A stretch of 64,000 nt of DNA from a virus: positions 1-64,000 of IMG/VR virus record IMGVR_UViG_3300022924_000018. The stretch is one strand, 5' to 3'. A program made the translations under genes and the position numbers. Below are positions 1 through 64,000 of this stretch, one piece after another; position 1 is the stretch's first letter; each line of letters begins with the position of its first letter. The notes beneath the pieces are model-generated. The model saw only the letters and a program-made list of their open reading frames with translations. It did no database searches and was not told the origin of the DNA.

Positions 1-66
1 TAAGAAAATTCACTTAGATTCAGATATGATGATGGAGAGTTAAGTAACTATAGCGATTTCAGTAAT

Positions 67-3000
67 GTGCCTTTACCTCCAAAAGAAAGCTTTACAGGAG
101 TTAATGCGATTCCTACAGATAACAATGGAATAAAGATTACAATTCAAACAGGAAGCAGGATAGTAACTCAAATAGAGATTGCTATGGTAGCACCTAAAGA
201 TGATTTGCCAAATCCTGCATGGGTTACAATTGCTACATTAGATAAAAAGAAGTTAAACATTCCTGACAATAGCCAGTTTGTATATAACTTTTACAATGAC
301 GGTAGTTACCCTGTTTCTAATTTAGAAAAGATTATACGTCCATACTCATTTTTACCTAAAGCACCTTTATGTCAGGCAAAAGCCCGTAATTCTATAGTAT
401 ATAGCAATTTTAATGAAGGATTTGCTGATGTGCCATTGGATACAGACTTAGAGGTTACTTATGAAGATTTATTTATTGAAGAGGGTACGGAAAACATTTT
501 TAATGAACCTGATTTTTCTTTTACTGACATTCCAAATACAGGCGCATATTTATACAATAGGAATTTAAATCATGGACAGTATAGGGATTTGGATGATAGC
601 CTTCATTTTGTTACTTCAAATAAAAGAGCTAATAGCTTAAAAGTAACAATAGGTAATGATGTAAAAAAAGGTAACATCTACACAGGACAAATGAGTAATG
701 GTGTTCATACCTTTTACGTTAGTTATGAAGCAAAAGTAACTGATACAGCTTTAACTGTAGCGAATGAAATAAAACAACAATTATTAAATCAGACAGGCGG
801 TAATGGTGGAAACATCATTAAACAGATAATGGGCAACATTAAGCCTGCGGAAACACAGCCCGTTCGTAATATTTACATCAATACAGATGATGGTTTAGGA
901 AATATATCTTTTGAGTTTTCGATTATAGATTATACTGATGGAGGATACTATGGCGCAAGTGCAAGTGTTAATCCTGTTCAGTTTAATACATTAAAAGATA
1001 CGGGACAAAGCATCAGCAACATGAAGCTTGGTGCAGGTATTAAGTTTGGTATCATGTACGAGGATTTTCAAGGACGTAGAAGTCTTGTTTATACTGATGA
1101 TAACCTTATTACCACAACTGCTAGTCAAAATACATTAGGGGGCATCAAAGCGCCTGTAGTAACTTTAACAATAAGACATTTTCCTCCTATATGGGCTAGA
1201 TACTACCAGATTGTAAGAACAAGGGATTTAACCTATGCTGACTTCATACAAATGATAATTCAGAAGGTTATTGACGTTCCTGTTACTAATAGTGGAGGAG
1301 ATTACTTGGATTTAGTTGTAGGTAGTTTATATACTTATCAAAAGATACATCCCAACACTACTCTTCAATATACTTTTAAAAAAGGGGATAGATTAAGGGT
1401 TATTACTAAAGGTGATGGTAGTTATTATCCTTTCTTTGAAACAGAAATTCTTTCTTACAAGGACACAACAACAGAGGTTATAAACTCTAACTTAACTGTT
1501 AACGGCACAGACACGATTACGGTAGATTCTGCAAATTCTGATAATATTGGCAGATTTATTTTGGTTGATGGAAATGAGAGAGAGATTTTAGCTGCCCCTA
1601 GTGGTACAACATATACCGTAGATTCCCCTATTGGAGTAGCTAGTCAGCCTCCTTATTTATCATACGAATTAATTGACAGGAGGGGTTTATTAAGAATAAG
1701 AAGACCAAGCACAGCTAGTGGTGTAGTTTTAGATGATCTATCGTTAGTTGAGATATTTACACCAAGTTTGAGTGGGGATACTTTAGGTCAAAAGCAATTC
1801 TTTCATTTTAATAAGAAGTTTGACATATTGAATGCGGGAACTGCAACACGGTATCATTCAGCAAATCAACAATCTCAAAGCGCAGTAACAGATGCTATTG
1901 TAAGGATAACAGAAGGAACGGTATATGTAAGAAACAGGGAGATGCCTATTACCAATACAATTCCAAATGCACAGGTAGAAATTAAAACAATTGAAGACCC
2001 TAGTTATTCAGACTTTTATTATAGTGAATTAAATGATAACGGCAGAGATAACGTAGAGGATAATAAGCAAGGCGTAGTGCATTTTGGAGACAGAATGAGG
2101 TATTCTAACATAGAAATAGAGAACACCGCTATAAATGGCTTAAATGACTTCGATAACTTAGATAGAGAAGATTATAATGATAAGTATGGTTTCTTTAAAC
2201 TTACGATTGCTACTGAAAATCAGATTTTAGCTTTTAAAGAATTAAAAGATTGTATAGTACCTGTATTCCAAACAGTAATTCAAGATAATTCAGGACAAGA
2301 GTTGTTGGGGGCAAGCAAAAAACTGCTTAATGATATAAGATACTATTCTCACGATGGCGGTATTGGTGATAATCCTGAAAGCTATTGTAGAAATGAAGGA
2401 CAGCATTACCATGTATCGGCAAATTCAGGATGCTATGTTAGATTGAGTCGTGACGGAGTTACACCTATTAGTCAGATATACTTTTTTGATAATGAAGCAA
2501 GGGCAATTTTAGCAAGAGCCAGTGCTAATAACACAAAAATATTTGGAGAATTTGATAGGCTATTGGCATCAGTGGTTTGGTATGTGGAAGGTTACAATGA
2601 AAAGAGCTTCTCTCAAGGCTTTAATGGGGCTACATGGGAAGTTTTATCTCCCGCATTAGTTAGTCCCGTACAGACCATTGTAACGCCTCCTACGAATGGG
2701 GTACTTAGTACCGACCCAACAGGATTAACTGTTTATACTCCAAATACAGATTTTGTAGGCAACGATAGTTTTACTTATTCAACTGTAGGTGGTGTAATTA
2801 GAAAAGTTTGCATAAGGGTAGATGATGTTCCTCAAAGACCTACAGGATGGAGACAACAAGTAGGTTCAGAGTTCTGTGTTGAGGAGATGGGCGAGAATAA
2901 TGGCAAACAAGGATGGTTGGTGTTAGAAGAATACTATTTAGATGATTCTAGTGTAACAGGGAATGAAAAGCCTAACGATGAAACTGACCCTAATTATGTG

Positions 3001-3759
3001 CCGCCTATAGATAATTTAGTAGATTGTCCACTTCCAATACCTCCAACACCTGCTACGGTTCATTATAGCCTTAGTAGAGATGCTTCGCCTTATGTTGATG
3101 GAAACATGGGTCTACAGAAGAATGGTGGTTCTAGCGAGCTTATAACATTCGTAGGAACAGGAGATAGCACCTTAGGTTTTAATGTTGGGGACACTTTAAC
3201 CGTAAACACCTTCCACTATCATTTAGCTGTTAGATGGCCTGATGACGCTAGTTTAACTGTTAACATACGTGAAGGTGGAATTGGTGGAACAATAATATAT
3301 ACTTTTACAGGCGGGTCAGTTGGTTTAGCTGATGTATATAGCCATAGTGAAGTATTGACACTAACAGAATATACTGTAGAAGTAACTACAAATAGTACAG
3401 ATGCAACGCTTAAAACCCCTCCAATGGGTTATGAGTTAATTAATAACACAGCAATTGCAGATGGACTTATATTGGTTAGCGCTACTGATACGACTACAGC
3501 AATAATTATGTTGGGAGAGTCACCTTCTCAAGTTCCAGTTCCAGTAACAGGAAGTCCAAGATCAGGGTCTTACAACATGAAGGATGATGCTAACACACAA
3601 AGTATTTTTGTAAATAATACAAGTAGCAGTTCTATTGACGTAACAGTAACGACAGTTCCAAGTGGAGGTTCATTTACAGATACCCAAACGATATTAGCAG
3701 GGGCAACATATAACTTTACAGGTGTGGATAAGGTTGGATTTAGATTAACAGTTAACTAA
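67..3759 (+). CDS. Tail stabilisation/muzzle-like virion protein (crAss-like), with Ig-like Big_9-type insert; probably 5'-incomplete
   Basis: Motifs FGIMYEDFQGRRS, PPIWARYYQIVR, INGLNDFD, GGIGDNPES, VRLSRDGVTPIS; YTPNTDFVGNDSFTY Ig-like motif at ~2680-2820. Confidence 0.7.
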   Translation: MPLPPKESFTGVNAIPTDNNGIKITIQTGSRIVTQIEIAMVAPKDDLPNPAWVTIATLDKKKLNIPDNSQFVYNFYNDGSYPVSNLEKIIRPYSFLPKAPLCQAKARNSIVYSNFNEGFADVPLDTDLEVTYEDLFIEEGTENIFNEPDFSFTDIPNTGAYLYNRNLNHGQYRDLDDSLHFVTSNKRANSLKVTIGNDVKKGNIYTGQMSNGVHTFYVSYEAKVTDTALTVANEIKQQLLNQTGGNGGNIIKQIMGNIKPAETQPVRNIYINTDDGLGNISFEFSIIDYTDGGYYGASASVNPVQFNTLKDTGQSISNMKLGAGIKFGIMYEDFQGRRSLVYTDDNLITTTASQNTLGGIKAPVVTLTIRHFPPIWARYYQIVRTRDLTYADFIQMIIQKVIDVPVTNSGGDYLDLVVGSLYTYQKIHPNTTLQYTFKKGDRLRVITKGDGSYYPFFETEILSYKDTTTEVINSNLTVNGTDTITVDSANSDNIGRFILVDGNEREILAAPSGTTYTVDSPIGVASQPPYLSYELIDRRGLLRIRRPSTASGVVLDDLSLVEIFTPSLSGDTLGQKQFFHFNKKFDILNAGTATRYHSANQQSQSAVTDAIVRITEGTVYVRNREMPITNTIPNAQVEIKTIEDPSYSDFYYSELNDNGRDNVEDNKQGVVHFGDRMRYSNIEIENTAINGLNDFDNLDREDYNDKYGFFKLTIATENQILAFKELKDCIVPVFQTVIQDNSGQELLGASKKLLNDIRYYSHDGGIGDNPESYCRNEGQHYHVSANSGCYVRLSRDGVTPISQIYFFDNEARAILARASANNTKIFGEFDRLLASVVWYVEGYNEKSFSQGFNGATWEVLSPALVSPVQTIVTPPTNGVLSTDPTGLTVYTPNTDFVGNDSFTYSTVGGVIRKVCIRVDDVPQRPTGWRQQVGSEFCVEEMGENNGKQGWLVLEEYYLDDSSVTGNEKPNDETDPNYVPPIDNLVDCPLPIPPTPATVHYSLSRDASPYVDGNMGLQKNGGSSELITFVGTGDSTLGFNVGDTLTVNTFHYHLAVRWPDDASLTVNIREGGIGGTIIYTFTGGSVGLADVYSHSEVLTLTEYTVEVTTNSTDATLKTPPMGYELINNTAIADGLILVSATDTTTAIIMLGESPSQVPVPVTGSPRSGSYNMKDDANTQSIFVNNTSSSSIDVTVTTVPSGGSFTDTQTILAGATYNFTGVDKVGFRLTVN

Positions 3760-4661
3760 TGGGAAGCGTAACAGTATTAAAGAACAGTAGTGTTAGTATA
3801 GACCTAGCAATAGATTACAGGGATAATGGATGGACTATATCAGGTGGTGTAGCTACGCACTCTGCTTGCAATTCAGGGCTGATTAAGCTTAATGGGTTTC
3901 CATTTAAAGTTGGTGTGCCTAATGTTTTTAGGTATGTGGTTTCGGGATATGCAAGTGGTGGAGTTAATATTAATGTAGGGGCACAATCGGGAGCAACAGA
4001 TACAAGTAATGGAGTAAAGTTTGTTACGCTTACGCCAAATACAGTTAACGACCAAATATCCTTTTATTCAGATGGCAACCTTTCGGTGGAATTACTAGAA
4101 GTATATACGGATACTTTTGAAGAGACTGCTGTAGCAATGTATTTTAGCGAGCCTAACAACCGTTGGACTATGTATTCATCTATTAGGCCAGACTTCATGT
4201 TAAAGTTCATTACAAGCTTTTATATGTGGCAAAACGGGGTATTATGGGAGTCTCATACTAATCCTGCACACAATAACTTTTTCGGGGTACAATATCCAAG
4301 TATAATTACGTTCTATGTTAATTTAGAGCCTACAGTAGTTAAGAACTTTTTTAGCGTAAGAGAAAAGTCAAATAAGGTATGGGCTGTTACTGATGTGGAG
4401 ATAATGGAGAGTTATGGTAAGCCTAACGGACAGAGGTCAAGAATTAAGTCGGGGAACTTTAAACATCTTATGGGTGATTATTTCGCAGACTTCTTGCGTG
4501 ACCAAAATGACCCGAGATTTGCAAATCAACTTGATGCTTTAATGAGAGGCGCTCTACTTCAAGGCAACGTAGCCAAGATTACCATAGAAAACAATGATGA
4601 AACAGAGGTTAGGTTGCTTAGTGTAGACGTAATTGTAAGCAAGCAAGAGTATACCTATTAA
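3759..4661 (+). CDS. Virion protein carrying the C-terminal part of the stabilisation/muzzle family
   Basis: FSEPNNRWTMYSSIRPD and HNNFFGVQYPSIITF motifs; TAATG overlap with upstream gene. Confidence 0.6.
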   Translation: MGSVTVLKNSSVSIDLAIDYRDNGWTISGGVATHSACNSGLIKLNGFPFKVGVPNVFRYVVSGYASGGVNINVGAQSGATDTSNGVKFVTLTPNTVNDQISFYSDGNLSVELLEVYTDTFEETAVAMYFSEPNNRWTMYSSIRPDFMLKFITSFYMWQNGVLWESHTNPAHNNFFGVQYPSIITFYVNLEPTVVKNFFSVREKSNKVWAVTDVEIMESYGKPNGQRSRIKSGNFKHLMGDYFADFLRDQNDPRFANQLDALMRGALLQGNVAKITIENNDETEVRLLSVDVIVSKQEYTY

Positions 4662-4679
4662 ATAATATAAATCATTTAC

Positions 4680-4687
4680 TACCTTTG
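4680..4687 (+). promoter_or_regulatory. Bacteroidota sigma70-type -7 box (TACCTTTG)
   Basis: Matches TAnnTTTG, ~25 nt upstream of ATG 4712. Confidence 0.5.
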
Positions 4688-4711
4688 AGATAGTAATTTA
4701 AACTTAAACAC

Positions 4712-5383
4712 ATGGCAGCATCTACAGGAGGCTTATCTACAGGGAGTTTAGTAAGCGCAGGAATTAGTTTACTGCCTGCCTTGTATAAAGGAATTTCAGG
4801 CATATTTCAAAAGAGTCAGGCTAACAGAATAAACCCAACAGACCCAGGATATAAACTTAACACCGGGGTTATAAATAACGCAAGGGTTTTATCTGATAGG
4901 TCAAATAACTACCAATTGGCAGGATATAACGATGCTGTAGATAATATCAACTCTACAAGCGCAACAGCGTTTAATAATGGAGTGCAAGGCGCTACAAGCG
5001 GTGGTGATGTATTAGACCTAGCTACTAAGATTGCTTATGGTCAGGGACAACGTTTAAATGATTTGGCTGTTAACAATGCGCAAGGAAAAGATCAGGCTTT
5101 ATTACAGTCTTTGAATGCAGATGCAGCAGCAGGAGAAGAGTATCAACAAAAGAATGCTTATGATAGGGATGTTTACCAACAGAAATTAAGACAGAAAGCA
5201 GCATTGATACAGAGTGCAAACCAAAATATTTATGGAGGTATTGATGATGCAGCACAAGTTGGTTCAAGTTTATTGAATCCTATGCCTATGGGAGATACAA
5301 GTTCAACTACAGGAGGTGGTTTAAGTCCTGCACAAATACAAGCATATAATCAATTGAGAGCAAGAAGAGGTTTAGTAAGTTAA
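4712..5383 (+). CDS. Putative internal virion/ejected (pilot-like) protein
   Basis: G/A/Q/N-rich, hydrophobic N-terminus, follows tail genes. Confidence 0.55.
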   Translation: MAASTGGLSTGSLVSAGISLLPALYKGISGIFQKSQANRINPTDPGYKLNTGVINNARVLSDRSNNYQLAGYNDAVDNINSTSATAFNNGVQGATSGGDVLDLATKIAYGQGQRLNDLAVNNAQGKDQALLQSLNADAAAGEEYQQKNAYDRDVYQQKLRQKAALIQSANQNIYGGIDDAAQVGSSLLNPMPMGDTSSTTGGGLSPAQIQAYNQLRARRGLVS

Positions 5384-5385
5384 TT

Positions 5386-6996
5386 ATGGCAGTAGATTTA
5401 AATACAGTTCCATTAGGTCAAGCGGGTACGGGTGCTGCGTTTGTATTAGGTAATAGCCAAGCTGCTGACCAATTTGCTCAAACACAAGCAAGAAATCAAC
5501 AATACGCTTATCAGAATGCTTTACGTCAACAACAAGAGGCAGCAAAGAAAGCAGCGTTATGGCAACAAAACGCTTTAAAGGTTGAAGGTGGTTTATATTG
5601 GAAGCCTGAATTTGACAAAATGTATCAGACTCATTTGGAAGATGGCATTAAACTACGTCAAGCAGGAATTAATCCTTACGACTATAATCCTAACGACCCA
5701 AACCAAGCTCAAAAAGCCGAACCATATTTATTAGAAAGAGAAAGAATACTTCAAGATACTAAAAACAGAAAAGCTACTGAAACTGAAATCGCAAAAAGAT
5801 TTAGTGCTATTACAACCAATCCAAGTAAATATGAACCCGAAGATATTGACGCTTTAAACGAATACATTAATACACCATATTCACAAGCTAAAAACATTCC
5901 TGTGCCTACATTAAGAGAGGCATTTAATGTTGATAGGGATTTAGTTGCTAAATTAGACCCTGTAACGTTTCAAACAAGCAAAACAGTAGGCAATACTAAG
6001 ATTGATGAGAACAAGATGTTGGTAGAGCCTACAAAGCGAAATATTGAAACTTTAATAGCGGATACTGATACAGGTAAAAGATGGATTAAAAGACAAACAG
6101 GGTTAACGCCTAGTGAAGCTAAAAACATTCCTGATACTTTTGAGGCTAATAAAAAAAGATTGATGGAGGAGTACAAGGGCAATCCTGATATGAGGACTAA
6201 ACTGGCTGCACAATTTGGTATAACAGGTGAGAGTCAGGAATTAGACGATCTGTTAAATCAACAAGCAATGGAAGATGTAAGGAAGAAACAGGCTTATAAT
6301 GGTGTTATAAATCAATATACAGAATTGGCTAGAGCAAAAGCTAACGAGTTTGTTAAAACTAACCCTGACTTTAGAATAGAAGATCAGGCAATGCAGCGTG
6401 AAGGACTTCAATTACGCAGGGAAGCTAACAACAGAGAAAGAGTAAAGTTTAACGAGAGAGGACGAGCAACTTCACAAGGAGAAGCAGAAGACTTAGTTAT
6501 ACCATTTGCTGATGGCAAAGGTGTTGCGGAAGGAAAAGGTTATGTTAAAGTACCCATGGCTACTAAAAACTTTGCAGGAACAAAAGGCGCTATTGACTTG
6601 TCTACAGGTAAGCCTGTTGATTTAACTAATTCATCTAATGATTATCAGGTAGTAGGAGTAGCTAACTTCCCTTTCATCAACAAAGAGGTGAAGGATAATG
6701 CAGGTAACAGTATTCCAAAAGGTTCATTGGCACAACCTAACTTTGCTAAGGGTAATAGTGATATAGTAAACGAAAAACCAATGATACACGTGCAGTTGAA
6801 AGAAGGAGATTTGGTATCTGATTACTTAGTTCCTTTTGATAGAATGCCACAGAACTTAACAAAGAACGACAAGGCTATTTTAAGCAGTTTTAAGCCCGCA
6901 ACAGGAAGTAACACAACACAAAGTACTAATAAACAAAAAGAGTTGCCTAAATCAGTAACAAGTAAATTCAAAAACGTTCCTAAAGGAGGATTTTAA
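5386..6996 (+). CDS. Putative internal virion/ejected protein
   Basis: 536 aa, Q/A-rich helical N-terminus, operon position. Confidence 0.5.
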   Translation: MAVDLNTVPLGQAGTGAAFVLGNSQAADQFAQTQARNQQYAYQNALRQQQEAAKKAALWQQNALKVEGGLYWKPEFDKMYQTHLEDGIKLRQAGINPYDYNPNDPNQAQKAEPYLLERERILQDTKNRKATETEIAKRFSAITTNPSKYEPEDIDALNEYINTPYSQAKNIPVPTLREAFNVDRDLVAKLDPVTFQTSKTVGNTKIDENKMLVEPTKRNIETLIADTDTGKRWIKRQTGLTPSEAKNIPDTFEANKKRLMEEYKGNPDMRTKLAAQFGITGESQELDDLLNQQAMEDVRKKQAYNGVINQYTELARAKANEFVKTNPDFRIEDQAMQREGLQLRREANNRERVKFNERGRATSQGEAEDLVIPFADGKGVAEGKGYVKVPMATKNFAGTKGAIDLSTGKPVDLTNSSNDYQVVGVANFPFINKEVKDNAGNSIPKGSLAQPNFAKGNSDIVNEKPMIHVQLKEGDLVSDYLVPFDRMPQNLTKNDKAILSSFKPATGSNTTQSTNKQKELPKSVTSKFKNVPKGGF

Positions 6997-6998
6997 TA

Positions 6999-7310
6999 AT
7001 GGCAGAAGAATTAGAACAAGTAGTAGAAGAACAACCAAAACCAAGTATCTACAAGTTTTTAAAAGATAATGGTTTAACTACTAAAGATGAGGCTACTTTC
7101 GGTAAAGAATATTCTACTCCTGAAAAACAAAAGGAGTTGTATGAGTTTATGAAGGGAAACCAACTTACAACTAAAGATTTAGCAACATTCAGCTCCGACA
7201 ACTTCGGGGCTTTTAAAAAATACGGACAACCCAAATCAAGTTTCTACACAAGATTTAAGCAATGGATTAACAACATCTGGTACGCAATCATCAACTTCCC
7301 AAGAGGATAA
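6999..7310 (+). CDS. N-terminal part of large cargo protein (two internal LTTKD..F repeats); probable +1 frameshift into next ORF
   Basis: ORF track; CTTTTAAAAAAT at 7210-7221; +1 frame open from 7183 to 13254. Confidence 0.6.
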   Translation: MAEELEQVVEEQPKPSIYKFLKDNGLTTKDEATFGKEYSTPEKQKELYEFMKGNQLTTKDLATFSSDNFGAFKKYGQPKSSFYTRFKQWINNIWYAIINFPRG

Positions 7311-7506
7311 CACTACCTACGGTACAATTCCATTAGAAGACGTTACAGTAAGCGCTAAGAGAGTAAATCCTTTAGTTGGTAACGACCTTCAATCTCAAAT
7401 ACCTCAAGCAAGACAACAAGAGTTAGTACAAGATGTTAATGCCAATCCTAAGGAGTTTCTTCCAAAAGAACAACCACAGGAACATTGGTATAATGTAGGG
7501 GGCGCT

Positions 7507-10500
7507 ATGCTTCAAGCAATACCTAAATCCGTATATAAAACCGCATCAGACGTTATTCAGTCTCAAATTAACTCTATATCTCCTAAAGATAAATCCATTA
7601 AAAGCAATGATGGTAAAAGTTTAGCTGAACAGTATTTTAGAGACGTTCTAAGCATCTTTGATGATAAAAACATAGTTGATGTAGCCAAGAACCTTAATCC
7701 CGCTATGAACTCTTTAAATGAGCTTTCTAGGAGTGTAGTAAATTCAAATGTTTCCCAAGAGCAAAAGAATGAAACCATTAAGGAGTTAAACAAAATGAAA
7801 GCTTCTATTCAAGGTCGTGTTAACATGATGGATGAATATGCAGCAAGAAATCCTTATCCACAAAACATAGCTACGAATACGGCTGTAGGAATAGCAGGAA
7901 TGCTACCTGATATAGCTGTAGCAGGATTGGGTGGAGCAGGAGCAACGGGAGAAGCTTTAGCAGCAAGAGTTGGTAGCGCTATAGAAGGTAAAGTACCTGC
8001 AATAGTTCAGAAGTTAGCACCTAAAGCAGCAGCGTTATTAGAAAGGTCTGTCAAAGCACCGTTTACTAAAGTAATGGCAGCTAAAGGCGCAGCAGAGGGT
8101 GGTGCATCCAACGCTCAATCACCTTTATTAGGAATGGTAGAGGGAGGACTAAAAGGAACAGGAGAGGGTATGTATATGCATGTTCTTGGAGAAGCAGCGG
8201 GGAAGGTAAGTCCATACATATCCAAAGTAATAGGAAAAACAGGAGCATCAAGCGAAATATCAACAGCTATTGCTAATCCATTGGCTAATGCAGGAGTATT
8301 CACAGCAGGGAAGGCTATTAGAACTCCTTTAGAGGAGGGGAGAATGGCTACGCAGGAAGAACTTGAACACGAAATGGCTATGGGTATAGGGTTTAGTCTT
8401 TTGCATGCAGGACAAACGTTTAAAACGCATCAGGAGGCTAATCATTTTTACGAGAACACTTTAAAGACAGACCCACAAGAAAGTTTAGGTAGAATATTAA
8501 ATGAAAAGCCTGAAAACATATTGAGGGACTATAACCCTGAATTGAATGTTAAAGACTTAACAGAGGCACGTAATGAGTTGAAAGATGCTATTATTAAAGA
8601 ACCTGATTTAGCTGTTAAAAAGCAATTAGGAGAAGAGGCATTGAAAATACAAAATCAATTAGATGCTAAAGAGGCGGTAGAGGGAATTGTAAAAGATAAG
8701 GATGCCTTGGTTGAGATGGTAGCGAAGTTACCTGAATTAAATCCTAAACAGAAAGAGGAGTATGTAACTAAGATTGAGCAGATAGCAAATGATTATGACC
8801 CTGTAGAAGTTGAAAAAAATACACTGAATAATAAAATTCAGAAGTCACAGGACAATATAGATTATTGGGAAGGCAGATTAAAAGAAGAGAAAGTTCCTTC
8901 TGAAAGAATGGAGATTGAAAAGTCAATAGATAACAATAAAAAGTTTATTGAAGATGATACAAAACGACTTAAAGAAATTATAGACACCCCAAAAGAAATT
9001 AAGCCTGTAGAAGAAGTTAAAGCAGAAGAACAACCAACTACACCAAAAGAAAAAGAAACTCCTTTAGAAAAAACTAAAACACCATTAAATGAAACAAAAG
9101 AACAGCCTATACCTAAAGTTGAGAATGTGGAAGAGGTATCAGCACCTAAGACAGAAAAAGCAAGTCCAACGGCAGGAGAAGAAAGCGTAAAAAAAGGTGA
9201 ACTGAAAGACAAAACCTACACTACTAATGATGGCGAAAAGCTAGACATAAAAATATTTGATGGCATAAATGGCGAGGTAGAGAGTGTTTCTGATATAAAA
9301 AATAAGGATAGGTTATCATTTTCATTGTTTAATGATAAAGGTCAATCTGTTGCAGGAGTAAGTTTTTGGAAAGATAAAGATGGCAAGTGGGTATCTAATA
9401 TGACTAATGTTAGTGAAGGATACCGAAGAAAAGGTATTGCAACGGCAATGTACCAATTCGCTAAAGAGAACGGGTATGATATTAAGTCTTCTGATTTTAG
9501 GTCTGAAATAGGAAATAAATTCACCAATAAGTTTTTTAAAGAAAATAAACCTTTTGATTTAGAAGAAAGACAAGCAGAATTAAGAGCAAAAGAAAATGTT
9601 AGTGATAATAAACAACCTACCGTTAAAGGAGAAACTAAAGCTAATGCAGAAGTTATACAACCTACCAAAGATGACGGAAGAAGAAATGAATCTAAAGCTG
9701 AAAGAGTTGGAACAGCAGATCAAGAAGACACAGGAGTAAGCGGTATTAAGAAAAAGCTTGTAAGTGATGAGATAATTGAAGGTGTAAACATTGATAAAAT
9801 CTCTGATAAAGAAATGCAGGACTTAGGGAAGAAGCTTATTGATACAGGAGAGATTAAGCCTAAAGAGATTGTAGATGAAATAGCAGGTATGCGACGAAAG
9901 GTTACAATAAAGGGTAGAGATTGGGTTGATGAACGCACTGATAGTAATCCGAGAGCTTTACAACCAAAAGAGGTTGTTGCCTTAATCCATTACAAAGCTA
10001 CTTTAGATAATGAGCGTAGAGAACTTTTAACAGAAAGCAATAAGTTAGCATCGGAAGGGAAATCAACTAAAGCTGTAGACGCTAAATTAGCCCGTTTACA
10101 AGACGATATTAACTCATATGATGTTATGTCAGTTATCACAGCACAACAACAGTCATTAGCGTTTAGATTGAGAAAAGGATTGCTTGATAAAGACTACAAC
10201 TTAGTTGAACAGATTGAACAGTATAAGAAAACTAACGGAGGTGAAATACCTGCTGATGTTGAAGCTAAATTCAAGGCATTAAATAAAGAGTTAACAGACT
10301 TAAAAGAAAAGATTGCCGTAGCCGAAAAGAAAGCGCAGGAGGCATCGGATAGTCAGGCTATAGATAACATCAAACAAGATGTAGAACGTAGCGATAAGAC
10401 GAGGAAATCAAGCCTATCGACAACAGAACAAGCAAGAAAAAAAGAGTTAGCTAAAAAGTACAGGGTATTTAATGATGTATCCCGTATTGTAACATTAATT

Positions 10501-13254
10501 GCAGAGAAAGACTTTAGGGAATACGCTAAGTTGGTTCTTAAAGAGGCTAAAGGAGATTTCCAAACATTTGCCGTTGAGATATTGGGAACTTTGGGTGTAG
10601 ATGCTAAAAAGTATTTGCCTAAGTTATACGAAGAGATAGGCGGTAAAGGCAAAGTTGATATGGAAAACCTAATTGATAAACCTTTTGTGAAAGACGGAGA
10701 ATTAGTAATTCCTAACAACTACATACGTGACTTAGTTAATCAGGGAATAACGGATATAAACGAGTTATCAGAGGCAGTTAAAAAGATTGTAGAAACAGAT
10801 TTGCCTGATGTTACTTTAAGAGAGGTAAGGGATGCTATAACTAAATACGGCAAAACAGTTAACCAAACAGCAGATGAAGTAACACGAAGCATTAATGAAG
10901 CTAAAAGATTAGGGAGGTTATACTCTGAATTAGAGGATTTGGCTAATCAAAAGAAAAAGGCTAAAACTATTAAGCAGACTAATAAAATATCTCAGCAGGA
11001 AAGGGAATTAAAAAGACAAGCGAGAATACTAGAAGATAGATTACCTAAAACCAATGAGGAGATTGTTTTAGCGGAGGAGAAAAGAATTACCAATGCTATA
11101 TCCGCTACTGAAAGGGCTATACTAGATACTCAAGAGAGAATTGAAAACGGAGAGCTAGAAAGGGAAGTAAATAATGTACCTGAAACTCCTGAATTGAAAG
11201 AGGCTAGGGAACGATTGAAAGTTGAACAAGATAAATTAGCAGAATTACAGAAAGAAGCGGGTGTATTTGAGAGAAGAAGGGTAGAGAACAGAAAGAAACA
11301 GCTAGATAAATTTATAGCGGAGAGAAGACAGAGATTAGCTGATAGAAACTTTGCACCTAAAGCTAAAGCAGAACCTATACAGGCAGATGCAGAGCTTTTA
11401 AAGTTAGAAGAAGAAGCTAACAGGATAAGGAATGAATATGAGGAAGCACATTATGAGAATGAGCAAAGAAACAGACCTCTATCCCAAAAGATATATGACA
11501 ATGCTATTGGTTGGGGAACAGGTATTCAACGTGCTTTACAAGCAGGGTTAGATGCTAGTGCTTTCTTAGTTCAGGGTGTTATTGCTATTGGTTCACAAAA
11601 TCCTGTTAAAACATGGGAGGCGGTAAAAGAGTCAGCTAAATTCTTGGCATCAGAGAAATATGAGCAAGAGTTTTTTACTAAACTAAAATCTGCTAAAGAC
11701 TTTAACGAGATGAAAGAGTCTGGTCTTGCGCTTAACTATCCAAATTCTAAATTAGGTAGCAGGGATTACCAATTGCAGGGAAGTGAAATTAGTAAGATAT
11801 GGAACTTTATAGTGTCGCCATTAAAATATACGATAGGAGAAAAGGCTTATGAAAGAGCAAAGCTATTTAATCCTTATAGAGCAACAGAGCGCTCGTTTAC
11901 AGGCGCTATTGATACGTTGAGAGTACAAATGTTCAGGGAGTTCACAACATTGCTTAAACAGGATGGAATTACCTTTGAAAGCAATCCTGAAATGTATAAG
12001 ACTGCTGCAAATGCTGTAAACAACATGACTTTTAGAGGTAGATTAAGAACGTTAGAACCAATTGCAAAAGAACTATCGGTATTATTCTTTGCCCCTAGAA
12101 AGATTTCAGCAACACTAGCACTTACAAACCCTTATTATTGGGGGGATTTAGCGGTAAACAATCCTACAGTAGCTAAAAGGGCTTTATTGAAGATGGCTAG
12201 CTTTATTGCACTTGCTACGACTTTGACTTTAGCGCATAAGGCTTTTAACGATGATGAGGAAGATGAGAATAAAGACATATTCAATCCTATCAGTCCTGAC
12301 TTTATGAAGTTAAAGATTGGTAATACTAGATTGGATTTCTTTGGGGGATTAAATCAGAACGTTGTATTGTTTGCGAGGATGTGGACTAATAAGTATAAGA
12401 CTTCTACATCAAGCAAAGTAAGTACGCTTGGAGATAATGCTTTTGTTCCTACAAGGGCTGAATTAGCCTCAAGGTTCTTAACTAATAAATTTGCCCCTAC
12501 AAGTGCATTACTATACAGATGGGCTGACCAAGGCAAAGGAAGACAAGTAGAATGGGGAGATGAGGCTTTAAATGGGGTAACACCAATATGGGCGCAAAAC
12601 ATTAAAGAGCTTTACAAAGAACATCCCGCTACTATGGCTTCGTTCTTGACGGGTATGGCTTTCTTCGGACAGAACATGAGTACATACGGTGGTGCTAAAT
12701 TTATGGAAAGAGGAAAGGATGATAAGCTTATTGATTTGGTGTCGGAAAAGGGAGGTTCTTTTAGTGAGAAAACTCGTTCAAGCATTGAAGTTGTAGATGA
12801 GAAAACAACGGAGAAAAGAGGGGTTACTACGGCAGAGTTTGAGAAGTATGAAAAAGAGTACGGGGATTATGTTAAAGCAGAACTTAAATCTAACTATACA
12901 AAGCTAAAAGCAATGAATACAGAGGATTTTGAGAAAGAGTTGAAGAAGATTAAATCTAACGCAACAGAGGTCGCTAAAGAAGCTGTATCAGGCATTGACG
13001 AGGATATGTTAAAGATGAGGAAAGACGGAGAAACAGTTAAACTAACTCCTGAACAATTACAGGAACGTATAAGCTTAAATAAAGAGTTTATGAAGAAAGC
13101 AATAACCAAAAAGGACAGGTACATCAGATACTTTATGCGAAAAGATAAGGTTAGTAAGGAAGTAGCGGAAAAGAAAGCAGATAAAAAGCTTAAAAGCCTT
13201 GCTAATGAATTTTCTAAATCAAAGATGGAAAAAGAGGTATTCTCTAATAAATAA
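7507..13254 (+). CDS. Large polyvalent/ejected virion protein with internal GNAT-like domain and C-terminal hydrophobic region
   Basis: 1915 aa, long coiled coils, VSEGYRRKGIATAMY acetyl-CoA-binding-like motif, PISPDFMKLKIGNTRLDFFGG motif. Confidence 0.7.
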   Translation: MLQAIPKSVYKTASDVIQSQINSISPKDKSIKSNDGKSLAEQYFRDVLSIFDDKNIVDVAKNLNPAMNSLNELSRSVVNSNVSQEQKNETIKELNKMKASIQGRVNMMDEYAARNPYPQNIATNTAVGIAGMLPDIAVAGLGGAGATGEALAARVGSAIEGKVPAIVQKLAPKAAALLERSVKAPFTKVMAAKGAAEGGASNAQSPLLGMVEGGLKGTGEGMYMHVLGEAAGKVSPYISKVIGKTGASSEISTAIANPLANAGVFTAGKAIRTPLEEGRMATQEELEHEMAMGIGFSLLHAGQTFKTHQEANHFYENTLKTDPQESLGRILNEKPENILRDYNPELNVKDLTEARNELKDAIIKEPDLAVKKQLGEEALKIQNQLDAKEAVEGIVKDKDALVEMVAKLPELNPKQKEEYVTKIEQIANDYDPVEVEKNTLNNKIQKSQDNIDYWEGRLKEEKVPSERMEIEKSIDNNKKFIEDDTKRLKEIIDTPKEIKPVEEVKAEEQPTTPKEKETPLEKTKTPLNETKEQPIPKVENVEEVSAPKTEKASPTAGEESVKKGELKDKTYTTNDGEKLDIKIFDGINGEVESVSDIKNKDRLSFSLFNDKGQSVAGVSFWKDKDGKWVSNMTNVSEGYRRKGIATAMYQFAKENGYDIKSSDFRSEIGNKFTNKFFKENKPFDLEERQAELRAKENVSDNKQPTVKGETKANAEVIQPTKDDGRRNESKAERVGTADQEDTGVSGIKKKLVSDEIIEGVNIDKISDKEMQDLGKKLIDTGEIKPKEIVDEIAGMRRKVTIKGRDWVDERTDSNPRALQPKEVVALIHYKATLDNERRELLTESNKLASEGKSTKAVDAKLARLQDDINSYDVMSVITAQQQSLAFRLRKGLLDKDYNLVEQIEQYKKTNGGEIPADVEAKFKALNKELTDLKEKIAVAEKKAQEASDSQAIDNIKQDVERSDKTRKSSLSTTEQARKKELAKKYRVFNDVSRIVTLIAEKDFREYAKLVLKEAKGDFQTFAVEILGTLGVDAKKYLPKLYEEIGGKGKVDMENLIDKPFVKDGELVIPNNYIRDLVNQGITDINELSEAVKKIVETDLPDVTLREVRDAITKYGKTVNQTADEVTRSINEAKRLGRLYSELEDLANQKKKAKTIKQTNKISQQERELKRQARILEDRLPKTNEEIVLAEEKRITNAISATERAILDTQERIENGELEREVNNVPETPELKEARERLKVEQDKLAELQKEAGVFERRRVENRKKQLDKFIAERRQRLADRNFAPKAKAEPIQADAELLKLEEEANRIRNEYEEAHYENEQRNRPLSQKIYDNAIGWGTGIQRALQAGLDASAFLVQGVIAIGSQNPVKTWEAVKESAKFLASEKYEQEFFTKLKSAKDFNEMKESGLALNYPNSKLGSRDYQLQGSEISKIWNFIVSPLKYTIGEKAYERAKLFNPYRATERSFTGAIDTLRVQMFREFTTLLKQDGITFESNPEMYKTAANAVNNMTFRGRLRTLEPIAKELSVLFFAPRKISATLALTNPYYWGDLAVNNPTVAKRALLKMASFIALATTLTLAHKAFNDDEEDENKDIFNPISPDFMKLKIGNTRLDFFGGLNQNVVLFARMWTNKYKTSTSSKVSTLGDNAFVPTRAELASRFLTNKFAPTSALLYRWADQGKGRQVEWGDEALNGVTPIWAQNIKELYKEHPATMASFLTGMAFFGQNMSTYGGAKFMERGKDDKLIDLVSEKGGSFSEKTRSSIEVVDEKTTEKRGVTTAEFEKYEKEYGDYVKAELKSNYTKLKAMNTEDFEKELKKIKSNATEVAKEAVSGIDEDMLKMRKDGETVKLTPEQLQERISLNKEFMKKAITKKDRYIRYFMRKDKVSKEVAEKKADKKLKSLANEFSKSKMEKEVFSNK

Positions 13255-13297
13255 ATTAAATAATAACTTTACAACATAAACTTAAATACAGATAATC

Positions 13298-13774
13298 ATG
13301 GCCTTAACACCTAGTCTATCATACTCCCAATCATCTGATGGAAAAATTCTTACCATTATAGACACATCAAACTATGTCGCTCAAAGTGTAGACCCTGCTT
13401 CATATGTCAGAACCGTAGAGATATGGACTCTAAAAGATGCAAGTGGTTCTTTATTGGATACCTTAACATTTAATGGTTCAGAGTTAACGGTTGACTACGA
13501 TTTAACTGCCGACCTTTATCTATCCCTTAAACTAATATTTACAGGCTCACCTAGTGTTGCTAGCAAGATTATCAATATCGGAACTACCCAATTTGAATAC
13601 ATTGCCTTAGATAAGCGTTTAATGAAAAACTGTGGATGTAGTAACAGTAAAGGATGTGATAAGACTACTTTAGGTGCTTTATATTTAAGTAGGGCAGAAC
13701 AGCAGGTATTAGCAGGTAATCCCGCTAAGTTCAACTCATACATTCAAGCTAGTCTTAAAGTGTTAAACGGATAA
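13298..13774 (+). CDS. Putative virion structural protein
   Basis: 158 aa, CGC motif, late operon. Confidence 0.45.
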   Translation: MALTPSLSYSQSSDGKILTIIDTSNYVAQSVDPASYVRTVEIWTLKDASGSLLDTLTFNGSELTVDYDLTADLYLSLKLIFTGSPSVASKIINIGTTQFEYIALDKRLMKNCGCSNSKGCDKTTLGALYLSRAEQQVLAGNPAKFNSYIQASLKVLNG

Positions 13775-13777
13775 GCC

Positions 13778-14395
13778 ATGACAATAGAGGAAATACAAGA
13801 TACTATTCTACTTGCCAACTCGTTCACGCTTGAGCTTACTGATCTTTTATTAGAGGAGCAAAAGAAGGGCTGTAGCGGATGCAAATATGAAGGACAGATA
13901 AATCAGATAAACAACTTAGTTCTTTCGTTAGAGAACAGGATAAGCCGTAATGATTTAAGTTTAGATACATATAAGATTTACAGTTGCCTTTTAACAGCTA
14001 TAGAGAACTTTAGTGGTTCTTCTGTAATCGACCCTAACGCTTTGGTTAGCGGAATAACAATTATTGTAGATGGTGGAGGAAGTGGTGACGATACACCTGA
14101 TTCTATTGACGTGTTCTATTCCGATATGACGGGTGACGATGGTAATGGTGGCAGAACAACTTATACCAACACTGATTTAATAGGTTGGATTCCATTTATT
14201 CAAACACTAGGCGTTTCTATGCTTTATATTGATGTAGACTTTACGTGGAACTCAAGTACCGCAGTTTTGGAGTTATTGCCTAATGGAAATTTACCTGCTA
14301 TTTATTCAGGCGGTACATTCAGAATTACAGGTTATAAGAGAGATGGGGATGTGCCTATAAACCCTTTAGTTCCGTTATTAATAAATTGGTCTTAA
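13778..14395 (+). CDS. Putative virion structural protein
   Basis: 205 aa acidic, late operon. Confidence 0.45.
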   Translation: MTIEEIQDTILLANSFTLELTDLLLEEQKKGCSGCKYEGQINQINNLVLSLENRISRNDLSLDTYKIYSCLLTAIENFSGSSVIDPNALVSGITIIVDGGGSGDDTPDSIDVFYSDMTGDDGNGGRTTYTNTDLIGWIPFIQTLGVSMLYIDVDFTWNSSTAVLELLPNGNLPAIYSGGTFRITGYKRDGDVPINPLVPLLINWS

Positions 14396-14407
14396 CAAGG
14401 TATAAAA

Positions 14408-15412
14408 ATGAGTTCTATAAAATCTTTAGCCGATAATTCGGTGTCAACATATCCAACAGATAGCAATGTAAACGTATATGCTACGGGAAGCACACCTATG
14501 CAGGTTATATTAAGTTCAGGAGAAGAGGTAACAATAGCAGAGTTAAACGGAGGTAGTCCTATTACAACAAGTCCCTTTGACTTTACCTACAATTCCTCTA
14601 CATTTCCAAGTGGCGTTAATCCTGTAGTTACAGATGTAGGAACAGACAAAACAATAACATTTACATTTTCAGGAGATATAGATTCAGGTGATTTACCTAT
14701 CATATGCAAGTACTTAGGTGATACTTTAATTGATAATAAGATTTCAAGAGCAACAGGAACAACATTGATTAATGTAATACCAACAGTTGATGGGTATATT
14801 TGTAGTCCTGTAAGCTTTGATGAGTTGATTTTTGATGAAGATAAAGATGTTGATATTGTCCTAACTCCTGTTATAGTCCCTGCATTATATTCGGGATACA
14901 CATTAGATAATCCTGAAACATTTAATAACGGGATAGTTTTAAATGAAGTCGACGGTGTATATAAGAGTGAGGGAGGTTCAGAGTTTATAGGTCAAGGATT
15001 AGAGGGAATGGTCGTAAATGGTAAAAGAGCAATTATTTACACAGAGGATACTAAAAATATAGTTTTTGGTTTAGGTGCTTCGGGAATGGATAACCTATAT
15101 GATGCTCCTGCAATATCTTTTGAGATTGACAGTATGGGATTTGTTATTGTAGTTAAAAATAATGTTTACGTGTCCGACTTATCCCCACAACCATCTGTTG
15201 GACAAGGCTTATTGTTTAAACGTATGACAGTAGAAGACCCATCAACAGAATTAACTACCATAAGGGTTGGACGTACCATAGATGGAGAAAACTTTCTAAC
15301 AGGCTATCAGGACGTACCATTACAGTATTTTAGAGATACAGGGCGTTGTGCGGTTTATGAAATGGCTAACAATACATCAATAGAATTAAATCATCCACAA
15401 TATAAAGCTTAA
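14408..15412 (+). CDS. Putative virion structural protein (beta-rich)
   Basis: 334 aa, T/S/D/V-rich. Confidence 0.45.
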   Translation: MSSIKSLADNSVSTYPTDSNVNVYATGSTPMQVILSSGEEVTIAELNGGSPITTSPFDFTYNSSTFPSGVNPVVTDVGTDKTITFTFSGDIDSGDLPIICKYLGDTLIDNKISRATGTTLINVIPTVDGYICSPVSFDELIFDEDKDVDIVLTPVIVPALYSGYTLDNPETFNNGIVLNEVDGVYKSEGGSEFIGQGLEGMVVNGKRAIIYTEDTKNIVFGLGASGMDNLYDAPAISFEIDSMGFVIVVKNNVYVSDLSPQPSVGQGLLFKRMTVEDPSTELTTIRVGRTIDGENFLTGYQDVPLQYFRDTGRCAVYEMANNTSIELNHPQYKA

Positions 15413-15418
15413 AATAAA

Positions 15419-16525
15419 ATGAGTACAATATGTAACTTATCGTGGGTTGAAATGCCTCCTGAACCAACAACAGAATTTGATGTTCTTAACACTTATGAGC
15501 AGATGTTTACACATGTGAACTTTGCCTTTGGTTCAGGAACAGACGGACAGCACATAACAACTATACCTGCAAAGAAAGGTGGTAAGCCCCTTATTTATTC
15601 AGGAGTAAATAATCCGTTAATTGGAGGAGCGCCAATATTAACTATTTTTAAAGATGACCCAACCGAGGCTAGTATAGATGTTCCAAATATCCCTAGCTTA
15701 ATGTATAGAAGTGCTGAATTTGACCCAAGTCTTGCTAATCCAAGAGAAGTAGCGTTTGTTATGAGGTTTTTAGCAGGGCAAGATTATGAGCAGTTTCAGG
15801 ACACCTTTGTAGGTGGTGACCCATTTGGAGATTCAGGGGCTCAATTTAGAGTGATAGACGGAGTTAATCAGAAAGCAGGTTTTAGAGCAAGAGTTGGAAA
15901 CAATGATGTGATCGGCAGTTCTTTTTGCCCCTACTGGAAGAAATCTTTAGTTCAATTGTCAATGACAGACTCACTAACTAGAATGTGGGTTAATGGAGTT
16001 TACCAAGGTTCAATAGAACCTAGCGATGCTTTACTTAAAACATGCAATGAGATTTTTGTAAACACTAATAATCCTGACCAACAATGGTTTGCTTCTTATC
16101 ATAAAGTTGATGGGTTGTTTAGTGATGATGACAGGCTTAAAATAGGTGTTTCTTTAATGAGAAAACATAAATGTGGTGTAGACCCTCAATTCCCATATGC
16201 AATTAATGTAGCACAGGGGTTATCATCAGGAGTTTGGTCTAGTACTTATACAACGAGAAATCCATCAGGAGGAGGTATTAATCCTGCTCTTACACAAAAT
16301 CAATGGATTATTAATATTAGGAATACGGGGGCTTTTGAATATCAAAAAGTTATTGCTACTACACCAACGGTAACGGAGTCTGCTGTTAATGCTGCTGTTG
16401 CTGCTTATAAAGCTGAAATAGGTGGTTCATTTGAGAGTTCACATATTTACAATCAGGTAAAGGCTTTTGATAATTCAGGGTTTGGGTGGAAATATATGCG
16501 TGGAGATTATAGTTTAATAGCATAA
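15419..16525 (+). CDS. Putative structural protein, possible LamG/ConA-like domain
   Basis: TRMWVNGVYQGS segment, beta-rich. Confidence 0.4.
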   Translation: MSTICNLSWVEMPPEPTTEFDVLNTYEQMFTHVNFAFGSGTDGQHITTIPAKKGGKPLIYSGVNNPLIGGAPILTIFKDDPTEASIDVPNIPSLMYRSAEFDPSLANPREVAFVMRFLAGQDYEQFQDTFVGGDPFGDSGAQFRVIDGVNQKAGFRARVGNNDVIGSSFCPYWKKSLVQLSMTDSLTRMWVNGVYQGSIEPSDALLKTCNEIFVNTNNPDQQWFASYHKVDGLFSDDDRLKIGVSLMRKHKCGVDPQFPYAINVAQGLSSGVWSSTYTTRNPSGGGINPALTQNQWIINIRNTGAFEYQKVIATTPTVTESAVNAAVAAYKAEIGGSFESSHIYNQVKAFDNSGFGWKYMRGDYSLIA

Positions 16526-16536
16526 TAAAAAACAAG

Positions 16537-19263
16537 ATGAAAAGAATATTAACGATATTATTAATGGGTATTGCCTTTGCTTCATATGGACAGGCAGACA
16601 TTAACAGGACAGTAAAAACACCTGCAACGGGTTCTAATCAAAATAAGACTGCTGTAAGAGATGCTAATCTAACTGCTGTTTATAATTTAAGGATGCCATC
16701 TTGGAGTTCGTTCAACCTGTTTAATGCTAAGCCTGATAGTGCAGGCTACATAGGCTACCAAAACGTAATTAAAAGAGCAGCTATTTGGAGTGGCAATAAG
16801 TTTGACACATTGGCATTTACTCAAGATTTAGCAAATTACATGACTATTACAGACGGTTTAAAGCGATTAGACAGCATAACTGTTAGTGGGCTGACTGTTA
16901 CCGCATATGCTCCTATTCAGTGGCGTATAAACGCTGTAAATTATCAAAAATTAACAAATAGCGTATTCTCTATTCCTGCTACTACAGACGGGTATAACAG
17001 AATAGATTTATTATATGCCACGACAAGTAATACAGTTTTGAGATTACAGGGTACAGAAACTATGGGTGTAGCAGTAGAACCCGTTCCTCCTGTTAATACA
17101 ATTAAGGTAAGTGCCATATTTATTACAGGAAGCACTATAAGTCCTCCTTTTCCAGATTTAACGGATTATCTTACAAAGAGTGAGGCAACATTATTATATC
17201 CTACTTTTAATTATCTTACATCAAACTACTATACAAGCTCACAATCGGACAGTAAATATATATATGCAAGTCCAAATACTCCACAATCAGCAAGCATAGA
17301 CATAACAGATAATGCAACTATTGGCTCTAATTTATCAGTAGGAAATAACGCAACAATTGAAAGGACTTTATTCACATCTGATATAAGGTCATTAACTGGG
17401 GAGAATTTAACGTTATATACTGCTAATAATTTATACCTTAACCTATCGGGAGGTAGTAAGCTTATTGTTGGTGATGCAACCGAGGGTGCTGTTGCTGATT
17501 TTAGAACTACCGTTAATTTGATTAAAATACCAACAACAGCAACAGGCACCAATTACTCATTAGTAAGAGATAGTGTATCAGGAGAGATTAAGCAACAAAT
17601 GATTACAGGAGGCGGAGGCGGTTCAGGAACTGTTACAAGCGTTTCAAGTGCTAACGGAGATATAAGTGTAGCAACGGGAACAACAACCCCTTTATTGACC
17701 TTAAATAGTGGCACAGGGGCAAACCAAATTGTTAAAAGAGATGGTAGTGGTAATATCGCTGATTTATCAGGATATGCTTTATTAAATGGTAACAATACAT
17801 TTAACGGAATAGAAACAATAACTGAATCGGCATTTCCTGATTACAATACAGTAGTAAGGTCATACAACATACAGGTTAATGATATAGCGGGTTATTTTGG
17901 TAGATTATCTCCTGCCGAGCTTTTAATACAAGGTAATCTTTCGGGAAGTGGATTTGTATTAAGGGGTGATAACGTTACAGGGGCGCTAAAGACATTTCAA
18001 ATGCCTAATGTATCGGGTATATTAGCTTTAACTTCTGATTTACACTCTCCGGTAACTATAGGGACTGCTAACGGACTTTCTTTAGCCGGACAAGCATTAT
18101 CTATGGCTTTAGCAAACGGAAGCGTTACAGGGGCTTTAAATGCCACTGATTACAACACATTCAACAACAAACAACCTCAACTCAACGGAACAGGATTTGT
18201 AAAGGCATCTGGAACAACGATTAGTTACGACAATAGCACTTATCTTACAACGACAGCAGCGGCAGCAGGGTATGTAGATTTAACTACTAATCAAAATGTT
18301 GGAGGCACTAAAACAATGACTGCTAATAACTTTTATATAGATGGCAGTGTGGGTACTCAAAAGATGTTTGGATTTAGTGGCGCTGATACTAATCCTAACT
18401 TTAAAGGTGTTTATGACTTTGATGGTGGTTACAGCGGGTTTCAATCAGGTACTAATAAAGGTGTTCAGGTATTCGGATATTGGGGAGTAACTATTCAGGG
18501 CAATACTCAACAGGCGACTCCTAACACATTAGCAACTATCACTGGGGCTACAACAGATAATAGCTTAACTGTACTTCAAACAACATCTAATGCACCTATA
18601 ATGGAGATAAAGGCTGCATCAGGAATATCTGCTAATTATTTAAACATAAGTACAAGTGCAGGAACAGGAAATATTTTTAATATCAACTCTTCGGGTAATG
18701 CAACATTAGCGGGCAGTTTAAACGGCATAACATTTACAAATTCAGGGACTAAGACTTTAAACTTAGCTAGTGGAAGTTCTTTAATTACTTCGGGGGCTTT
18801 CTCCACTACTTTAACATCAACAGCTAATACAACAGTTACCTTTCCCACAACAGGAACTTTATACGGTACAGCTACGGGAAGTATTACATCAGCACAGTTA
18901 TTAGCTTCTTTAAGTAATGAAACAGGGACAGGTGTAGCAGTATTTGGTACATCACCAACAATTACAACTCCCAATTTAACTTATGCCATAGCAAATAAAA
19001 CCACCACTTATACAGTTGTTTTAACAGACTATACATTGACAGGGGATGCAACTACAGCCTCTTTTACTATGACTTTACCTACAGCAGCTTCATCAACGGG
19101 AAAGATTTTTAGCTTTAAGAAGATAGATAGTTCAGCGAACACGGTGACTATCAAAGGTAATGGTGCAGAATTGATTGATGGAACTAATACAAAAGTAATT
19201 ACTACTCAATATGGCGGTTTTACATTGCAAAGCAACGGAACGGTATGGTACATTATATTATAA
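16537..19263 (+). CDS. Tail-fibre-like protein with N-terminal Sec signal peptide
   Basis: G/T/S-rich fibre motifs (SGTVTSV, FNNKQ, ETGTGVAVFGTSPT, C-terminal TLPTA..GK.F.FKKIDSS.NTVTI); N-terminus MKRILTILLMGIAFASYG-Q. Confidence 0.65.
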   Translation: MKRILTILLMGIAFASYGQADINRTVKTPATGSNQNKTAVRDANLTAVYNLRMPSWSSFNLFNAKPDSAGYIGYQNVIKRAAIWSGNKFDTLAFTQDLANYMTITDGLKRLDSITVSGLTVTAYAPIQWRINAVNYQKLTNSVFSIPATTDGYNRIDLLYATTSNTVLRLQGTETMGVAVEPVPPVNTIKVSAIFITGSTISPPFPDLTDYLTKSEATLLYPTFNYLTSNYYTSSQSDSKYIYASPNTPQSASIDITDNATIGSNLSVGNNATIERTLFTSDIRSLTGENLTLYTANNLYLNLSGGSKLIVGDATEGAVADFRTTVNLIKIPTTATGTNYSLVRDSVSGEIKQQMITGGGGGSGTVTSVSSANGDISVATGTTTPLLTLNSGTGANQIVKRDGSGNIADLSGYALLNGNNTFNGIETITESAFPDYNTVVRSYNIQVNDIAGYFGRLSPAELLIQGNLSGSGFVLRGDNVTGALKTFQMPNVSGILALTSDLHSPVTIGTANGLSLAGQALSMALANGSVTGALNATDYNTFNNKQPQLNGTGFVKASGTTISYDNSTYLTTTAAAAGYVDLTTNQNVGGTKTMTANNFYIDGSVGTQKMFGFSGADTNPNFKGVYDFDGGYSGFQSGTNKGVQVFGYWGVTIQGNTQQATPNTLATITGATTDNSLTVLQTTSNAPIMEIKAASGISANYLNISTSAGTGNIFNINSSGNATLAGSLNGITFTNSGTKTLNLASGSSLITSGAFSTTLTSTANTTVTFPTTGTLYGTATGSITSAQLLASLSNETGTGVAVFGTSPTITTPNLTYAIANKTTTYTVVLTDYTLTGDATTASFTMTLPTAASSTGKIFSFKKIDSSANTVTIKGNGAELIDGTNTKVITTQYGGFTLQSNGTVWYIIL

Positions 19264-19270
19264 ATATAAA

Positions 19271-19288
19271 GCGGGTGTAAAAGCCCGC
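19271..19288 (+). terminator. GC hairpin after fibre gene (weak terminator or processing site)
   Basis: GCGGG-TGTAAAAG-CCCGC, poor U-tract. Confidence 0.35.
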
Positions 19289-19311
19289 ATTTCACTTCTA
19301 ATCCCTATTAT

Positions 19312-19971
19312 ATGAAAAAACATCTACTTATTCTTCTTCTTGGGTTATCTACAGCATCTTTTGCGCAAACGCAGGATGTTACCATTTTAGACCCGCATGT
19401 AACGCAGATTCAGAGAACGGCAGACTTACTTTCAGCGTTGCCCCGTCAAAGGGTTTCTACCTCAACAGCCTTAGTTTTAACCGATCAATGGCAGACGGTT
19501 ACATTTGTATCAGGTAATAGCCTTTTTGATATGAACAACTTTGCAACGAGTCGTTGGGACTTCACCAATTCCAAGCTACTCACCAACCCCTTGAATAACT
19601 ATGAACAAGGTTATACATTAAGGTTTGATATGAGTTTACAGAATGTAACAGGCATGAGTAAGGTGCAGCTAAGATTCGTTATTCCTGCCCCTACACCTAC
19701 TTACTTTCCTTTTCCTAACTCAAGTACCAATAGCTTTGTAGACGTCACTACGCTCACTATACAAGGCGAGATAAAGAACAACAGTTTTGGTTATGACATT
19801 TACACTAATTCAGATTTCAGGACTTATGGGTGTCAGATTCAGATGAGGGCATTAAGCTATTCAAACACGAGTAACATTCTTACAGGGCTTATATCGCAAG
19901 TGTTAACAGTACTTACAGGAAGTAACAGGGTAAGCATACTAAACTCATCACTGAATATTTACGCTAAATAA
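19312..19971 (+). CDS. Secreted beta-rich protein with signal peptide
   Basis: MKKHLLILLLGLSTASFA-Q. Confidence 0.6.
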   Translation: MKKHLLILLLGLSTASFAQTQDVTILDPHVTQIQRTADLLSALPRQRVSTSTALVLTDQWQTVTFVSGNSLFDMNNFATSRWDFTNSKLLTNPLNNYEQGYTLRFDMSLQNVTGMSKVQLRFVIPAPTPTYFPFPNSSTNSFVDVTTLTIQGEIKNNSFGYDIYTNSDFRTYGCQIQMRALSYSNTSNILTGLISQVLTVLTGSNRVSILNSSLNIYAK

Positions 19972-19972
19972 T

Positions 19973-19980
19973 TATATTTG
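19973..19980 (+). promoter_or_regulatory. -7 box TATATTTG upstream of peptide gene
   Basis: TAnnTTTG ~30 nt before ATG 20010. Confidence 0.5.
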
Positions 19981-20009
19981 GAGAAACTTATACTTAAAAA
20001 TTAAAAATC

Positions 20010-20156
20010 ATGGAAGAAAATTTACAAAACGAAGAATCGTCTTTAAGAGGTGACACTTGCAATGGGGTAGAGAAACCTACAGATGGCAATGATTGGATTT
20101 GTCAAGATGGTAAATGGGTTAAAATAGATGTTCCAACCCTACCAACAGAACCTTAA
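20010..20156 (+). CDS. 48-aa acidic two-cysteine peptide (not in ORF track)
   Basis: MEENLQNEESSLRGDTCNGVEKPTDGNDWICQDGKWVKIDVPTLPTEP; A-rich leader; fills the intergenic gap. Confidence 0.7.
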   Translation: MEENLQNEESSLRGDTCNGVEKPTDGNDWICQDGKWVKIDVPTLPTEP

Positions 20157-20167
20157 TCATTTCAGAG

Positions 20168-20545
20168 ATGTATAAATACCTACGAGAACATGGGATATTG
20201 ACTACATTTCTAATTCACTGGCTTCTATATTATTTTGCTTTGCTTAATAATACATTGGATTGGGGGTTTAGCGGCAAGTTAAATTACTCAATCCAATGGG
20301 GAAGCCTACCGATATTGGGAATAGGCGTAGCTATTACTTTTTCCAAGTGTATTGATGATTGTAATGTAAGATTGTTAAATGCATGTATATTTAGTATGGC
20401 GGTAAGGCTAGTGGTCATTGTGCTTAAGCCTTGGGGTTTTGACAGTAGTCCTACCATTATGTTCATTTGCGGATTCTGCTTGATATTTTACTTTCTTTAT
20501 GAGTACTTTTACATGAAATCAAAAAGAAGAAAACTATACATTTAA
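20168..20545 (+). CDS. Multi-pass membrane protein (~4 TM)
   Basis: Hydrophobic segments, basic C-terminus. Confidence 0.65.
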   Translation: MYKYLREHGILTTFLIHWLLYYFALLNNTLDWGFSGKLNYSIQWGSLPILGIGVAITFSKCIDDCNVRLLNACIFSMAVRLVVIVLKPWGFDSSPTIMFICGFCLIFYFLYEYFYMKSKRRKLYI

Positions 20546-20550
20546 CTTTG
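20543..20550 (+). promoter_or_regulatory. -7 box TAACTTTG
   Basis: TAnnTTTG upstream of 20597. Confidence 0.4.
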
Positions 20551-20596
20551 CCTATAAGATAAAAATTCTACTTCACAATTTTATAACATTTACACC

Positions 20597-20941
20597 ATGA
20601 AGGGAATTTATCTAAAGCTTTCTATCCTAGCATACACAATATTTGTTTTATGCTACAATTTCTTTGAAGTTACGCTATCAACTAATTACTATTATTTATT
20701 TGAAAAATGTTTTATGCTTATGGTTCTTTTTATAGACTACAAAAGTTCTACGATAACAGACAGGCTGTTTATAAACTATGCAAGAATATTAACGACATTG
20801 GTGCTTGTGCATCTTATACTATCCTTATTTCAGGACGGTGTTAAAGAGTATGGATTGGCATTCTTAGTGTCTAGCGTTGTACTATCTATCTTTGGTTCGT
20901 TAATTGCGCTTTACTTGGAAATAAGGAGAGAGAAATTATGA
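20597..20941 (+). CDS. Multi-pass membrane protein (~4 TM)
   Basis: Hydrophobic segments. Confidence 0.65.
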   Translation: MKGIYLKLSILAYTIFVLCYNFFEVTLSTNYYYLFEKCFMLMVLFIDYKSSTITDRLFINYARILTTLVLVHLILSLFQDGVKEYGLAFLVSSVVLSIFGSLIALYLEIRREKL

Positions 20942-21201
20942 AAAAGGAAAGATTTGTTTGGAGTTGGCCGATACTGCTTATGATATGCGTTACCTTTAGC
21001 GCTAGTGTGTTACAGTCTTGTGGGGCAATAAAAGTTGATAGCATTAACAAACGTCCTATATTAAACACATTCAATCAGCTTAATGCTGTGTGTTGGGTGT
21101 CAGGGTTTACAATTGTTATAGGCATTGCTTTTGCGTATTACGTACACCTACAGTTAACAAAACTAGATGAAAAGATTAACCAATTAAAGCACAGTGAATA
21201 A
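20938..21201 (+). CDS. Small membrane protein (2 hydrophobic segments, LQSC lipobox-like)
   Basis: ATGA overlap with upstream gene. Confidence 0.55.
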   Translation: MKKERFVWSWPILLMICVTFSASVLQSCGAIKVDSINKRPILNTFNQLNAVCWVSGFTIVIGIAFAYYVHLQLTKLDEKINQLKHSE

Positions 21202-21203
21202 TA

Positions 21204-21500
21204 ATGAATCAATCAGAAGAAAGGGTACAATTATCCCGCAAGTGGAAGCTATTTCAGTTGTATTCACTTCAAATTGCTTTGGGTTGCCTTTCAGGATTGA
21301 TATTATTAAACTTCTCTTATGTGGAGGGAGTGTTCAAGAAAATTCATTTGGAAGCTCTGTATGCTTACTTCCTTGCATCCGTCATTATTATTGGTGTATT
21401 TGCTTTTATGTGTTCAGGAGGAATAGGATTATTCAGATTGATAAATGCAAAGCGATTACTAAGGATTATAGAAAAGGAGGACAATAACGATGGAGTATAA
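21204..21500 (+). CDS. Small 2-TM membrane protein
   Basis: Two hydrophobic segments. Confidence 0.6.
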   Translation: MNQSEERVQLSRKWKLFQLYSLQIALGCLSGLILLNFSYVEGVFKKIHLEALYAYFLASVIIIGVFAFMCSGGIGLFRLINAKRLLRIIEKEDNNDGV

Positions 21501-21843
21501 TTACAGAATAGGTCTGGTTGTTTTTCTTATTAATGTTACTATAATTATTTGTTGCAGTATAGGAAGCTATTATAGGTTTCATAGCGCTGTTAACTCTAAA
21601 ACAAAGAAAGAGGCAGACCAACACTTCTTAGTACTTTTATGCTTCCTTACTTTTCTTGTAGCTAATTCTTTTGCCCTATATACAGGATACAAAGCTTATA
21701 TACTGACTCCTTCGTTAATACGGAGTGATTTGATAATTTATAGATTGGCTGACAGAAGTGCTATGTTGCTTGTTAGTATAGGATTGATGTTATTGGGAAG
21801 GAATATTAAAGGAGTGTTTAAACATGAGGATATAGATACTTAA
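21490..21843 (+). CDS. 3-TM membrane protein
   Basis: Three hydrophobic segments. Confidence 0.6.
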   Translation: MEYNYRIGLVVFLINVTIIICCSIGSYYRFHSAVNSKTKKEADQHFLVLLCFLTFLVANSFALYTGYKAYILTPSLIRSDLIIYRLADRSAMLLVSIGLMLLGRNIKGVFKHEDIDT

Positions 21844-21886
21844 AGAACTGTAACTTCGTTATATTCATAATTTGTTTTTAGAGAAA

Positions 21887-21922
21887 GGAGAAAGGTGTTC
21901 GGATGGATGCCTTTTCTTGTTT
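21887..21922 (+). terminator. Rho-independent terminator after membrane cluster
   Basis: AGAAAGGTGTTC-GGAT-GGATGCCTTTTCT then T-rich. Confidence 0.55.
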
Positions 21923-21960
21923 ATTGATATTCAGTACATTTACATAAAAAAAGAATCACT

Positions 21961-23199
21961 ATGGCTTTAAGAAAAGGAACAATCACAGAGGGAGGTAATA
22001 AGATTACTTGGACTCAAACGGATAAGGGTATATCCTATTCAGATGGAAAGACTGCTATCCCATCTCCTGACAACATGGATGCTAAAATAGCTTATAAGAC
22101 CGCTACCTCTGTTGTAGTGCCTCCTGTAGTTATACCACCTGTTGTGGACACTAAATGGGTTTCATATACTCCTGATGAGTTGTCTACTAAAGTTGGATTA
22201 AAAGACGTAAACGTTAGGATTAAGGCATCAACTAAGCCTTATACAGGTCAATATACCCTTACAGATTTTGAGCGTGTTACAATTGATCTAAATGCGTCAG
22301 AAGGTGTAGTATTCTCTACATGGAATATGGAAGCTTTTGTGCTTAAAGGAATAACGAATGATTTACATTTTATTAATGGAAATGTAACTAAGACTAACAG
22401 GCCATTTGTTAAGTACGATTATTTGGGAAGTAAGCAATTAAGTGGCATTACTTTCGATAAAATGGTGTTGGACAATACAGGTAGTTTATTTGACTCTCAA
22501 GGTGGTTATAAAGACTCTGTAGAGCAATTGGCTTTAGGTATTATCAATAACTTTAAAGTAACGAATACAACTATTAAAAACTCTCCAAATCAAGGTACTT
22601 TTGTTGTGGTTAAGGGGGAAGATTGGCTATTTGAAAATGTTACGGTAGATAATGTAGCTGTTACATCTGGACAACATGCACATATATTGGTGTTGATGGG
22701 TAATGGAATCATAAGGAATAGCATAGTTACTAATCATAGGGGAAGTTTTAATAGGGTTACGGCATATAACTTAACCACGGCTAATAAGAAATCGGTATTT
22801 ACTAACAATATTGTTGATAGTTCAACTAGGTACAGTGCCTTTGAGGTGTTTTACTTACCTGATGAGGTTTATAAAAAAGCAGGATTGTTTTATCCTTCTA
22901 GTGTATTAATTTACAATAATACTATTGGTAGATTAGGATGGACAGATAAGATTTGGGAGAATGTTGGTGTTGATATCTATGATAGCAGAGGTGCTGTAGA
23001 GTTCTATAACAACTTATGCTATAATTTATACTCAAACAATAACAATGCTAATCCTAGTTTAATTAACTATGCGAGTAGGGATGCTAAAGACCCTTTAGTT
23101 AAGTCTTATGGCAATGTGTATAAAGCTACATGGCAAGAAGCAGTAGAGAACTTAAACAGTTTTAAATCTAAATTTAATGGCGTAGGAGCGTCTTTGTAG
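21961..23199 (+). CDS. Right-handed beta-helix (pectate-lyase-like) protein, possible depolymerase
   Basis: N/I/V-rich beta-helix pattern (FENVTVDN, IIRNSIV, FTNNIV, IYNNTI, FYNNL); VVPPVVIPPVV linker. Confidence 0.6.
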   Translation: MALRKGTITEGGNKITWTQTDKGISYSDGKTAIPSPDNMDAKIAYKTATSVVVPPVVIPPVVDTKWVSYTPDELSTKVGLKDVNVRIKASTKPYTGQYTLTDFERVTIDLNASEGVVFSTWNMEAFVLKGITNDLHFINGNVTKTNRPFVKYDYLGSKQLSGITFDKMVLDNTGSLFDSQGGYKDSVEQLALGIINNFKVTNTTIKNSPNQGTFVVVKGEDWLFENVTVDNVAVTSGQHAHILVLMGNGIIRNSIVTNHRGSFNRVTAYNLTTANKKSVFTNNIVDSSTRYSAFEVFYLPDEVYKKAGLFYPSSVLIYNNTIGRLGWTDKIWENVGVDIYDSRGAVEFYNNLCYNLYSNNNNANPSLINYASRDAKDPLVKSYGNVYKATWQEAVENLNSFKSKFNGVGASL

Positions 23200-23202
23200 G
23201 AT

Positions 23203-23739
23203 ATGCTGAATAAACAAGATATAAAAGAACTTGCAGAAAAGAACGGTTACACTTATGATAACTTAAATGCCGTTGTTAAAGTGGAGTCGGGAGGGATAGG
23301 ATTTGCAGCAGATGGAAAGATTATAATTCAATTCGAGCCATCTTGGTTTAAGAGGAAGTCTCCTTATACCCCATCTGGACTGTGGTCACAGAATGGAGTT
23401 GAAAGACAAGTAAGAGAATGGCAAGCATTTAATGACGCTTTTAAACGTGACCCAAATGCTGCTATGGAATCAACATCAATAGGATTGATGCAGGTAATGG
23501 GGTTTCATTATAGCTTATTAGGATTTAAAACTGTAGGAGAGATGTGGGATTTTGCAAAGGTTTCAGAACGAAACCAATTAGATTTAGCGATTAGATTTAT
23601 CAAGTCAAATAAAAAACTAGATAAGGCTTTAAAAGAGGGCGATGCAGCCACTTTCGCTTATTATTACAATGGTAGTGGGTATAAGAAATTTAAATACGAC
23701 ACACGGCTTGTATCAGCAGGAATGAAATCAACTAAATAA
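23203..23739 (+). CDS. Endolysin, N-acetylmuramidase (DUF3380-type)
   Basis: AVVKVESGG.GF, I.FEP, AMESTSIGLMQVMGF, FAYYYNG..Y...YD. Confidence 0.9.
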   Translation: MLNKQDIKELAEKNGYTYDNLNAVVKVESGGIGFAADGKIIIQFEPSWFKRKSPYTPSGLWSQNGVERQVREWQAFNDAFKRDPNAAMESTSIGLMQVMGFHYSLLGFKTVGEMWDFAKVSERNQLDLAIRFIKSNKKLDKALKEGDAATFAYYYNGSGYKKFKYDTRLVSAGMKSTK

Positions 23740-23747
23740 AATATATT

Positions 23748-24131
23748 ATGGAATTTCAAATTTATCTTAAATGTGTTATAGCAGGAATACTAGGTATGAT
23801 TGCTCACATTGTCTTTTTAAAGCTTCCTGCGGTAAGGAAACGTAGCTTGGCAGCTAACAAGCCATTTAACCTTAAAGAGTACTTTAAAGATGATTGGTTA
23901 GCTATTCTTGGCTCTTTTCTTACTGTAGTTATTTGCGTTTATCTATTGGATGAAATTATAGGGTACAATCCTAACTTCTTTAGATATGTTAAATATGGGT
24001 TCTTGTTTATAGGTTATACAGGGAGTTCAGTATTAATTGGGATACTAGGTAAGGCAGACCCTAAAATACTAACTAAGGTGGATAAGGCTACAAATGAGTT
24101 AAGCGACATTAAAGCGGGAGATAGATTATGA
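23748..24131 (+). CDS. Putative holin (3 TM)
   Basis: Three TM segments, charged C-terminus, adjacent to endolysin. Confidence 0.65.
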   Translation: MEFQIYLKCVIAGILGMIAHIVFLKLPAVRKRSLAANKPFNLKEYFKDDWLAILGSFLTVVICVYLLDEIIGYNPNFFRYVKYGFLFIGYTGSSVLIGILGKADPKILTKVDKATNELSDIKAGDRL

Positions 24132-24664
24132 AGGAAGACGGGAAGGGATTAATCAATTGGTCTTTGGTAGGTGTGGTTGTTGGAGTGATTATGCTGTTGC
24201 TGTTTTTAGCGGGGTTATTCCAATCATGCGGAACACGTAAGGTAGAAACTCAAATCGCTAAGACAGATGTTAAGGTTGATAAGGAGGTAAAAGAAAGCGG
24301 TACTCAATCTAACAAAGTAGAAATTTATACTAATACTGTTGCCTCTGAAAAGAGTGATAAAGTAGACGAAAGACAAGAGCAAAGGATAACAGAGCTTTAT
24401 AATGAAAATGGGGTGCTTATAAAGCGATTGACGGAGTTAACTAATCAAAAGAGTACAGATAAGTCAATTAAAGATAAAAGTGTCTTAGAAAGCTTTATTT
24501 CGTTTGAATATAAAACGTTTGTTACTACCTATCGTGAAACTATTACTATACACACTAAAGGAAAAGTTAAGGCATCCGAAACAAGTAACAAGTACTTTTA
24601 TATTACTATAGCTTTATTAGGTGGATTAGTTATTTGGTTAGGGTATAAAAAGGTAAGGGGCTAA
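24128..24664 (+). CDS. Putative spanin (lipobox plus C-terminal TM)
   Basis: LFQSC lipobox, C-terminal YFYITIALLGGLVIWLGY, last gene of lysis cassette. Confidence 0.6.
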   Translation: MKEDGKGLINWSLVGVVVGVIMLLLFLAGLFQSCGTRKVETQIAKTDVKVDKEVKESGTQSNKVEIYTNTVASEKSDKVDERQEQRITELYNENGVLIKRLTELTNQKSTDKSIKDKSVLESFISFEYKTFVTTYRETITIHTKGKVKASETSNKYFYITIALLGGLVIWLGYKKVRG

Positions 24665-24677
24665 TCACCCCTTTTTT
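24655..24677. terminator. Terminator at convergence of late and early arms
   Basis: AAGGGG-CTAATCA-CCCCTT then TTTT; A-run upstream. Confidence 0.65.
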
Positions 24678-24678
24678 A

Positions 24679-25140
24679 TTAATCATTCGGTTTAAATAAC
24701 ACTATCCATTTGCCTGTTGTTGATTCTGCTTCTAACCATTTGGTATTTGCTTCTTTCCATTTTACATCCGAAGTGTAATCATGATAAATTGGATATTCAT
24801 AAGGATTAACCTCATACACTTGTAAATGCTGCATCAGGGATTTGAAGGAATCTAGGGCGCTAAATAACGAATGAGTAAAATACCCTTTACGGTAATCCTT
24901 ATGCTTAATTAAACCGTAATCATTATACTCATCAACCATAATCTTAGCTGTTTCTTCTGTAACCTCGCTTGTAAGTCCGATTAAAACCGTGCCTTTCGGG
25001 AAGTATTCCCTGAATGTTTCATGACCAACAAAGTAAGATAAATAAGGCTTTTCATCATTGAAATACTTAAACCTATCTGCCCCGGGTGATGGAAGGAAAA
25101 ACGTTACCGTTCCCTTTTCTGTTTTATGTTCTACTTGCAT
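24679..25140 (-). CDS. Hypothetical phage protein
   Basis: 153-aa ORF in leftward operon. Confidence 0.6.
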   Translation of the reverse strand: MQVEHKTEKGTVTFFLPSPGADRFKYFNDEKPYLSYFVGHETFREYFPKGTVLIGLTSEVTEETAKIMVDEYNDYGLIKHKDYRKGYFTHSLFSALDSFKSLMQHLQVYEVNPYEYPIYHDYTSDVKWKEANTKWLEAESTTGKWIVLFKPND

Positions 25141-25631
25141 GGTTAAGCGTTAGATGTAAAACAAGTTACGCATAAAACAGGATGTGATTTCTTACCAAAT
25201 TCAAAATCGATTTTAGAAAGTTGTTTGTCGCAATTACAGCAATTAGGATTATGATAAAGTTCTTTTTCTTCATCCCATTCTAAATCCATTTTTTCGGCAA
25301 TATCTTGTATCTTATCGGGATTTGGATTAGCTATGTCTAGTTTATCAAACGCAAGGTCTAATACTTCATTGTCAGTTAAGTGTGTTTTCATAATCTTACT
25401 TTAAATTGTTTCTAAATCTGTTAGGTTAGTATGAGTTTAGAATAGTCATAGCATATTGAAATGCCCTAGTCCAAGTTTGTTCCAATCCATTAATTTCATT
25501 CCATCCGATTCGATCTGCGTGATCTTCATAACTATATTGCACGTCGTCGGGGTCTTGAATAGTTTTCATAATATCCGCCCGCATTTGTTCTTGATGGTTT
25601 TTTCTAATTATATCTATTGTTTCCATATCTC

Positions 25632-25856
25632 TTATGTTAAATCCTTTAGGTTGAGGATTGATTGTTTGTCAATAATAACCTCGTATCCGGCATCCCCTTT
25701 ATCAATGCATTTATAATTTGCCTTTTCCGCTGCTTCATCTAACTTTTGATTGGCGTATAGCTTCATTGCTTTTAAAATCATTGCATCTGTTTTACGACCA
25801 ACTGGCCATGGTCTATTTGGACAAACTAAGTCAAGTATTTCTTCTGCTGTTTTCAT
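25632..25856 (-). CDS. Small phage protein (MKTAEEIL family)
   Basis: Resembles 51803-52009 and 52197-52439. Confidence 0.55.
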   Translation of the reverse strand: MKTAEEILDLVCPNRPWPVGRKTDAMILKAMKLYANQKLDEAAEKANYKCIDKGDAGYEVIIDKQSILNLKDLT

Positions 25857-26224
25857 ACTTGTAAATTTACCTTTTATATACCCTTAAAAACGTTCTATAC
25901 TTACCGTCTGTAGGGATGTGTTTGTCTAAACATATTATATGCCATATTGCTTTTAGTAGCTTCATAGCAGTTCTAATTTTTTATTGGTGTCTCTAGATAA
26001 TTTTCCAAACCCTCGATTAAACAACTTTAAATAATCATTAACAAGTTTTCTATGCGTTTCAATAAAAATCCAATCTTCATCATCCATGACGCTACCTATA
26101 GTCATATTTCTACCAACACTCATTATTAATTGCTGTACAATTCGTATTTCGGACTGTCTATCTTCGAAATATTCTATATGAGTCAAAAGTTTATTTGCCT
26201 CATTAATTGTTTCTTTTTCCATTT

Positions 26225-26515
26225 CTACTTCTCCTTTTTAACTTGGTTAGTACCTAAGAACTGTGCTAATCCCTGCATCTGTTCTCTTAACTCTTTAGCT
26301 TTCTTACTTGGTATATCACTTTCTTCTATTGACTTATTAATGTTTCCTAATATTCCGTATATCTGCTTTAGATTAGTAGGTGTTAGATTTAAGTGGGTAA
26401 TGGTGTCCTGTACGGCTTTAACTTCTTGTTTAGGCTTAGTTACCTCTTTAGTTGATTGACCGTAGCTTATAACGGCTGTAAATGCGAATAATGTTGTAAT
26501 GATAAGTTTTTTCAT
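26225..26515 (-). CDS. Secreted small protein with signal peptide
   Basis: MKKLIITTLFAFTAVISYG-Q. Confidence 0.6.
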   Translation of the reverse strand: MKKLIITTLFAFTAVISYGQSTKEVTKPKQEVKAVQDTITHLNLTPTNLKQIYGILGNINKSIEESDIPSKKAKELREQMQGLAQFLGTNQVKKEK

Positions 26516-26734
26516 TTTATTATTTGTTTTATTAATGATGATAAGTTGTGTATTTCTTCATGTGTTATGATTATTTCTTTCCCCTTTTTAGTAGTTAAAA
26601 CAATAAAGTCATTTTCGCTACTCGTATATACATTACCTCCGTTTTTTAATGGGTAAGAAATGCTTAAAGTTGTTGATGCTTCATTTTGAGGCCAATTATA
26701 AGCAGGCTGAATGTATTGTGTTTCATTTTCCATC

Positions 26735-27040
26735 TTATTCCTTAATTATTAAAATCCTCTTTACTGTTATTGTTTTAAGCTTATATCCTTTATATAAATA
26801 TATAGGGAACATAAGTTGATCGTAGAAGTTTAACGTAGCTACATCCCTTTTTAAATCAGTTGTATTGGCTATGTAATATCTATCGTTAGATTTAGTATAA
26901 ACGTAAGTATAAAGGGTGTCAGGTTCGTTATGATTAGTGTTTTCAAGTTTACTGACATATATGTTTACATCAACGTATTCGGGTAGTGTTTCCTGCTTTG
27001 AGCATCCTGCAAAAAGTAATAGGAGTAGTAGATATTTCAT
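26735..27040 (-). CDS. Lipoprotein
   Basis: MKYLLLLLLFAGC lipobox. Confidence 0.65.
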   Translation of the reverse strand: MKYLLLLLLFAGCSKQETLPEYVDVNIYVSKLENTNHNEPDTLYTYVYTKSNDRYYIANTTDLKRDVATLNFYDQLMFPIYLYKGYKLKTITVKRILIIKE

Positions 27041-27554
27041 AGTTTTATTTCTTAATTACTGATTCATTTTGTAGTCCCCATGCAGGGCTTTCTCGGTCTA
27101 AGTTTCTAAGTGACCATTTCTGTGCGAGGGTAACATCCATTTCTGTTATCTTTAAATGATGCGCCACCCTTCCAATAGTAAAATTAGGATTAGCCTTTAA
27201 GAAAGCTAATATCTCTTCTCTGCTTTTCATAAATTCTCAAGTTTGTTTTTAATATCATTTTGTGAATAATTGTTTCTTTTGTAACCGAATGGATTGGCAA
27301 GCTTAAATAAATAGTCCATAGTCTTAAAATAAGGTTCTTGTTTATGTATAGGCATTTCTTCAAACTCTATATTGTCTAGCTTTCGCTTTAAATACTTGTA
27401 TTCTTTTTTAGGAGTGACTTTGCTTTTGGAGGTTTCCTTTTGCTTAGACGTTACTTTAGGAGGACTAAACGGGTAATATCTCATAATAAGAAGTTAAAGG
27501 AGGCTTTTTACACCTCCAATTAGATTAAAATGGTAGTGTTATTTTCTTACCATT

Positions 27555-27896
27555 TTAGAAGGGTAAATCTTGGTCTGGGTCTTCCTCTACAGATGCGGGT
27601 GCTTGTTGTGTTGGTGTTCCCGAAGTCTGATTGATGTTAAACTTCCATAGTTGTAAGCTTAGGTAAAACTTTTCTTTATACTCGTTACCTCTAAAATTCG
27701 CTGACACCGTTACGTTATATCCAACCCTAATTTCATCTAACTTAACACAGTTGTCTTGTGTAGCTTGAATAGGAATGAATTGAGGATATTCGGTTGCCTC
27801 ATCAATTGTTAAAACTAAATCTCTTTTTTTAAATTTTTCAGAAACTTGTTCTGTTGTTCCTACGGCTTTTACCGTTCCTGTAATTTCTACTGTCAT
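27555..27896 (-). CDS. DUF3127-family single-stranded DNA-binding-like protein
   Basis: EITGTV...VSEKFKKRDLV...EYPQ...NFRGNEY...LQLWK, acidic C-terminus DLPF. Confidence 0.85.
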   Translation of the reverse strand: MTVEITGTVKAVGTTEQVSEKFKKRDLVLTIDEATEYPQFIPIQATQDNCVKLDEIRVGYNVTVSANFRGNEYKEKFYLSLQLWKFNINQTSGTPTQQAPASVEEDPDQDLPF

Positions 27897-28246
27897 GATG
27901 TTTTAATTATTGATTCTTCTTTTTTTAATTTATTTATTAATGAGGCAACCCTCTTTTGATTCTCTACACTTAAAGCCAAACTGTCGTACACTAAATTAAA
28001 GTTTCTCTGCGTTTCAGCCTCTATAAGATCGTTTTCTAATCCAAATGATGCAATATCTCTGCTTAGGTTTTTAAGTAGCGTAGAAACGTTCTTTTGTGTC
28101 TTATCGCATAAGTTAAACAGATACTTGTTATCCTCCTCTTTAATGCCGTATTGAAGTGTTAGCATCGTTAAGTAATCTTTGAATATTTCTCCACTTATAA
28201 GGCTACCTGACTTTACGTTGAATGTAATTGATTCCTTAATTGTCAT
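27893..28246 (-). CDS. Hypothetical phage protein
   Basis: 117-aa ORF coupled to SSB gene. Confidence 0.55.
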   Translation of the reverse strand: MTIKESITFNVKSGSLISGEIFKDYLTMLTLQYGIKEEDNKYLFNLCDKTQKNVSTLLKNLSRDIASFGLENDLIEAETQRNFNLVYDSLALSVENQKRVASLINKLKKEESIIKTS

Positions 28247-28312
28247 TTCATTATAGCTAATATTAAAAGTATTAAGTAAATAAGGATGTGCTTTAGGGTT
28301 ATTAGGTCTGTG

Positions 28313-28747
28313 TTACTGTTTCTGTAGTGTGCCATGTTCGTAAATATTTCCGATTATTTCAATATTTGGATTGTTAAGTAGAAAAGGTTTATTATTGCAA
28401 GTGTACAGAGGACGGTCTATTCTATTTCTGTTATCAGATGATACTATCCAGTAATTCCAAGCTAAATGTAAATCATCCCAATAAATGCTATACAAATCAT
28501 TTTGACTTCCTAAATCGCTATTAGCACGATATGCTTTTACTAAGTCTCCTTCATAAATGTCTTTTCCGTTTTTATCTTGTTTGCCTGTAAACTGACCAAG
28601 GGTTTCGGGGTTAACTTCATACTTACTAAAATCGTTTGAGTCTGAATGTTCAATTTCGTGAAAGACTCTGCCGTTTATGTTTGCTTTAATGTAATTGCCA
28701 AAAACCATTGTATTTCCATACATTGCTCTAAATTTAATTTCTCTCAT
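28313..28747 (-). CDS. YopX-family protein
   Basis: MREIKFRA...GQFTGKQDKNGKDIYEGD...EIIGNIYE; start moved to ATG 28747. Confidence 0.9.
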   Translation of the reverse strand: MREIKFRAMYGNTMVFGNYIKANINGRVFHEIEHSDSNDFSKYEVNPETLGQFTGKQDKNGKDIYEGDLVKAYRANSDLGSQNDLYSIYWDDLHLAWNYWIVSSDNRNRIDRPLYTCNNKPFLLNNPNIEIIGNIYEHGTLQKQ

Positions 28748-28772
28748 ATCTTTTAATCTAATATTCTTAATC

Positions 28773-29336
28773 CTAGTTTTTTTGTGTTTTGAAAAAAGCA
28801 ACTAAATCTTTAAGCAAAACTTTTTTGTAATCAGGGTATTTAATACTTTCGGTATGTTCTTGAGTCCACCTGTATCTACCTTTCACCTCTACAGAACCAT
28901 CTTCTTTAAATTCAGGAGGGTAGTAATTTATGCTATAATATTTGCTTAAAACTTTTTTTACTTTATCTGCAAAATCCCATTGATTGTCATCCCATTTCCA
29001 ATGTTCCATATCTTTAACCTTGATAGGAGAAAATCGGACTAAACTTACATTACTCCACCAACATAATCCGCCATCTTCTATACTTTCAAGAAGAAACTCA
29101 TGCCAACCATTATCATGTAGTCTGATTTCTTTAAACCAAGATAAATACCATTTGGTAAAAGGCGCTGCGGATATTCTAACTAAATCTCCATCTCTTAAAG
29201 CTTCACTTTTAACTGACTCAAAACTCCAATCTTTTTGACTTATGTTTCTATGTTCATCATAATATGTCGTTGTGGCAAAATTTATTATATAATTGAGTAT
29301 TTCTATTCTTGCCCTGTTTCTTGTAATTAATTTCAT
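28773..29336 (-). CDS. Hypothetical phage protein
   Basis: 187-aa ORF. Confidence 0.6.
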   Translation of the reverse strand: MKLITRNRARIEILNYIINFATTTYYDEHRNISQKDWSFESVKSEALRDGDLVRISAAPFTKWYLSWFKEIRLHDNGWHEFLLESIEDGGLCWWSNVSLVRFSPIKVKDMEHWKWDDNQWDFADKVKKVLSKYYSINYYPPEFKEDGSVEVKGRYRWTQEHTESIKYPDYKKVLLKDLVAFFKTQKN

Positions 29337-29761
29337 TTTCCTAATCTGCTTTTTAAATAACCTAATTCTCTTGATTCTTTGTCGTTGGCATGAATGTAGT
29401 CGTGGTGTGGTTTACATACAGCCATCCATTCTCTACTGTCCAACATATAGTCTTTTCCTCTGCCCCTGATATGATGGCATTCTGTAGATATGCTTATACA
29501 ATTTTTAAACATACATAACGGATGGTCTTTCATAAATTGTTTCCTTAACACGCTATATGCAGCATCTATTTTCTTTTGCTTATCGCTTTTCTTATTAATC
29601 GGAGTTCTCTTCTCTACGGGCTTTATATCGCTTGACTTAGTGGTTATTTTGTAGTTGCCTATGGGTGTTGCCTGTTTGAGCGAACACTCTTTACATTGCT
29701 TTGGGTTACTTTTCCATAGGTAGCATTCCTTTTGGCAGGATGAGCATATTTTAAGTTTCAT
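29333..29761 (-). CDS. Zn-finger/HNH-like nuclease
   Basis: CxxC pairs, ECHHIRGRG, AVCKPHHDYIH. Confidence 0.65.
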   Translation of the reverse strand: MKLKICSSCQKECYLWKSNPKQCKECSLKQATPIGNYKITTKSSDIKPVEKRTPINKKSDKQKKIDAAYSVLRKQFMKDHPLCMFKNCISISTECHHIRGRGKDYMLDSREWMAVCKPHHDYIHANDKESRELGYLKSRLGK

Positions 29762-31126
29762 CTTCTTTTTCGTAATATTTATTCATAACCTTTTCTTTCA
29801 TCAGTTGCTCTACCCACATTACATCATGTTTAATTGTATGTCTCCAATGAAATCCCTCTTGCTCTGCATTATCTCTTATTCTTTTCAGAACTTCATATAC
29901 AGCATTCAATTCGGGTAGGCTGGCTTTTCTTAGTTTGTCGTATTCTAAAGTCATCATATCCTTTGTTCTCCTTTAATTTTAAACCTATCTGTAAATAAAG
30001 TTCCTTGTTCTTTAGGTAATATATAATACTGATAAGCATTACTACCACATTCGTTTATTCTTATCTCTTGTGTTGCTTCTAATGATTTGAAGTAGTCTGA
30101 ACTCTTGCGCCATTTAGGTTGTTTCATAATTCAACTCTTGTTATTGCATGTGCAAGCTTCATTCCATCATCTCCATCAAACTCATGTAGTTCTGGATTAG
30201 CCTCTAATACGTAAGGATAATGACCTTTTACCCATCCTTTAGGCGTTAATAACTCAAACTCTAATCCGTTAATACATTCTTCCATTGTAGGCTCTCTGTA
30301 TTTTGTTTCATCAAAAAATGCCATATCTATTTATTTTGTGTTTTCTTAGCCTCGTGTTCAGCCTTAAGTTTGTCGATCATTTCCTGAGTGCCTACAAAAT
30401 ATTGAGGTGTTCCCCAAGCAAGATGGTGTTTAAATTTCTCCATGATCTCTTCTCTGCTCTGTAAAACGGCTACAAGCAGATTACCTACGTTTAGTGTGCC
30501 TCTCCTAGCCATAGTTTCGACGTAGTGATATACCAATGGGTCATTAAGATACTTTTTAAAGCCTTGAGGTAAAGAGTCAATTATCAACTTTTTACATTCT
30601 TCTATTTTATTGTATTCTTCCATATCTCTTTATATTTTATCTATGTCTATAAATTTTGGTAAATCATTTTTATTTTCGCTATAAAATAACAAACCTCTTT
30701 TAGCTATTTGTGGCTCATATTTAGCATCAGGAAATTTAAACAGCTTTTCTGTAGCAAATTCTTTAATCAGATTTAAGTAATACTTTCTGTTAGCCCGGTA
30801 ACTAATTCGTCTATCCCTTGAGTTCTTTTTCATAATCTTATTTGTTTACTCCTCCACTACGCTTTGTTTCTTTACACCATTGGTTATAGAGGGTGTTTAG
30901 TTTTTGTTCCATAATGTTTAATTACTTTCCTAAATGCTTTTCTAATGCGACTATTAACCCAAAAGCAAACTTGTCGTTTTCGTTCCAAAGTTCGCATAAT
31001 AAATTGTACAAGTCTCTTGCTTCATTATCAGTTGCAGTTATCAGTCCGTCTGATATAATGCTTAGTATTTCATGTTTCATATTGTTTAAAGGGATTAGAA
31101 AGGGTGTTTCATTTATTGTACTGTAC

Positions 31127-31900
31127 TTACTTGCATACTATTGAAATCTTGTTAGGCTTACGTTTACGAACGAGTCCGTCCTTACCCAAGAAGTAGTTTG
31201 ATGGATAACATAGTCCATAAAAGGCACGAAGATTAAGTTTGTCCTTAGAAACTATTTCAATGTTCTTCTCTGATTTAATCAATCCAACTGCATTTAACTT
31301 CTTTTGTATTTTGTTGCCTGTTGTTATGCTTCTTCTATTTACAAGAGTTGCTAATCCTTTATTGCTGATACTATAATAATCTTCGGTTCTTTCGGGTGTT
31401 GTGTTTTGCAGATAAGCATTTCTCTTTTGAATTAATTTCTTAGCTTCCTTTGGAGAGATAAAATTATCCTCTTGCAGTTTAATGATTTCGGACTTGAGAT
31501 TGGTTATGTATTGTTGTTGCCTAAAGTTTTTTAATAATCGTGTAAATTGAATGTTTAATATTTGTTTGTTCTTGTCATTATTGTATTCTACGGCAATTAG
31601 GGGCGACTGTAGTGACTTTCTAAGTTTGGTTGACCCAACTATGCAAAGATTCCCGTTGTGCATTGTAACGAGTCCTAATTCGGTAAGCTTCTTTATGTGC
31701 CTTTGTAGAGTAGAAATTGATAGCCCTGTTTTCTTAGAAACTTTTCTATATGAGAAGTTGTAGAATTTAGGATTTTTATAAGTCTTTCTTAGGATGATTA
31801 GGATTGATAATGAACGTTCCCATTTTTGAGCAATAGCTTGTTGTATTACCGCTTCGGGTAGCCAAGTGTATTTGTCGTATGTAATGGAAAGTTTGGTCAA
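31127..31900 (-). CDS. 257-aa double winged-HTH-like DNA-binding protein, copy 1 (TTG start)
   Basis: FSYRKVSKKTGLSISTLQRHIKKLTELGLV; second HTH-like ISNKGLATLVNRRSITTGNKIQKKL; paralogue of 38026-38799. Confidence 0.7.
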   Translation of the reverse strand: MTKLSITYDKYTWLPEAVIQQAIAQKWERSLSILIILRKTYKNPKFYNFSYRKVSKKTGLSISTLQRHIKKLTELGLVTMHNGNLCIVGSTKLRKSLQSPLIAVEYNNDKNKQILNIQFTRLLKNFRQQQYITNLKSEIIKLQEDNFISPKEAKKLIQKRNAYLQNTTPERTEDYYSISNKGLATLVNRRSITTGNKIQKKLNAVGLIKSEKNIEIVSKDKLNLRAFYGLCYPSNYFLGKDGLVRKRKPNKISIVCK

Positions 31901-32050
31901 AGCAAAAGGGTTAGTGAAATTTAACTAGTTACCTTGATTGACGCTGTGGTAGGGCTTTATCGGTAATCTTTGCTAACTCACTAACCCTTTAGGGTTATAT
32001 CTTGATGTTCTTTGTATGATTGTCCTGCCTACCACAGCGGTTTCAACCAT
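31901..32050 (-). ncRNA. Structured 5' leader (pseudoknot-type), copy 1
   Basis: 12-bp pair 32028-32039/31942-31953 interleaved with 13-bp pair 31978-31990/31905-31917. Confidence 0.65.
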
Positions 32051-32054
32051 GCAT

Positions 32055-32062
32055 CAAAGATA
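32055..32062 (-). promoter_or_regulatory. -7 box TATCTTTG for cassette 1
   Basis: ATATTTCATATCTTTGATGCATG, near-identical to the 38947-38954 context. Confidence 0.7.
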
Positions 32063-32071
32063 TGAAATATT

Positions 32072-32263
32072 TTAATATTTAGGAACTTCTAAGTAATCAA
32101 ATAGTTCCTCCCTCAATTCGTCTATTGCGGAGGTCGTTCCAGAACTTAAACCGTAAGCAGGATGCCCTAAATTCTGTGTCGCTTGTAGTAGCTTTTGTTC
32201 TGTTTCCTTTAACACCGTAAGCACCTCTTCTTTTGTTGCTGTCTCTAGTTTGTCGCTTTTCAT
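32072..32263 (-). CDS. Small phage protein, paralogue of 47281-47478
   Basis: Shared VLKETEQKLL.ATQNLGHPAYG.SS.TT..ID.LRE.LFDYLE. Confidence 0.75.
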   Translation of the reverse strand: MKSDKLETATKEEVLTVLKETEQKLLQATQNLGHPAYGLSSGTTSAIDELREELFDYLEVPKY

Positions 32264-32301
32264 TTTTGTTGAATTTTATAATTTTCATGTTTTCTTTTAA
32301 T

Positions 32302-32333
32302 AAAAGGTGGCGCTTATCCAAGACAACCACCTT
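32302..32333 (-). terminator. Terminator downstream of tRNA-like RNA
   Basis: Minus strand AAGGTGG...CCACCTTTT. Confidence 0.5.
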
Positions 32334-32393
32334 CCAAATCTAAATTAACGCATAGCCTATGAAGCTATAATAGGGGCTCTCATCTTCCTATCG

Positions 32394-32582
32394 TGAATGT
32401 GGAGGGACTCAAACCCTCATGGCTACTGTGTTCCTTCATTACCTTTGCGAACTCTCTAAGAAGCTTTGTTTCGGTACACACTCAATTTCACACACTTTTA
32501 TGTACTCCATTTAATCGCATGACGGGATAGTGTGAAATATAGGCCTTATTGTCTTTACCGTCTCTCTTTCCGGCACACATTC
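32394..32582 (-). ncRNA. tRNA-like RNA (~189 nt) with large structured insert replacing anticodon/variable arms
   Basis: Acceptor GAATGTG/CACATTC plus discriminator A, U8G9, D-arm CCG-GAAAGAGAGA-CGG, T-arm GAGGG-TTTGAGT-CCCTC. Confidence 0.65.
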
Positions 32583-32586
32583 ATAT

Positions 32587-33045
32587 TTACTTTTTTAAAT
32601 TAATCGCATATTCCAAAATCAAAAGTGCATCTGCATTTGCAAGTGTAACCTTAATATGAGGATATAACTGTTGTGCTTTTGCTTTAAGTTTATTTTTCCA
32701 TTCGGTTGTTGATAGTTTAGACTTTGTGCCTATAAGCATTGTTTTCTGCCATGCTTGGGGAGAGGTTGTTGTTGTTTTAATTTCATTGGCAATCAAAGCC
32801 ATTTCGATATGTCCGTAGCCTTGACCAAAGTTAAACATTGAAGAACCTCCCATTTTCGGCATACCTCCAACCTTTTCAAGCATACATTCAACATCGTAAT
32901 CGTTTTGTCTTAAGGATTTAAAGAGTTCAAATAAGTCTTTTGGCGTGTCTGGCATTTTATATGAAATGATACTTCCATCAAATGTTCTAACTACTATTGC
33001 ACCATTTGCTCCTGGGTCTATTGCTATTAATGTTTTATTTTCCAT
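32587..33045 (-). CDS. RuvC-like Holliday junction resolvase
   Basis: IAIDPGANGAI, LEKV, FNFGQGYG, PQAWQK, ADALLI. Confidence 0.85.
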   Translation of the reverse strand: MENKTLIAIDPGANGAIVVRTFDGSIISYKMPDTPKDLFELFKSLRQNDYDVECMLEKVGGMPKMGGSSMFNFGQGYGHIEMALIANEIKTTTTSPQAWQKTMLIGTKSKLSTTEWKNKLKAKAQQLYPHIKVTLANADALLILEYAINLKK

Positions 33046-33715
33046 CTGCTGCGGGTTTAATCTCTCCATTATCAAGAGTGAGGGTTAGTTCTTTGTGTTC
33101 TGTTAAAATATGTCTAGCCCATTTAGCACCATCTATAAATCCTTGTCTATAAAAAACTGCTATTTCATTATCCTTATAGTTAAACTGTGCTAATTCATCA
33201 GCATATTCAAGTATGTCTTTTTGCGTTATTGTTTCCATATCATTTTCGTTTTTGTAATCTGCCGTCAAGTTCAATCTTAAACCCTGTACTTTTTAGCTTC
33301 TCCGCTAATTTAAGGCGTTCTGCGACACTATCTAATTGAGGTTGTTCTTTGTCTACCGTGTAAGATATTTTGTTGTGACAGCTTATTTCATTGCCTTTAA
33401 AAGTCTGTTTCATAATTTAAAAATCTTTATCTCTTGGGTCAATTTCTTTTGCCCCCTTTATACACCAAATAAAAATACCTAAAGCTATAACACATATTCC
33501 AAATATGGTAAAAGCAGTTTCACATGTAGACATATCAAAATCTTTTAAAGGGGTTTAACAACACTTCAATTGTACTATAGAAAGGTAAAGGCATCTTATT
33601 AACAACTAACATTGGTGGTTTAGGTTGACTAATGTAATGCTGATTAAGTGCTAATTGTGTTTCTCTAAATGTTGATTGCTTTTTCATAATGATTGGTTTA
33701 ATTTGGTTAGGTAAA

Positions 33716-33809
33716 ATTAGATTGCCAATCGCTGACTGTACAGCGTTCCCGTCTTTTATAAATTCAATTGAACTTAAAGGTTATATCGCTTGGTTTATGG
33801 CAATCTAAT
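33716..33809. other. Intergenic multi-branch stem-loop
   Basis: ATTAGATTGCCA/TGGCAATCTAAT 12-bp closing stem with inner hairpins. Confidence 0.45.
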
Positions 33810-33983
33810 GAGGTTAGTTGATATTCCAACTTGGTCTTTCATTCTCTAATTCAGCTTCCCTTCTATCACGCCTTTCTTGTTCGCTATAATCGGCTAGAAC
33901 ATCTGCTCTATAATCTTCTTCGTTATCCTGTTCAATAGCTATCTGTTCAAGGGTAGGGTTGTCTATGTGCTTTTTCATAGTTT

Positions 33984-34241
33984 TCATGCTTTTGCAAAAT
34001 CTTCCATTATTACTCCCTTATCTGTTATCGTACCTAATTCTACACAAGTAGAATATTTTTCACTCCAAGCCTTGCAATTGTTTCTTGTTTCAGCGCCTCC
34101 ATTTGATTGGGCAATTGATCTTGCCTCTTTTTCATTTTCAGCATTAATAACAAATCCAAAAGCTTTGTCAAACCAAGGTTCCCAAGGATTTACATCAGAT
34201 TTTTCTAATTTATCTTTAGGTCTTAAAATAAATGTTTTCAT
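33984..34241 (-). CDS. Small conserved-type phage protein
   Basis: PWFDKAFGFVINAENEKEAR.IA motif. Confidence 0.6.
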   Translation of the reverse strand: MKTFILRPKDKLEKSDVNPWEPWFDKAFGFVINAENEKEARSIAQSNGGAETRNNCKAWSEKYSTCVELGTITDKGVIMEDFAKA

Positions 34242-35120
34242 ATCTACTTATATTTAGCTTTTTCTTCTTTAGACAGTTTATCAAATTCAGGCTTTAAACT
34301 ATTCATGTGTGCCTGTATCATAGGTAATACTAATCCGTTAAACCCTGAAAACCTAATAGCATACTTAAACAATTCATTCTTCTCTAGTCCTTTAAGGTCT
34401 ATGGTTGTTTTTGATGTCTTTCTTTCTTTAATATCTTTCATGTGTTTATAGTGCTAGTGGTATTCTGAATGTGTGGTAAGGATATTCTTTGTCGAAGATG
34501 CTTTTCTTCTCAAACTTCTCATAAGAGAATTGTAGGTTCTTATTGCCTCCAACAATAGGCATGGTATCGTTAATTGTTAGGTACTTAAATTTTATAAATG
34601 GCGATCTTTTATCTTTACCTATATAAAGTGTACTTTCATTGGCATACCAAACTATTCTATATACTCTATCGTAAACTTTAAACTCTATCTCCCGACTAAA
34701 TTCTTCATCGCCTAAAGAATTATATTGCCCCATTATTTGAGCGCTTTCGAGGACTAATTGTATTTCTTCTAATGTATGTGGCTTCATGTGTTATAAGTTA
34801 TGTGTTGCTAATAAATCAAATAGTTGCTCAAAGAAGTCATTGTCACTAGCGGTCTTAATAAAATCATTGTCACAAAACTCATCATCTCCTAAAATCCACC
34901 CGTTTCTATCTTCCTTTAATTTATAAGCTTTAAGTAGGTGTACTCTGTGAGCGTAAATACGATGTTCCATGCCATTATAAAATGGTTCGGATGCTAATGG
35001 TTCATCTCCAAAGTGAGCAGGATTAGATTTAAGTTCTTCTTCTTTATATTTCTGTAGTAAGTCATAAGACTCTTTTGTTACCATAATATATACGGCATCA
35101 TCTAAATACTTTCCCATAAC

Positions 35121-35624
35121 TTAATTTATCTGCAAATTTTTATTCTCTTTAATTCTTGCACCTTTTACTTTCTCTCCTGCTTCAATAGCATTCTTAACAG
35201 CTTTCTTATCTATTTTGAATGTAGCAGGTACAGGAATTTTAAACTTCTTAGGGATAAGCTTTTCATCCTCTATAATCGTTTCTTTTGAAGTTCTGAATGA
35301 TAGCTTAATGTTCTGCACTTCGATTGATTTAACTTCAAACATTATCATGGCATTCTTTACTCTCTCTTCTAACTTTTCCTTGGCTGTTATTCGTGCCTTT
35401 TTAAGCGCTGTAAGGCGTTCAATTTCTTTATCCAATAAATCTATCTCTCCATCATACTTTTTACAAACATAGCCGTATTTAGCGCTTTTAATCTCAAAGT
35501 TTTCTTTGTTAAGTTCTAAGGCTTTTTCTAATTCTGGTGTTACCTCGCCTCCTGCTTCAACTAATTGTTGAGCAATGGATAAATATTCTTCTTGAAGGCT
35601 GTAAAGATTTAATTCTGTACTCAT
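35121..35624 (-). CDS. Siphovirus Gp157-family protein
   Basis: NLYSL, EIERL..LKK, FRTSK, IDKKAVKNAIEAGEKVKGA...NLQI. Confidence 0.88.
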   Translation of the reverse strand: MSTELNLYSLQEEYLSIAQQLVEAGGEVTPELEKALELNKENFEIKSAKYGYVCKKYDGEIDLLDKEIERLTALKKARITAKEKLEERVKNAMIMFEVKSIEVQNIKLSFRTSKETIIEDEKLIPKKFKIPVPATFKIDKKAVKNAIEAGEKVKGARIKENKNLQIN

Positions 35625-36211
35625 GCTTCCTGTTTTTCTAAATGTTTAAACCTTTTTTCAAACAATCCCTTCAATAACGAATTGCTCTGATATGAAAAGT
35701 GGAGGATACTTATGTACCGCTCCAATTCCTTTTTGCTTTTTATGTTCCCTACTTCCTTTGTTATCCTTAGTAGGGCTTCGCTGAATGTTTCCATCATAAA
35801 GCATAATTAAACTTTTTCAACAGACTTCTATTGGATTTTAATACCTTCTTAACCTCTTCCCATTTCTCAAATGTTTCAGGGTCTAAGCTTTCGAGGCACA
35901 TTTCATTAACAAAATCTAAGGCATCTAATTCACCTCTATCATTCGTTAAATACGCTTGAAAATCTTTTTCTAATTGTTCTTGATTTGTAGCTTCTAAACT
36001 TGTGTTAGCATCGCTTTTAGAGTTAAAAAACTCGTTTAATAAATTTGTTCTTTCCATGATTTTAATTGTTTTTTAAAAATTGTTTATATAAATATTCGTA
36101 TGGCGCATCTTTTTCCCCAAATGAAGCGAATGCCATATTATTACTTTTGTCTATAAGAATTAGTCTTTTCTTGCCTTTACCGTAATCCTTTAATAATATT
36201 TCTAATTTCAT

Positions 36212-36793
36212 CTATGCAGTTTTGCTAAGTTCTTCCTCTAATTCTTTCTCTGTTGCTTTAGATACTGACCATTTCTTTCTAACATCAGCAATCTTATACC
36301 CTTCTCTCATTGCTTTTACAACATTGGCGAAACTAGGAGCATCAGATTTATTTAACCAAGGCAAAGCAGGTTTCTCTTCTTTCTTATCTGTGCCACCTGT
36401 ACTGTTATTACCACTTGCATTGTTACCATCATCATCTTCATCTATGTTAAGCGATAATACAGCCCCTACAGCGTATCTTCTCTGATAAGTGATACATGAG
36501 CCTATTCCTTGAGGATCGTTCTTTGTAGGGTTCATTTCATACGTATCCATTAAGTATTCACCACTCTCTGCATGAATAAGGATTGTAGTTAAACCATGAT
36601 TACCTGTAGGATGCTGACTAATGACTAATCCTGCATCTAATAAGGGTTGATGTATCTCTGAAAGAATATCTGGTAAGGCAGCGTATTTTGATTTAAAGAA
36701 AGGGTTGTTGCTTCCCTTGTTTACCGTTCCTACATTAGTGTGAAACTTTACCAATGCTAATGCAATGTTTTTTATTGATTCTGATTTTTCCAT
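36212..36793 (-). CDS. ERF-family single-strand annealing protein
   Basis: NPFFKSKYA.L, HAESGE, PQGIGSCITYQRRYA...L.I..DDDGN. Confidence 0.92.
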   Translation of the reverse strand: MEKSESIKNIALALVKFHTNVGTVNKGSNNPFFKSKYAALPDILSEIHQPLLDAGLVISQHPTGNHGLTTILIHAESGEYLMDTYEMNPTKNDPQGIGSCITYQRRYAVGAVLSLNIDEDDDGNNASGNNSTGGTDKKEEKPALPWLNKSDAPSFANVVKAMREGYKIADVRKKWSVSKATEKELEEELSKTA

Positions 36794-36795
36794 TG

Positions 36796-37083
36796 TTATT
36801 TCTCTGCGTTAAGTTGTTTAATTAATGCATCTGCATGTTGGACTGCTAGTTTTGATATTTGATCAGGTGAATATGCTTTACTATTTGTTTGTGTATAGCA
36901 TCCTTCTGCATTAGCTAATATTCCTTGCATAGCTTTAGTAGCTATATAAGCTCTAATTGTTAAGCCTCCCTCTGTGTAGTTAACCATACCTAAGCTGTCA
37001 CCATCCATTCTGTCTTCGTATTCTTGCCTGTATTTCAGAAGTGGAGTTAATGATTCATTTGGTTCTGTTTTCATATTAATCAA
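36796..37083 (-). CDS. Small phage protein (GLTIR.Y.A.KAMQG family)
   Basis: GLTIRAYIATKAMQGILAN...ADALI. Confidence 0.65.
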   Translation of the reverse strand: MINMKTEPNESLTPLLKYRQEYEDRMDGDSLGMVNYTEGGLTIRAYIATKAMQGILANAEGCYTQTNSKAYSPDQISKLAVQHADALIKQLNAEK

Positions 37084-38025
37084 GTCTTAAATCCCATCTA
37101 CGTTCAAGAATTGTCTCATGGGATAGTTTATGTTCTTTATCTTTTGTTTTAACCTCTTTAGGAGAGGTGTAAGCTTCTATTTCTTTATCTGACATAAATA
37201 GCCCTGTGTGCGAGTTAAAAGGTCTTCCATTAGGCTTAATTACGATGTATAGAGGTAGATGCTTATAGGGTTGGTGTTTCTTCTTTGCCATGATGCTTTA
37301 AATCTATAGTCCACATTAAGAAATTGGTATAGTCTGCCATCATTACTGTAATGTTATGCAGAAGTGCTACATAAGCTTTGTATTTGTAACCTGATGGATA
37401 TTTAACTTTATCCATTTCAATGCCCATAGCTAAACTACTGTATCCATCAGAGCCTAACCAGACTCTAAAAGTGTTTTCTTTATCTATTTCATCGGGCATT
37501 ATAGAAGTTATACCAAAAAGTAGATTCCTAATGTCCTCTACAATATCGTTTTCTGATTTTACTGTTGTTAATGTCATCACTTCACATAATTAATCTTGTC
37601 ATCTAATGCTTTCCATTCTAACTCTACTATGAAATCTTTTAAATCCCATAGTTCATTTCTCCTAGCTATAGACTCTACTCTCTCAAAACGCTTTCTATCT
37701 ATTCCTAAATCAATGCTTTCCTTTTCTAGGGTGTCTATTCTTGCCTTTATTTGGGCTTTAATTGCGTCTATCATGGCTGTAATGATTTAAGGTCTTCTAT
37801 TATCTCTTTAAAAATGGGTATAATCATAGTTAATGACGCTTTAGATTGAATGGCAAATTGATTTAACTTACCTTGAAGTAACCTTTCTGACTGTTCGGAT
37901 GTGATTAAGTATCCTTCATACTTTAAAAGTAAAGTTTTAATTTCCTGATGTTCCATATTTGTTATTTTGTTTATGTTTTGTTGTTTAAACCCATTTCAAT
38001 AATTTCACTCTACTTCTTATTCCTT

Positions 38026-38799
38026 TTACCGGACTGTGATTTTATTAGGTAGGATTTGGAACACAATGCCGTGTTTAGAGAGTTGATAGTTGTTGCTAAT
38101 GTACTTCTCCCTAAATGCTCTATAGTTTGGCAAGTAGTCAGCCATTACTATGTTACGTTCCGATTTTATAAGTTTTAATCTGTTAAGGTCTTTTTGAATT
38201 TTAACCCCTGTTCGTGCGCTGCGGTTACAGAGCTTTCCAAATGATTTGTTTGATAGCATTAAATAATCTAGTTTACCAATTTCAGCGTTTTTGTATTGTG
38301 GCATATCGTTCATTTTCTTTCTTGTAAGCTTTATGTCGCTAATTGAAAGTTTGCAATCTGCCTTAGGAATATCAAGGATGTTTTGGCGTAACTTATTTGC
38401 TTTATGCTGTAAGTGTAATTTTCTACGTATTAGTGTCTGTCTTAAATATGTTAGTTGATCTTGCTTGTTATTGTAGATTTTTATAGGAACTAATGTTGTT
38501 TTGTATTGTGCTTTTAAAGCGTGGGTTGATTTAAGGTAAAGGTTGCCATTTCTTATAGAAGCTAAATCAAGTGAAATAAGCTTGTGTAAGGCACGATGAA
38601 GTGTAGCGGGTGAACAACCTATCTTTTTGGATAAATCAGCGTATGTGAAGTTATAATGTACTGGTTTGCGCTTTAATGAAGCTAATCTTATAAAATAACC
38701 CAATTGATTTTCAAAACCTTGTTCAAAGGCAATTTGTATCAGTCCTAGTGGAAGATACTTATAGCTGAATGGTTTTAATTGTTTGGGTTCGTACTTCAA
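38026..38799 (-). CDS. 257-aa double winged-HTH-like DNA-binding protein, copy 2 (TTG start)
   Basis: FTYADLSKKIGCSPATLHRALHKLISLDLA; LSNKSFGKLCNRSARTGVKIQKDL. Confidence 0.7.
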   Translation of the reverse strand: MKYEPKQLKPFSYKYLPLGLIQIAFEQGFENQLGYFIRLASLKRKPVHYNFTYADLSKKIGCSPATLHRALHKLISLDLASIRNGNLYLKSTHALKAQYKTTLVPIKIYNNKQDQLTYLRQTLIRRKLHLQHKANKLRQNILDIPKADCKLSISDIKLTRKKMNDMPQYKNAEIGKLDYLMLSNKSFGKLCNRSARTGVKIQKDLNRLKLIKSERNIVMADYLPNYRAFREKYISNNYQLSKHGIVFQILPNKITVR

Positions 38800-38943
38800 T
38801 GATAAAAGGGGTTAAACATTTCACGTTGATACTAAACTCTGCCAAGCGCCCTGTATCTTATGATTATGTCAACCCCTTTAAGGATATATTTTGGTAATGT
38901 ATAATGCTTATGACGTGGGCGCTTGGCGTTGCCTTATATCATG
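38800..38943 (-). ncRNA. Structured 5' leader (pseudoknot-type), copy 2
   Basis: 11-bp pair 38917-38927/38841-38851 interleaved with pair 38866-38879/38805-38819. Confidence 0.65.
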
Positions 38944-38946
38944 CAC

Positions 38947-38954
38947 CAAAGATA
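38947..38954 (-). promoter_or_regulatory. -7 box TATCTTTG for cassette 2
   Basis: ATATTCATATCTTTGGTGCATG. Confidence 0.7.
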
Positions 38955-38964
38955 TGAATATTTT

Positions 38965-39459
38965 TTATTTATGCTCTTTAATAAGCTTTTTTATATCAAC
39001 TTCTTTAAACTCTTCTTCAAAATCGCTACCGTCTTTATACTCTAAAGTAAACAGTTTGTTGTGTTTAAATGCTTTAGGCAGAATTTTTAAATCAATTCCA
39101 TCCCACTCAATATCTTCGTAATGACGCATAAAGAAAACTGATTTACCTTTTATGTCCTCAGCAATTGCTTTCTCCATCATAACATCAAATACAACAACGC
39201 TACCTGTATAACTTCCGTAACCACATAAAGGGACTAAAGAACTGTTTGCGTAAATCTCATCAGCTGATTTAACGGCATCCCAAGCCTGATAAGGTTCGTG
39301 CCATGCGTGACCTACTACATCATCGAATATGTCACCTTCTGTATTTATTCCAGAAGTTTCTAAAATCCTTCTTAATTGCCTTTTTGAAGTTCTTACCTCA
39401 TCATCCTGAATGTAATCACTATCTATAAATATTCTTTTCATAATTTCTTTTTTTGCCAT
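38965..39459 (-). CDS. Hypothetical phage protein
   Basis: 164-aa ORF. Confidence 0.6.
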   Translation of the reverse strand: MAKKEIMKRIFIDSDYIQDDEVRTSKRQLRRILETSGINTEGDIFDDVVGHAWHEPYQAWDAVKSADEIYANSSLVPLCGYGSYTGSVVVFDVMMEKAIAEDIKGKSVFFMRHYEDIEWDGIDLKILPKAFKHNKLFTLEYKDGSDFEEEFKEVDIKKLIKEHK

Positions 39460-39505
39460 AAGCAGAACAAAGCTATTCCGGTTATGAGAGTGAGTAGTAT
39501 AGGCA

Positions 39506-39784
39506 TTATTCTCCTAGTGCTTTATTGATTGCTGCCTTAAATTTATTGTAGCTATCAGTTGATTTTGCTTTTCCTGATTCTACTTTATCCACAAAGTCTA
39601 TTGCAGCTTGTAAAAGGTCTTGTGAAGCGCAAATTAATGTAGCATTAGCTTGTGCAGCAGTAATACCAACCTCAATAAAATCTAACACATTTCTTCCCTC
39701 AGCATAAGGCGAGTTTAGTATTTTAAGAAATCCACTTCTTGATACGGCATGCCATTCACCCTTTGTCCCTTTAAATTCTTTCAT
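39506..39784 (-). CDS. Small phage protein (FKGT.G.W...ANA.LI family)
   Basis: MKEFKGTKGEW...ANATLICASQDLLQA...AINKALGE. Confidence 0.65.
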   Translation of the reverse strand: MKEFKGTKGEWHAVSRSGFLKILNSPYAEGRNVLDFIEVGITAAQANATLICASQDLLQAAIDFVDKVESGKAKSTDSYNKFKAAINKALGE

Positions 39785-39879
39785 TAGTCTAATATTTTTC
39801 TAATCCATTTAACCAAAAAAGGCACTAAATACAAAGCGCCTCCTATTAATAATCCTATAGTGTATTTGTTCATTTCTCA

Positions 39880-40302
39880 TTATAATAGTTTAATCCAACC
39901 TCTATTAATCAATTCTTCAACGCTTAATCCCATGTAAGGAATTGCATAGCCTTTTGATTTTAAGTAATCAAATACATGGCATTGAAATTCATAGTTTTCC
40001 TGAAAATGGTCTATTAGGTTATAACGATTTACATTAAATTCAAATTTTTCACGCAAATAATTATAGTCATGGATAGATAGTGATGAAATAGGTTTGAGTT
40101 GTAAAAATGTGTCTTCTAGAGAGTAAACACCATATTTTTGAGAAAATCCACTTTTATATTCTATTGAAGGTGTATATTTTATAAATATAGAACCTTTACT
40201 TACACCTATAATAACGCCAAAATGAACGTATCTCTTTGATTTTACAATAGCACCTAAATATTGTCCAAAAAACTTTTCTTTGTTTTCGAGTGTGTTTTCC
40301 AT
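39880..40302 (-). CDS. Hypothetical Bacteroidota phage protein
   Basis: MENTLENK..FF.QY, LQLKP.SS, DYLKSKGYAIP. Confidence 0.6.
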   Translation of the reverse strand: MENTLENKEKFFGQYLGAIVKSKRYVHFGVIIGVSKGSIFIKYTPSIEYKSGFSQKYGVYSLEDTFLQLKPISSLSIHDYNYLREKFEFNVNRYNLIDHFQENYEFQCHVFDYLKSKGYAIPYMGLSVEELINRGWIKLL

Positions 40303-40494
40303 ATCATTAAATCTGAAATACTAATCTCTGTATATACCCCTTATGCATTAACAAGAAGTTTAACGGTATTTTGCTGAGGTTAGCGAGACTTTCGAAGTCT
40401 GCATCTACATTTCCACCTTTATGTATTGAAGTGGCTAATTGAGGATGTTTATTGAACACTTGTTTGAGTGCTATGATTTTTTCAGTTTCCATGA

Positions 40495-40926
40495 TTACAA
40501 TTCTAAAAATTCCTTAATTGATTGAATAATTTTCTCTTTGTTCTTAGCGTATAGGTTAAAGTTCCTTTTGCTAGGGTGAATGGTATAAAGCCATTGAGTA
40601 TTGCATCCCCATGTTTTGTCTTTAGTTGCTATATAATCTCTGGCAACATTGCCTAATACCCAAACTTTATTGGCTGATTGCACTTTTATTTCCAGTGTAT
40701 CATCCCAATGCTTATCCATTTGTTCCTGAGTAGGTTTTAAATGCCCTCCGTTAGCATCAAATCCTGTGAATGAACCAAACACAGCATCAAAGTCAAAAAT
40801 GCCTTGTGCAGATTCTTTTGTAATGCCTACTTCTGCTAGCCATTGATACAGCATTGTGGTATCGTATGGGGTTTCTTGCTTTACAAATGGCAACGCTTGG
40901 CCAATTATTAATATTCTATTTTTCAT
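40495..40926 (-). CDS. Uracil-DNA glycosylase superfamily protein (minimal)
   Basis: ILIIGQALP motif A, VLGNVA, IHPSKRN motif B. Confidence 0.7.
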   Translation of the reverse strand: MKNRILIIGQALPFVKQETPYDTTMLYQWLAEVGITKESAQGIFDFDAVFGSFTGFDANGGHLKPTQEQMDKHWDDTLEIKVQSANKVWVLGNVARDYIATKDKTWGCNTQWLYTIHPSKRNFNLYAKNKEKIIQSIKEFLEL

Positions 40927-41488
40927 GATATCTCCATTTACTTCCCAAGCATGTTTTTGAATTATCTTTTAATGCCCTCCAAACTGATTTGGTAGCAGCT
41001 TTAGCTTTTATAGCCTCTTTAATTGAAGGCCATGTTTTAATTATCTGATCTGTTTTTTTGTCTATTTGGTCGACTTTTATACATTTAGGTGCTGTGCCAT
41101 TAATTTTACCTGCCGTATTGTGAGTTTTTAAAACCTCTATCATGTGCTTTTGGTTCATCGAGTTATTACACCATTCAAGATTTTCAAGTCTATTATCGTC
41201 TTTGATGCCGTTGATATGATTTATCTGGGGATATTTTGTTGGGTTTGGAATAAAGGCTAACGCAACTAACCTATGAGTTAAAAACATATGTGATTTTAAA
41301 TCCTTTCGTAAACATATTTTTAAATAACCTTGTACGTCTTTTTTAGGAGTCATAATTGATGAAGGTATTGAGTAATTACCTCTTTTTTCCGTTACTACAA
41401 GCCTATCTAATGACTTTATTCTACCAACATCACTAACTTCGTATAGTCCTTCAAAGCCCAATATGGGTTTCCATTCTTCTTCAAACAT
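40916..41488 (-). CDS. NUMOD4-HNH homing endonuclease
   Basis: EEWKPILGFEGLYEVSDVGRIKS, HRLVALAFIPNP, INHINGIKDDNRLENLEW. Confidence 0.92.
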   Translation of the reverse strand: MFEEEWKPILGFEGLYEVSDVGRIKSLDRLVVTEKRGNYSIPSSIMTPKKDVQGYLKICLRKDLKSHMFLTHRLVALAFIPNPTKYPQINHINGIKDDNRLENLEWCNNSMNQKHMIEVLKTHNTAGKINGTAPKCIKVDQIDKKTDQIIKTWPSIKEAIKAKAATKSVWRALKDNSKTCLGSKWRYHEK

Positions 41489-42023
41489 GATATGTGCATT
41501 TAGCAGCTTCTTTTAAGCTTGGTTTATGTCCTAATGATTTCTCTGTTCTTTTAAATGATGTTTCCCACATCTTATCTACTTTGATATTTTTAATACCCTC
41601 TACGCTTGCGTGTGCTAAATGTAATATTCCTTTAAACCCTACTTTCCAATAGTATTTTTTAGGCAATCTAACACACATCATCAATTCGGGTATAGGCGCT
41701 TGCCTTGTTTTTACATGGCTATCTAATCCGAAGTATTGAACCCATGAAATTTCTTTACCAATCTTATATCGTAATCCGCTGTTTCCCTCTCCAATATCCT
41801 CTAAGTAAAATCCGTTTGCTAAAGCCCATTCTAAAACAGTTTCTTTATTCATGTTGGGAAACTGCAAACTCAATATTAAGGCATCGTTAGGGATTTCTAA
41901 TTTATCAGGATTAACAATTGTTTTCCATCCTACTAATTCAGGATTACGAGCGAATAAAGAAGCGAACGTACAGCCAATATTTTTGCTGTTGCACATCCAT
42001 TTCCTATTTAAAGTAGTTTCCAT
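41481..42023 (-). CDS. Hypothetical enzyme-like protein (GCTFA motif)
   Basis: 180-aa ORF, coupled to HNH gene. Confidence 0.55.
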   Translation of the reverse strand: METTLNRKWMCNSKNIGCTFASLFARNPELVGWKTIVNPDKLEIPNDALILSLQFPNMNKETVLEWALANGFYLEDIGEGNSGLRYKIGKEISWVQYFGLDSHVKTRQAPIPELMMCVRLPKKYYWKVGFKGILHLAHASVEGIKNIKVDKMWETSFKRTEKSLGHKPSLKEAAKCTYHV

Positions 42024-42132
42024 AACTCAACAATTAAAGTTTCAAACATAACCCCTAATATGAGGCATTCTACTATTACCAAGCCTTTTACAACTATTGT
42101 ATTTTCAGCTTTATTACCTATGTTAACGTTCA

Positions 42133-42321
42133 TTACTCAATTATTACAGATACTTCTAAGTTCTTATTATGGTTTACCCATGTTGTAATGTCTTTACGCT
42201 TATTACCTACCTTGAACTTAGCAAGGAATATAATATGTCGCTTAACTCCTAATTTATCAGCTATGTAGTTGATTTCTCCAATAGCATTGCTAACTGTTAA
42301 TTTGTCGTCTTGATTTTTCAT
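42133..42321 (-). CDS. DUF3606-like small protein
   Basis: EINYIADKLGV...AKFKVGN. Confidence 0.45.
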   Translation of the reverse strand: MKNQDDKLTVSNAIGEINYIADKLGVKRHIIFLAKFKVGNKRKDITTWVNHNKNLEVSVIIE

Positions 42322-42611
42322 TGTTTTAGTTTTTTTATAAGTTAGCTATTATTGTTTTAGCTATATCTCCATACCATATCATTACTCTTCCATACAAAGA
42401 CATAGGAATACTATATCCTGTTTTATATTTTTTAGAATCTGTAGTAGTAAATTTATATCTAATTTCTTCTAGTTCATCACCATCAGCTTGTATTTTAACT
42501 ACATCATCAGCTAATAAATTCATATTACTTTTGAATGGAACATAAAATTGTTTTTCTGTTCCATCTTTGTTTACTATATATAATGCCATTGTTTTTAAGT
42601 TTTTAAAATGT

Positions 42612-42640
42612 AAAAGCAGGGAAGCAAACAAACCCTGCTA
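42612..42640 (-). terminator. Rho-independent terminator
   Basis: Minus strand AGCAGGG...CCCTGCTTTT. Confidence 0.55.
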
Positions 42641-43421
42641 AATCTAATCCTCTACGAAACGAATGCTTTTTACACTTATCCAAGTGGTGTTTTTATTTAA
42701 GCGATTTAAGCACGCTATAAGCCTCTGTTATTATTGGCAACTGTTTACCATTACCCGATAGCTTTCGTTCTTTCTCAACGGCTGTAATGACGTTTAAAAG
42801 GGTTTCTTTGAGTATGTTGTTTTGCTCAATTAGATTATCTATAATTCTATGCGAAATATTATCTTTCTCGTCCATCTTTAAATGTATTTTTCAATTCAAC
42901 ATTATACTCTTTATTATTCACTAAGTACCAATTTATAATTAGGTTCTTAATCCATTGTTCGTGTAGTGCGTATGGTTTCATATTAGCTATTTTTATTGAA
43001 AAAATCGCCGATAGTTATTTCGTTACCTTGTGTATAATATCCTTTTCTTGTTTCCATAAAAATCTTTAACTGCTCTATTATTTCTACCTCTGTTTTTGGA
43101 TTTATTTTTTGCCTTGACAAATACTCTTTAAATTCATTTTTACATTCATAGCAGATGTAACCAACGCTATCTATGTAAGTCTCACACATTATTTGAGGAC
43201 AATTTTCCCTATAACAACTCATTACTCCCATTATTTCCAAGTTTTAAAATCAGATAAACTCCATAACCCTAATAGAATACATATTAAACTCATAAAGCCT
43301 AATAGTAAAGCAAATCCACCTAATCCATCATAACAATTTACTTTATATGCTAAAACAGATAATATGCAAGCAAGGATTGTAAAGAATGCACAACTTAAAT
43401 AGTCGTCAGCGTTTAGTTTCT

Positions 43422-43892
43422 TCATGATGTAAATATATTTTCAAGTGTTAAATACCTTTCGCCCTCTAGGTCTTTCATATCGTTTCTAATGGTAATATCT
43501 CCCATTAATAACCGCCAGTATAACCTGTTGTATTTTAAGTCCTCTAATACTATTATGCGCTCGTCTAATGGTGTTGCTTTGCTCTCTGCAAGTATATCGC
43601 CATCTTTTATTGGTTGTCCTTTAGAGTTGTTCATATCCTTGTTATTTTTAATTTGCTCCTCATGTATTCTATAAATAAAATCTCTTATGTAATAAGGCCA
43701 ACCATTTCTTGTCCCCGCTGTACAATCTAAAAATAAACCTGTTTTAGAGTTTATAACAGAGCTTTTTAATCCATTTAGATGAATACAATAAATCCTTTCT
43801 TGCTTATCATTTATAATCCCCAACCACCAGTTAAACGGGAAATCCTTTCCTTTTAACTCCTTTAAATCAGAACGTTTGAAATCATTTTTCAT
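43422..43892 (-). CDS. Hypothetical phage protein
   Basis: 156-aa ORF. Confidence 0.5.
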   Translation of the reverse strand: MKNDFKRSDLKELKGKDFPFNWWLGIINDKQERIYCIHLNGLKSSVINSKTGLFLDCTAGTRNGWPYYIRDFIYRIHEEQIKNNKDMNNSKGQPIKDGDILAESKATPLDERIIVLEDLKYNRLYWRLLMGDITIRNDMKDLEGERYLTLENIFTS

Positions 43893-44567
43893 ATCACATT
43901 TAGTTTTCGTAATAACTGTTTAGCTGTAGCATTCATTATAGCAAATTCAAAGGAATGAAATAAGACGCTGTAATCAACTGTTTCATACAAATCATGTATT
44001 TCATTGTCTAATTGATAAAAGTGTCTTAAAAGGGCTGAATTGCTTTCGGGATTGCTAACATGTTCCGTTGAGAATAGTTCTGTTTGCATTTCTTCGCTGT
44101 TTATTAGTGGTAAATTCTATTTTGATATGTTGATGATACATTTAGGATGTTCTTTTATTGCTTCATTAAGTTGTGTTAAAACTTTCAAAGCAACTTCATA
44201 ATTACCCCAACCATCTGTATCAATTATACATTCGTGATTACCTACTTTTATGTAAGTAATATCGTTTATTGTTTTGTATTTATTTTTCATAACGTTTCTG
44301 CTTTTGCTTCATCAGTATAGGCACACACCTATAGACGTTTATTTTATCAACCCTCGTGTCCTAGTCGGTTGTTTCTCGCTACATACCCATTACTTTATTA
44401 TTCATGGTTTAGTTAACCGTTTCAAGTTAACAGCGTTTTGCATTTGATTCGAGTTGGTTTTATCCCTTATCTCTACAACTGTTTGGTAGTTAAACCCTCA
44501 TTTACATATTAATGAGATATGCCAATCTTTATTTTAAAACGCAATATTGGGAATACGTTTGTTTTTG

Positions 44568-44627
44568 CCCTTGATAACAGATTCGAACTGTTTAGCCTAT
44601 TATTTCAGCTAATGCCTTAATCAAGGG
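44568..44627 (-). ncRNA. D-armless mini tRNA-like structure (60 nt)
   Basis: CCCTTGAT/ATCAAGGG acceptor-like stem abutting T-arm AACAG-TTCGAAT-CTGTT, one internal hairpin TAGC...GCTA. Confidence 0.55.
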
Positions 44628-44633
44628 TTTTTA

Positions 44634-45050
44634 TTATTTATTTTTATTGTACCATTTAATAAACCAAACAACGGCATTAAAACATGATTCTATTTTAGTT
44701 TTGTATCTAGTATCTAAATCTTTTAAATCCTTAATGCCTAAATCTATTTGAGAATACCAACCTAAAAACTCTACTCTATTGTCATATTCAGTATGTAAAT
44801 ACACTTGTTCGTCTTTTACATTGGTTGTTTCAATCTTTTCAACCACTGGCATTAACCAATTCCAATCAGAATTATATAAAAGTTCATCCTGACTATAGTG
44901 TTTTTGTGCGCTGACAACATTTTTTAAATCTCCATAGTCTTTATATTGTGCTTTACCTATTCCATAAGTATTTGAATGAACATTATATAAACCGCCCATA
45001 AATTCAGCTATAAGCTTATTGTTTTCTATTGTTGATTGTTGAGTATTCAT
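44634..45050 (-). CDS. Phage protein (NKLIAEFMG...DWNWLMPVVEKI family)
   Basis: Motifs shared with 47465-47761. Confidence 0.7.
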   Translation of the reverse strand: MNTQQSTIENNKLIAEFMGGLYNVHSNTYGIGKAQYKDYGDLKNVVSAQKHYSQDELLYNSDWNWLMPVVEKIETTNVKDEQVYLHTEYDNRVEFLGWYSQIDLGIKDLKDLDTRYKTKIESCFNAVVWFIKWYNKNK

Positions 45051-45764
45051 GATATTTTAAACTTTAAATCCTATTTTCTTTTTTTTAATATATTTTCTTT
45101 TGTTTTCAAAGCCCATTGTAACGCCATAAAAGTATCATCTTGTTTGCTACACCACGTATGACCGTATTTAATTTGAATAGCTCTTGCAAGATTATATTTA
45201 TGCCTTTTAATTGCTAACCAAAATATATTTTCTGATTTATCTCGCTTTGGCTTATTGTTGCCGTATTGTATTAGTTCATCAAGTAGATGAGGAAATGTTA
45301 CTTTCATAATTTAGTTATGCTTTATACATTTAAAACTTAAAAACAAACTATACCATTTTCGATAAAAATAAAACAGCGGGTATTTTTGATTACCACAAAC
45401 ACAACATTTAGCATTTGTAAAAGTCTTTGTTTTCATTTGGGTATAAGATTTGTTCTTTATAAATTATAATCATTGCTTTATCGCCTTTCCATTTATCAAC
45501 TATTTCATTACATGAGGTGTTGATAAAATCCAAACCGAAATACATCGCCAGAGACAAACCTCTTTGAAACATCCAATCATAATTTGTACATTTTGACTGA
45601 AAAGCGCCATTAACAAATAATTTGTATTGTGTTTGTGGAATTGTGGTTGGTTTTAACATGGTTATTTATTGTTTTAAGCTATTTATATTCGATTTAAGAG
45701 ACTTTTATATATTGGTTGGTGTTTGGTAGGGTAAATCTTTTAATGTGTTGTAGAGGGGGTTAAA

Positions 45765-46628
45765 TTAGCCGTTTATAATTTCTTGCAATTCATTTGCAAA
45801 TTCATATATATCCGCATCTAATATGCTTTTAGCCTTATTTAACGAATTAACGCATTCTTTGTGTATTCTTTCAGCCGTTCTACTATCGCTATCATAGCCT
45901 AACTCACTGCAAAATTCTTCAAACTCTTGTTCGCCTGCCATTGCATCTGATATGAAGCATTCGAAAGCACTTAATAAATCTTCGCCTTTAATTTCTGTGT
46001 TACCTTGATTGTAATCATTAGTTGAGCCATAGAAATCAAAACCTGTTACGCTTTCATTCTCTGTGTTTTTAACTGTTATGTAGAAACGGTTATGTAAACC
46101 TCCATCTTTGGTATTTGGGAACGCTACACCCGAAGCGATTAGCTTAGATGATATGATAAGGTTCTTGTATTTAAACTCTGTAGTTTCGTAATCGTTGTAT
46201 TGCGTTTTAACATAAACTTGAATTGCTTTTAATTCTAACTCGTTTAAGGTGTGTGCTTTCCAATCCCAACGAAAATGCCCTTTACCGTAATTAACCGCTT
46301 TGTTTTCGTCAGCATCCATTTTATCTCTATAATATTGCCCGCCATGACCTAAGCCTTGTATTTTGTTATCAGCAATGTTTTTAAGTAATACTGGCACGCT
46401 TAAAGGGTCACCAACACTAAATATGATATTATTTAGCTTTCTAATTAAAGCATTTAAGGCGGTTGTTTCTTTGTATTTATAGCTTTCAGTTTTCCAAATA
46501 TCATTTGCAGTTTTATACAAAGGCACGGTTTCCCCTGATACCTGATTATAACATTTGATTATATTATTTGCCATGCTTAAAAAAGCATCTGATTGTTTTG
46601 TTGCAAAGAATTGTATTTCGTTATTCAT
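45765..46628 (-). CDS. Hypothetical early protein
   Basis: 287 aa; C-terminal FEEFCSELGYDSDSR motif. Confidence 0.6.
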   Translation of the reverse strand: MNNEIQFFATKQSDAFLSMANNIIKCYNQVSGETVPLYKTANDIWKTESYKYKETTALNALIRKLNNIIFSVGDPLSVPVLLKNIADNKIQGLGHGGQYYRDKMDADENKAVNYGKGHFRWDWKAHTLNELELKAIQVYVKTQYNDYETTEFKYKNLIISSKLIASGVAFPNTKDGGLHNRFYITVKNTENESVTGFDFYGSTNDYNQGNTEIKGEDLLSAFECFISDAMAGEQEFEEFCSELGYDSDSRTAERIHKECVNSLNKAKSILDADIYEFANELQEIING

Positions 46629-47029
46629 GATATTAGTGTTTTTAAAGCTATATAAGCCGTTTAAATTATTTAGTAGTGTTAGAGCCTAATTTATAAGCTT
46701 GTTGCATTAATGATAATATGTGACTCTCTGTAATTGGATAATCGAAGTCATAACCTGATTTTTTGAGTATATCAGCTAGTTTTCTGTTAAAGTTATCGAC
46801 CTCTACAGGAATAACGTAGTACCTTATAAATTCCCCTCTATGTTTTGCGTTTTCTATGTCTTTGATTTTAGCTTTTTTAGCTTTATCCAAGAATTTAATA
46901 TTTGTCCCCAGATAGTTGTATGCTTGTTGTTTTAAGCTTTGAGCATCCCAAACTTCCATTATAAAGAACGATTCTCCGAATGCGTCTGAATATCTGATTT
47001 TATATAATTGTTTCTTAGCTTCCATAATC

Positions 47030-47284
47030 TTATTTATTTGATGGTGTTAAATATTTACGTGTTGGTTTACCTGCTTTAGTAAGCTTGCCAGTCTCAAAAT
47101 AAAGCCTGCCTTTTTTATTAGCATATACTTTATATGTTTTACCGTTATAGATTGCTTTGTCTTTAGTTTCTACTTTATCCGCAGCATCTAAGTTGTAAAC
47201 AGTTTGAGCAAATAAGCCCGATGCTGTTAAGCTAATAAGCAAAATGATTGCTATTGCTGTAATGTAAAATGTTGTTCTTTTCAT
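47030..47284 (-). CDS. Small secreted protein
   Basis: Signal peptide ending LFA-Q; basic C-terminus. Confidence 0.55.
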   Translation of the reverse strand: MKRTTFYITAIAIILLISLTASGLFAQTVYNLDAADKVETKDKAIYNGKTYKVYANKKGRLYFETGKLTKAGKPTRKYLTPSNK

Positions 47285-47478
47285 GGTGTTTTGGTATTTA
47301 TTTCTAAGTAATCAAATAAATTCTCTCTCAAATTGTCAATAGATATAGTAGTCGACGAACTTATTCCGTAAGCGGGATGACCTAGATTTTGTGTTGCCTC
47401 TAATAATTTTTGTTCAGTTTCTTTTAAAACTTTAAGCACTTGCTGTTTTGTTGCTTTTTTTAGATTATCGCTTTTCAT
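47281..47478 (-). CDS. Small phage protein, paralogue of 32072-32263
   Basis: High visible identity to 32072-32263. Confidence 0.75.
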   Translation of the reverse strand: MKSDNLKKATKQQVLKVLKETEQKLLEATQNLGHPAYGISSSTTISIDNLRENLFDYLEINTKTP

Positions 47479-47761
47479 TTTTAATTATTTTTAATATTAT
47501 TTGATATGAACCTTTTAAGTCTTTGGAGTTAATAAGTTCATTTAGCTCTAAAATTAGATTATTTTGTTTTTTGCATAGAATTAATCTATCATATACTTTT
47601 TTTACCCAATTAATATCTTCATCAAACTTTAACCATTCTATATAATCAAAAGGATTATTTATAAGACCTTTTAGAGAATCGGCACAATCATACCATCCCA
47701 AATCTGTCTTCGCCATTCCCATAAATTCAGCTATACGTTTATTTTCTTTGCTATTATACAT
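47465..47761 (-). CDS. Phage protein, distant paralogue of 44634-45050
   Basis: NKRIAEFMG. Confidence 0.6.
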   Translation of the reverse strand: MYNSKENKRIAEFMGMAKTDLGWYDCADSLKGLINNPFDYIEWLKFDEDINWVKKVYDRLILCKKQNNLILELNELINSKDLKGSYQIILKIIKNEKR

Positions 47762-47935
47762 TTTAATGAGTTTTAAGACGTTTAAATATTAAATTAATAC
47801 AATTAGTAGCCTATACTATTTAAGTTGCTTAGAGTGCCTTTAGAATAAGCCACACACAATGGCAATACAACAAATACAATAAGGAATAATACCGAGGCTA
47901 TAATAACCTTTTGATTGTAATTAAGAGTTTTCATA

Positions 47936-48235
47936 TTATTGTTTATTAATTAAGTAAGAAGATTTAACAACAAATATATCTGTACTGTCAATGCTACTTT
48001 TAAGCGTTTGCAATTCTTTCAAATGCAGAGTGATCTCGCTATCATTCAAATTAACCATCACACTATCTCCAATCTTTACAGGAATACTAACAGACTCCCC
48101 TTCAATAACAGTAATAACTTTACCGTTAACAATTGATGTAACATCGTAAACCCGTAGTTTAGACTCCTTACACGACTGTATAAGAACAGTAGTACAGAAC
48201 ATAGCACACACAGCGCCTAATAATAATTTTTTCAT
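47936..48235 (-). CDS. Lipoprotein
   Basis: MKKLLLG...LIQSC lipobox. Confidence 0.6.
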   Translation of the reverse strand: MKKLLLGAVCAMFCTTVLIQSCKESKLRVYDVTSIVNGKVITVIEGESVSIPVKIGDSVMVNLNDSEITLHLKELQTLKSSIDSTDIFVVKSSYLINKQ

Positions 48236-48978
48236 GTTGATATGATTAAGGATTGATTAAATGTTTTTATTAAATTTAGATGTTGAAAAGTCATAAAAAT
48301 AATCATACTCTTTAACTAGTTTATCATATTCAGAGCCATAACAAAATTCTCCGTTATAAACCTTTTTACCATCGTCAGTAGAATTAAACATATAACCAAT
48401 TGTTCCGCTTGCATTCATTCTGTAAATACCGCCACAAACTGATAATGCATCTTTTTTTAATGAAGTTTTCATAATTAATATATTTTATAAATGTTAAAAA
48501 TCAAGTTATTAGAGTGTTGTATTATTGGTAGTCTCTAATGGGTAATGTTATTTATTCTCCTGATAAAACTATCAATACCTCAATCTCATCTAAATCGCCA
48601 TTATCAAGGTTTAACTGAATACATTCCTTCATGTCCTGTAACGTCTCTTCAGCATCCTGACCTAAGCAATAAAACGAATGCATTCTAATACCCTCAATAT
48701 CTTTCAATATAGAGATACAGCCATCTAATGATAATTTGTTAACGTCTTCGCTTAATGTAATTTGATTCGCCATGTTATTGATAATTAATGTGTTAGTGTA
48801 TATTATTTAGTACAATCAGCCATTTTTACCTATTTTGTGCTGATTTGGTAATGCAATAGTACGAACAATATTTATAAATGCAATACTTTTATTTAAATAT
48901 ATTTAATAATATTTATAGACGTGCCTCTAAACACATTTAAACACACTATTTATTTTTAATGTATATTATGTTGTTACA

Positions 48979-49356
48979 TTAGGTTATAGAACTAACCAAA
49001 GAAATTATACTACTTATAGCCTTATCAGTAGGTGCAAACAATTTACAGTTATTCCATCCGTTACCAATATACTCAATCATACCGTTGTTATACAATGTAG
49101 TCATCATGCTATATATCTTCTTATAATAACCATGACTAAAACTATGATGCTTCAAAACCTGATTAACACTCATACCTCCACCAGTGTAATGATAATTAGT
49201 AACCAACAACACTAACACCTCAAAACTCTGATTAGTTAAATGGTTATCAGTTATAAACTTGTTCTGATTATATATATATGACGTGACAAACTTTAGGGTG
49301 ACTTTAGTTACAGGGGGTTTATCCAATACTTTTAAGTCTTCAATCTCTGTTATCAT
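48979..49356 (-). CDS. Winged-helix-like (MarR-type) protein, first gene of leftward arm
   Basis: LTNQSFEVLVLL, L..NGMIE...FAPTDKA; TAATTTTG box just upstream. Confidence 0.45.
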   Translation of the reverse strand: MITEIEDLKVLDKPPVTKVTLKFVTSYIYNQNKFITDNHLTNQSFEVLVLLVTNYHYTGGGMSVNQVLKHHSFSHGYYKKIYSMMTTLYNNGMIEYIGNGWNNCKLFAPTDKAISSIISLVSSIT

Positions 49357-49970
49357 ACATCAAAATTAGTTAAATCAAATGTATTATAAAGACTTTTAAA
49401 ACACTATAGTCATGACCTTTAATAATAACACCATTGATAATTAGTTAATATCTTACATAGCTTTAAATTAGTTAGGCTTGCTATTGATATGATTAGTAGG
49501 TTAGTATAAGTAGATAGTGATTGATAATAATGAGATTGAGAATGAAGGGCACCCCGTTGAGATAGATCGTGTTTTGATGAGGGAGGGAGGCGGGGCTTTA
49601 TATAGGGGTTATATGAAGCTTATACCATTATGGGGGGGGGTATCTGATATAAAATGGTACTTATATATTCATTTGTGTGTAAAGATTTAATAAGTATTAC
49701 TGCTTACTACTGATAAGGTAAGGGTTGGATTTAACCGTTAGCATATTTATATGCGGATACCTTGTTATACTCTTTATATATACGGTATTCTTATTATTTG
49801 TTTAGAGTATTGATTTAATTGGTTGGTTGTTATTTAAACTAAGAATATGCCTTTAAATAGTCTGTGCAGTATTTTACATGAAATGTGGATAAAAAGTATA
49901 GTTATTTGCGTAATTATGCATAAATATATTGTGCAGTGTGTTGCATAAAAGAATTAAAGTGCATACATTT
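49357..49970. other. Non-coding divergence region with G-tract cluster (candidate packaging/terminus or origin)
   Basis: Strand switch, ~600 nt ORF-free, G tracts at 49581-49608 and G9 at 49632-49640. Confidence 0.5.
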
Positions 49971-49974
49971 GGAT

Positions 49975-50478
49975 ATGGCAAAAAGAAAAAAGAAACCTAC
50001 AGAAGAAGAGCTTACGGATGAATTGATGGGGACTAACCCATTTATGACAGATGCGTTAATAACGGTAAGCAAAAGAAGAACACCTAAAGATGTTGAGAAT
50101 GGTGCTATTAATTACGAAGACAACTTAATTGAGATTACGCCTTATACTAAAGTATTTGAGGTAACGGGAGGTAAAGAGAAGATGTTGGCATTGAGTCCTA
50201 GAGGAAAGGAGATGTATTTGTATTTGATACATTATGCGCCAAAGGCTAAAGATTATATGTGGATTAATAGGGTTCACTTTATGAAGAGCAATGATATTAA
50301 GTCTGTACACACGTTTTTAAACGCTTTAGGAGAGTTAAATGCTTCGGGCTATGTTCAGTCCAAGTTTAAGATGAAAGATGTTATATGGCTTAATCCGTTG
50401 TACTTCTTTAAAGGGAGCAGACTAAACAGATTTCCTGATAAACTAACAATTAAACCTTATAAGAAAAAAGATGAATAA
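49975..50478 (+). CDS. RepL-like HTH protein
   Basis: C-terminal WLNPLYFFKGSR motif; start at ATG 49975 just after TACATTTG. Confidence 0.65.
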   Translation: MAKRKKKPTEEELTDELMGTNPFMTDALITVSKRRTPKDVENGAINYEDNLIEITPYTKVFEVTGGKEKMLALSPRGKEMYLYLIHYAPKAKDYMWINRVHFMKSNDIKSVHTFLNALGELNASGYVQSKFKMKDVIWLNPLYFFKGSRLNRFPDKLTIKPYKKKDE

Positions 50479-50708
50479 ACTAACAGAGTACATGGTTCAA
50501 GAACCTAAAAGAAAAGGTGAATTTCTTTATAACAGAGCAATATTCATTTGGCATAATAACTACGAGCAAGATTTGAAAGTTCATTGGGGAATGAAATTAG
50601 ATAAGTCAAAAGGGAAAATGGATAGCTATGGCGAGGTTAGAAGCAAAGGCAAGACTATGTTTCGTATCCGTCCAAAAAATGAAAATGAATGGATTAATTA
50701 TTAATAAT

Positions 50709-51134
50709 ATGGCAATATTAAATTACACAACAAAAATAGATAGCATAAAGACTATCGGGGAGATAACAAAATGCTTAGTTGAGCATGGCGCTAAAAAGAT
50801 TGTATCAGATTATGACGATGATGGTGTTCCTATTCAGGTTACATTTCAAATAAGCATAAATGATAATATGGTTTTCTATGCTTTACCTGCAAATTACGGA
50901 GGAGTGCTTAAAGCTATGGATAAGAACAAAAAAGTTCCTCGTAGCATGGTTAATAAAGAGCAAGCAATTCGTGTATCATGGAGAATTATAAAAGACTGGG
51001 TTGAGGCACAAATGGCTATTGTAGAGGCACAGTTAGCTGATATGGCAGAAGTATTCTTGCCTTATGCGGTTACTAAAAATGGTAATACGCTTTACAACGA
51101 GATTAAGAACAACCCTAAACTGCTTTTGAATTAA
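50709..51134 (+). CDS. Conserved phage protein
   Basis: MAILNYTTKID...QAIRVSWRIIKDWVEAQMA...EVFLPY. Confidence 0.75.
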   Translation: MAILNYTTKIDSIKTIGEITKCLVEHGAKKIVSDYDDDGVPIQVTFQISINDNMVFYALPANYGGVLKAMDKNKKVPRSMVNKEQAIRVSWRIIKDWVEAQMAIVEAQLADMAEVFLPYAVTKNGNTLYNEIKNNPKLLLN

Positions 51135-52878
51135 ATAGAATAGTAATAAACAAATAAAAGAACATGAAACTTAAAGAATTTTTAGAACAGCTTGTGGAAG
51201 CAAACAGCCAAGTTAGACTTTGGTATAAGGTAGATGAAGGACATAAAATGATAGCAGAAAATGACCATGCTGTTATGGAACATGAAATCCTACGGTACAA
51301 TACGGTATTGAGTGAATATCTAAATAATGAAGTTGAACACATTTTTTCCGTTTTAATGTACAAATCACAAAGTCCCGAAGCAATAAATATTTCGATTAAA
51401 CTTTAACCTTATCCAACCAATAGAACTAAACTATAAAGCAATATAAATTATGGAAAAGCAAGATTTTTACGAGTGGTTTAAAGAAATGTTAGATTATGCT
51501 AATAGCAAAGATTGGTATGTAGATACAGAAAACCCAAACGATTACAAGGACAGTTATGAACAAGGATTAACACCCGAAGAGACTATCGATGATGATATGT
51601 CTGATGCTTATGGAGATTTTGACGACTAAATAAATAGATATGGGATGGTTCAGTAATCCGAAATGCCCTCATTGTGGCACAGAAACAGTAGCAACAGGAT
51701 ATTCATTTCCTTACCCTCAATTGAGATGTAATAGATGCTACAAGGAAAATACAAGACTTAAAGAATTAGAGGATAGGATTAAACAATTAGAAAAGAAATG
51801 ATATGGAAATTAAAACAGCAGAAGATTTTTTAATCGAAATAGACAGACTTCATGGAGATGATACAGTACATGCTACCAAAGAAGAAATAATTGAAATAAT
51901 GACTGATTTTGCAAAACAGTTTGTTGAGTTTGGGATAGAGGACTTAAACAACCAATCTGAATATCAATCAGAGGCTTATTTAAAACACCTTAAATCCTTA
52001 ATAAAATAGACTTAATCACTATAAAACACAAACAACATGAAAGAACCACAGAAAGGAATGCTACACATTGAGATAACAGATAGTGAGCAGATAGTAGAAA
52101 TAGAATGCCATGTAAGTAAGAAACTGTTTGAGTTATCAGCAGAGGACTTGGTAAGTGCAATATGCTTGTTTCAAGAGACTAGAAAGGAGTTAGAAGATGG
52201 AAATTAAAAGCATAAACGAACTAAAAGAATTATATGCAGATAGCAGAGGTTTTGACAGCTACAATGATTTTCTGAAAAATGCAGGATACCCTACGGATGA
52301 AAGTTGGGAGGCTATTTGCAAAGCTTATGCAGAACAGTTTATGGATTTGGCTATATCTGAAACAGATTATAAACATAATGAAAACGTAAGCACAATATCA
52401 ATCAGAGAATTAGTAGAAATTAAAAACAAAATAAGATGACAAGACTACTTTGCTATCTATTCGGACATAAATGGATAAGAGGAATGTATTATAACAGAGA
52501 TTACTGCTCAAGATGTTGGAATACAAGGCATAATAAGCCTCTATAAGACCATAACTATTTAAAAACATACAATCTATCCAATAACAAAATAAACAGCTTA
52601 AAAACGAACTATATGAAATGGAAAGACGCTAGGTTAGAAGTGCCTGAAAAAGAAGAAGCTTGCATAGTATTAACAACAAAGTGTTGGAAAAGGTATCCCA
52701 CTATAGAAACTGCATTTTACGGATATGATTCGTCTACAGAAAAAATGTATTGGTATGGGTGTAAGTTTCATGACGCTATTGAACATGACCAAGATATGAT
52801 TAGCGTTCAGTATTGGTGTTATGAGGATGAGTTTATATTTGAGAATTTTAAAGATGTAGAATTGCTAAATCCAATAAA

Positions 52879-53352
52879 ATGAAAAGAAAACAGCTTGCCC
52901 GCATTGACTTAAGCAACCCTGATAAACCAAAAATCATATTTAACTCAACAAAGGCATTCAAAGAAGATTTAACTGCTTTTAAGGACGGGGCTAAAATTTG
53001 GGTGGAAGTGAGAACATACTCACCGCAGCGTAGCTTATCGCAGAATAGCTATTTACACGTGATATTTGGCATTATAGCAGATGAGATAGGTATCGAGTTA
53101 GAAGAAGCTAAATGGCTGTTAAAAGAGAAGTTTTTAAGAGTGCCGCTAACAGATAAGCATGGCAACGAAGTACACGAAAAGGGAGATATACAATTTAGAG
53201 TAAAAGATACAAGTGAACTATCGAAAACAGATATGATTAGCTTTATAGACCAAATTTACAGATGGAGTTTAGAATTTCTGAATGTGGATTTGCCAAAACC
53301 TTTAGAACAGCAAGAATTACCGATTAATAATTATCCGACAATAGAATTATAA
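52879..53352 (+). CDS. NinB-like recombination protein
   Basis: RSLSQNSYLH, TSELSKTDMISFIDQI, LPKP. Confidence 0.7.
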   Translation: MKRKQLARIDLSNPDKPKIIFNSTKAFKEDLTAFKDGAKIWVEVRTYSPQRSLSQNSYLHVIFGIIADEIGIELEEAKWLLKEKFLRVPLTDKHGNEVHEKGDIQFRVKDTSELSKTDMISFIDQIYRWSLEFLNVDLPKPLEQQELPINNYPTIEL

Positions 53353-53664
53353 ACAATTTAAAAACAAGAAAAATGAACGAAGAAAACAAAATTCCACAAC
53401 AAAGAAGTGTTGAAGAACAATTAGAAGATTTAAGGCAACAATTAGATTGGAGAAAAGAAGAAGAACGTAAAGAACTAAGAAAAATTAAAGCAGAAGCTTT
53501 TAGAATGGCTATTCAGATTAAACCAAATGGAAGTTTCTCTTCCTCAATAGGACAAACAGTAGAACCTAAGTACTCTACAGAAGATTTAATTAAATCAGCT
53601 AATAAAATTTACGAAGAGTTAATTAAATAACTAAATTTGAAACACTTTAAAAACAAAAACAATT

Positions 53665-54219
53665 ATGACAAAAAGATTTAAGAAACTCACAATTACCCAA
53701 AAGCGCAAAAAGCCTTTCATTAAGGTAAGCTATGATGATGTAGACGTAACAAAAGACCTTCAACAGTTCAATGTAAACTACGTTAAAACATCTAATCAAC
53801 CGATGAGTAAGGCATTAACAGATGCAGTCGAGAACTTTGTTGTCCATTTACTTCACGCTAGTGAGATGATAGACGGCAAATTAGAGCTTGGAGAACACGA
53901 ATTTGATAAATGGGTATCAGGACATAACTTCCAAGACGATGAACGCTACAAACACGTTTATATTACCTCATTAGAGTTTAGTGGTAAAGAAGATTATGAC
54001 GGAATAGTAATCAAAGGCTATAGAGAAACACAATTAACAAGAAAAGCTAAGAAGATCAACTTTGAAACAGGCGTTATTGATTTAAACAAGGAATTAGAAA
54101 ACCCTTATGCTTTATCAGGCAATCTTTGTGACTGTGTAGATGACTTAGTAACTCTTTTAACTAATTATTTGGAGAAAATGGAGACTACTCCTAGTAATCA
54201 ACTTAGCATAGCAGTATAA
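53665..54219 (+). CDS. Hypothetical Bacteroidota phage protein
   Basis: 184-aa ORF. Confidence 0.6.
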   Translation: MTKRFKKLTITQKRKKPFIKVSYDDVDVTKDLQQFNVNYVKTSNQPMSKALTDAVENFVVHLLHASEMIDGKLELGEHEFDKWVSGHNFQDDERYKHVYITSLEFSGKEDYDGIVIKGYRETQLTRKAKKINFETGVIDLNKELENPYALSGNLCDCVDDLVTLLTNYLEKMETTPSNQLSIAV

Positions 54220-54359
54220 TGAAAGACATAATCGTAAAAGATACAATGGTTGGCAAAGATATTATTGTCACTTGTAATTCGTAAAATAATCAGAAAAACG
54301 TTGCATTCTACAGGGGAGACTGTTTGGAATGTTATCGGGCGGTAACCAATCCGTTTTAT

Positions 54360-54389
54360 AAAGTCAATCTTAATCGGTTGGCTTTTTTT
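54360..54389 (+). terminator. Rho-independent terminator
   Basis: AAAGTCAATC-TTAATC-GGTTGGCTTT followed by T-run. Confidence 0.55.
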
Positions 54390-54472
54390 GTTTATCAGTA
54401 GTTCGGAAATACCGAATTACTTGCTATATTTGTTCAAGCGCAATGTAGCGCTATACATAAACACATACATAT

Positions 54473-54745
54473 ATGTTCATTTTAAGAAAAGTTGCCAACG
54501 GGCATGAGTCAAACACAATTGTAGGAGATTCTTATAATTTCGTGTCAAAGGAAACAAATCCAGAAGAGTTCACTTTAGCATTTAAATCATGGCATGGGGC
54601 TATTTCAATCGCAGAAGAAGATAGCGAGACTTATGCTTTTTTAATTTACGAGTGTGGTCAGAAAAGTATGCCACTATTCAAAAATCAGTACAACTACATT
54701 ATGACAAGCGATGGTAAAACATTTGCTAACATAACGCTTAGATAA
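54473..54745 (+). CDS. Moron-like small gene
   Basis: Own TATATTTG box, 5' hairpin and terminator; YIMTSDGKTFAN. Confidence 0.7.
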   Translation: MFILRKVANGHESNTIVGDSYNFVSKETNPEEFTLAFKSWHGAISIAEEDSETYAFLIYECGQKSMPLFKNQYNYIMTSDGKTFANITLR

Positions 54746-54775
54746 GATACGGTTTAAACAGTCGTTCAAAAATTG

Positions 54776-54809
54776 AATCCTGCGGTCGAGACGATAGCAG
54801 GATTTTTTT
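54776..54809 (+). terminator. Rho-independent terminator
   Basis: AATCCTGC...GCAGGATT followed by T-run. Confidence 0.7.
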
Positions 54810-54861
54810 ATATATTTGAAGTGCCACAGGAAATATCTCCTGATGAGTTAAAATAAATATT

Positions 54862-55176
54862 ATGAAAAGTACAATCAGAGTCGATTACGATTTCGACGCA
54901 AACGAAACGTTTATTCAGTTAAACATTCCAACAAGCGAGCCTCACCACATGGTTGATGTAGACGTTAAGCTAGATTTAGCCGATAAGCACCTAAAGAACT
55001 TCATAGAGCAATCTTCTACTCGTGGGTTAGAGTTAGTATACCCTAATGATAATAATGACAACAGCACACCTCAAATTAGGTTAAAACAGTCAACTACGAC
55101 AAATAACGTTAGATTAGGTTCTGAACAGCTTGACGAATTGAGAGAAAAAGGAGAATTAACTTATACTCAAAAATAA
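54862..55176 (+). CDS. Moron-like small gene
   Basis: Own TATATTTG box (54811-54818) and 5' hairpin. Confidence 0.65.
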   Translation: MKSTIRVDYDFDANETFIQLNIPTSEPHHMVDVDVKLDLADKHLKNFIEQSSTRGLELVYPNDNNDNSTPQIRLKQSTTTNNVRLGSEQLDELREKGELTYTQK

Positions 55177-55240
55177 TTAGCATATTTGCAATTCAAAAGG
55201 CACAACTCCTAGTGCCAATATATTTTGAGTTAATAATCAT

Positions 55241-55277
55241 AAAGGATTTGAGTTTGGTAGCTTGAATCCTTTTTTTA
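55241..55277 (+). terminator. Rho-independent terminator
   Basis: AAAGGATTTGAG-TTTGGTAG-CTTGAATCCTTT then T-run. Confidence 0.7.
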
Positions 55278-55346
55278 TTTACACGCTTTTCTAACTATTT
55301 GAAAATAATTTCTTGTTTATTGAAAAATACTTTGTACTATTGTGGT

Positions 55347-55523
55347 ATGGAAACAACAAAGAAAAAAATTAAAGTAGAAAACCTTATGACGGTTGAAGAG
55401 TTCGCCACATTTAAGGGAGTAACAGCAAGAACAGTTTACAATTGGATTGATGAAAAAATTGTAAAGACTGAAATGATGTTCGGTAAAAAATTAGTTGACA
55501 AAACTTCTTACTTAAAACCGTAG
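55347..55523 (+). CDS. Excisionase/Cro-like HTH protein
   Basis: LMTVEEFATFKGVTARTVYNWI. Confidence 0.7.
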   Translation: METTKKKIKVENLMTVEEFATFKGVTARTVYNWIDEKIVKTEMMFGKKLVDKTSYLKP

Positions 55524-55848
55524 ATAGTTTTCGACGGCTCTAAACAATTCTAAAACACTGAAAAATTATTAAAAATGAAATTAGACACAACATTCGACAT
55601 TAGACAATCTGTATTTTTTATACACGACAATAAAGTAGAAGAAAGAACTATTGATGCAATATCAGTCCAAGTAAATTCTGAATTTAAGGATAGAAAATAT
55701 AATAGTTATAAAATGGAAGAATATTACTTTTCAAACGCATACGAAATAAGATTACCTCTTAAAGAGGAAGAAATAGGACATGCTATAATAAGAAAATATG
55801 CTAACCAAATATTTGCGACTAAGGATGAATTATTAAACTCGCTTTAAT

Positions 55849-56514
55849 ATGGTTGGATTTATTAAGCTTCACAGAAAACTACAAGAGTGGGAGTGGTATA
55901 ATAAATCTGAAATGGTTCATTTGTTTATTCATCTTTTAATAAATGCAAATAGCAAGGATAAAGGTTGGCAAAATATAATTGTAAAACGTGGACAAGTAGT
56001 AACTGGATTTAGTGCTTTAAGTGAAAAAACAGGCATATCAATCAGGACTTTAAGAACATGTTTTGAGCGTTTAAAATCGACAGGCGAACTGTCAGTCAAA
56101 ACGACAAACAAATATAGTATCGTAACTATCTGTAAATATGATGATTACAATGATAAAATTATTAAGACCGACAAGCAAATCGACAAGCAACCCGTCACTC
56201 CAACGACAACAACTAAGAAGTATAAGAATAAAGAAGATAATATAAGTGAATATGATAAAGCATTAAATGACTTCTTAGATATGAGAGATAAAATAAAAAA
56301 ACCTGTAAATACTGATAGGGCATTTAATGGGCTTGTTAAAAAACTAAACGAGTTAGCGCCAAATGATGAGGAATTGAAAATAAAAATCATAGACCAATCA
56401 ATAGTGCATAATTACTTATCATTTTTTCCATTAAAACAAGAGTTAGACTTATTTAAGAATAATGGATATAAAAGTAAAACAACAGAGGCATCAGTAGAAG
56501 ATTTTAATTTTTAA
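55849..56514 (+). CDS. Phage replication initiator
   Basis: GFIKLHRKLQEWEWY, KRGQ, TGISIRTLRT, KYSIVTICKYDDY; upstream of helicase. Confidence 0.8.
   Translation: MVGFIKLHRKLQEWEWYNKSEMVHLFIHLLINANSKDKGWQNIIVKRGQVVTGFSALSEKTGISIRTLRTCFERLKSTGELSVKTTNKYSIVTICKYDDYNDKIIKTDKQIDKQPVTPTTTTKKYKNKEDNISEYDKALNDFLDMRDKIKKPVNTDRAFNGLVKKLNELAPNDEELKIKIIDQSIVHNYLSFFPLKQELDLFKNNGYKSKTTEASVEDFNF
56077..56214 (+). repeat. Iteron-like ~12-bp repeats within initiator (candidate origin)
   Basis: tcgacaggcgaa, ctgtcagtcaaa, acgacaaacaaa; ccgacaagcaaa, tcgacaagcaac, ccgtcactcca, acgacaacaact; followed by A-rich tract. Confidence 0.55.
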
Positions 56515-56516
56515 AT

Positions 56517-57524
56517 ATGAACAATATACTAGACCATACAGAAAAAGTAATGAACCATTACCATAGTGGTAAATTAAAAGGCGAACCAACAGGATTTAAA
56601 TGCCTTGACGAATTAATAACGTTCAAACCTAAATATACAACCTATATACAAGGATTTCCTAAATGTGGTAAAACAGAAATGCATTTGGAGATTCTCTTTA
56701 ATCTAACCCAAAAATCACATGCTAAACACGCTATAATGAGTCCTGAAATTGGAGGAGTAGAAGATGTGATTGCAGAGTTAGTTTCGAAATACCTAAGAAG
56801 ACCATTCTTTAAATCATCTTATAATGCCCCACAAGAGCGTGAAATATATCAAGCTATGAATCAACTATCTCAATACTTTTTCGTGCTTGATAACGACTCT
56901 AAAGACTATAATATAGATACTTTTTTTGAGGACTGTATTAAAATAGAGAAAGACAACAAGGTAAAATTGTTCAGCACTTCTATAGACCCTTGGAATGATT
57001 TAGATGAGGACTTACAAAAATTTGGTGGAAGGGAAGATAAATATTTAGCTCACGCATTAAGAAAAGTTCGTTCAACAGCTAAAAATAATAATTGGCATAA
57101 TTTCATTGTTACACATAGCAAAGAGTCTACTGCTGTAGATTATAAGCATTATCAAGGAGGAAAAGTTACTTGTACGCCAATGCCGACATTACAAACATTT
57201 GCAGGAGGACAAGTTTGGAGTAGGAGAGCGTTTAATGTTATAGGAATGTGGAGGCCAGAAGAAGGTGCTGTAAACCCAAAAACACACCAACCTTTTGAAG
57301 ATAATGCTGCGGTTATAAAAATTCTAAAAGCAAAACCAAAAGGAGTTGGAAAGTTGGGTAGTGCTTATTTATATTTTGATTGGAGAAAAAACAGATACTT
57401 CGAGAAGTATAACGATAAAAACTTATATGCTTACGAACACATAAAAGAAGATGAAGAGTTGGCGAAAATAGAAAAAGAAAAGGGAGTTATTGATACATCA
57501 CAAACACAACAAGCATTTTTCTAA
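56517..57524 (+). CDS. DnaB-like (SF4) replicative helicase
   Basis: TGFKCLD, Walker A GFPKCGKT, SPE, IDPWN, VTH. Confidence 0.82.
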   Translation: MNNILDHTEKVMNHYHSGKLKGEPTGFKCLDELITFKPKYTTYIQGFPKCGKTEMHLEILFNLTQKSHAKHAIMSPEIGGVEDVIAELVSKYLRRPFFKSSYNAPQEREIYQAMNQLSQYFFVLDNDSKDYNIDTFFEDCIKIEKDNKVKLFSTSIDPWNDLDEDLQKFGGREDKYLAHALRKVRSTAKNNNWHNFIVTHSKESTAVDYKHYQGGKVTCTPMPTLQTFAGGQVWSRRAFNVIGMWRPEEGAVNPKTHQPFEDNAAVIKILKAKPKGVGKLGSAYLYFDWRKNRYFEKYNDKNLYAYEHIKEDEELAKIEKEKGVIDTSQTQQAFF

Positions 57525-57889
57525 TGACAGACTTGGAATATCACTATTTGCAAATATCAAACATACATGATAAGCATTATAAGAAAAATAGAGAACGGTT
57601 ACAAAAAATAATGATTGCAAAGGGTGTAACTACTGAAATGTTAAGTGATTTATTATTATGGGAAAAAGAAAACAAGAGAACAGTTAAATCAAAGAGGCAA
57701 TTAGATAGATTATTCTTATTAGAAGAGGCGTTGGATGTGTTCGATGTTTGTGCTTCAACAGCAGACCAAACAGAGGTATTGTTAAACTTAAAAACTCAAG
57801 AAATAGAGAGTTTACTAAAAGCTAATGAAGAATTAAGGAAAGAACTAGAAACAACAAAACAATTTTATGAAAGCGAAAAGTCTATTTGA
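57524..57889 (+). CDS. Hypothetical coiled-coil protein
   Basis: 121-aa ORF coupled to helicase. Confidence 0.55.
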   Translation: MTDLEYHYLQISNIHDKHYKKNRERLQKIMIAKGVTTEMLSDLLLWEKENKRTVKSKRQLDRLFLLEEALDVFDVCASTADQTEVLLNLKTQEIESLLKANEELRKELETTKQFYESEKSI

Positions 57890-58132
57890 CAGAAACAAAT
57901 CCTATAACTATAATTCCTTTGAGGGTAAGAGTGGCATTTGGAAACTAATAGGTATAGAAGCAGGTTCTACAATGGAAAACACTTTAGATACTTTTTCAAA
58001 TGGCAAAGGCGATTACAAAACATTTAAAAGAGAATATGTAATTGAACAGGCAGACTTAGGAAACATCAAACCAATAGAATCATCAGAGGTAAAACTTAAT
58101 ACAGAAACAAAGAAAAAACAAGGAAGAGCAAT

Positions 58133-58495
58133 ATGAAAATAGACAGGCAATTAGTTTTAAATAAATTTGACGGAAAATGCGCTTACTGCGGTTGTGATTT
58201 AGAGAAAGGATGGAACTTAGACCATAAAACTCCTCAATGGCATTGTGAGGGTAAAAAACCATTAGCATCAATAGAGCAAGTACATTGTATGGAAAATTAT
58301 ATGCCTTCATGTAGAAGTTGTAATTTATTTAAGTCAGGTAATAGTATTGAAGGTTTTCGAAAACACATTGAATCACAAATAGAAACATTGAGAAGAGATA
58401 GACCTACATTTAGGGTTGCAGAAAGATTTGGACTTATCGAATGCAAACCTAAGTCAGTAGAATTTTACTTTGAAATTTATGAAAGAAAACCCTAA
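58133..58495 (+). CDS. HNH endonuclease
   Basis: CAYCG, LDHKTP, NYMPSCRSCNLFK. Confidence 0.88.
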   Translation: MKIDRQLVLNKFDGKCAYCGCDLEKGWNLDHKTPQWHCEGKKPLASIEQVHCMENYMPSCRSCNLFKSGNSIEGFRKHIESQIETLRRDRPTFRVAERFGLIECKPKSVEFYFEIYERKP

Positions 58496-58609
58496 AAACA
58501 GATCAATCCTTCTAAGACTATTTCGAATAGAGTGGTTAAAGAACAGAGATAAAGAAATGGAGATATTAGCAGTGAGAAAGACTAAAGTAGAACAGTTAAA
58601 ATTAGAATT

Positions 58610-59332
58610 ATGAGTATATCAGTAGTTATTCCAATTAAGTCAGATACAAAGAACAATAATATAGAGCTTATTTACGCATTAAGAAGCCTTGAGAAGAACT
58701 TAAATGGTTTAGGAGACATATTTATCATCGGAAATAAAATAAACTCTCTAAAGGGCTTAAAATACATTGAATGCAAAGATGATAAAGGTAGTCAATTTAA
58801 AGAAAGAAATATATACCGCAAAATATTATCTGCCTGTAATGATGAAAGAGTATCAAATAACTTTATTTGTACCAACGACGACATATACTTAACCAAAGAA
58901 TTTGATGCTAATTCACTTCCATTTTACCATAAGAGTGAATTAATTAACACAATGTCAAAGAATGCAGGAGATTATAGAAAATCTTTAAACCACACTCGGA
59001 AGCTTCTTATGAAAATGAAAAATACAACGTTAGATTATGATACTCATTTCCCTATACTATACAACAAAGAACATTTTTGTACATTTGCTAGTGAAGAAAC
59101 AAATTGGAATCAGCCATTCTCTTACGTAATAAAAAGTCTTTATTGTAACAGAAAAGGAGTTAAAGGCGAATATGGAGGTGATTGTAAGATACAAACCAAG
59201 ATGACTTACGAAGAAATAGTTAATAAAATTGGAGATAAATCATTCTTTAGCACATCAGACGGATGCATGAATGAGGATATGATAAAATACTTAAACGAAC
59301 TTTACCCAACAAAATCGAAATATGAACGATAG
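58610..59332 (+). CDS. GT-A/Stealth-like glycosyl- or phosphotransferase
   Basis: SVVIP, ELIYALRSLEKN, FICTNDDIY, YDTHFP, KSLYCN. Confidence 0.6.
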   Translation: MSISVVIPIKSDTKNNNIELIYALRSLEKNLNGLGDIFIIGNKINSLKGLKYIECKDDKGSQFKERNIYRKILSACNDERVSNNFICTNDDIYLTKEFDANSLPFYHKSELINTMSKNAGDYRKSLNHTRKLLMKMKNTTLDYDTHFPILYNKEHFCTFASEETNWNQPFSYVIKSLYCNRKGVKGEYGGDCKIQTKMTYEEIVNKIGDKSFFSTSDGCMNEDMIKYLNELYPTKSKYER

Positions 59333-59593
59333 GAAAAAAGCAGTCAGTTATACTAGAGTAGAGGCAGGCACAATACAGCCCATTACATTTGATGTCTACG
59401 AAGATGAATTAAAAAACCATGTAGATGTGGTAAAAAAAGAAGTTTTCTGTAAAGCGCTTAAACAACGTATAAATACAAGGGTAATAAAATTTGGTAAAGT
59501 TTATGTTCATGCTTTATTTTTTGAAGATGGAAAGGTTTACGATGTAAGAGAGGGAGGTTTTAAATTAAGAGAACTACAGGGAGAAGCATTAAG

Positions 59594-60496
59594 ATGGTAA
59601 ACACAAAAGAAATTCAAATGTTATCGAACTATGTTTTGATATTACCAGACCCGCAGCTAGAAACATATCAAATTAAGGGAGTAGATTTAGGGATTATTTC
59701 TCCCGATTTTAAATATGAAAATGGAGAGAAGGTATCGATAAAAGAAAGGAATCAAAGCGTATTTGGAACTGTTTATGGAGTGCCATCAAACCTTATATTC
59801 AACAAAAAGAAAATACTTAAACTAGCAAGCTCACATACGCTTTTCTACAGAGAAAACGAACATAATATCCCTGTCAATATAGGCATTCACAGAGTCATAG
59901 GAGAACTAACTAAAAACTCTGTACTTTACGATACCGATATAGAAATAAGTGCAGGAGACAAGGTTAATTTCAGTTATACAGCACATAAAATAGCTAAAGA
60001 CCAAAAGATGATATTCGATACTGAACTTGGAGAGATGTATCTTATAAAATACGATATGCTATACATGACGGTAGATGAGAATTATAAACCTAAAAAAATG
60101 CTTAATGGATGGGTAATAGCAGAACCCGAAGTTATTGAAGTCAAGAAAGAAGATAATGGACAGGAATTTATCGAACATTCAAGCGGACTTGTTACTTTAG
60201 CACCTAAAAACAAAATAAAGAAGACTAGAAAGACCCAAAAAGGAATAGTTAAACTATTTGGAACAAGGAACAGGGATTATCTTCAAGAGGTCGAAAAGGA
60301 AGACTTCAAAGACAATATGGTAATAGGACAAAACATAGTGTATGACCCAAGAAGAAGTCAAAAGCTAGAATACGAAACACATCAGATTATGAGTGATAAA
60401 ACATTACACTTAATTCAACGAAAAGATATTTTATTTTTAGACGGAATGTTTGGATTGGAGATAGATAAAATGGTAAAGGAGGAACAGAATGTATGA
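59594..60496 (+). CDS. Tandem GroES-like (co-chaperonin) protein
   Basis: NYVLILP...GTVYGVP...GDKVNFSY and GWVIAEP...SGLV...GIVK. Confidence 0.55.
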   Translation: MVNTKEIQMLSNYVLILPDPQLETYQIKGVDLGIISPDFKYENGEKVSIKERNQSVFGTVYGVPSNLIFNKKKILKLASSHTLFYRENEHNIPVNIGIHRVIGELTKNSVLYDTDIEISAGDKVNFSYTAHKIAKDQKMIFDTELGEMYLIKYDMLYMTVDENYKPKKMLNGWVIAEPEVIEVKKEDNGQEFIEHSSGLVTLAPKNKIKKTRKTQKGIVKLFGTRNRDYLQEVEKEDFKDNMVIGQNIVYDPRRSQKLEYETHQIMSDKTLHLIQRKDILFLDGMFGLEIDKMVKEEQNV

Positions 60497-61088
60497 TTTA
60501 GATAGGGTTTATATCAACTTCACTAAATGTCCAAAAGGAACTAAGCTTACTGATTTCCATACTGAATTGGCAGCTTTCAGCGAGTTTACGTCTACAAAGA
60601 ATGAGAATATAATAAAAGTTGCAATATTAACAGCAGATATGGAGAGTCCTTTTTTAAAGATTAAGGACAGGAAAACTATGATAAGAACCATTTTCGAGTT
60701 TCTTGGACTTAGTTTAGAAGGTAAACCCACCAAACAACTGTATAACGATATTGTAGAATACAAGGAAACACACTATTTAGACTGCTTTGGGAGATATTTA
60801 ATGATTCTACATGATATAGATTGGACAGAATATCAAAGTACAAAGCAGACCCACGATGTTTTAACGATGGACAGTATGCGACCTCGTGAAAAGGAAGAAA
60901 ACATAGACGCATTCGTAAAACGAAGAGTTAATATACAAACGCATTTAAAGAAGATTGGGGATGACTTAAAGAAGTTGGAGGCTAAGATATTCCCTGACAG
61001 TCGTTCGGCTCGTGAGGTAGCCTTAAATGAGGTTAGAAAGATAATTAGTTACCCAGAGAAATACGCGGTAGATAGGCAAGTAATATGA
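60489..61088 (+). CDS. Hypothetical protein upstream of terminase (possible small subunit)
   Basis: Helical, coupled to TerL. Confidence 0.4.
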   Translation: MYDLDRVYINFTKCPKGTKLTDFHTELAAFSEFTSTKNENIIKVAILTADMESPFLKIKDRKTMIRTIFEFLGLSLEGKPTKQLYNDIVEYKETHYLDCFGRYLMILHDIDWTEYQSTKQTHDVLTMDSMRPREKEENIDAFVKRRVNIQTHLKKIGDDLKKLEAKIFPDSRSAREVALNEVRKIISYPEKYAVDRQVI

Positions 61089-63250
61089 TAGATACTAAGA
61101 AATTAATAAAGCCCGATGGAACTGTAGATTTATTTGGTTTCCCTCACTATCAAATGAGATTTACTGAAAAATCTCCAATATACCCATTGTACGGGTACGA
61201 GGCAATACTTCCAGAACCGCCACCAGATAACGAAATACTTAATTATGATTTACCCATTGAGCAACAAATATTTAGGCACGTCCATATTCCAAAGGATTTA
61301 AGTAAATGGAAGGAAAAGGATAAGGACGAGTTTATTGATGGTGAATATAATAGAAGATTCAATGGTATTTGGATTTTTATAAAGGGGCAAAAGTATTACA
61401 TAACAGGAGTATTCTATTTCTTTTTAAACTATTGGACTTCTACATCAGCACCTAAAATTCTTTTTAGAAAGCTTGATCTAGATTTTTTCATTATGTGGTT
61501 TTTAGTAGTTTATGACCCTAAATGTTATGGATTGCTTATAGCGAAATGTCGTCAGGTCGGCGAGACTGAAAAATCAATATGCATCATTTATGAATTTTCT
61601 ACACGTGTAAAGAAGGTTAAATGTCCAATGCAGTCTATTAACGAGACTGATATATATGAAAATGCTTATAAGAGAATACTTCACGCTCATAATGAAATGG
61701 TATTCTATATGAGGGCTTCTAATAGGGGTAGTGTTGACCCGAAAGATGGATTGTTTTTTGATTACCAAAGAGAAACCTTGTCTAAGGATAAGATGAAGAA
61801 AAACCAAGAGGAGCATGGAGCAGCGTCTATAATTAACGAAGATTATGAATATGACCCTTTAGATAGCTCTATTGTTTATGGCGCTACCAAACCTCACGTG
61901 TTTGGTACAGGTACATTTGGACGTTATTATATGGATGAATGGGGCAAGATGGAGCAGATGAATCCATTATACGCTTGGGGTGTTGTTAAGCAGGCTATGT
62001 ATAACAAAATGACTAATGAGATATTAGGTAAGGCATTGTTTACGTCAACTGTAGAAGAATTAAAAGGTGGAGAAACGCTTAGGATAGCTAAAATGATGTG
62101 GAATCAAAGTGACCCTAATAACAGAAAGACAAATGGTGAAACATTAACAGGTCTTTATAGGATTTTCAGAGGTAGCTTAGACGCTGCTCCAATTGATGCT
62201 TGGGGTTTTCCTAAAATGGAAGAGGCAAAAGAAAGAAACAAGAGTGAGATTTCAATGCGTATAGCTCAAGGAGATATAAAGGGTAAAATTGAATATATGC
62301 GTATGAATGCTGAAACTATTGACGATGTATTCCAAAACACAAACGAAGGAACTCAATTCGATTTAGAAAGATTAGCAAACAGACAGCATTATTTATTAAA
62401 CACAGCGCCAAAATCATTATGCGTAAGAGGCAACTTAAAATGGAAAGATGATATAAGAGATACGGAAGTAATTTGGGAGCCTAACACAAAAGGAAAATGG
62501 ATGATTTCAAAACACCCAAGCGATTTTGGATACGAAGCTAATGCCAAAGTAAGAGGGGTAATAGCTCCAAAGCCTGCAAATATTCAATTTTTCAAAGCAG
62601 GACTTGACCCTTATGACCAACAAACCACTAATGACCCTGAACCATCTTTAGGTGCAATAACCGTTAAGCGTGTTCTTGACGAATACATTGATGGTGCTGA
62701 AACTAACTACCATCAACAAAATGACCCTGATGGTAAGTATAGAATTGGCGACCCGATGGATTATGGATTTCACTTTCAGACGAACAGAATTGTTTGTGAC
62801 TATCTATACAGAGAAAATGACCCTAATGACTTCTTTGAAGACGTTATATTGACAATGGTATATTACGGTACAGACTTTTTACCTGAAAAGGATAAGTTTG
62901 GTGCTTGCCATAGTTACTTAAAAACAAGAGGTTATGAATTATATTTAATGGAGAAACCTACTGATAGAAAAAACTCAAAAGGACAAATTGAAAGAGAAGG
63001 AGTTTCGGCAACCATTGGCAATATTGATAGTTATTTCAGCTTTCTAATGACATTAACTGCTAAATGGGCTAACACAATCGACCATCCGAGGGTTATTGAA
63101 CAATTACTTAGTATGAACTGGCTTAATAGAGGTAAGCGTGATCTCGGAGTTTCAACAGGTTGGGCAGAGTTTGCTGCATCACAGCCTAAATCATCATTTA
63201 GAAAACAAATTCAAGAAGATATAAGACATTATGATGAATATGCAGTATAA
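61085..63250 (+). CDS. Terminase large subunit (crAss-like type)
   Basis: YFFLNYW, KCRQVG, YMDEWGK, STVEE, GETLTGLY, nuclease GLDPYD. Confidence 0.85.
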   Translation: MIDTKKLIKPDGTVDLFGFPHYQMRFTEKSPIYPLYGYEAILPEPPPDNEILNYDLPIEQQIFRHVHIPKDLSKWKEKDKDEFIDGEYNRRFNGIWIFIKGQKYYITGVFYFFLNYWTSTSAPKILFRKLDLDFFIMWFLVVYDPKCYGLLIAKCRQVGETEKSICIIYEFSTRVKKVKCPMQSINETDIYENAYKRILHAHNEMVFYMRASNRGSVDPKDGLFFDYQRETLSKDKMKKNQEEHGAASIINEDYEYDPLDSSIVYGATKPHVFGTGTFGRYYMDEWGKMEQMNPLYAWGVVKQAMYNKMTNEILGKALFTSTVEELKGGETLRIAKMMWNQSDPNNRKTNGETLTGLYRIFRGSLDAAPIDAWGFPKMEEAKERNKSEISMRIAQGDIKGKIEYMRMNAETIDDVFQNTNEGTQFDLERLANRQHYLLNTAPKSLCVRGNLKWKDDIRDTEVIWEPNTKGKWMISKHPSDFGYEANAKVRGVIAPKPANIQFFKAGLDPYDQQTTNDPEPSLGAITVKRVLDEYIDGAETNYHQQNDPDGKYRIGDPMDYGFHFQTNRIVCDYLYRENDPNDFFEDVILTMVYYGTDFLPEKDKFGACHSYLKTRGYELYLMEKPTDRKNSKGQIEREGVSATIGNIDSYFSFLMTLTAKWANTIDHPRVIEQLLSMNWLNRGKRDLGVSTGWAEFAASQPKSSFRKQIQEDIRHYDEYAV

Positions 63251-63881
63251 AATATCAATCATTCACCCAAGTCGTAACAGACTTGAACAGGCAGAGGAAA
63301 CCATCAAGCTTTGGTTAGATAACGCTAAAGACAAAAGTTCAATAGATTATACACTATCTGTTGACATAGATGATAAGTATTTAAAGCGATATAAGGCTTT
63401 ATCAGACAAGTACGGCACTAACATTCATATAGCTAAAAATAATTCAGCTATAGAGGCTATAAACAGGGCTACAAGAAGGTCTAAAGGAAATATAATTATA
63501 GTGGTAAGTGATGACTTTAACTGTGAACCTAATTGGGATGAAAAACTTTCAAAGGAGTTAGAGGGAAAAGAAGACTTTATAGTCAAGACTCAAGACGGAT
63601 TGCAGGAATGGATTATTACTTTACCGATAATGGATAGAAAGTATTATGAAAGGTTTGGTTATGTATATTACCCTAAGTACCAACATTTATTTTCTGATAC
63701 TGAAATGACAAGTGTCGCTGATTTAACAGGCAGAAAGATAACCTCACAGTTATTCTTTGAACACAGGCATTATTCTACAGGAAAATCAGAGAAGGATGCG
63801 GTAAATACCAAGAACGATTCTACATGGAATCAAGGCAAAAAACTATACAATCAACGAAAAGCAATTAACTTCGGATTATGA
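63240..63881 (+). CDS. Glycosyltransferase family 2-like
   Basis: ISIIHPSRNR, AINR, VVSDDF, FGYVYYP.Y..LFSDTE, FEHRH. Confidence 0.8.
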   Translation: MQYKISIIHPSRNRLEQAEETIKLWLDNAKDKSSIDYTLSVDIDDKYLKRYKALSDKYGTNIHIAKNNSAIEAINRATRRSKGNIIIVVSDDFNCEPNWDEKLSKELEGKEDFIVKTQDGLQEWIITLPIMDRKYYERFGYVYYPKYQHLFSDTEMTSVADLTGRKITSQLFFEHRHYSTGKSEKDAVNTKNDSTWNQGKKLYNQRKAINFGL

Positions 63882-64000
63882 TACTAAGCATACTCATAGC
63901 TACAATGCCTAAAAGAAAATGGAAGTTTAATAGACTTCTAAATTCTTTAGACTCTCAATTACCAATGAATGGAAGTGTAGAAATACTGTGGAATGATTCA
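63878..64000 (+). CDS. Glycosyltransferase family 2-like (partial)
   Basis: MILSILIATMPKR...RLLNSL..Q...VEIL; runs off window. Confidence 0.65.
   Translation, partial: MILSILIATMPKRKWKFNRLLNSLDSQLPMNGSVEILWNDS

Follow-up and report, generated by a model that had tools for sequence, protein, structure and literature searches.

The 76.6-kb genome of a phage from leaf litter (G000), whose first 64,000 nucleotides form the window analysed here, carries two cassettes on the minus strand (31127-32065 and 38026-38957), and we put it at somewhat better than even that each is an autonomous, accessory ('moron-like') early-gene unit whose leader RNA fold would lower the expression of its own gene. The preliminary description of this DNA had proposed two paralogous cassettes, and all elements were read at their places: an 18-nt box, helix arms in the order A..B..C..A'..C'..B', a TTG start and a gene for a 257-aa protein (Table 1). 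Cassette 1 has perfect A/A' and B/B' helices of 12 and 13 bp, with TTG 4 nt past B'; in cassette 2, A/A' is perfect over 11 bp and TTG follows 5 nt past B'. Helix B of the second copy is present, yet the 14/15-nt arms first given for it were over-extended, as 9 bp are perfect and 11 bp form when G.U is included. This layout is not due to chance, as its recurrence in related leaders shows. Perfect inverted repeats of at least 11 bp occur in only five of 900 170-nt segments of the genome, two of the five being the cassettes, and the leaders fold with z-scores of -2.8 and -2.2.

Table 1. Elements of the two cassettes in the leaf-litter phage genome, in the order of transcription.
Element	Position	Strand	Remark
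Cassette 1 promoter box TCATATCTTTGATGCATG	32048..32065	-	contains Bacteroidota-type -7 element TAtcTTTG
Cassette 1 helix A 5' arm CGCTGTGGTAGG	32028..32039	-	~10 nt past inferred transcript start
Cassette 1 helix B 5' arm AAAGGGTTAGTGA	31978..31990	-	sequence-conserved motif AAAGGGKT
Cassette 1 helix C 5' arm TTACC	31962..31966	-	
Cassette 1 helix A 3' arm CCTACCACAGCG	31942..31953	-	within apical loop of B/C hairpin
Cassette 1 helix C 3' arm GGTAA	31929..31933	-	
Cassette 1 helix B 3' arm TCACTAACCCTTT	31905..31917	-	followed by U-run (TTTTGCTTTG); spans -5 to -17 of start
Cassette 1 gene, 257-aa tandem winged-helix protein P0001	31127..31900	-	TTG at 31898-31900
Cassette 2 promoter box TCATATCTTTGGTGCATG	38940..38957	-	
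Cassette 2 helix A 5' arm GCCAAGCGCCC	38917..38927	-	
Cassette 2 helix B 5' arm AAAGGGGTTGA	38869..38879	-	
Cassette 2 helix C 5' arm GATAC	38853..38857	-	
Cassette 2 helix A 3' arm GGGCGCTTGGC	38841..38851	-	1 nt past C
Cassette 2 helix C 3' arm GTATC	38828..38832	-	
Cassette 2 helix B 3' arm TTAACCCCTTT	38805..38815	-	followed by TTATCA, then start
Cassette 2 gene, 257-aa paralogue P0002	38026..38799	-	TTG at 38797-38799

The interleaved layout recurs in ten related leaders from eight phage genomes, one of them (in G004) a weak case. This comparative set is small and includes several close kin: both G000 leaders, a cassette-1-type and a solo leader in G001, those of G002, G003, G017 and G045, and, in addition, the interleaved leader-like element of G004 and variants in G004 and G005. 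In these variants, helix A surrounds a compact terminator-like internal hairpin without an interleaved B, so one mechanism may not suit every member. Helix A measures 10-15 bp in all ten leaders, with a sequence that differs except between the two closest copies; between cassette 1 and G045, two of its pairs differ, both in a compensatory manner (C-G to T-A and T-A to A-T). Helix C keeps its pairing with other sequences in cassette 2, G003 and G017, and of the 12 differences between the cassette 1 leader and its G001 orthologue, 11 fall in loops and one in a stem, where it yields a U.G pair (Fisher p 0.03). A covariance model (R1) trained on four leaders resembling cassette 1, with cassette 2 left out, recovers cassette 2 (30 bits, E 2e-4) and detects another leader, new to the set, in G017 (39 bits, E 2e-6), directly upstream of the gene for a very divergent family member. 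The interleaved helices are thus conserved and covarying in related phages, indicating that a pseudoknot-capable nucleic-acid structure is real. No match in Rfam, PDB or the phage databases accounts for the leader. The best reading is a new cis-acting, pseudoknot-capable 5' leader of ~140-145 nt.

With up to three mismatches allowed, the 18-mer box occurs in the window at the two cassette sites only (0.11 expected). A box of the cassette 1 type lies upstream of helix A in nine of the ten related leaders, G003 having the near-match CAccTTTG, and the -7 box is found 3-19 nt upstream of A in nine of ten, against a genome rate of one per 1.8 kb of strand. By its motif and placement, the 18-nt box is a Bacteroidota -7 promoter element (TAnnTTTG). 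TTG is the start in seven of eight family genes; across the 61 long ORFs, only nine have a motif resembling a Shine-Dalgarno sequence upstream, and 36 have A at -3. The host of the phage is probably a member of the Bacteroidota. In Flavobacterium johnsoniae, structure from -20 to +20 tunes initiation (PMC6847099).

What could such a leader do? At the level of sequence, the comparison demonstrates a conserved, covarying structure downstream of a promoter box and adjoining a conserved TTG, and most likely it holds expression of the winged-helix gene low, the initiation region being occluded or transcription attenuated. The proposal that stem B covers the initiation region holds in that B' adjoins the weak TTG, ending 4-5 nt short of the start codon, which itself lies outside B'. 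The fold may be a static pseudoknot or a two-state switch. The C-to-A' linkers are 1-2 nt in cassette 2 and G003 and the A'-to-C' linkers ~8 nt; both lengths suit coaxial stacking, and the shortness of the former speaks for a pseudoknot stacked in this way. Nested folds with A only or B only are 1.4-8 kcal/mol apart. We propose that the host-type -7 promoter (TAnnTTTG) would give a transcript whose first ~145 nt adopt the conserved fold: a long hairpin of B and C, its 3' arm and U-run ending just ahead of the weak TTG, and helix A joining this hairpin's apical loop back to the 5' end of the transcript, the outcome probably being an H-type pseudoknot with B, C and A stacked in that order. This fold would keep translation very low, the host ribosomes presumably disregarding Shine-Dalgarno sequences and needing an unstructured initiation region, while helix A would lock the fold and shield the 5' end. 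Instead, or additionally, the B hairpin and U-run may terminate a share of transcripts; the U-runs are short (3-6 U), and a simple terminator scan does not call them. As for why the gene would be kept quiet, our guess is that the dose of P0001 and P0002 is presumably harmful, as with replication initiators or DNA binders resembling homing endonucleases.

The module had also been suspected to be self-contained, and comparative genomics bears this out: the promoter-leader-gene unit behaves as an exchangeable unit and would be swapped as a whole between phages. G000 and G001 are 86% identical over 31100-32074 only, an island whose borders match those of cassette 1 almost exactly; elsewhere the genomes are unalignable, the remaining proteins being mostly 23-57% identical. 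No member of the winged-helix family occurs in 37 helicase-related contigs, of which five are at least 90% complete by CheckV; the 37 include G006, which has DTR ends and is closest by helicase (CheckV 74%). The match in G026 is marginal, spanning just 45 residues (E 6e-4). The cassette's position within the early block varies among phages, and its GC skew is opposite to that of its neighbours. Leaders with their own A but without a winged-helix gene exist (G001 solo and G045), in G001 the leader also heads a different downstream region, and the G004 leader-like element, a weaker case, lies upstream of a nuclease-like gene. These distributions mark the cassette as accessory and open to exchange. 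Island patterns like that of the cassette are also seen for an HNH gene and the ERF gene. No clean empty site was found in related phages, because the neighbours are mosaic too.

Exchange of this kind raises the possibility, which we hold only tentatively, that the unit is itself mobile, either as a homing-like selfish cassette, spread by its own DNA-binding protein, or with its conserved promoter and leader serving as a recombination linker through which modules are shuffled, in the manner of PeSL motifs; such a reading can coexist with a regulatory one. The near coincidence of island and cassette borders, the sporadic distribution at varying positions, the deviant skew, the leaders placed before other regions in G001 and, less clearly, G004, and the similar islands of the HNH and ERF genes all point this way, as does one database protein in which GIY-YIG and NUMOD1 are fused to the C-terminal half of the winged-helix family. 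However, searches of the 257-aa proteins turned up neither a nuclease nor a recombinase domain, the cassette borders bear no target-site duplications or terminal repeats, and the mosaic neighbours leave no clean empty site. The PeSLs of T4-type phages are likewise composite motifs of promoter and structure bordering variable early genes swapped among relatives, but they are ~50-60 bp long, with the stem-loop before the promoter and many copies per genome (PMC2839356, PMC4122927), whereas the cassette element is ~165 nt, has the promoter before the structure and occurs twice.

A precedent for such regulation comes from the T-even phages, in which hairpins over initiation regions silence homing-endonuclease genes (I-TevI, I-TevII, I-TevIII, segB and Aeh1 mobE; PMC2988022). 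There, too, the gene is accessory and exchangeable, encodes a DNA-binding protein and lies within an early transcription unit; it is served by a promoter of its own, and stable RNA structure around the initiation region goes with low translation, which for the cassettes is our inference. The T-even hairpins contain a late promoter, from which shorter transcripts that can be translated arise (PMC2988022), whereas the only box of the cassettes lies upstream of all arms. The cassettes also differ by a second, long-range helix (the pseudoknot), a TTG start with no Shine-Dalgarno sequence to hide, and a protein without a nuclease domain.

Helix A had further been interpreted as a specificity address. 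This finds no support: A differs between lineages, as expected of a helix without sequence constraint, the 76.6-kb genome holds no further copy of either A sequence, and some leaders with an A of their own lack a winged-helix gene. The earlier interpretation is partly supported as a whole: the structure, the placement of B' by the TTG and the module stand, and no Rfam family explains the leader. The address and the plasmid analogy are not supported, and neither is the analogy with P1 C4 and P4 CI, although that one is conceivable in principle. In the IncIalpha, IncB and IncL/M plasmids, the repZ/repA leader forms a pseudoknot under an antisense Inc RNA: a hairpin loop pairs beside the rep start and activates rep, translation of a leader peptide is required, and the antisense RNA blocks the loop. 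The cassettes share with them a leader hairpin loop that pairs in cis over a long distance and a DNA-binding product of winged-helix type, but the partner of A' is the 5' end and not the initiation region, and neither a leader ORF nor a conserved antisense -7 promoter box was found in the cassette leaders. P1/P7 C4 and P4 CI are immunity RNAs in which complementary segments likewise share a strand and precede the phage gene under control, their sequences varying among relatives; the cassettes, in contrast, have no Rfam C4 match, sign of processing, trans target or other evidence of trans action, and no lysogeny genes were seen in the window.

A related reading, which we consider unlikely, is that the leader is a stand-alone regulatory sRNA that ends at the B hairpin and U-run and measures ~145 nt (in G004 and G005, ~55-60 nt). 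Its A would pair with A' on longer transcripts arising from read-through or an operon, in the manner of P1 C4 and P4 CI. The unrelated A sequences of the two cassettes in one genome would then provide independent (heteroimmune) control of each. Every leader indeed ends with a hairpin and U-run, G001 and G045 retain leaders where the winged-helix gene is missing, and the single-stranded 5' A arm and compact hairpin of the G004 and G005 variants, which A' follows after another 60-70 nt, resemble a classical sRNA. However, A and A' always lie in cis on the same transcript, so a trans partner is not needed; the A sequences lack further copies in the genome, neither C4 nor any other Rfam family matches, and the U-runs are weak in several copies.

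The two HTH-like segments noted at first in the 257-aa protein are borne out by an AlphaFold model, in which residues 11-105 form a winged helix, 110-165 a helical hairpin and ~175-254 another winged helix. P0001 and P0002 are 36% identical (E 5e-36). Weak matches link them to replication-initiator families (PHROG 428 and 270, RP-C, RepL), and the structural match to RepA_N (4pta, Z 7.0) is tied with many generic wHTH regulators. On the model, the protein appears to be an uncharacterised tandem winged-helix DNA-binding protein whose similarity to replication initiators is generic or weak.

These matches, the location in the replication/recombination block near the ERF recombinase gene, the perfect Watson-Crick helix A in nine of ten leaders (which would equally suit a DNA-level or templated origin) and the A sequence shared by cassette 1 and its 86%-identical G001 orthologue could mean that the repeats act as DNA, whether as operator half-sites (looping, autorepression), part of a replication origin or borders of a segment able to invert, in which case inversion would convert B into another B' and release the start; yet this is the most doubtful reading, as sense-strand G.U pairs (in B of G001, cassette 2, G003 and G017, and internally in A of G017) are A.C mismatches on the other strand, perfect complementarity of 10-15 bp far exceeds what half-sites need, arm spacing ranges from 62 to 98 bp, iterons and direct repeats were looked for and are not present, leaders with their own A occur in genome regions that lack a family gene, and there is no linked recombinase or, a weak point as only contigs were examined, inverted form. 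The gene's absence from the closest relative also means that it is not an essential initiator. Phage replication initiators and organisers (lambda O-like PHROGs 428/270/391, the RepA_N NTD 4pta and the DnaD/DnaB NTD) share with the cassette proteins an N-terminal winged helix of HTH_36/HTH_24 type, the genomic block and a weak similarity in profile and fold. They differ in that the scores are weak (best E 1e-6; Z 7) and iterons lacking, in that the cassette gene is missing from close relatives and duplicated in G000, and in the C-terminal half of the cassette protein, where a helical hairpin leads into another generic winged helix.

Each of the two cassettes of the window is an exchangeable phage unit in which an RNA motif, new in itself but familiar in functional type, stands before a member of a new and uncharacterised protein family. 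The record behind the window is a 76.6-kb IMG/VR virus (G000), whose first 64 kb make up the window; a leaf-litter metagenome is its probable source sample, and a second sequencing run, with a small share, also matches. None of the sequencing runs listed as matching is an RNA run, and the contigs examined from the matching runs showed no cassette variants. Both cassettes (c1 and c2) lie inside a long minus-strand block of small early-type genes, and each combines a promoter box, a leader RNA of ~140 nt with three interleaved helices (A, B and C, a prime marking the 3' arm) and a gene for a 257-aa tandem winged-helix protein, the two products being 36% identical. A scan of the window found the 18-nt box at these two sites and nowhere else, even at three mismatches, and when the genome was divided into 900 windows of 170 nt, just 5 contained a perfect inverted repeat of at least 11 bp, the cassettes accounting for two. 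The preliminary description holds up as an observation, and its interpretation in part. The coordinates in the preliminary description are right for both cassettes, read on the minus strand, except for the B arms of the second copy: helix B, given there as 14-15 bp, has 9 bp of perfect pairing, or 11 bp with G.U. A 12-bp perfect long-range helix between the cassettes, one of five such helices in the genome, encloses ~70 nt directly 5' of a 50-aa ORF; it has no -7 box.

Features of the cassettes, their leaders and related elements (G numbers, phage genomes or contigs; L numbers, excerpts of those records)
Feature	Where	Coordinates, strand	Description
Cassettes	G000	c1 31127-32065, c2 38026-38957, minus	
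Box, 18 nt	c1, c2	minus	TCATATCTTTGRTGCATG; heads both cassettes
Helix A 5' arm	c1, c2		~10 nt past box
Order after A 5' arm	c1, c2		B, C 5' arms, then A', C', B', then short U-run
Start	c1, c2		TTG, 4 nt (c1) or 5 nt (c2) past B'; 257-codon frame
Island	G000	31100-32074	almost exactly c1; 86% identical to G001
ERF recombinase gene	G000	36212-36793	~80% identical to G001
HNH gene	G000	58133-58495	~80% identical to G001
Long-range helix	G000	33716-33809, minus	TTAGATTGCCA... / ...TGGCAATCTAA
50-aa ORF	G000	33535-33687	3' of long-range helix
Direct repeat, 197 nt	G000	32087-32283 and 47302-47498	75% identity
Leaders	G001 (c1-type), G003, G017		A..B..C..A'..C'..B', then TTG start
Leader	G002		A of 22 bp; the interleaved B differs
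Leaders	G004, G005		helix A kept, around compact terminator-like hairpin
Solo leader	G001	L009 10240-10815 = G001 70240-70815, minus	full layout; position corresponds to c2
Solo leader	G045	L143 10457-10810	full A..B..C..A'..C'..B' layout, no winged-helix gene
Leader from covariance model	G017	L153 1501-1647 and downstream = G017 70816-71800, plus	
Second element	G004	L137 10534-10680 = G004 50534-50680, minus	-7-like box, 10-bp A, interleaved 9-bp B
Interleaved helices	G006	L139 2450-2600	order 1..2..3..2'..1'..3'
-7 box TAtcTTTG	c1, c2, G001, G017		
-7 box TAtaTTTG	G002, G001 solo leader		
-7 box TAcaTTTG	G004		
-7 box TActTTTG	G005		

That the leader structure is real, conserved and new to Rfam follows, as judged from sequence comparison, from signs of selection on its pairing together with the lack of an Rfam match. 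No two lineages share the sequence of helix A, yet its pairing is always kept over 10-15 bp; where the A helices can be aligned, between c1 and the leader of contig G045, two pairs differ and both changes are compensatory. The orthologue 86% identical to c1 shows 12 leader differences from it, of which 11 lie in loops (p 0.03) and the one in a stem yields U.G. Four c1-like leaders were used to train a covariance model, which recovered c2, absent from its training set, at 30 bits and the leader of G017 at 39 bits, bearing out the proposal of a conserved interleaved structure. For this small comparative set, helices were assessed one sequence at a time with a script, as MAFFT leader alignments put helix A out of register, and one covariance-model alignment (A12) was left out of the counts because it contains antisense matches of the palindromic B hairpin. 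Wobble pairs favour a sense-strand RNA: sense-strand G.U occurs in helix B of four leaders and inside helix A of G017. Extensions of perfect stems by G.U outnumber those by A.C 11 to 7 overall, a signal that derives from helix B and G017 and is not decisive alone. Searching with relaxed criteria for interleaved stems of 9+8 bp was noisy (29 against 13 in shuffles), and a scan for a box with a 10-bp stem gave 9 matches against 3.8 expected, which makes single extra matches, such as G004 50564-50680, weak cases. No Rfam 15 model reaches its gathering score anywhere in the 64-kb window, and none matches at the G001 solo leader; at E values up to 5, the region 31000-39100 gave two chance-level matches, both outside the leaders. 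No Rfam family explains the leader, C4 antisense RNA included. A search of the whole window with ARAGORN and Rfam gave neither tRNA nor tmRNA. A group I intron was rejected, the helices being too long for P3/P7, with no interrupted host gene and no Rfam intron match.

The promoter box hints at the probable kind of host. TAnnTTTG is the -7 promoter element of Bacteroidota, known from Bacteroides and Flavobacterium promoters, and the box of G000 includes TAtcTTTG, which matches it. A -7 box lies 3-19 nt upstream of helix A in nine of ten related leaders, and the G003 leader carries the near-match CAccTTTG in its place; genome-wide, the motif has a background of one per 1.8 kb of strand. By sequence, the leader boxes are thus Bacteroidota -7 promoter elements, each with a putative transcript start. 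An SD-like motif precedes 9 of 61 long ORFs, and 36 of the 61 have A at -3. In Bacteroidia, ribosomes ignore the SD, and structure in the region from -20 to +20 tunes initiation (PMC6847099). Since few SD motifs and A at -3 match Bacteroidia, we infer a host of Bacteroidota type.

The family gene was found in six IMG/VR records (G001-G005 and G017), one copy each, and TTG is the start codon in seven of eight family genes. The G017 gene is a very divergent member with a TTG start and a 279-aa open frame, whose product matches the family marginally (E 3e-4, residues 31-118). Two further leaders stand without a winged-helix gene. Each of these solo leaders is followed by an 8-codon ORF (MQ...) resembling the family N-terminus, and then by a ~430-nt ORF-free stretch, ~71% conserved between G001 and G045, that contains a hairpin with compensatory changes; in G001 an RNase H-like gene comes next. 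The region may be what is left of a decayed cassette, or may encode another non-coding RNA. The second element of G004 lies directly 5' of a gene for a 185-aa basic protein with a weak match to DUF2726 (PD-(D/E)XK nuclease-like); it may be the same leader type with different cargo, or chance, and is a weak case. Outside these genomes little was recovered. A scan of IMG/VR with the box 18-mer gave 23 matches, about the chance number, of which that in G001 alone is real; G001 was also the sole return from metagenome contigs, genome contigs gave nothing, and GenBank phages had no match in DNA or protein. Three matches to the c2-type B motif, and one to the c1-type (L145), were dismissed as chance. 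An ORF-poor stretch of G006, a contig that lacks the winged-helix family, holds three interleaved helices of 8-10 bp.

How did such similar cassettes come to sit in otherwise unalignable phages? G000 and G001 share scattered nucleotide similarity only, and most of their shared proteins are 23-57% identical; the island of high identity coincides almost exactly with c1. The ERF recombinase and HNH endonuclease-like genes show the same island pattern, the latter in a different place and inverted in G001, and on this evidence are further exchanged modules. None of 37 helicase-related contigs, of which five are at least 90% complete by CheckV, carries the family; among the 37, G006 is DTR-ended, 74% complete by CheckV and the closest by helicase. 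A further contig, G026, has a marginal 45-residue match. Within the early block the cassette occupies three different places in G001, G003 and G005, and the GC skew of both cassettes is opposite to that of their neighbours. Neither iterons nor terminal repeats nor target duplications were seen at the cassettes. The island identity, sporadic presence, shifting position and skew together indicate that the unit is an accessory, exchangeable 'moron-like' cassette. Of the mobile module that the preliminary description had envisaged, exchangeability stands, and active self-mobility is conjectural. The cassette offers a clear case of a promoter-leader-gene unit moved en bloc between otherwise unalignable genomes.

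The proteins encoded by the cassettes are predicted to bind DNA. AlphaFold models (pLDDT 82 for the whole protein and 92 for the C-terminal half) show two winged helices separated by a long helical hairpin, in agreement with the two HTH-like segments noticed earlier. In Pfam the generic HTH_36 and HTH_24 profiles pass at residues 35-94, with RP-C (21 bits; cut-off 24.4) and RepL (14.3; cut-off 20.3) both sub-threshold, and in PHROGs replication-initiation families are weakly matched, at E 1e-6 and over the N-terminus only. A fold search of the PDB returned generic winged helices (top rows Z 7.3-6.0), the RepA_N initiator 4pta (Z 7.0) standing level with regulators of ArsR and MarR type; for the C-terminal domain Z was at most 5.7. 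The BFVD entries matched over the full length are viral proteins without characterisation, rows for 'replication protein O / initiator' being much weaker, and PADLOC reported generic wHTH similarity alone, to Csa3, CasR and AbiEi. No profile of an iteron-type initiator (Rep_3, RepA_N, lambda O) matched above the family threshold, and no direct-repeat array or iterons occur within either cassette or in the 200 nt around. From these profile, fold and database searches we assign the products as DNA-binding tandem winged-helix proteins of uncharacterised role and treat the initiator resemblance as a lead rather than membership; of the Rep-like tandem wHTH raised earlier as a question, the tandem fold is borne out by the models and the Rep likeness stays tentative, and the family is as uncharacterised as was supposed. 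A full HMMER scan found 693 cluster representatives at E of at most 1e-3; the ~30 members whose sources were looked up are all metagenomic (Logan, ENA or JGI); several lie on 62-77 kb contigs, and only one has a (generic) name. Pfam, NCBIfam, PADLOC and fold search found no nuclease domain in the 257-aa proteins. In P0082, a metagenomic protein of 465 aa, GIY-YIG and NUMOD1 domains are joined to the family's helical hairpin and second winged helix. GIY-YIG plus NUMOD1 marks the group I intron endonuclease type, and from the fusion it follows that the C-terminal half of the family can supply DNA binding to a homing endonuclease.

What, then, would the leader do? We lean, by a modest margin over even odds, towards a cis-acting brake on expression, by occlusion or attenuation. 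In five leaders (c1, c2, G001, G003 and G017) a predicted stable B/B' hairpin of 9-15 bp ends 4-7 nt 5' of the start, as expected if stem B covers the initiation region. B' and the U-run span -5 to about -17 upstream of the TTG, where they would hold initiation very low in an SD-independent host; the B hairpin with its U-run could also terminate some transcripts, and helix A would bury the 5' end and clamp the apical loop. The A and B arms do not overlap, nested folds with A only or B only differ by 1.4-8 kcal/mol, and the linkers (between C and A', 8 nt in c1 but 1-2 nt in both c2 and G003; between A' and C', ~8 nt) would permit an H-type pseudoknot in which B, C and A are stacked. The nearest precedent for such a brake is the hairpin of T-even homing-endonuclease genes (PMC2988022). 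Both systems place a stable hairpin over the initiation region, the effect on translation being predicted here; the c1 and c2 products, however, lack a nuclease domain, GIY-YIG occurring in one distant fusion, P0082. The T-even hairpin also contains an internal (late) promoter, whose transcripts are without the 5' arm; no -7 box lies between B and B', but the late genes of this phage may use promoters of another type. The PeSL motif, a short stem-loop with an early promoter, is repeated many times between variable genes; here the box occurs twice in the window, and element order and size differ. In IncI/IncB control, translation of a leader peptide opens the structure, an antisense RNA takes part and a loop pairs beside the rep start. 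The earlier comparison with IncI repZ fails on the first and the last of these: save for ATG-CAT-GGT-TGA in c1 there is no leader ORF, and the partner of A', in the loop, is the 5'-terminal A, which precedes the start by 120-130 nt. As to an antisense RNA, TAnnTTTG (the -7 type scanned) is absent from the antisense strand in six of seven leaders. As only a translational brake, the leader would be a modest addition to known leader types.

A C4-like role of the leader in trans seems to us unlikely. Still far less probable is a new RNA-plus-protein selfish module with helix A as a programmable specificity element, in which A would confer RNA-based immunity or addressing, in the manner of P1 C4, or guide the protein that binds it, and the two cassettes would be mutually independent systems spreading between phages. 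The 'specificity address' that the private A sequences had prompted finds no support: they vary as any unconstrained helix does, neither recurs in the genome when further matches are sought, and leaders with a private A exist without the gene. Should helix A truly act in trans or as a guide, this would amount to a novel type of phage system.

To our knowledge, structured regulatory RNAs of Bacteroidota-infecting phages are almost unknown. How initiation is silenced in hosts that ignore the SD is an open question that the leader makes testable, as a natural, compact, covarying (predicted) pseudoknot before a non-AUG start, and the leader marks a family of several hundred tandem winged-helix proteins found almost only in metagenomic phages of ~70-77 kb. 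A minor observation concerns the surroundings of c1: a 197-nt direct repeat has one of its copies next to the cassette, where the 63-aa gene just upstream of c1 has a paralogue that heads the leftward gene block.
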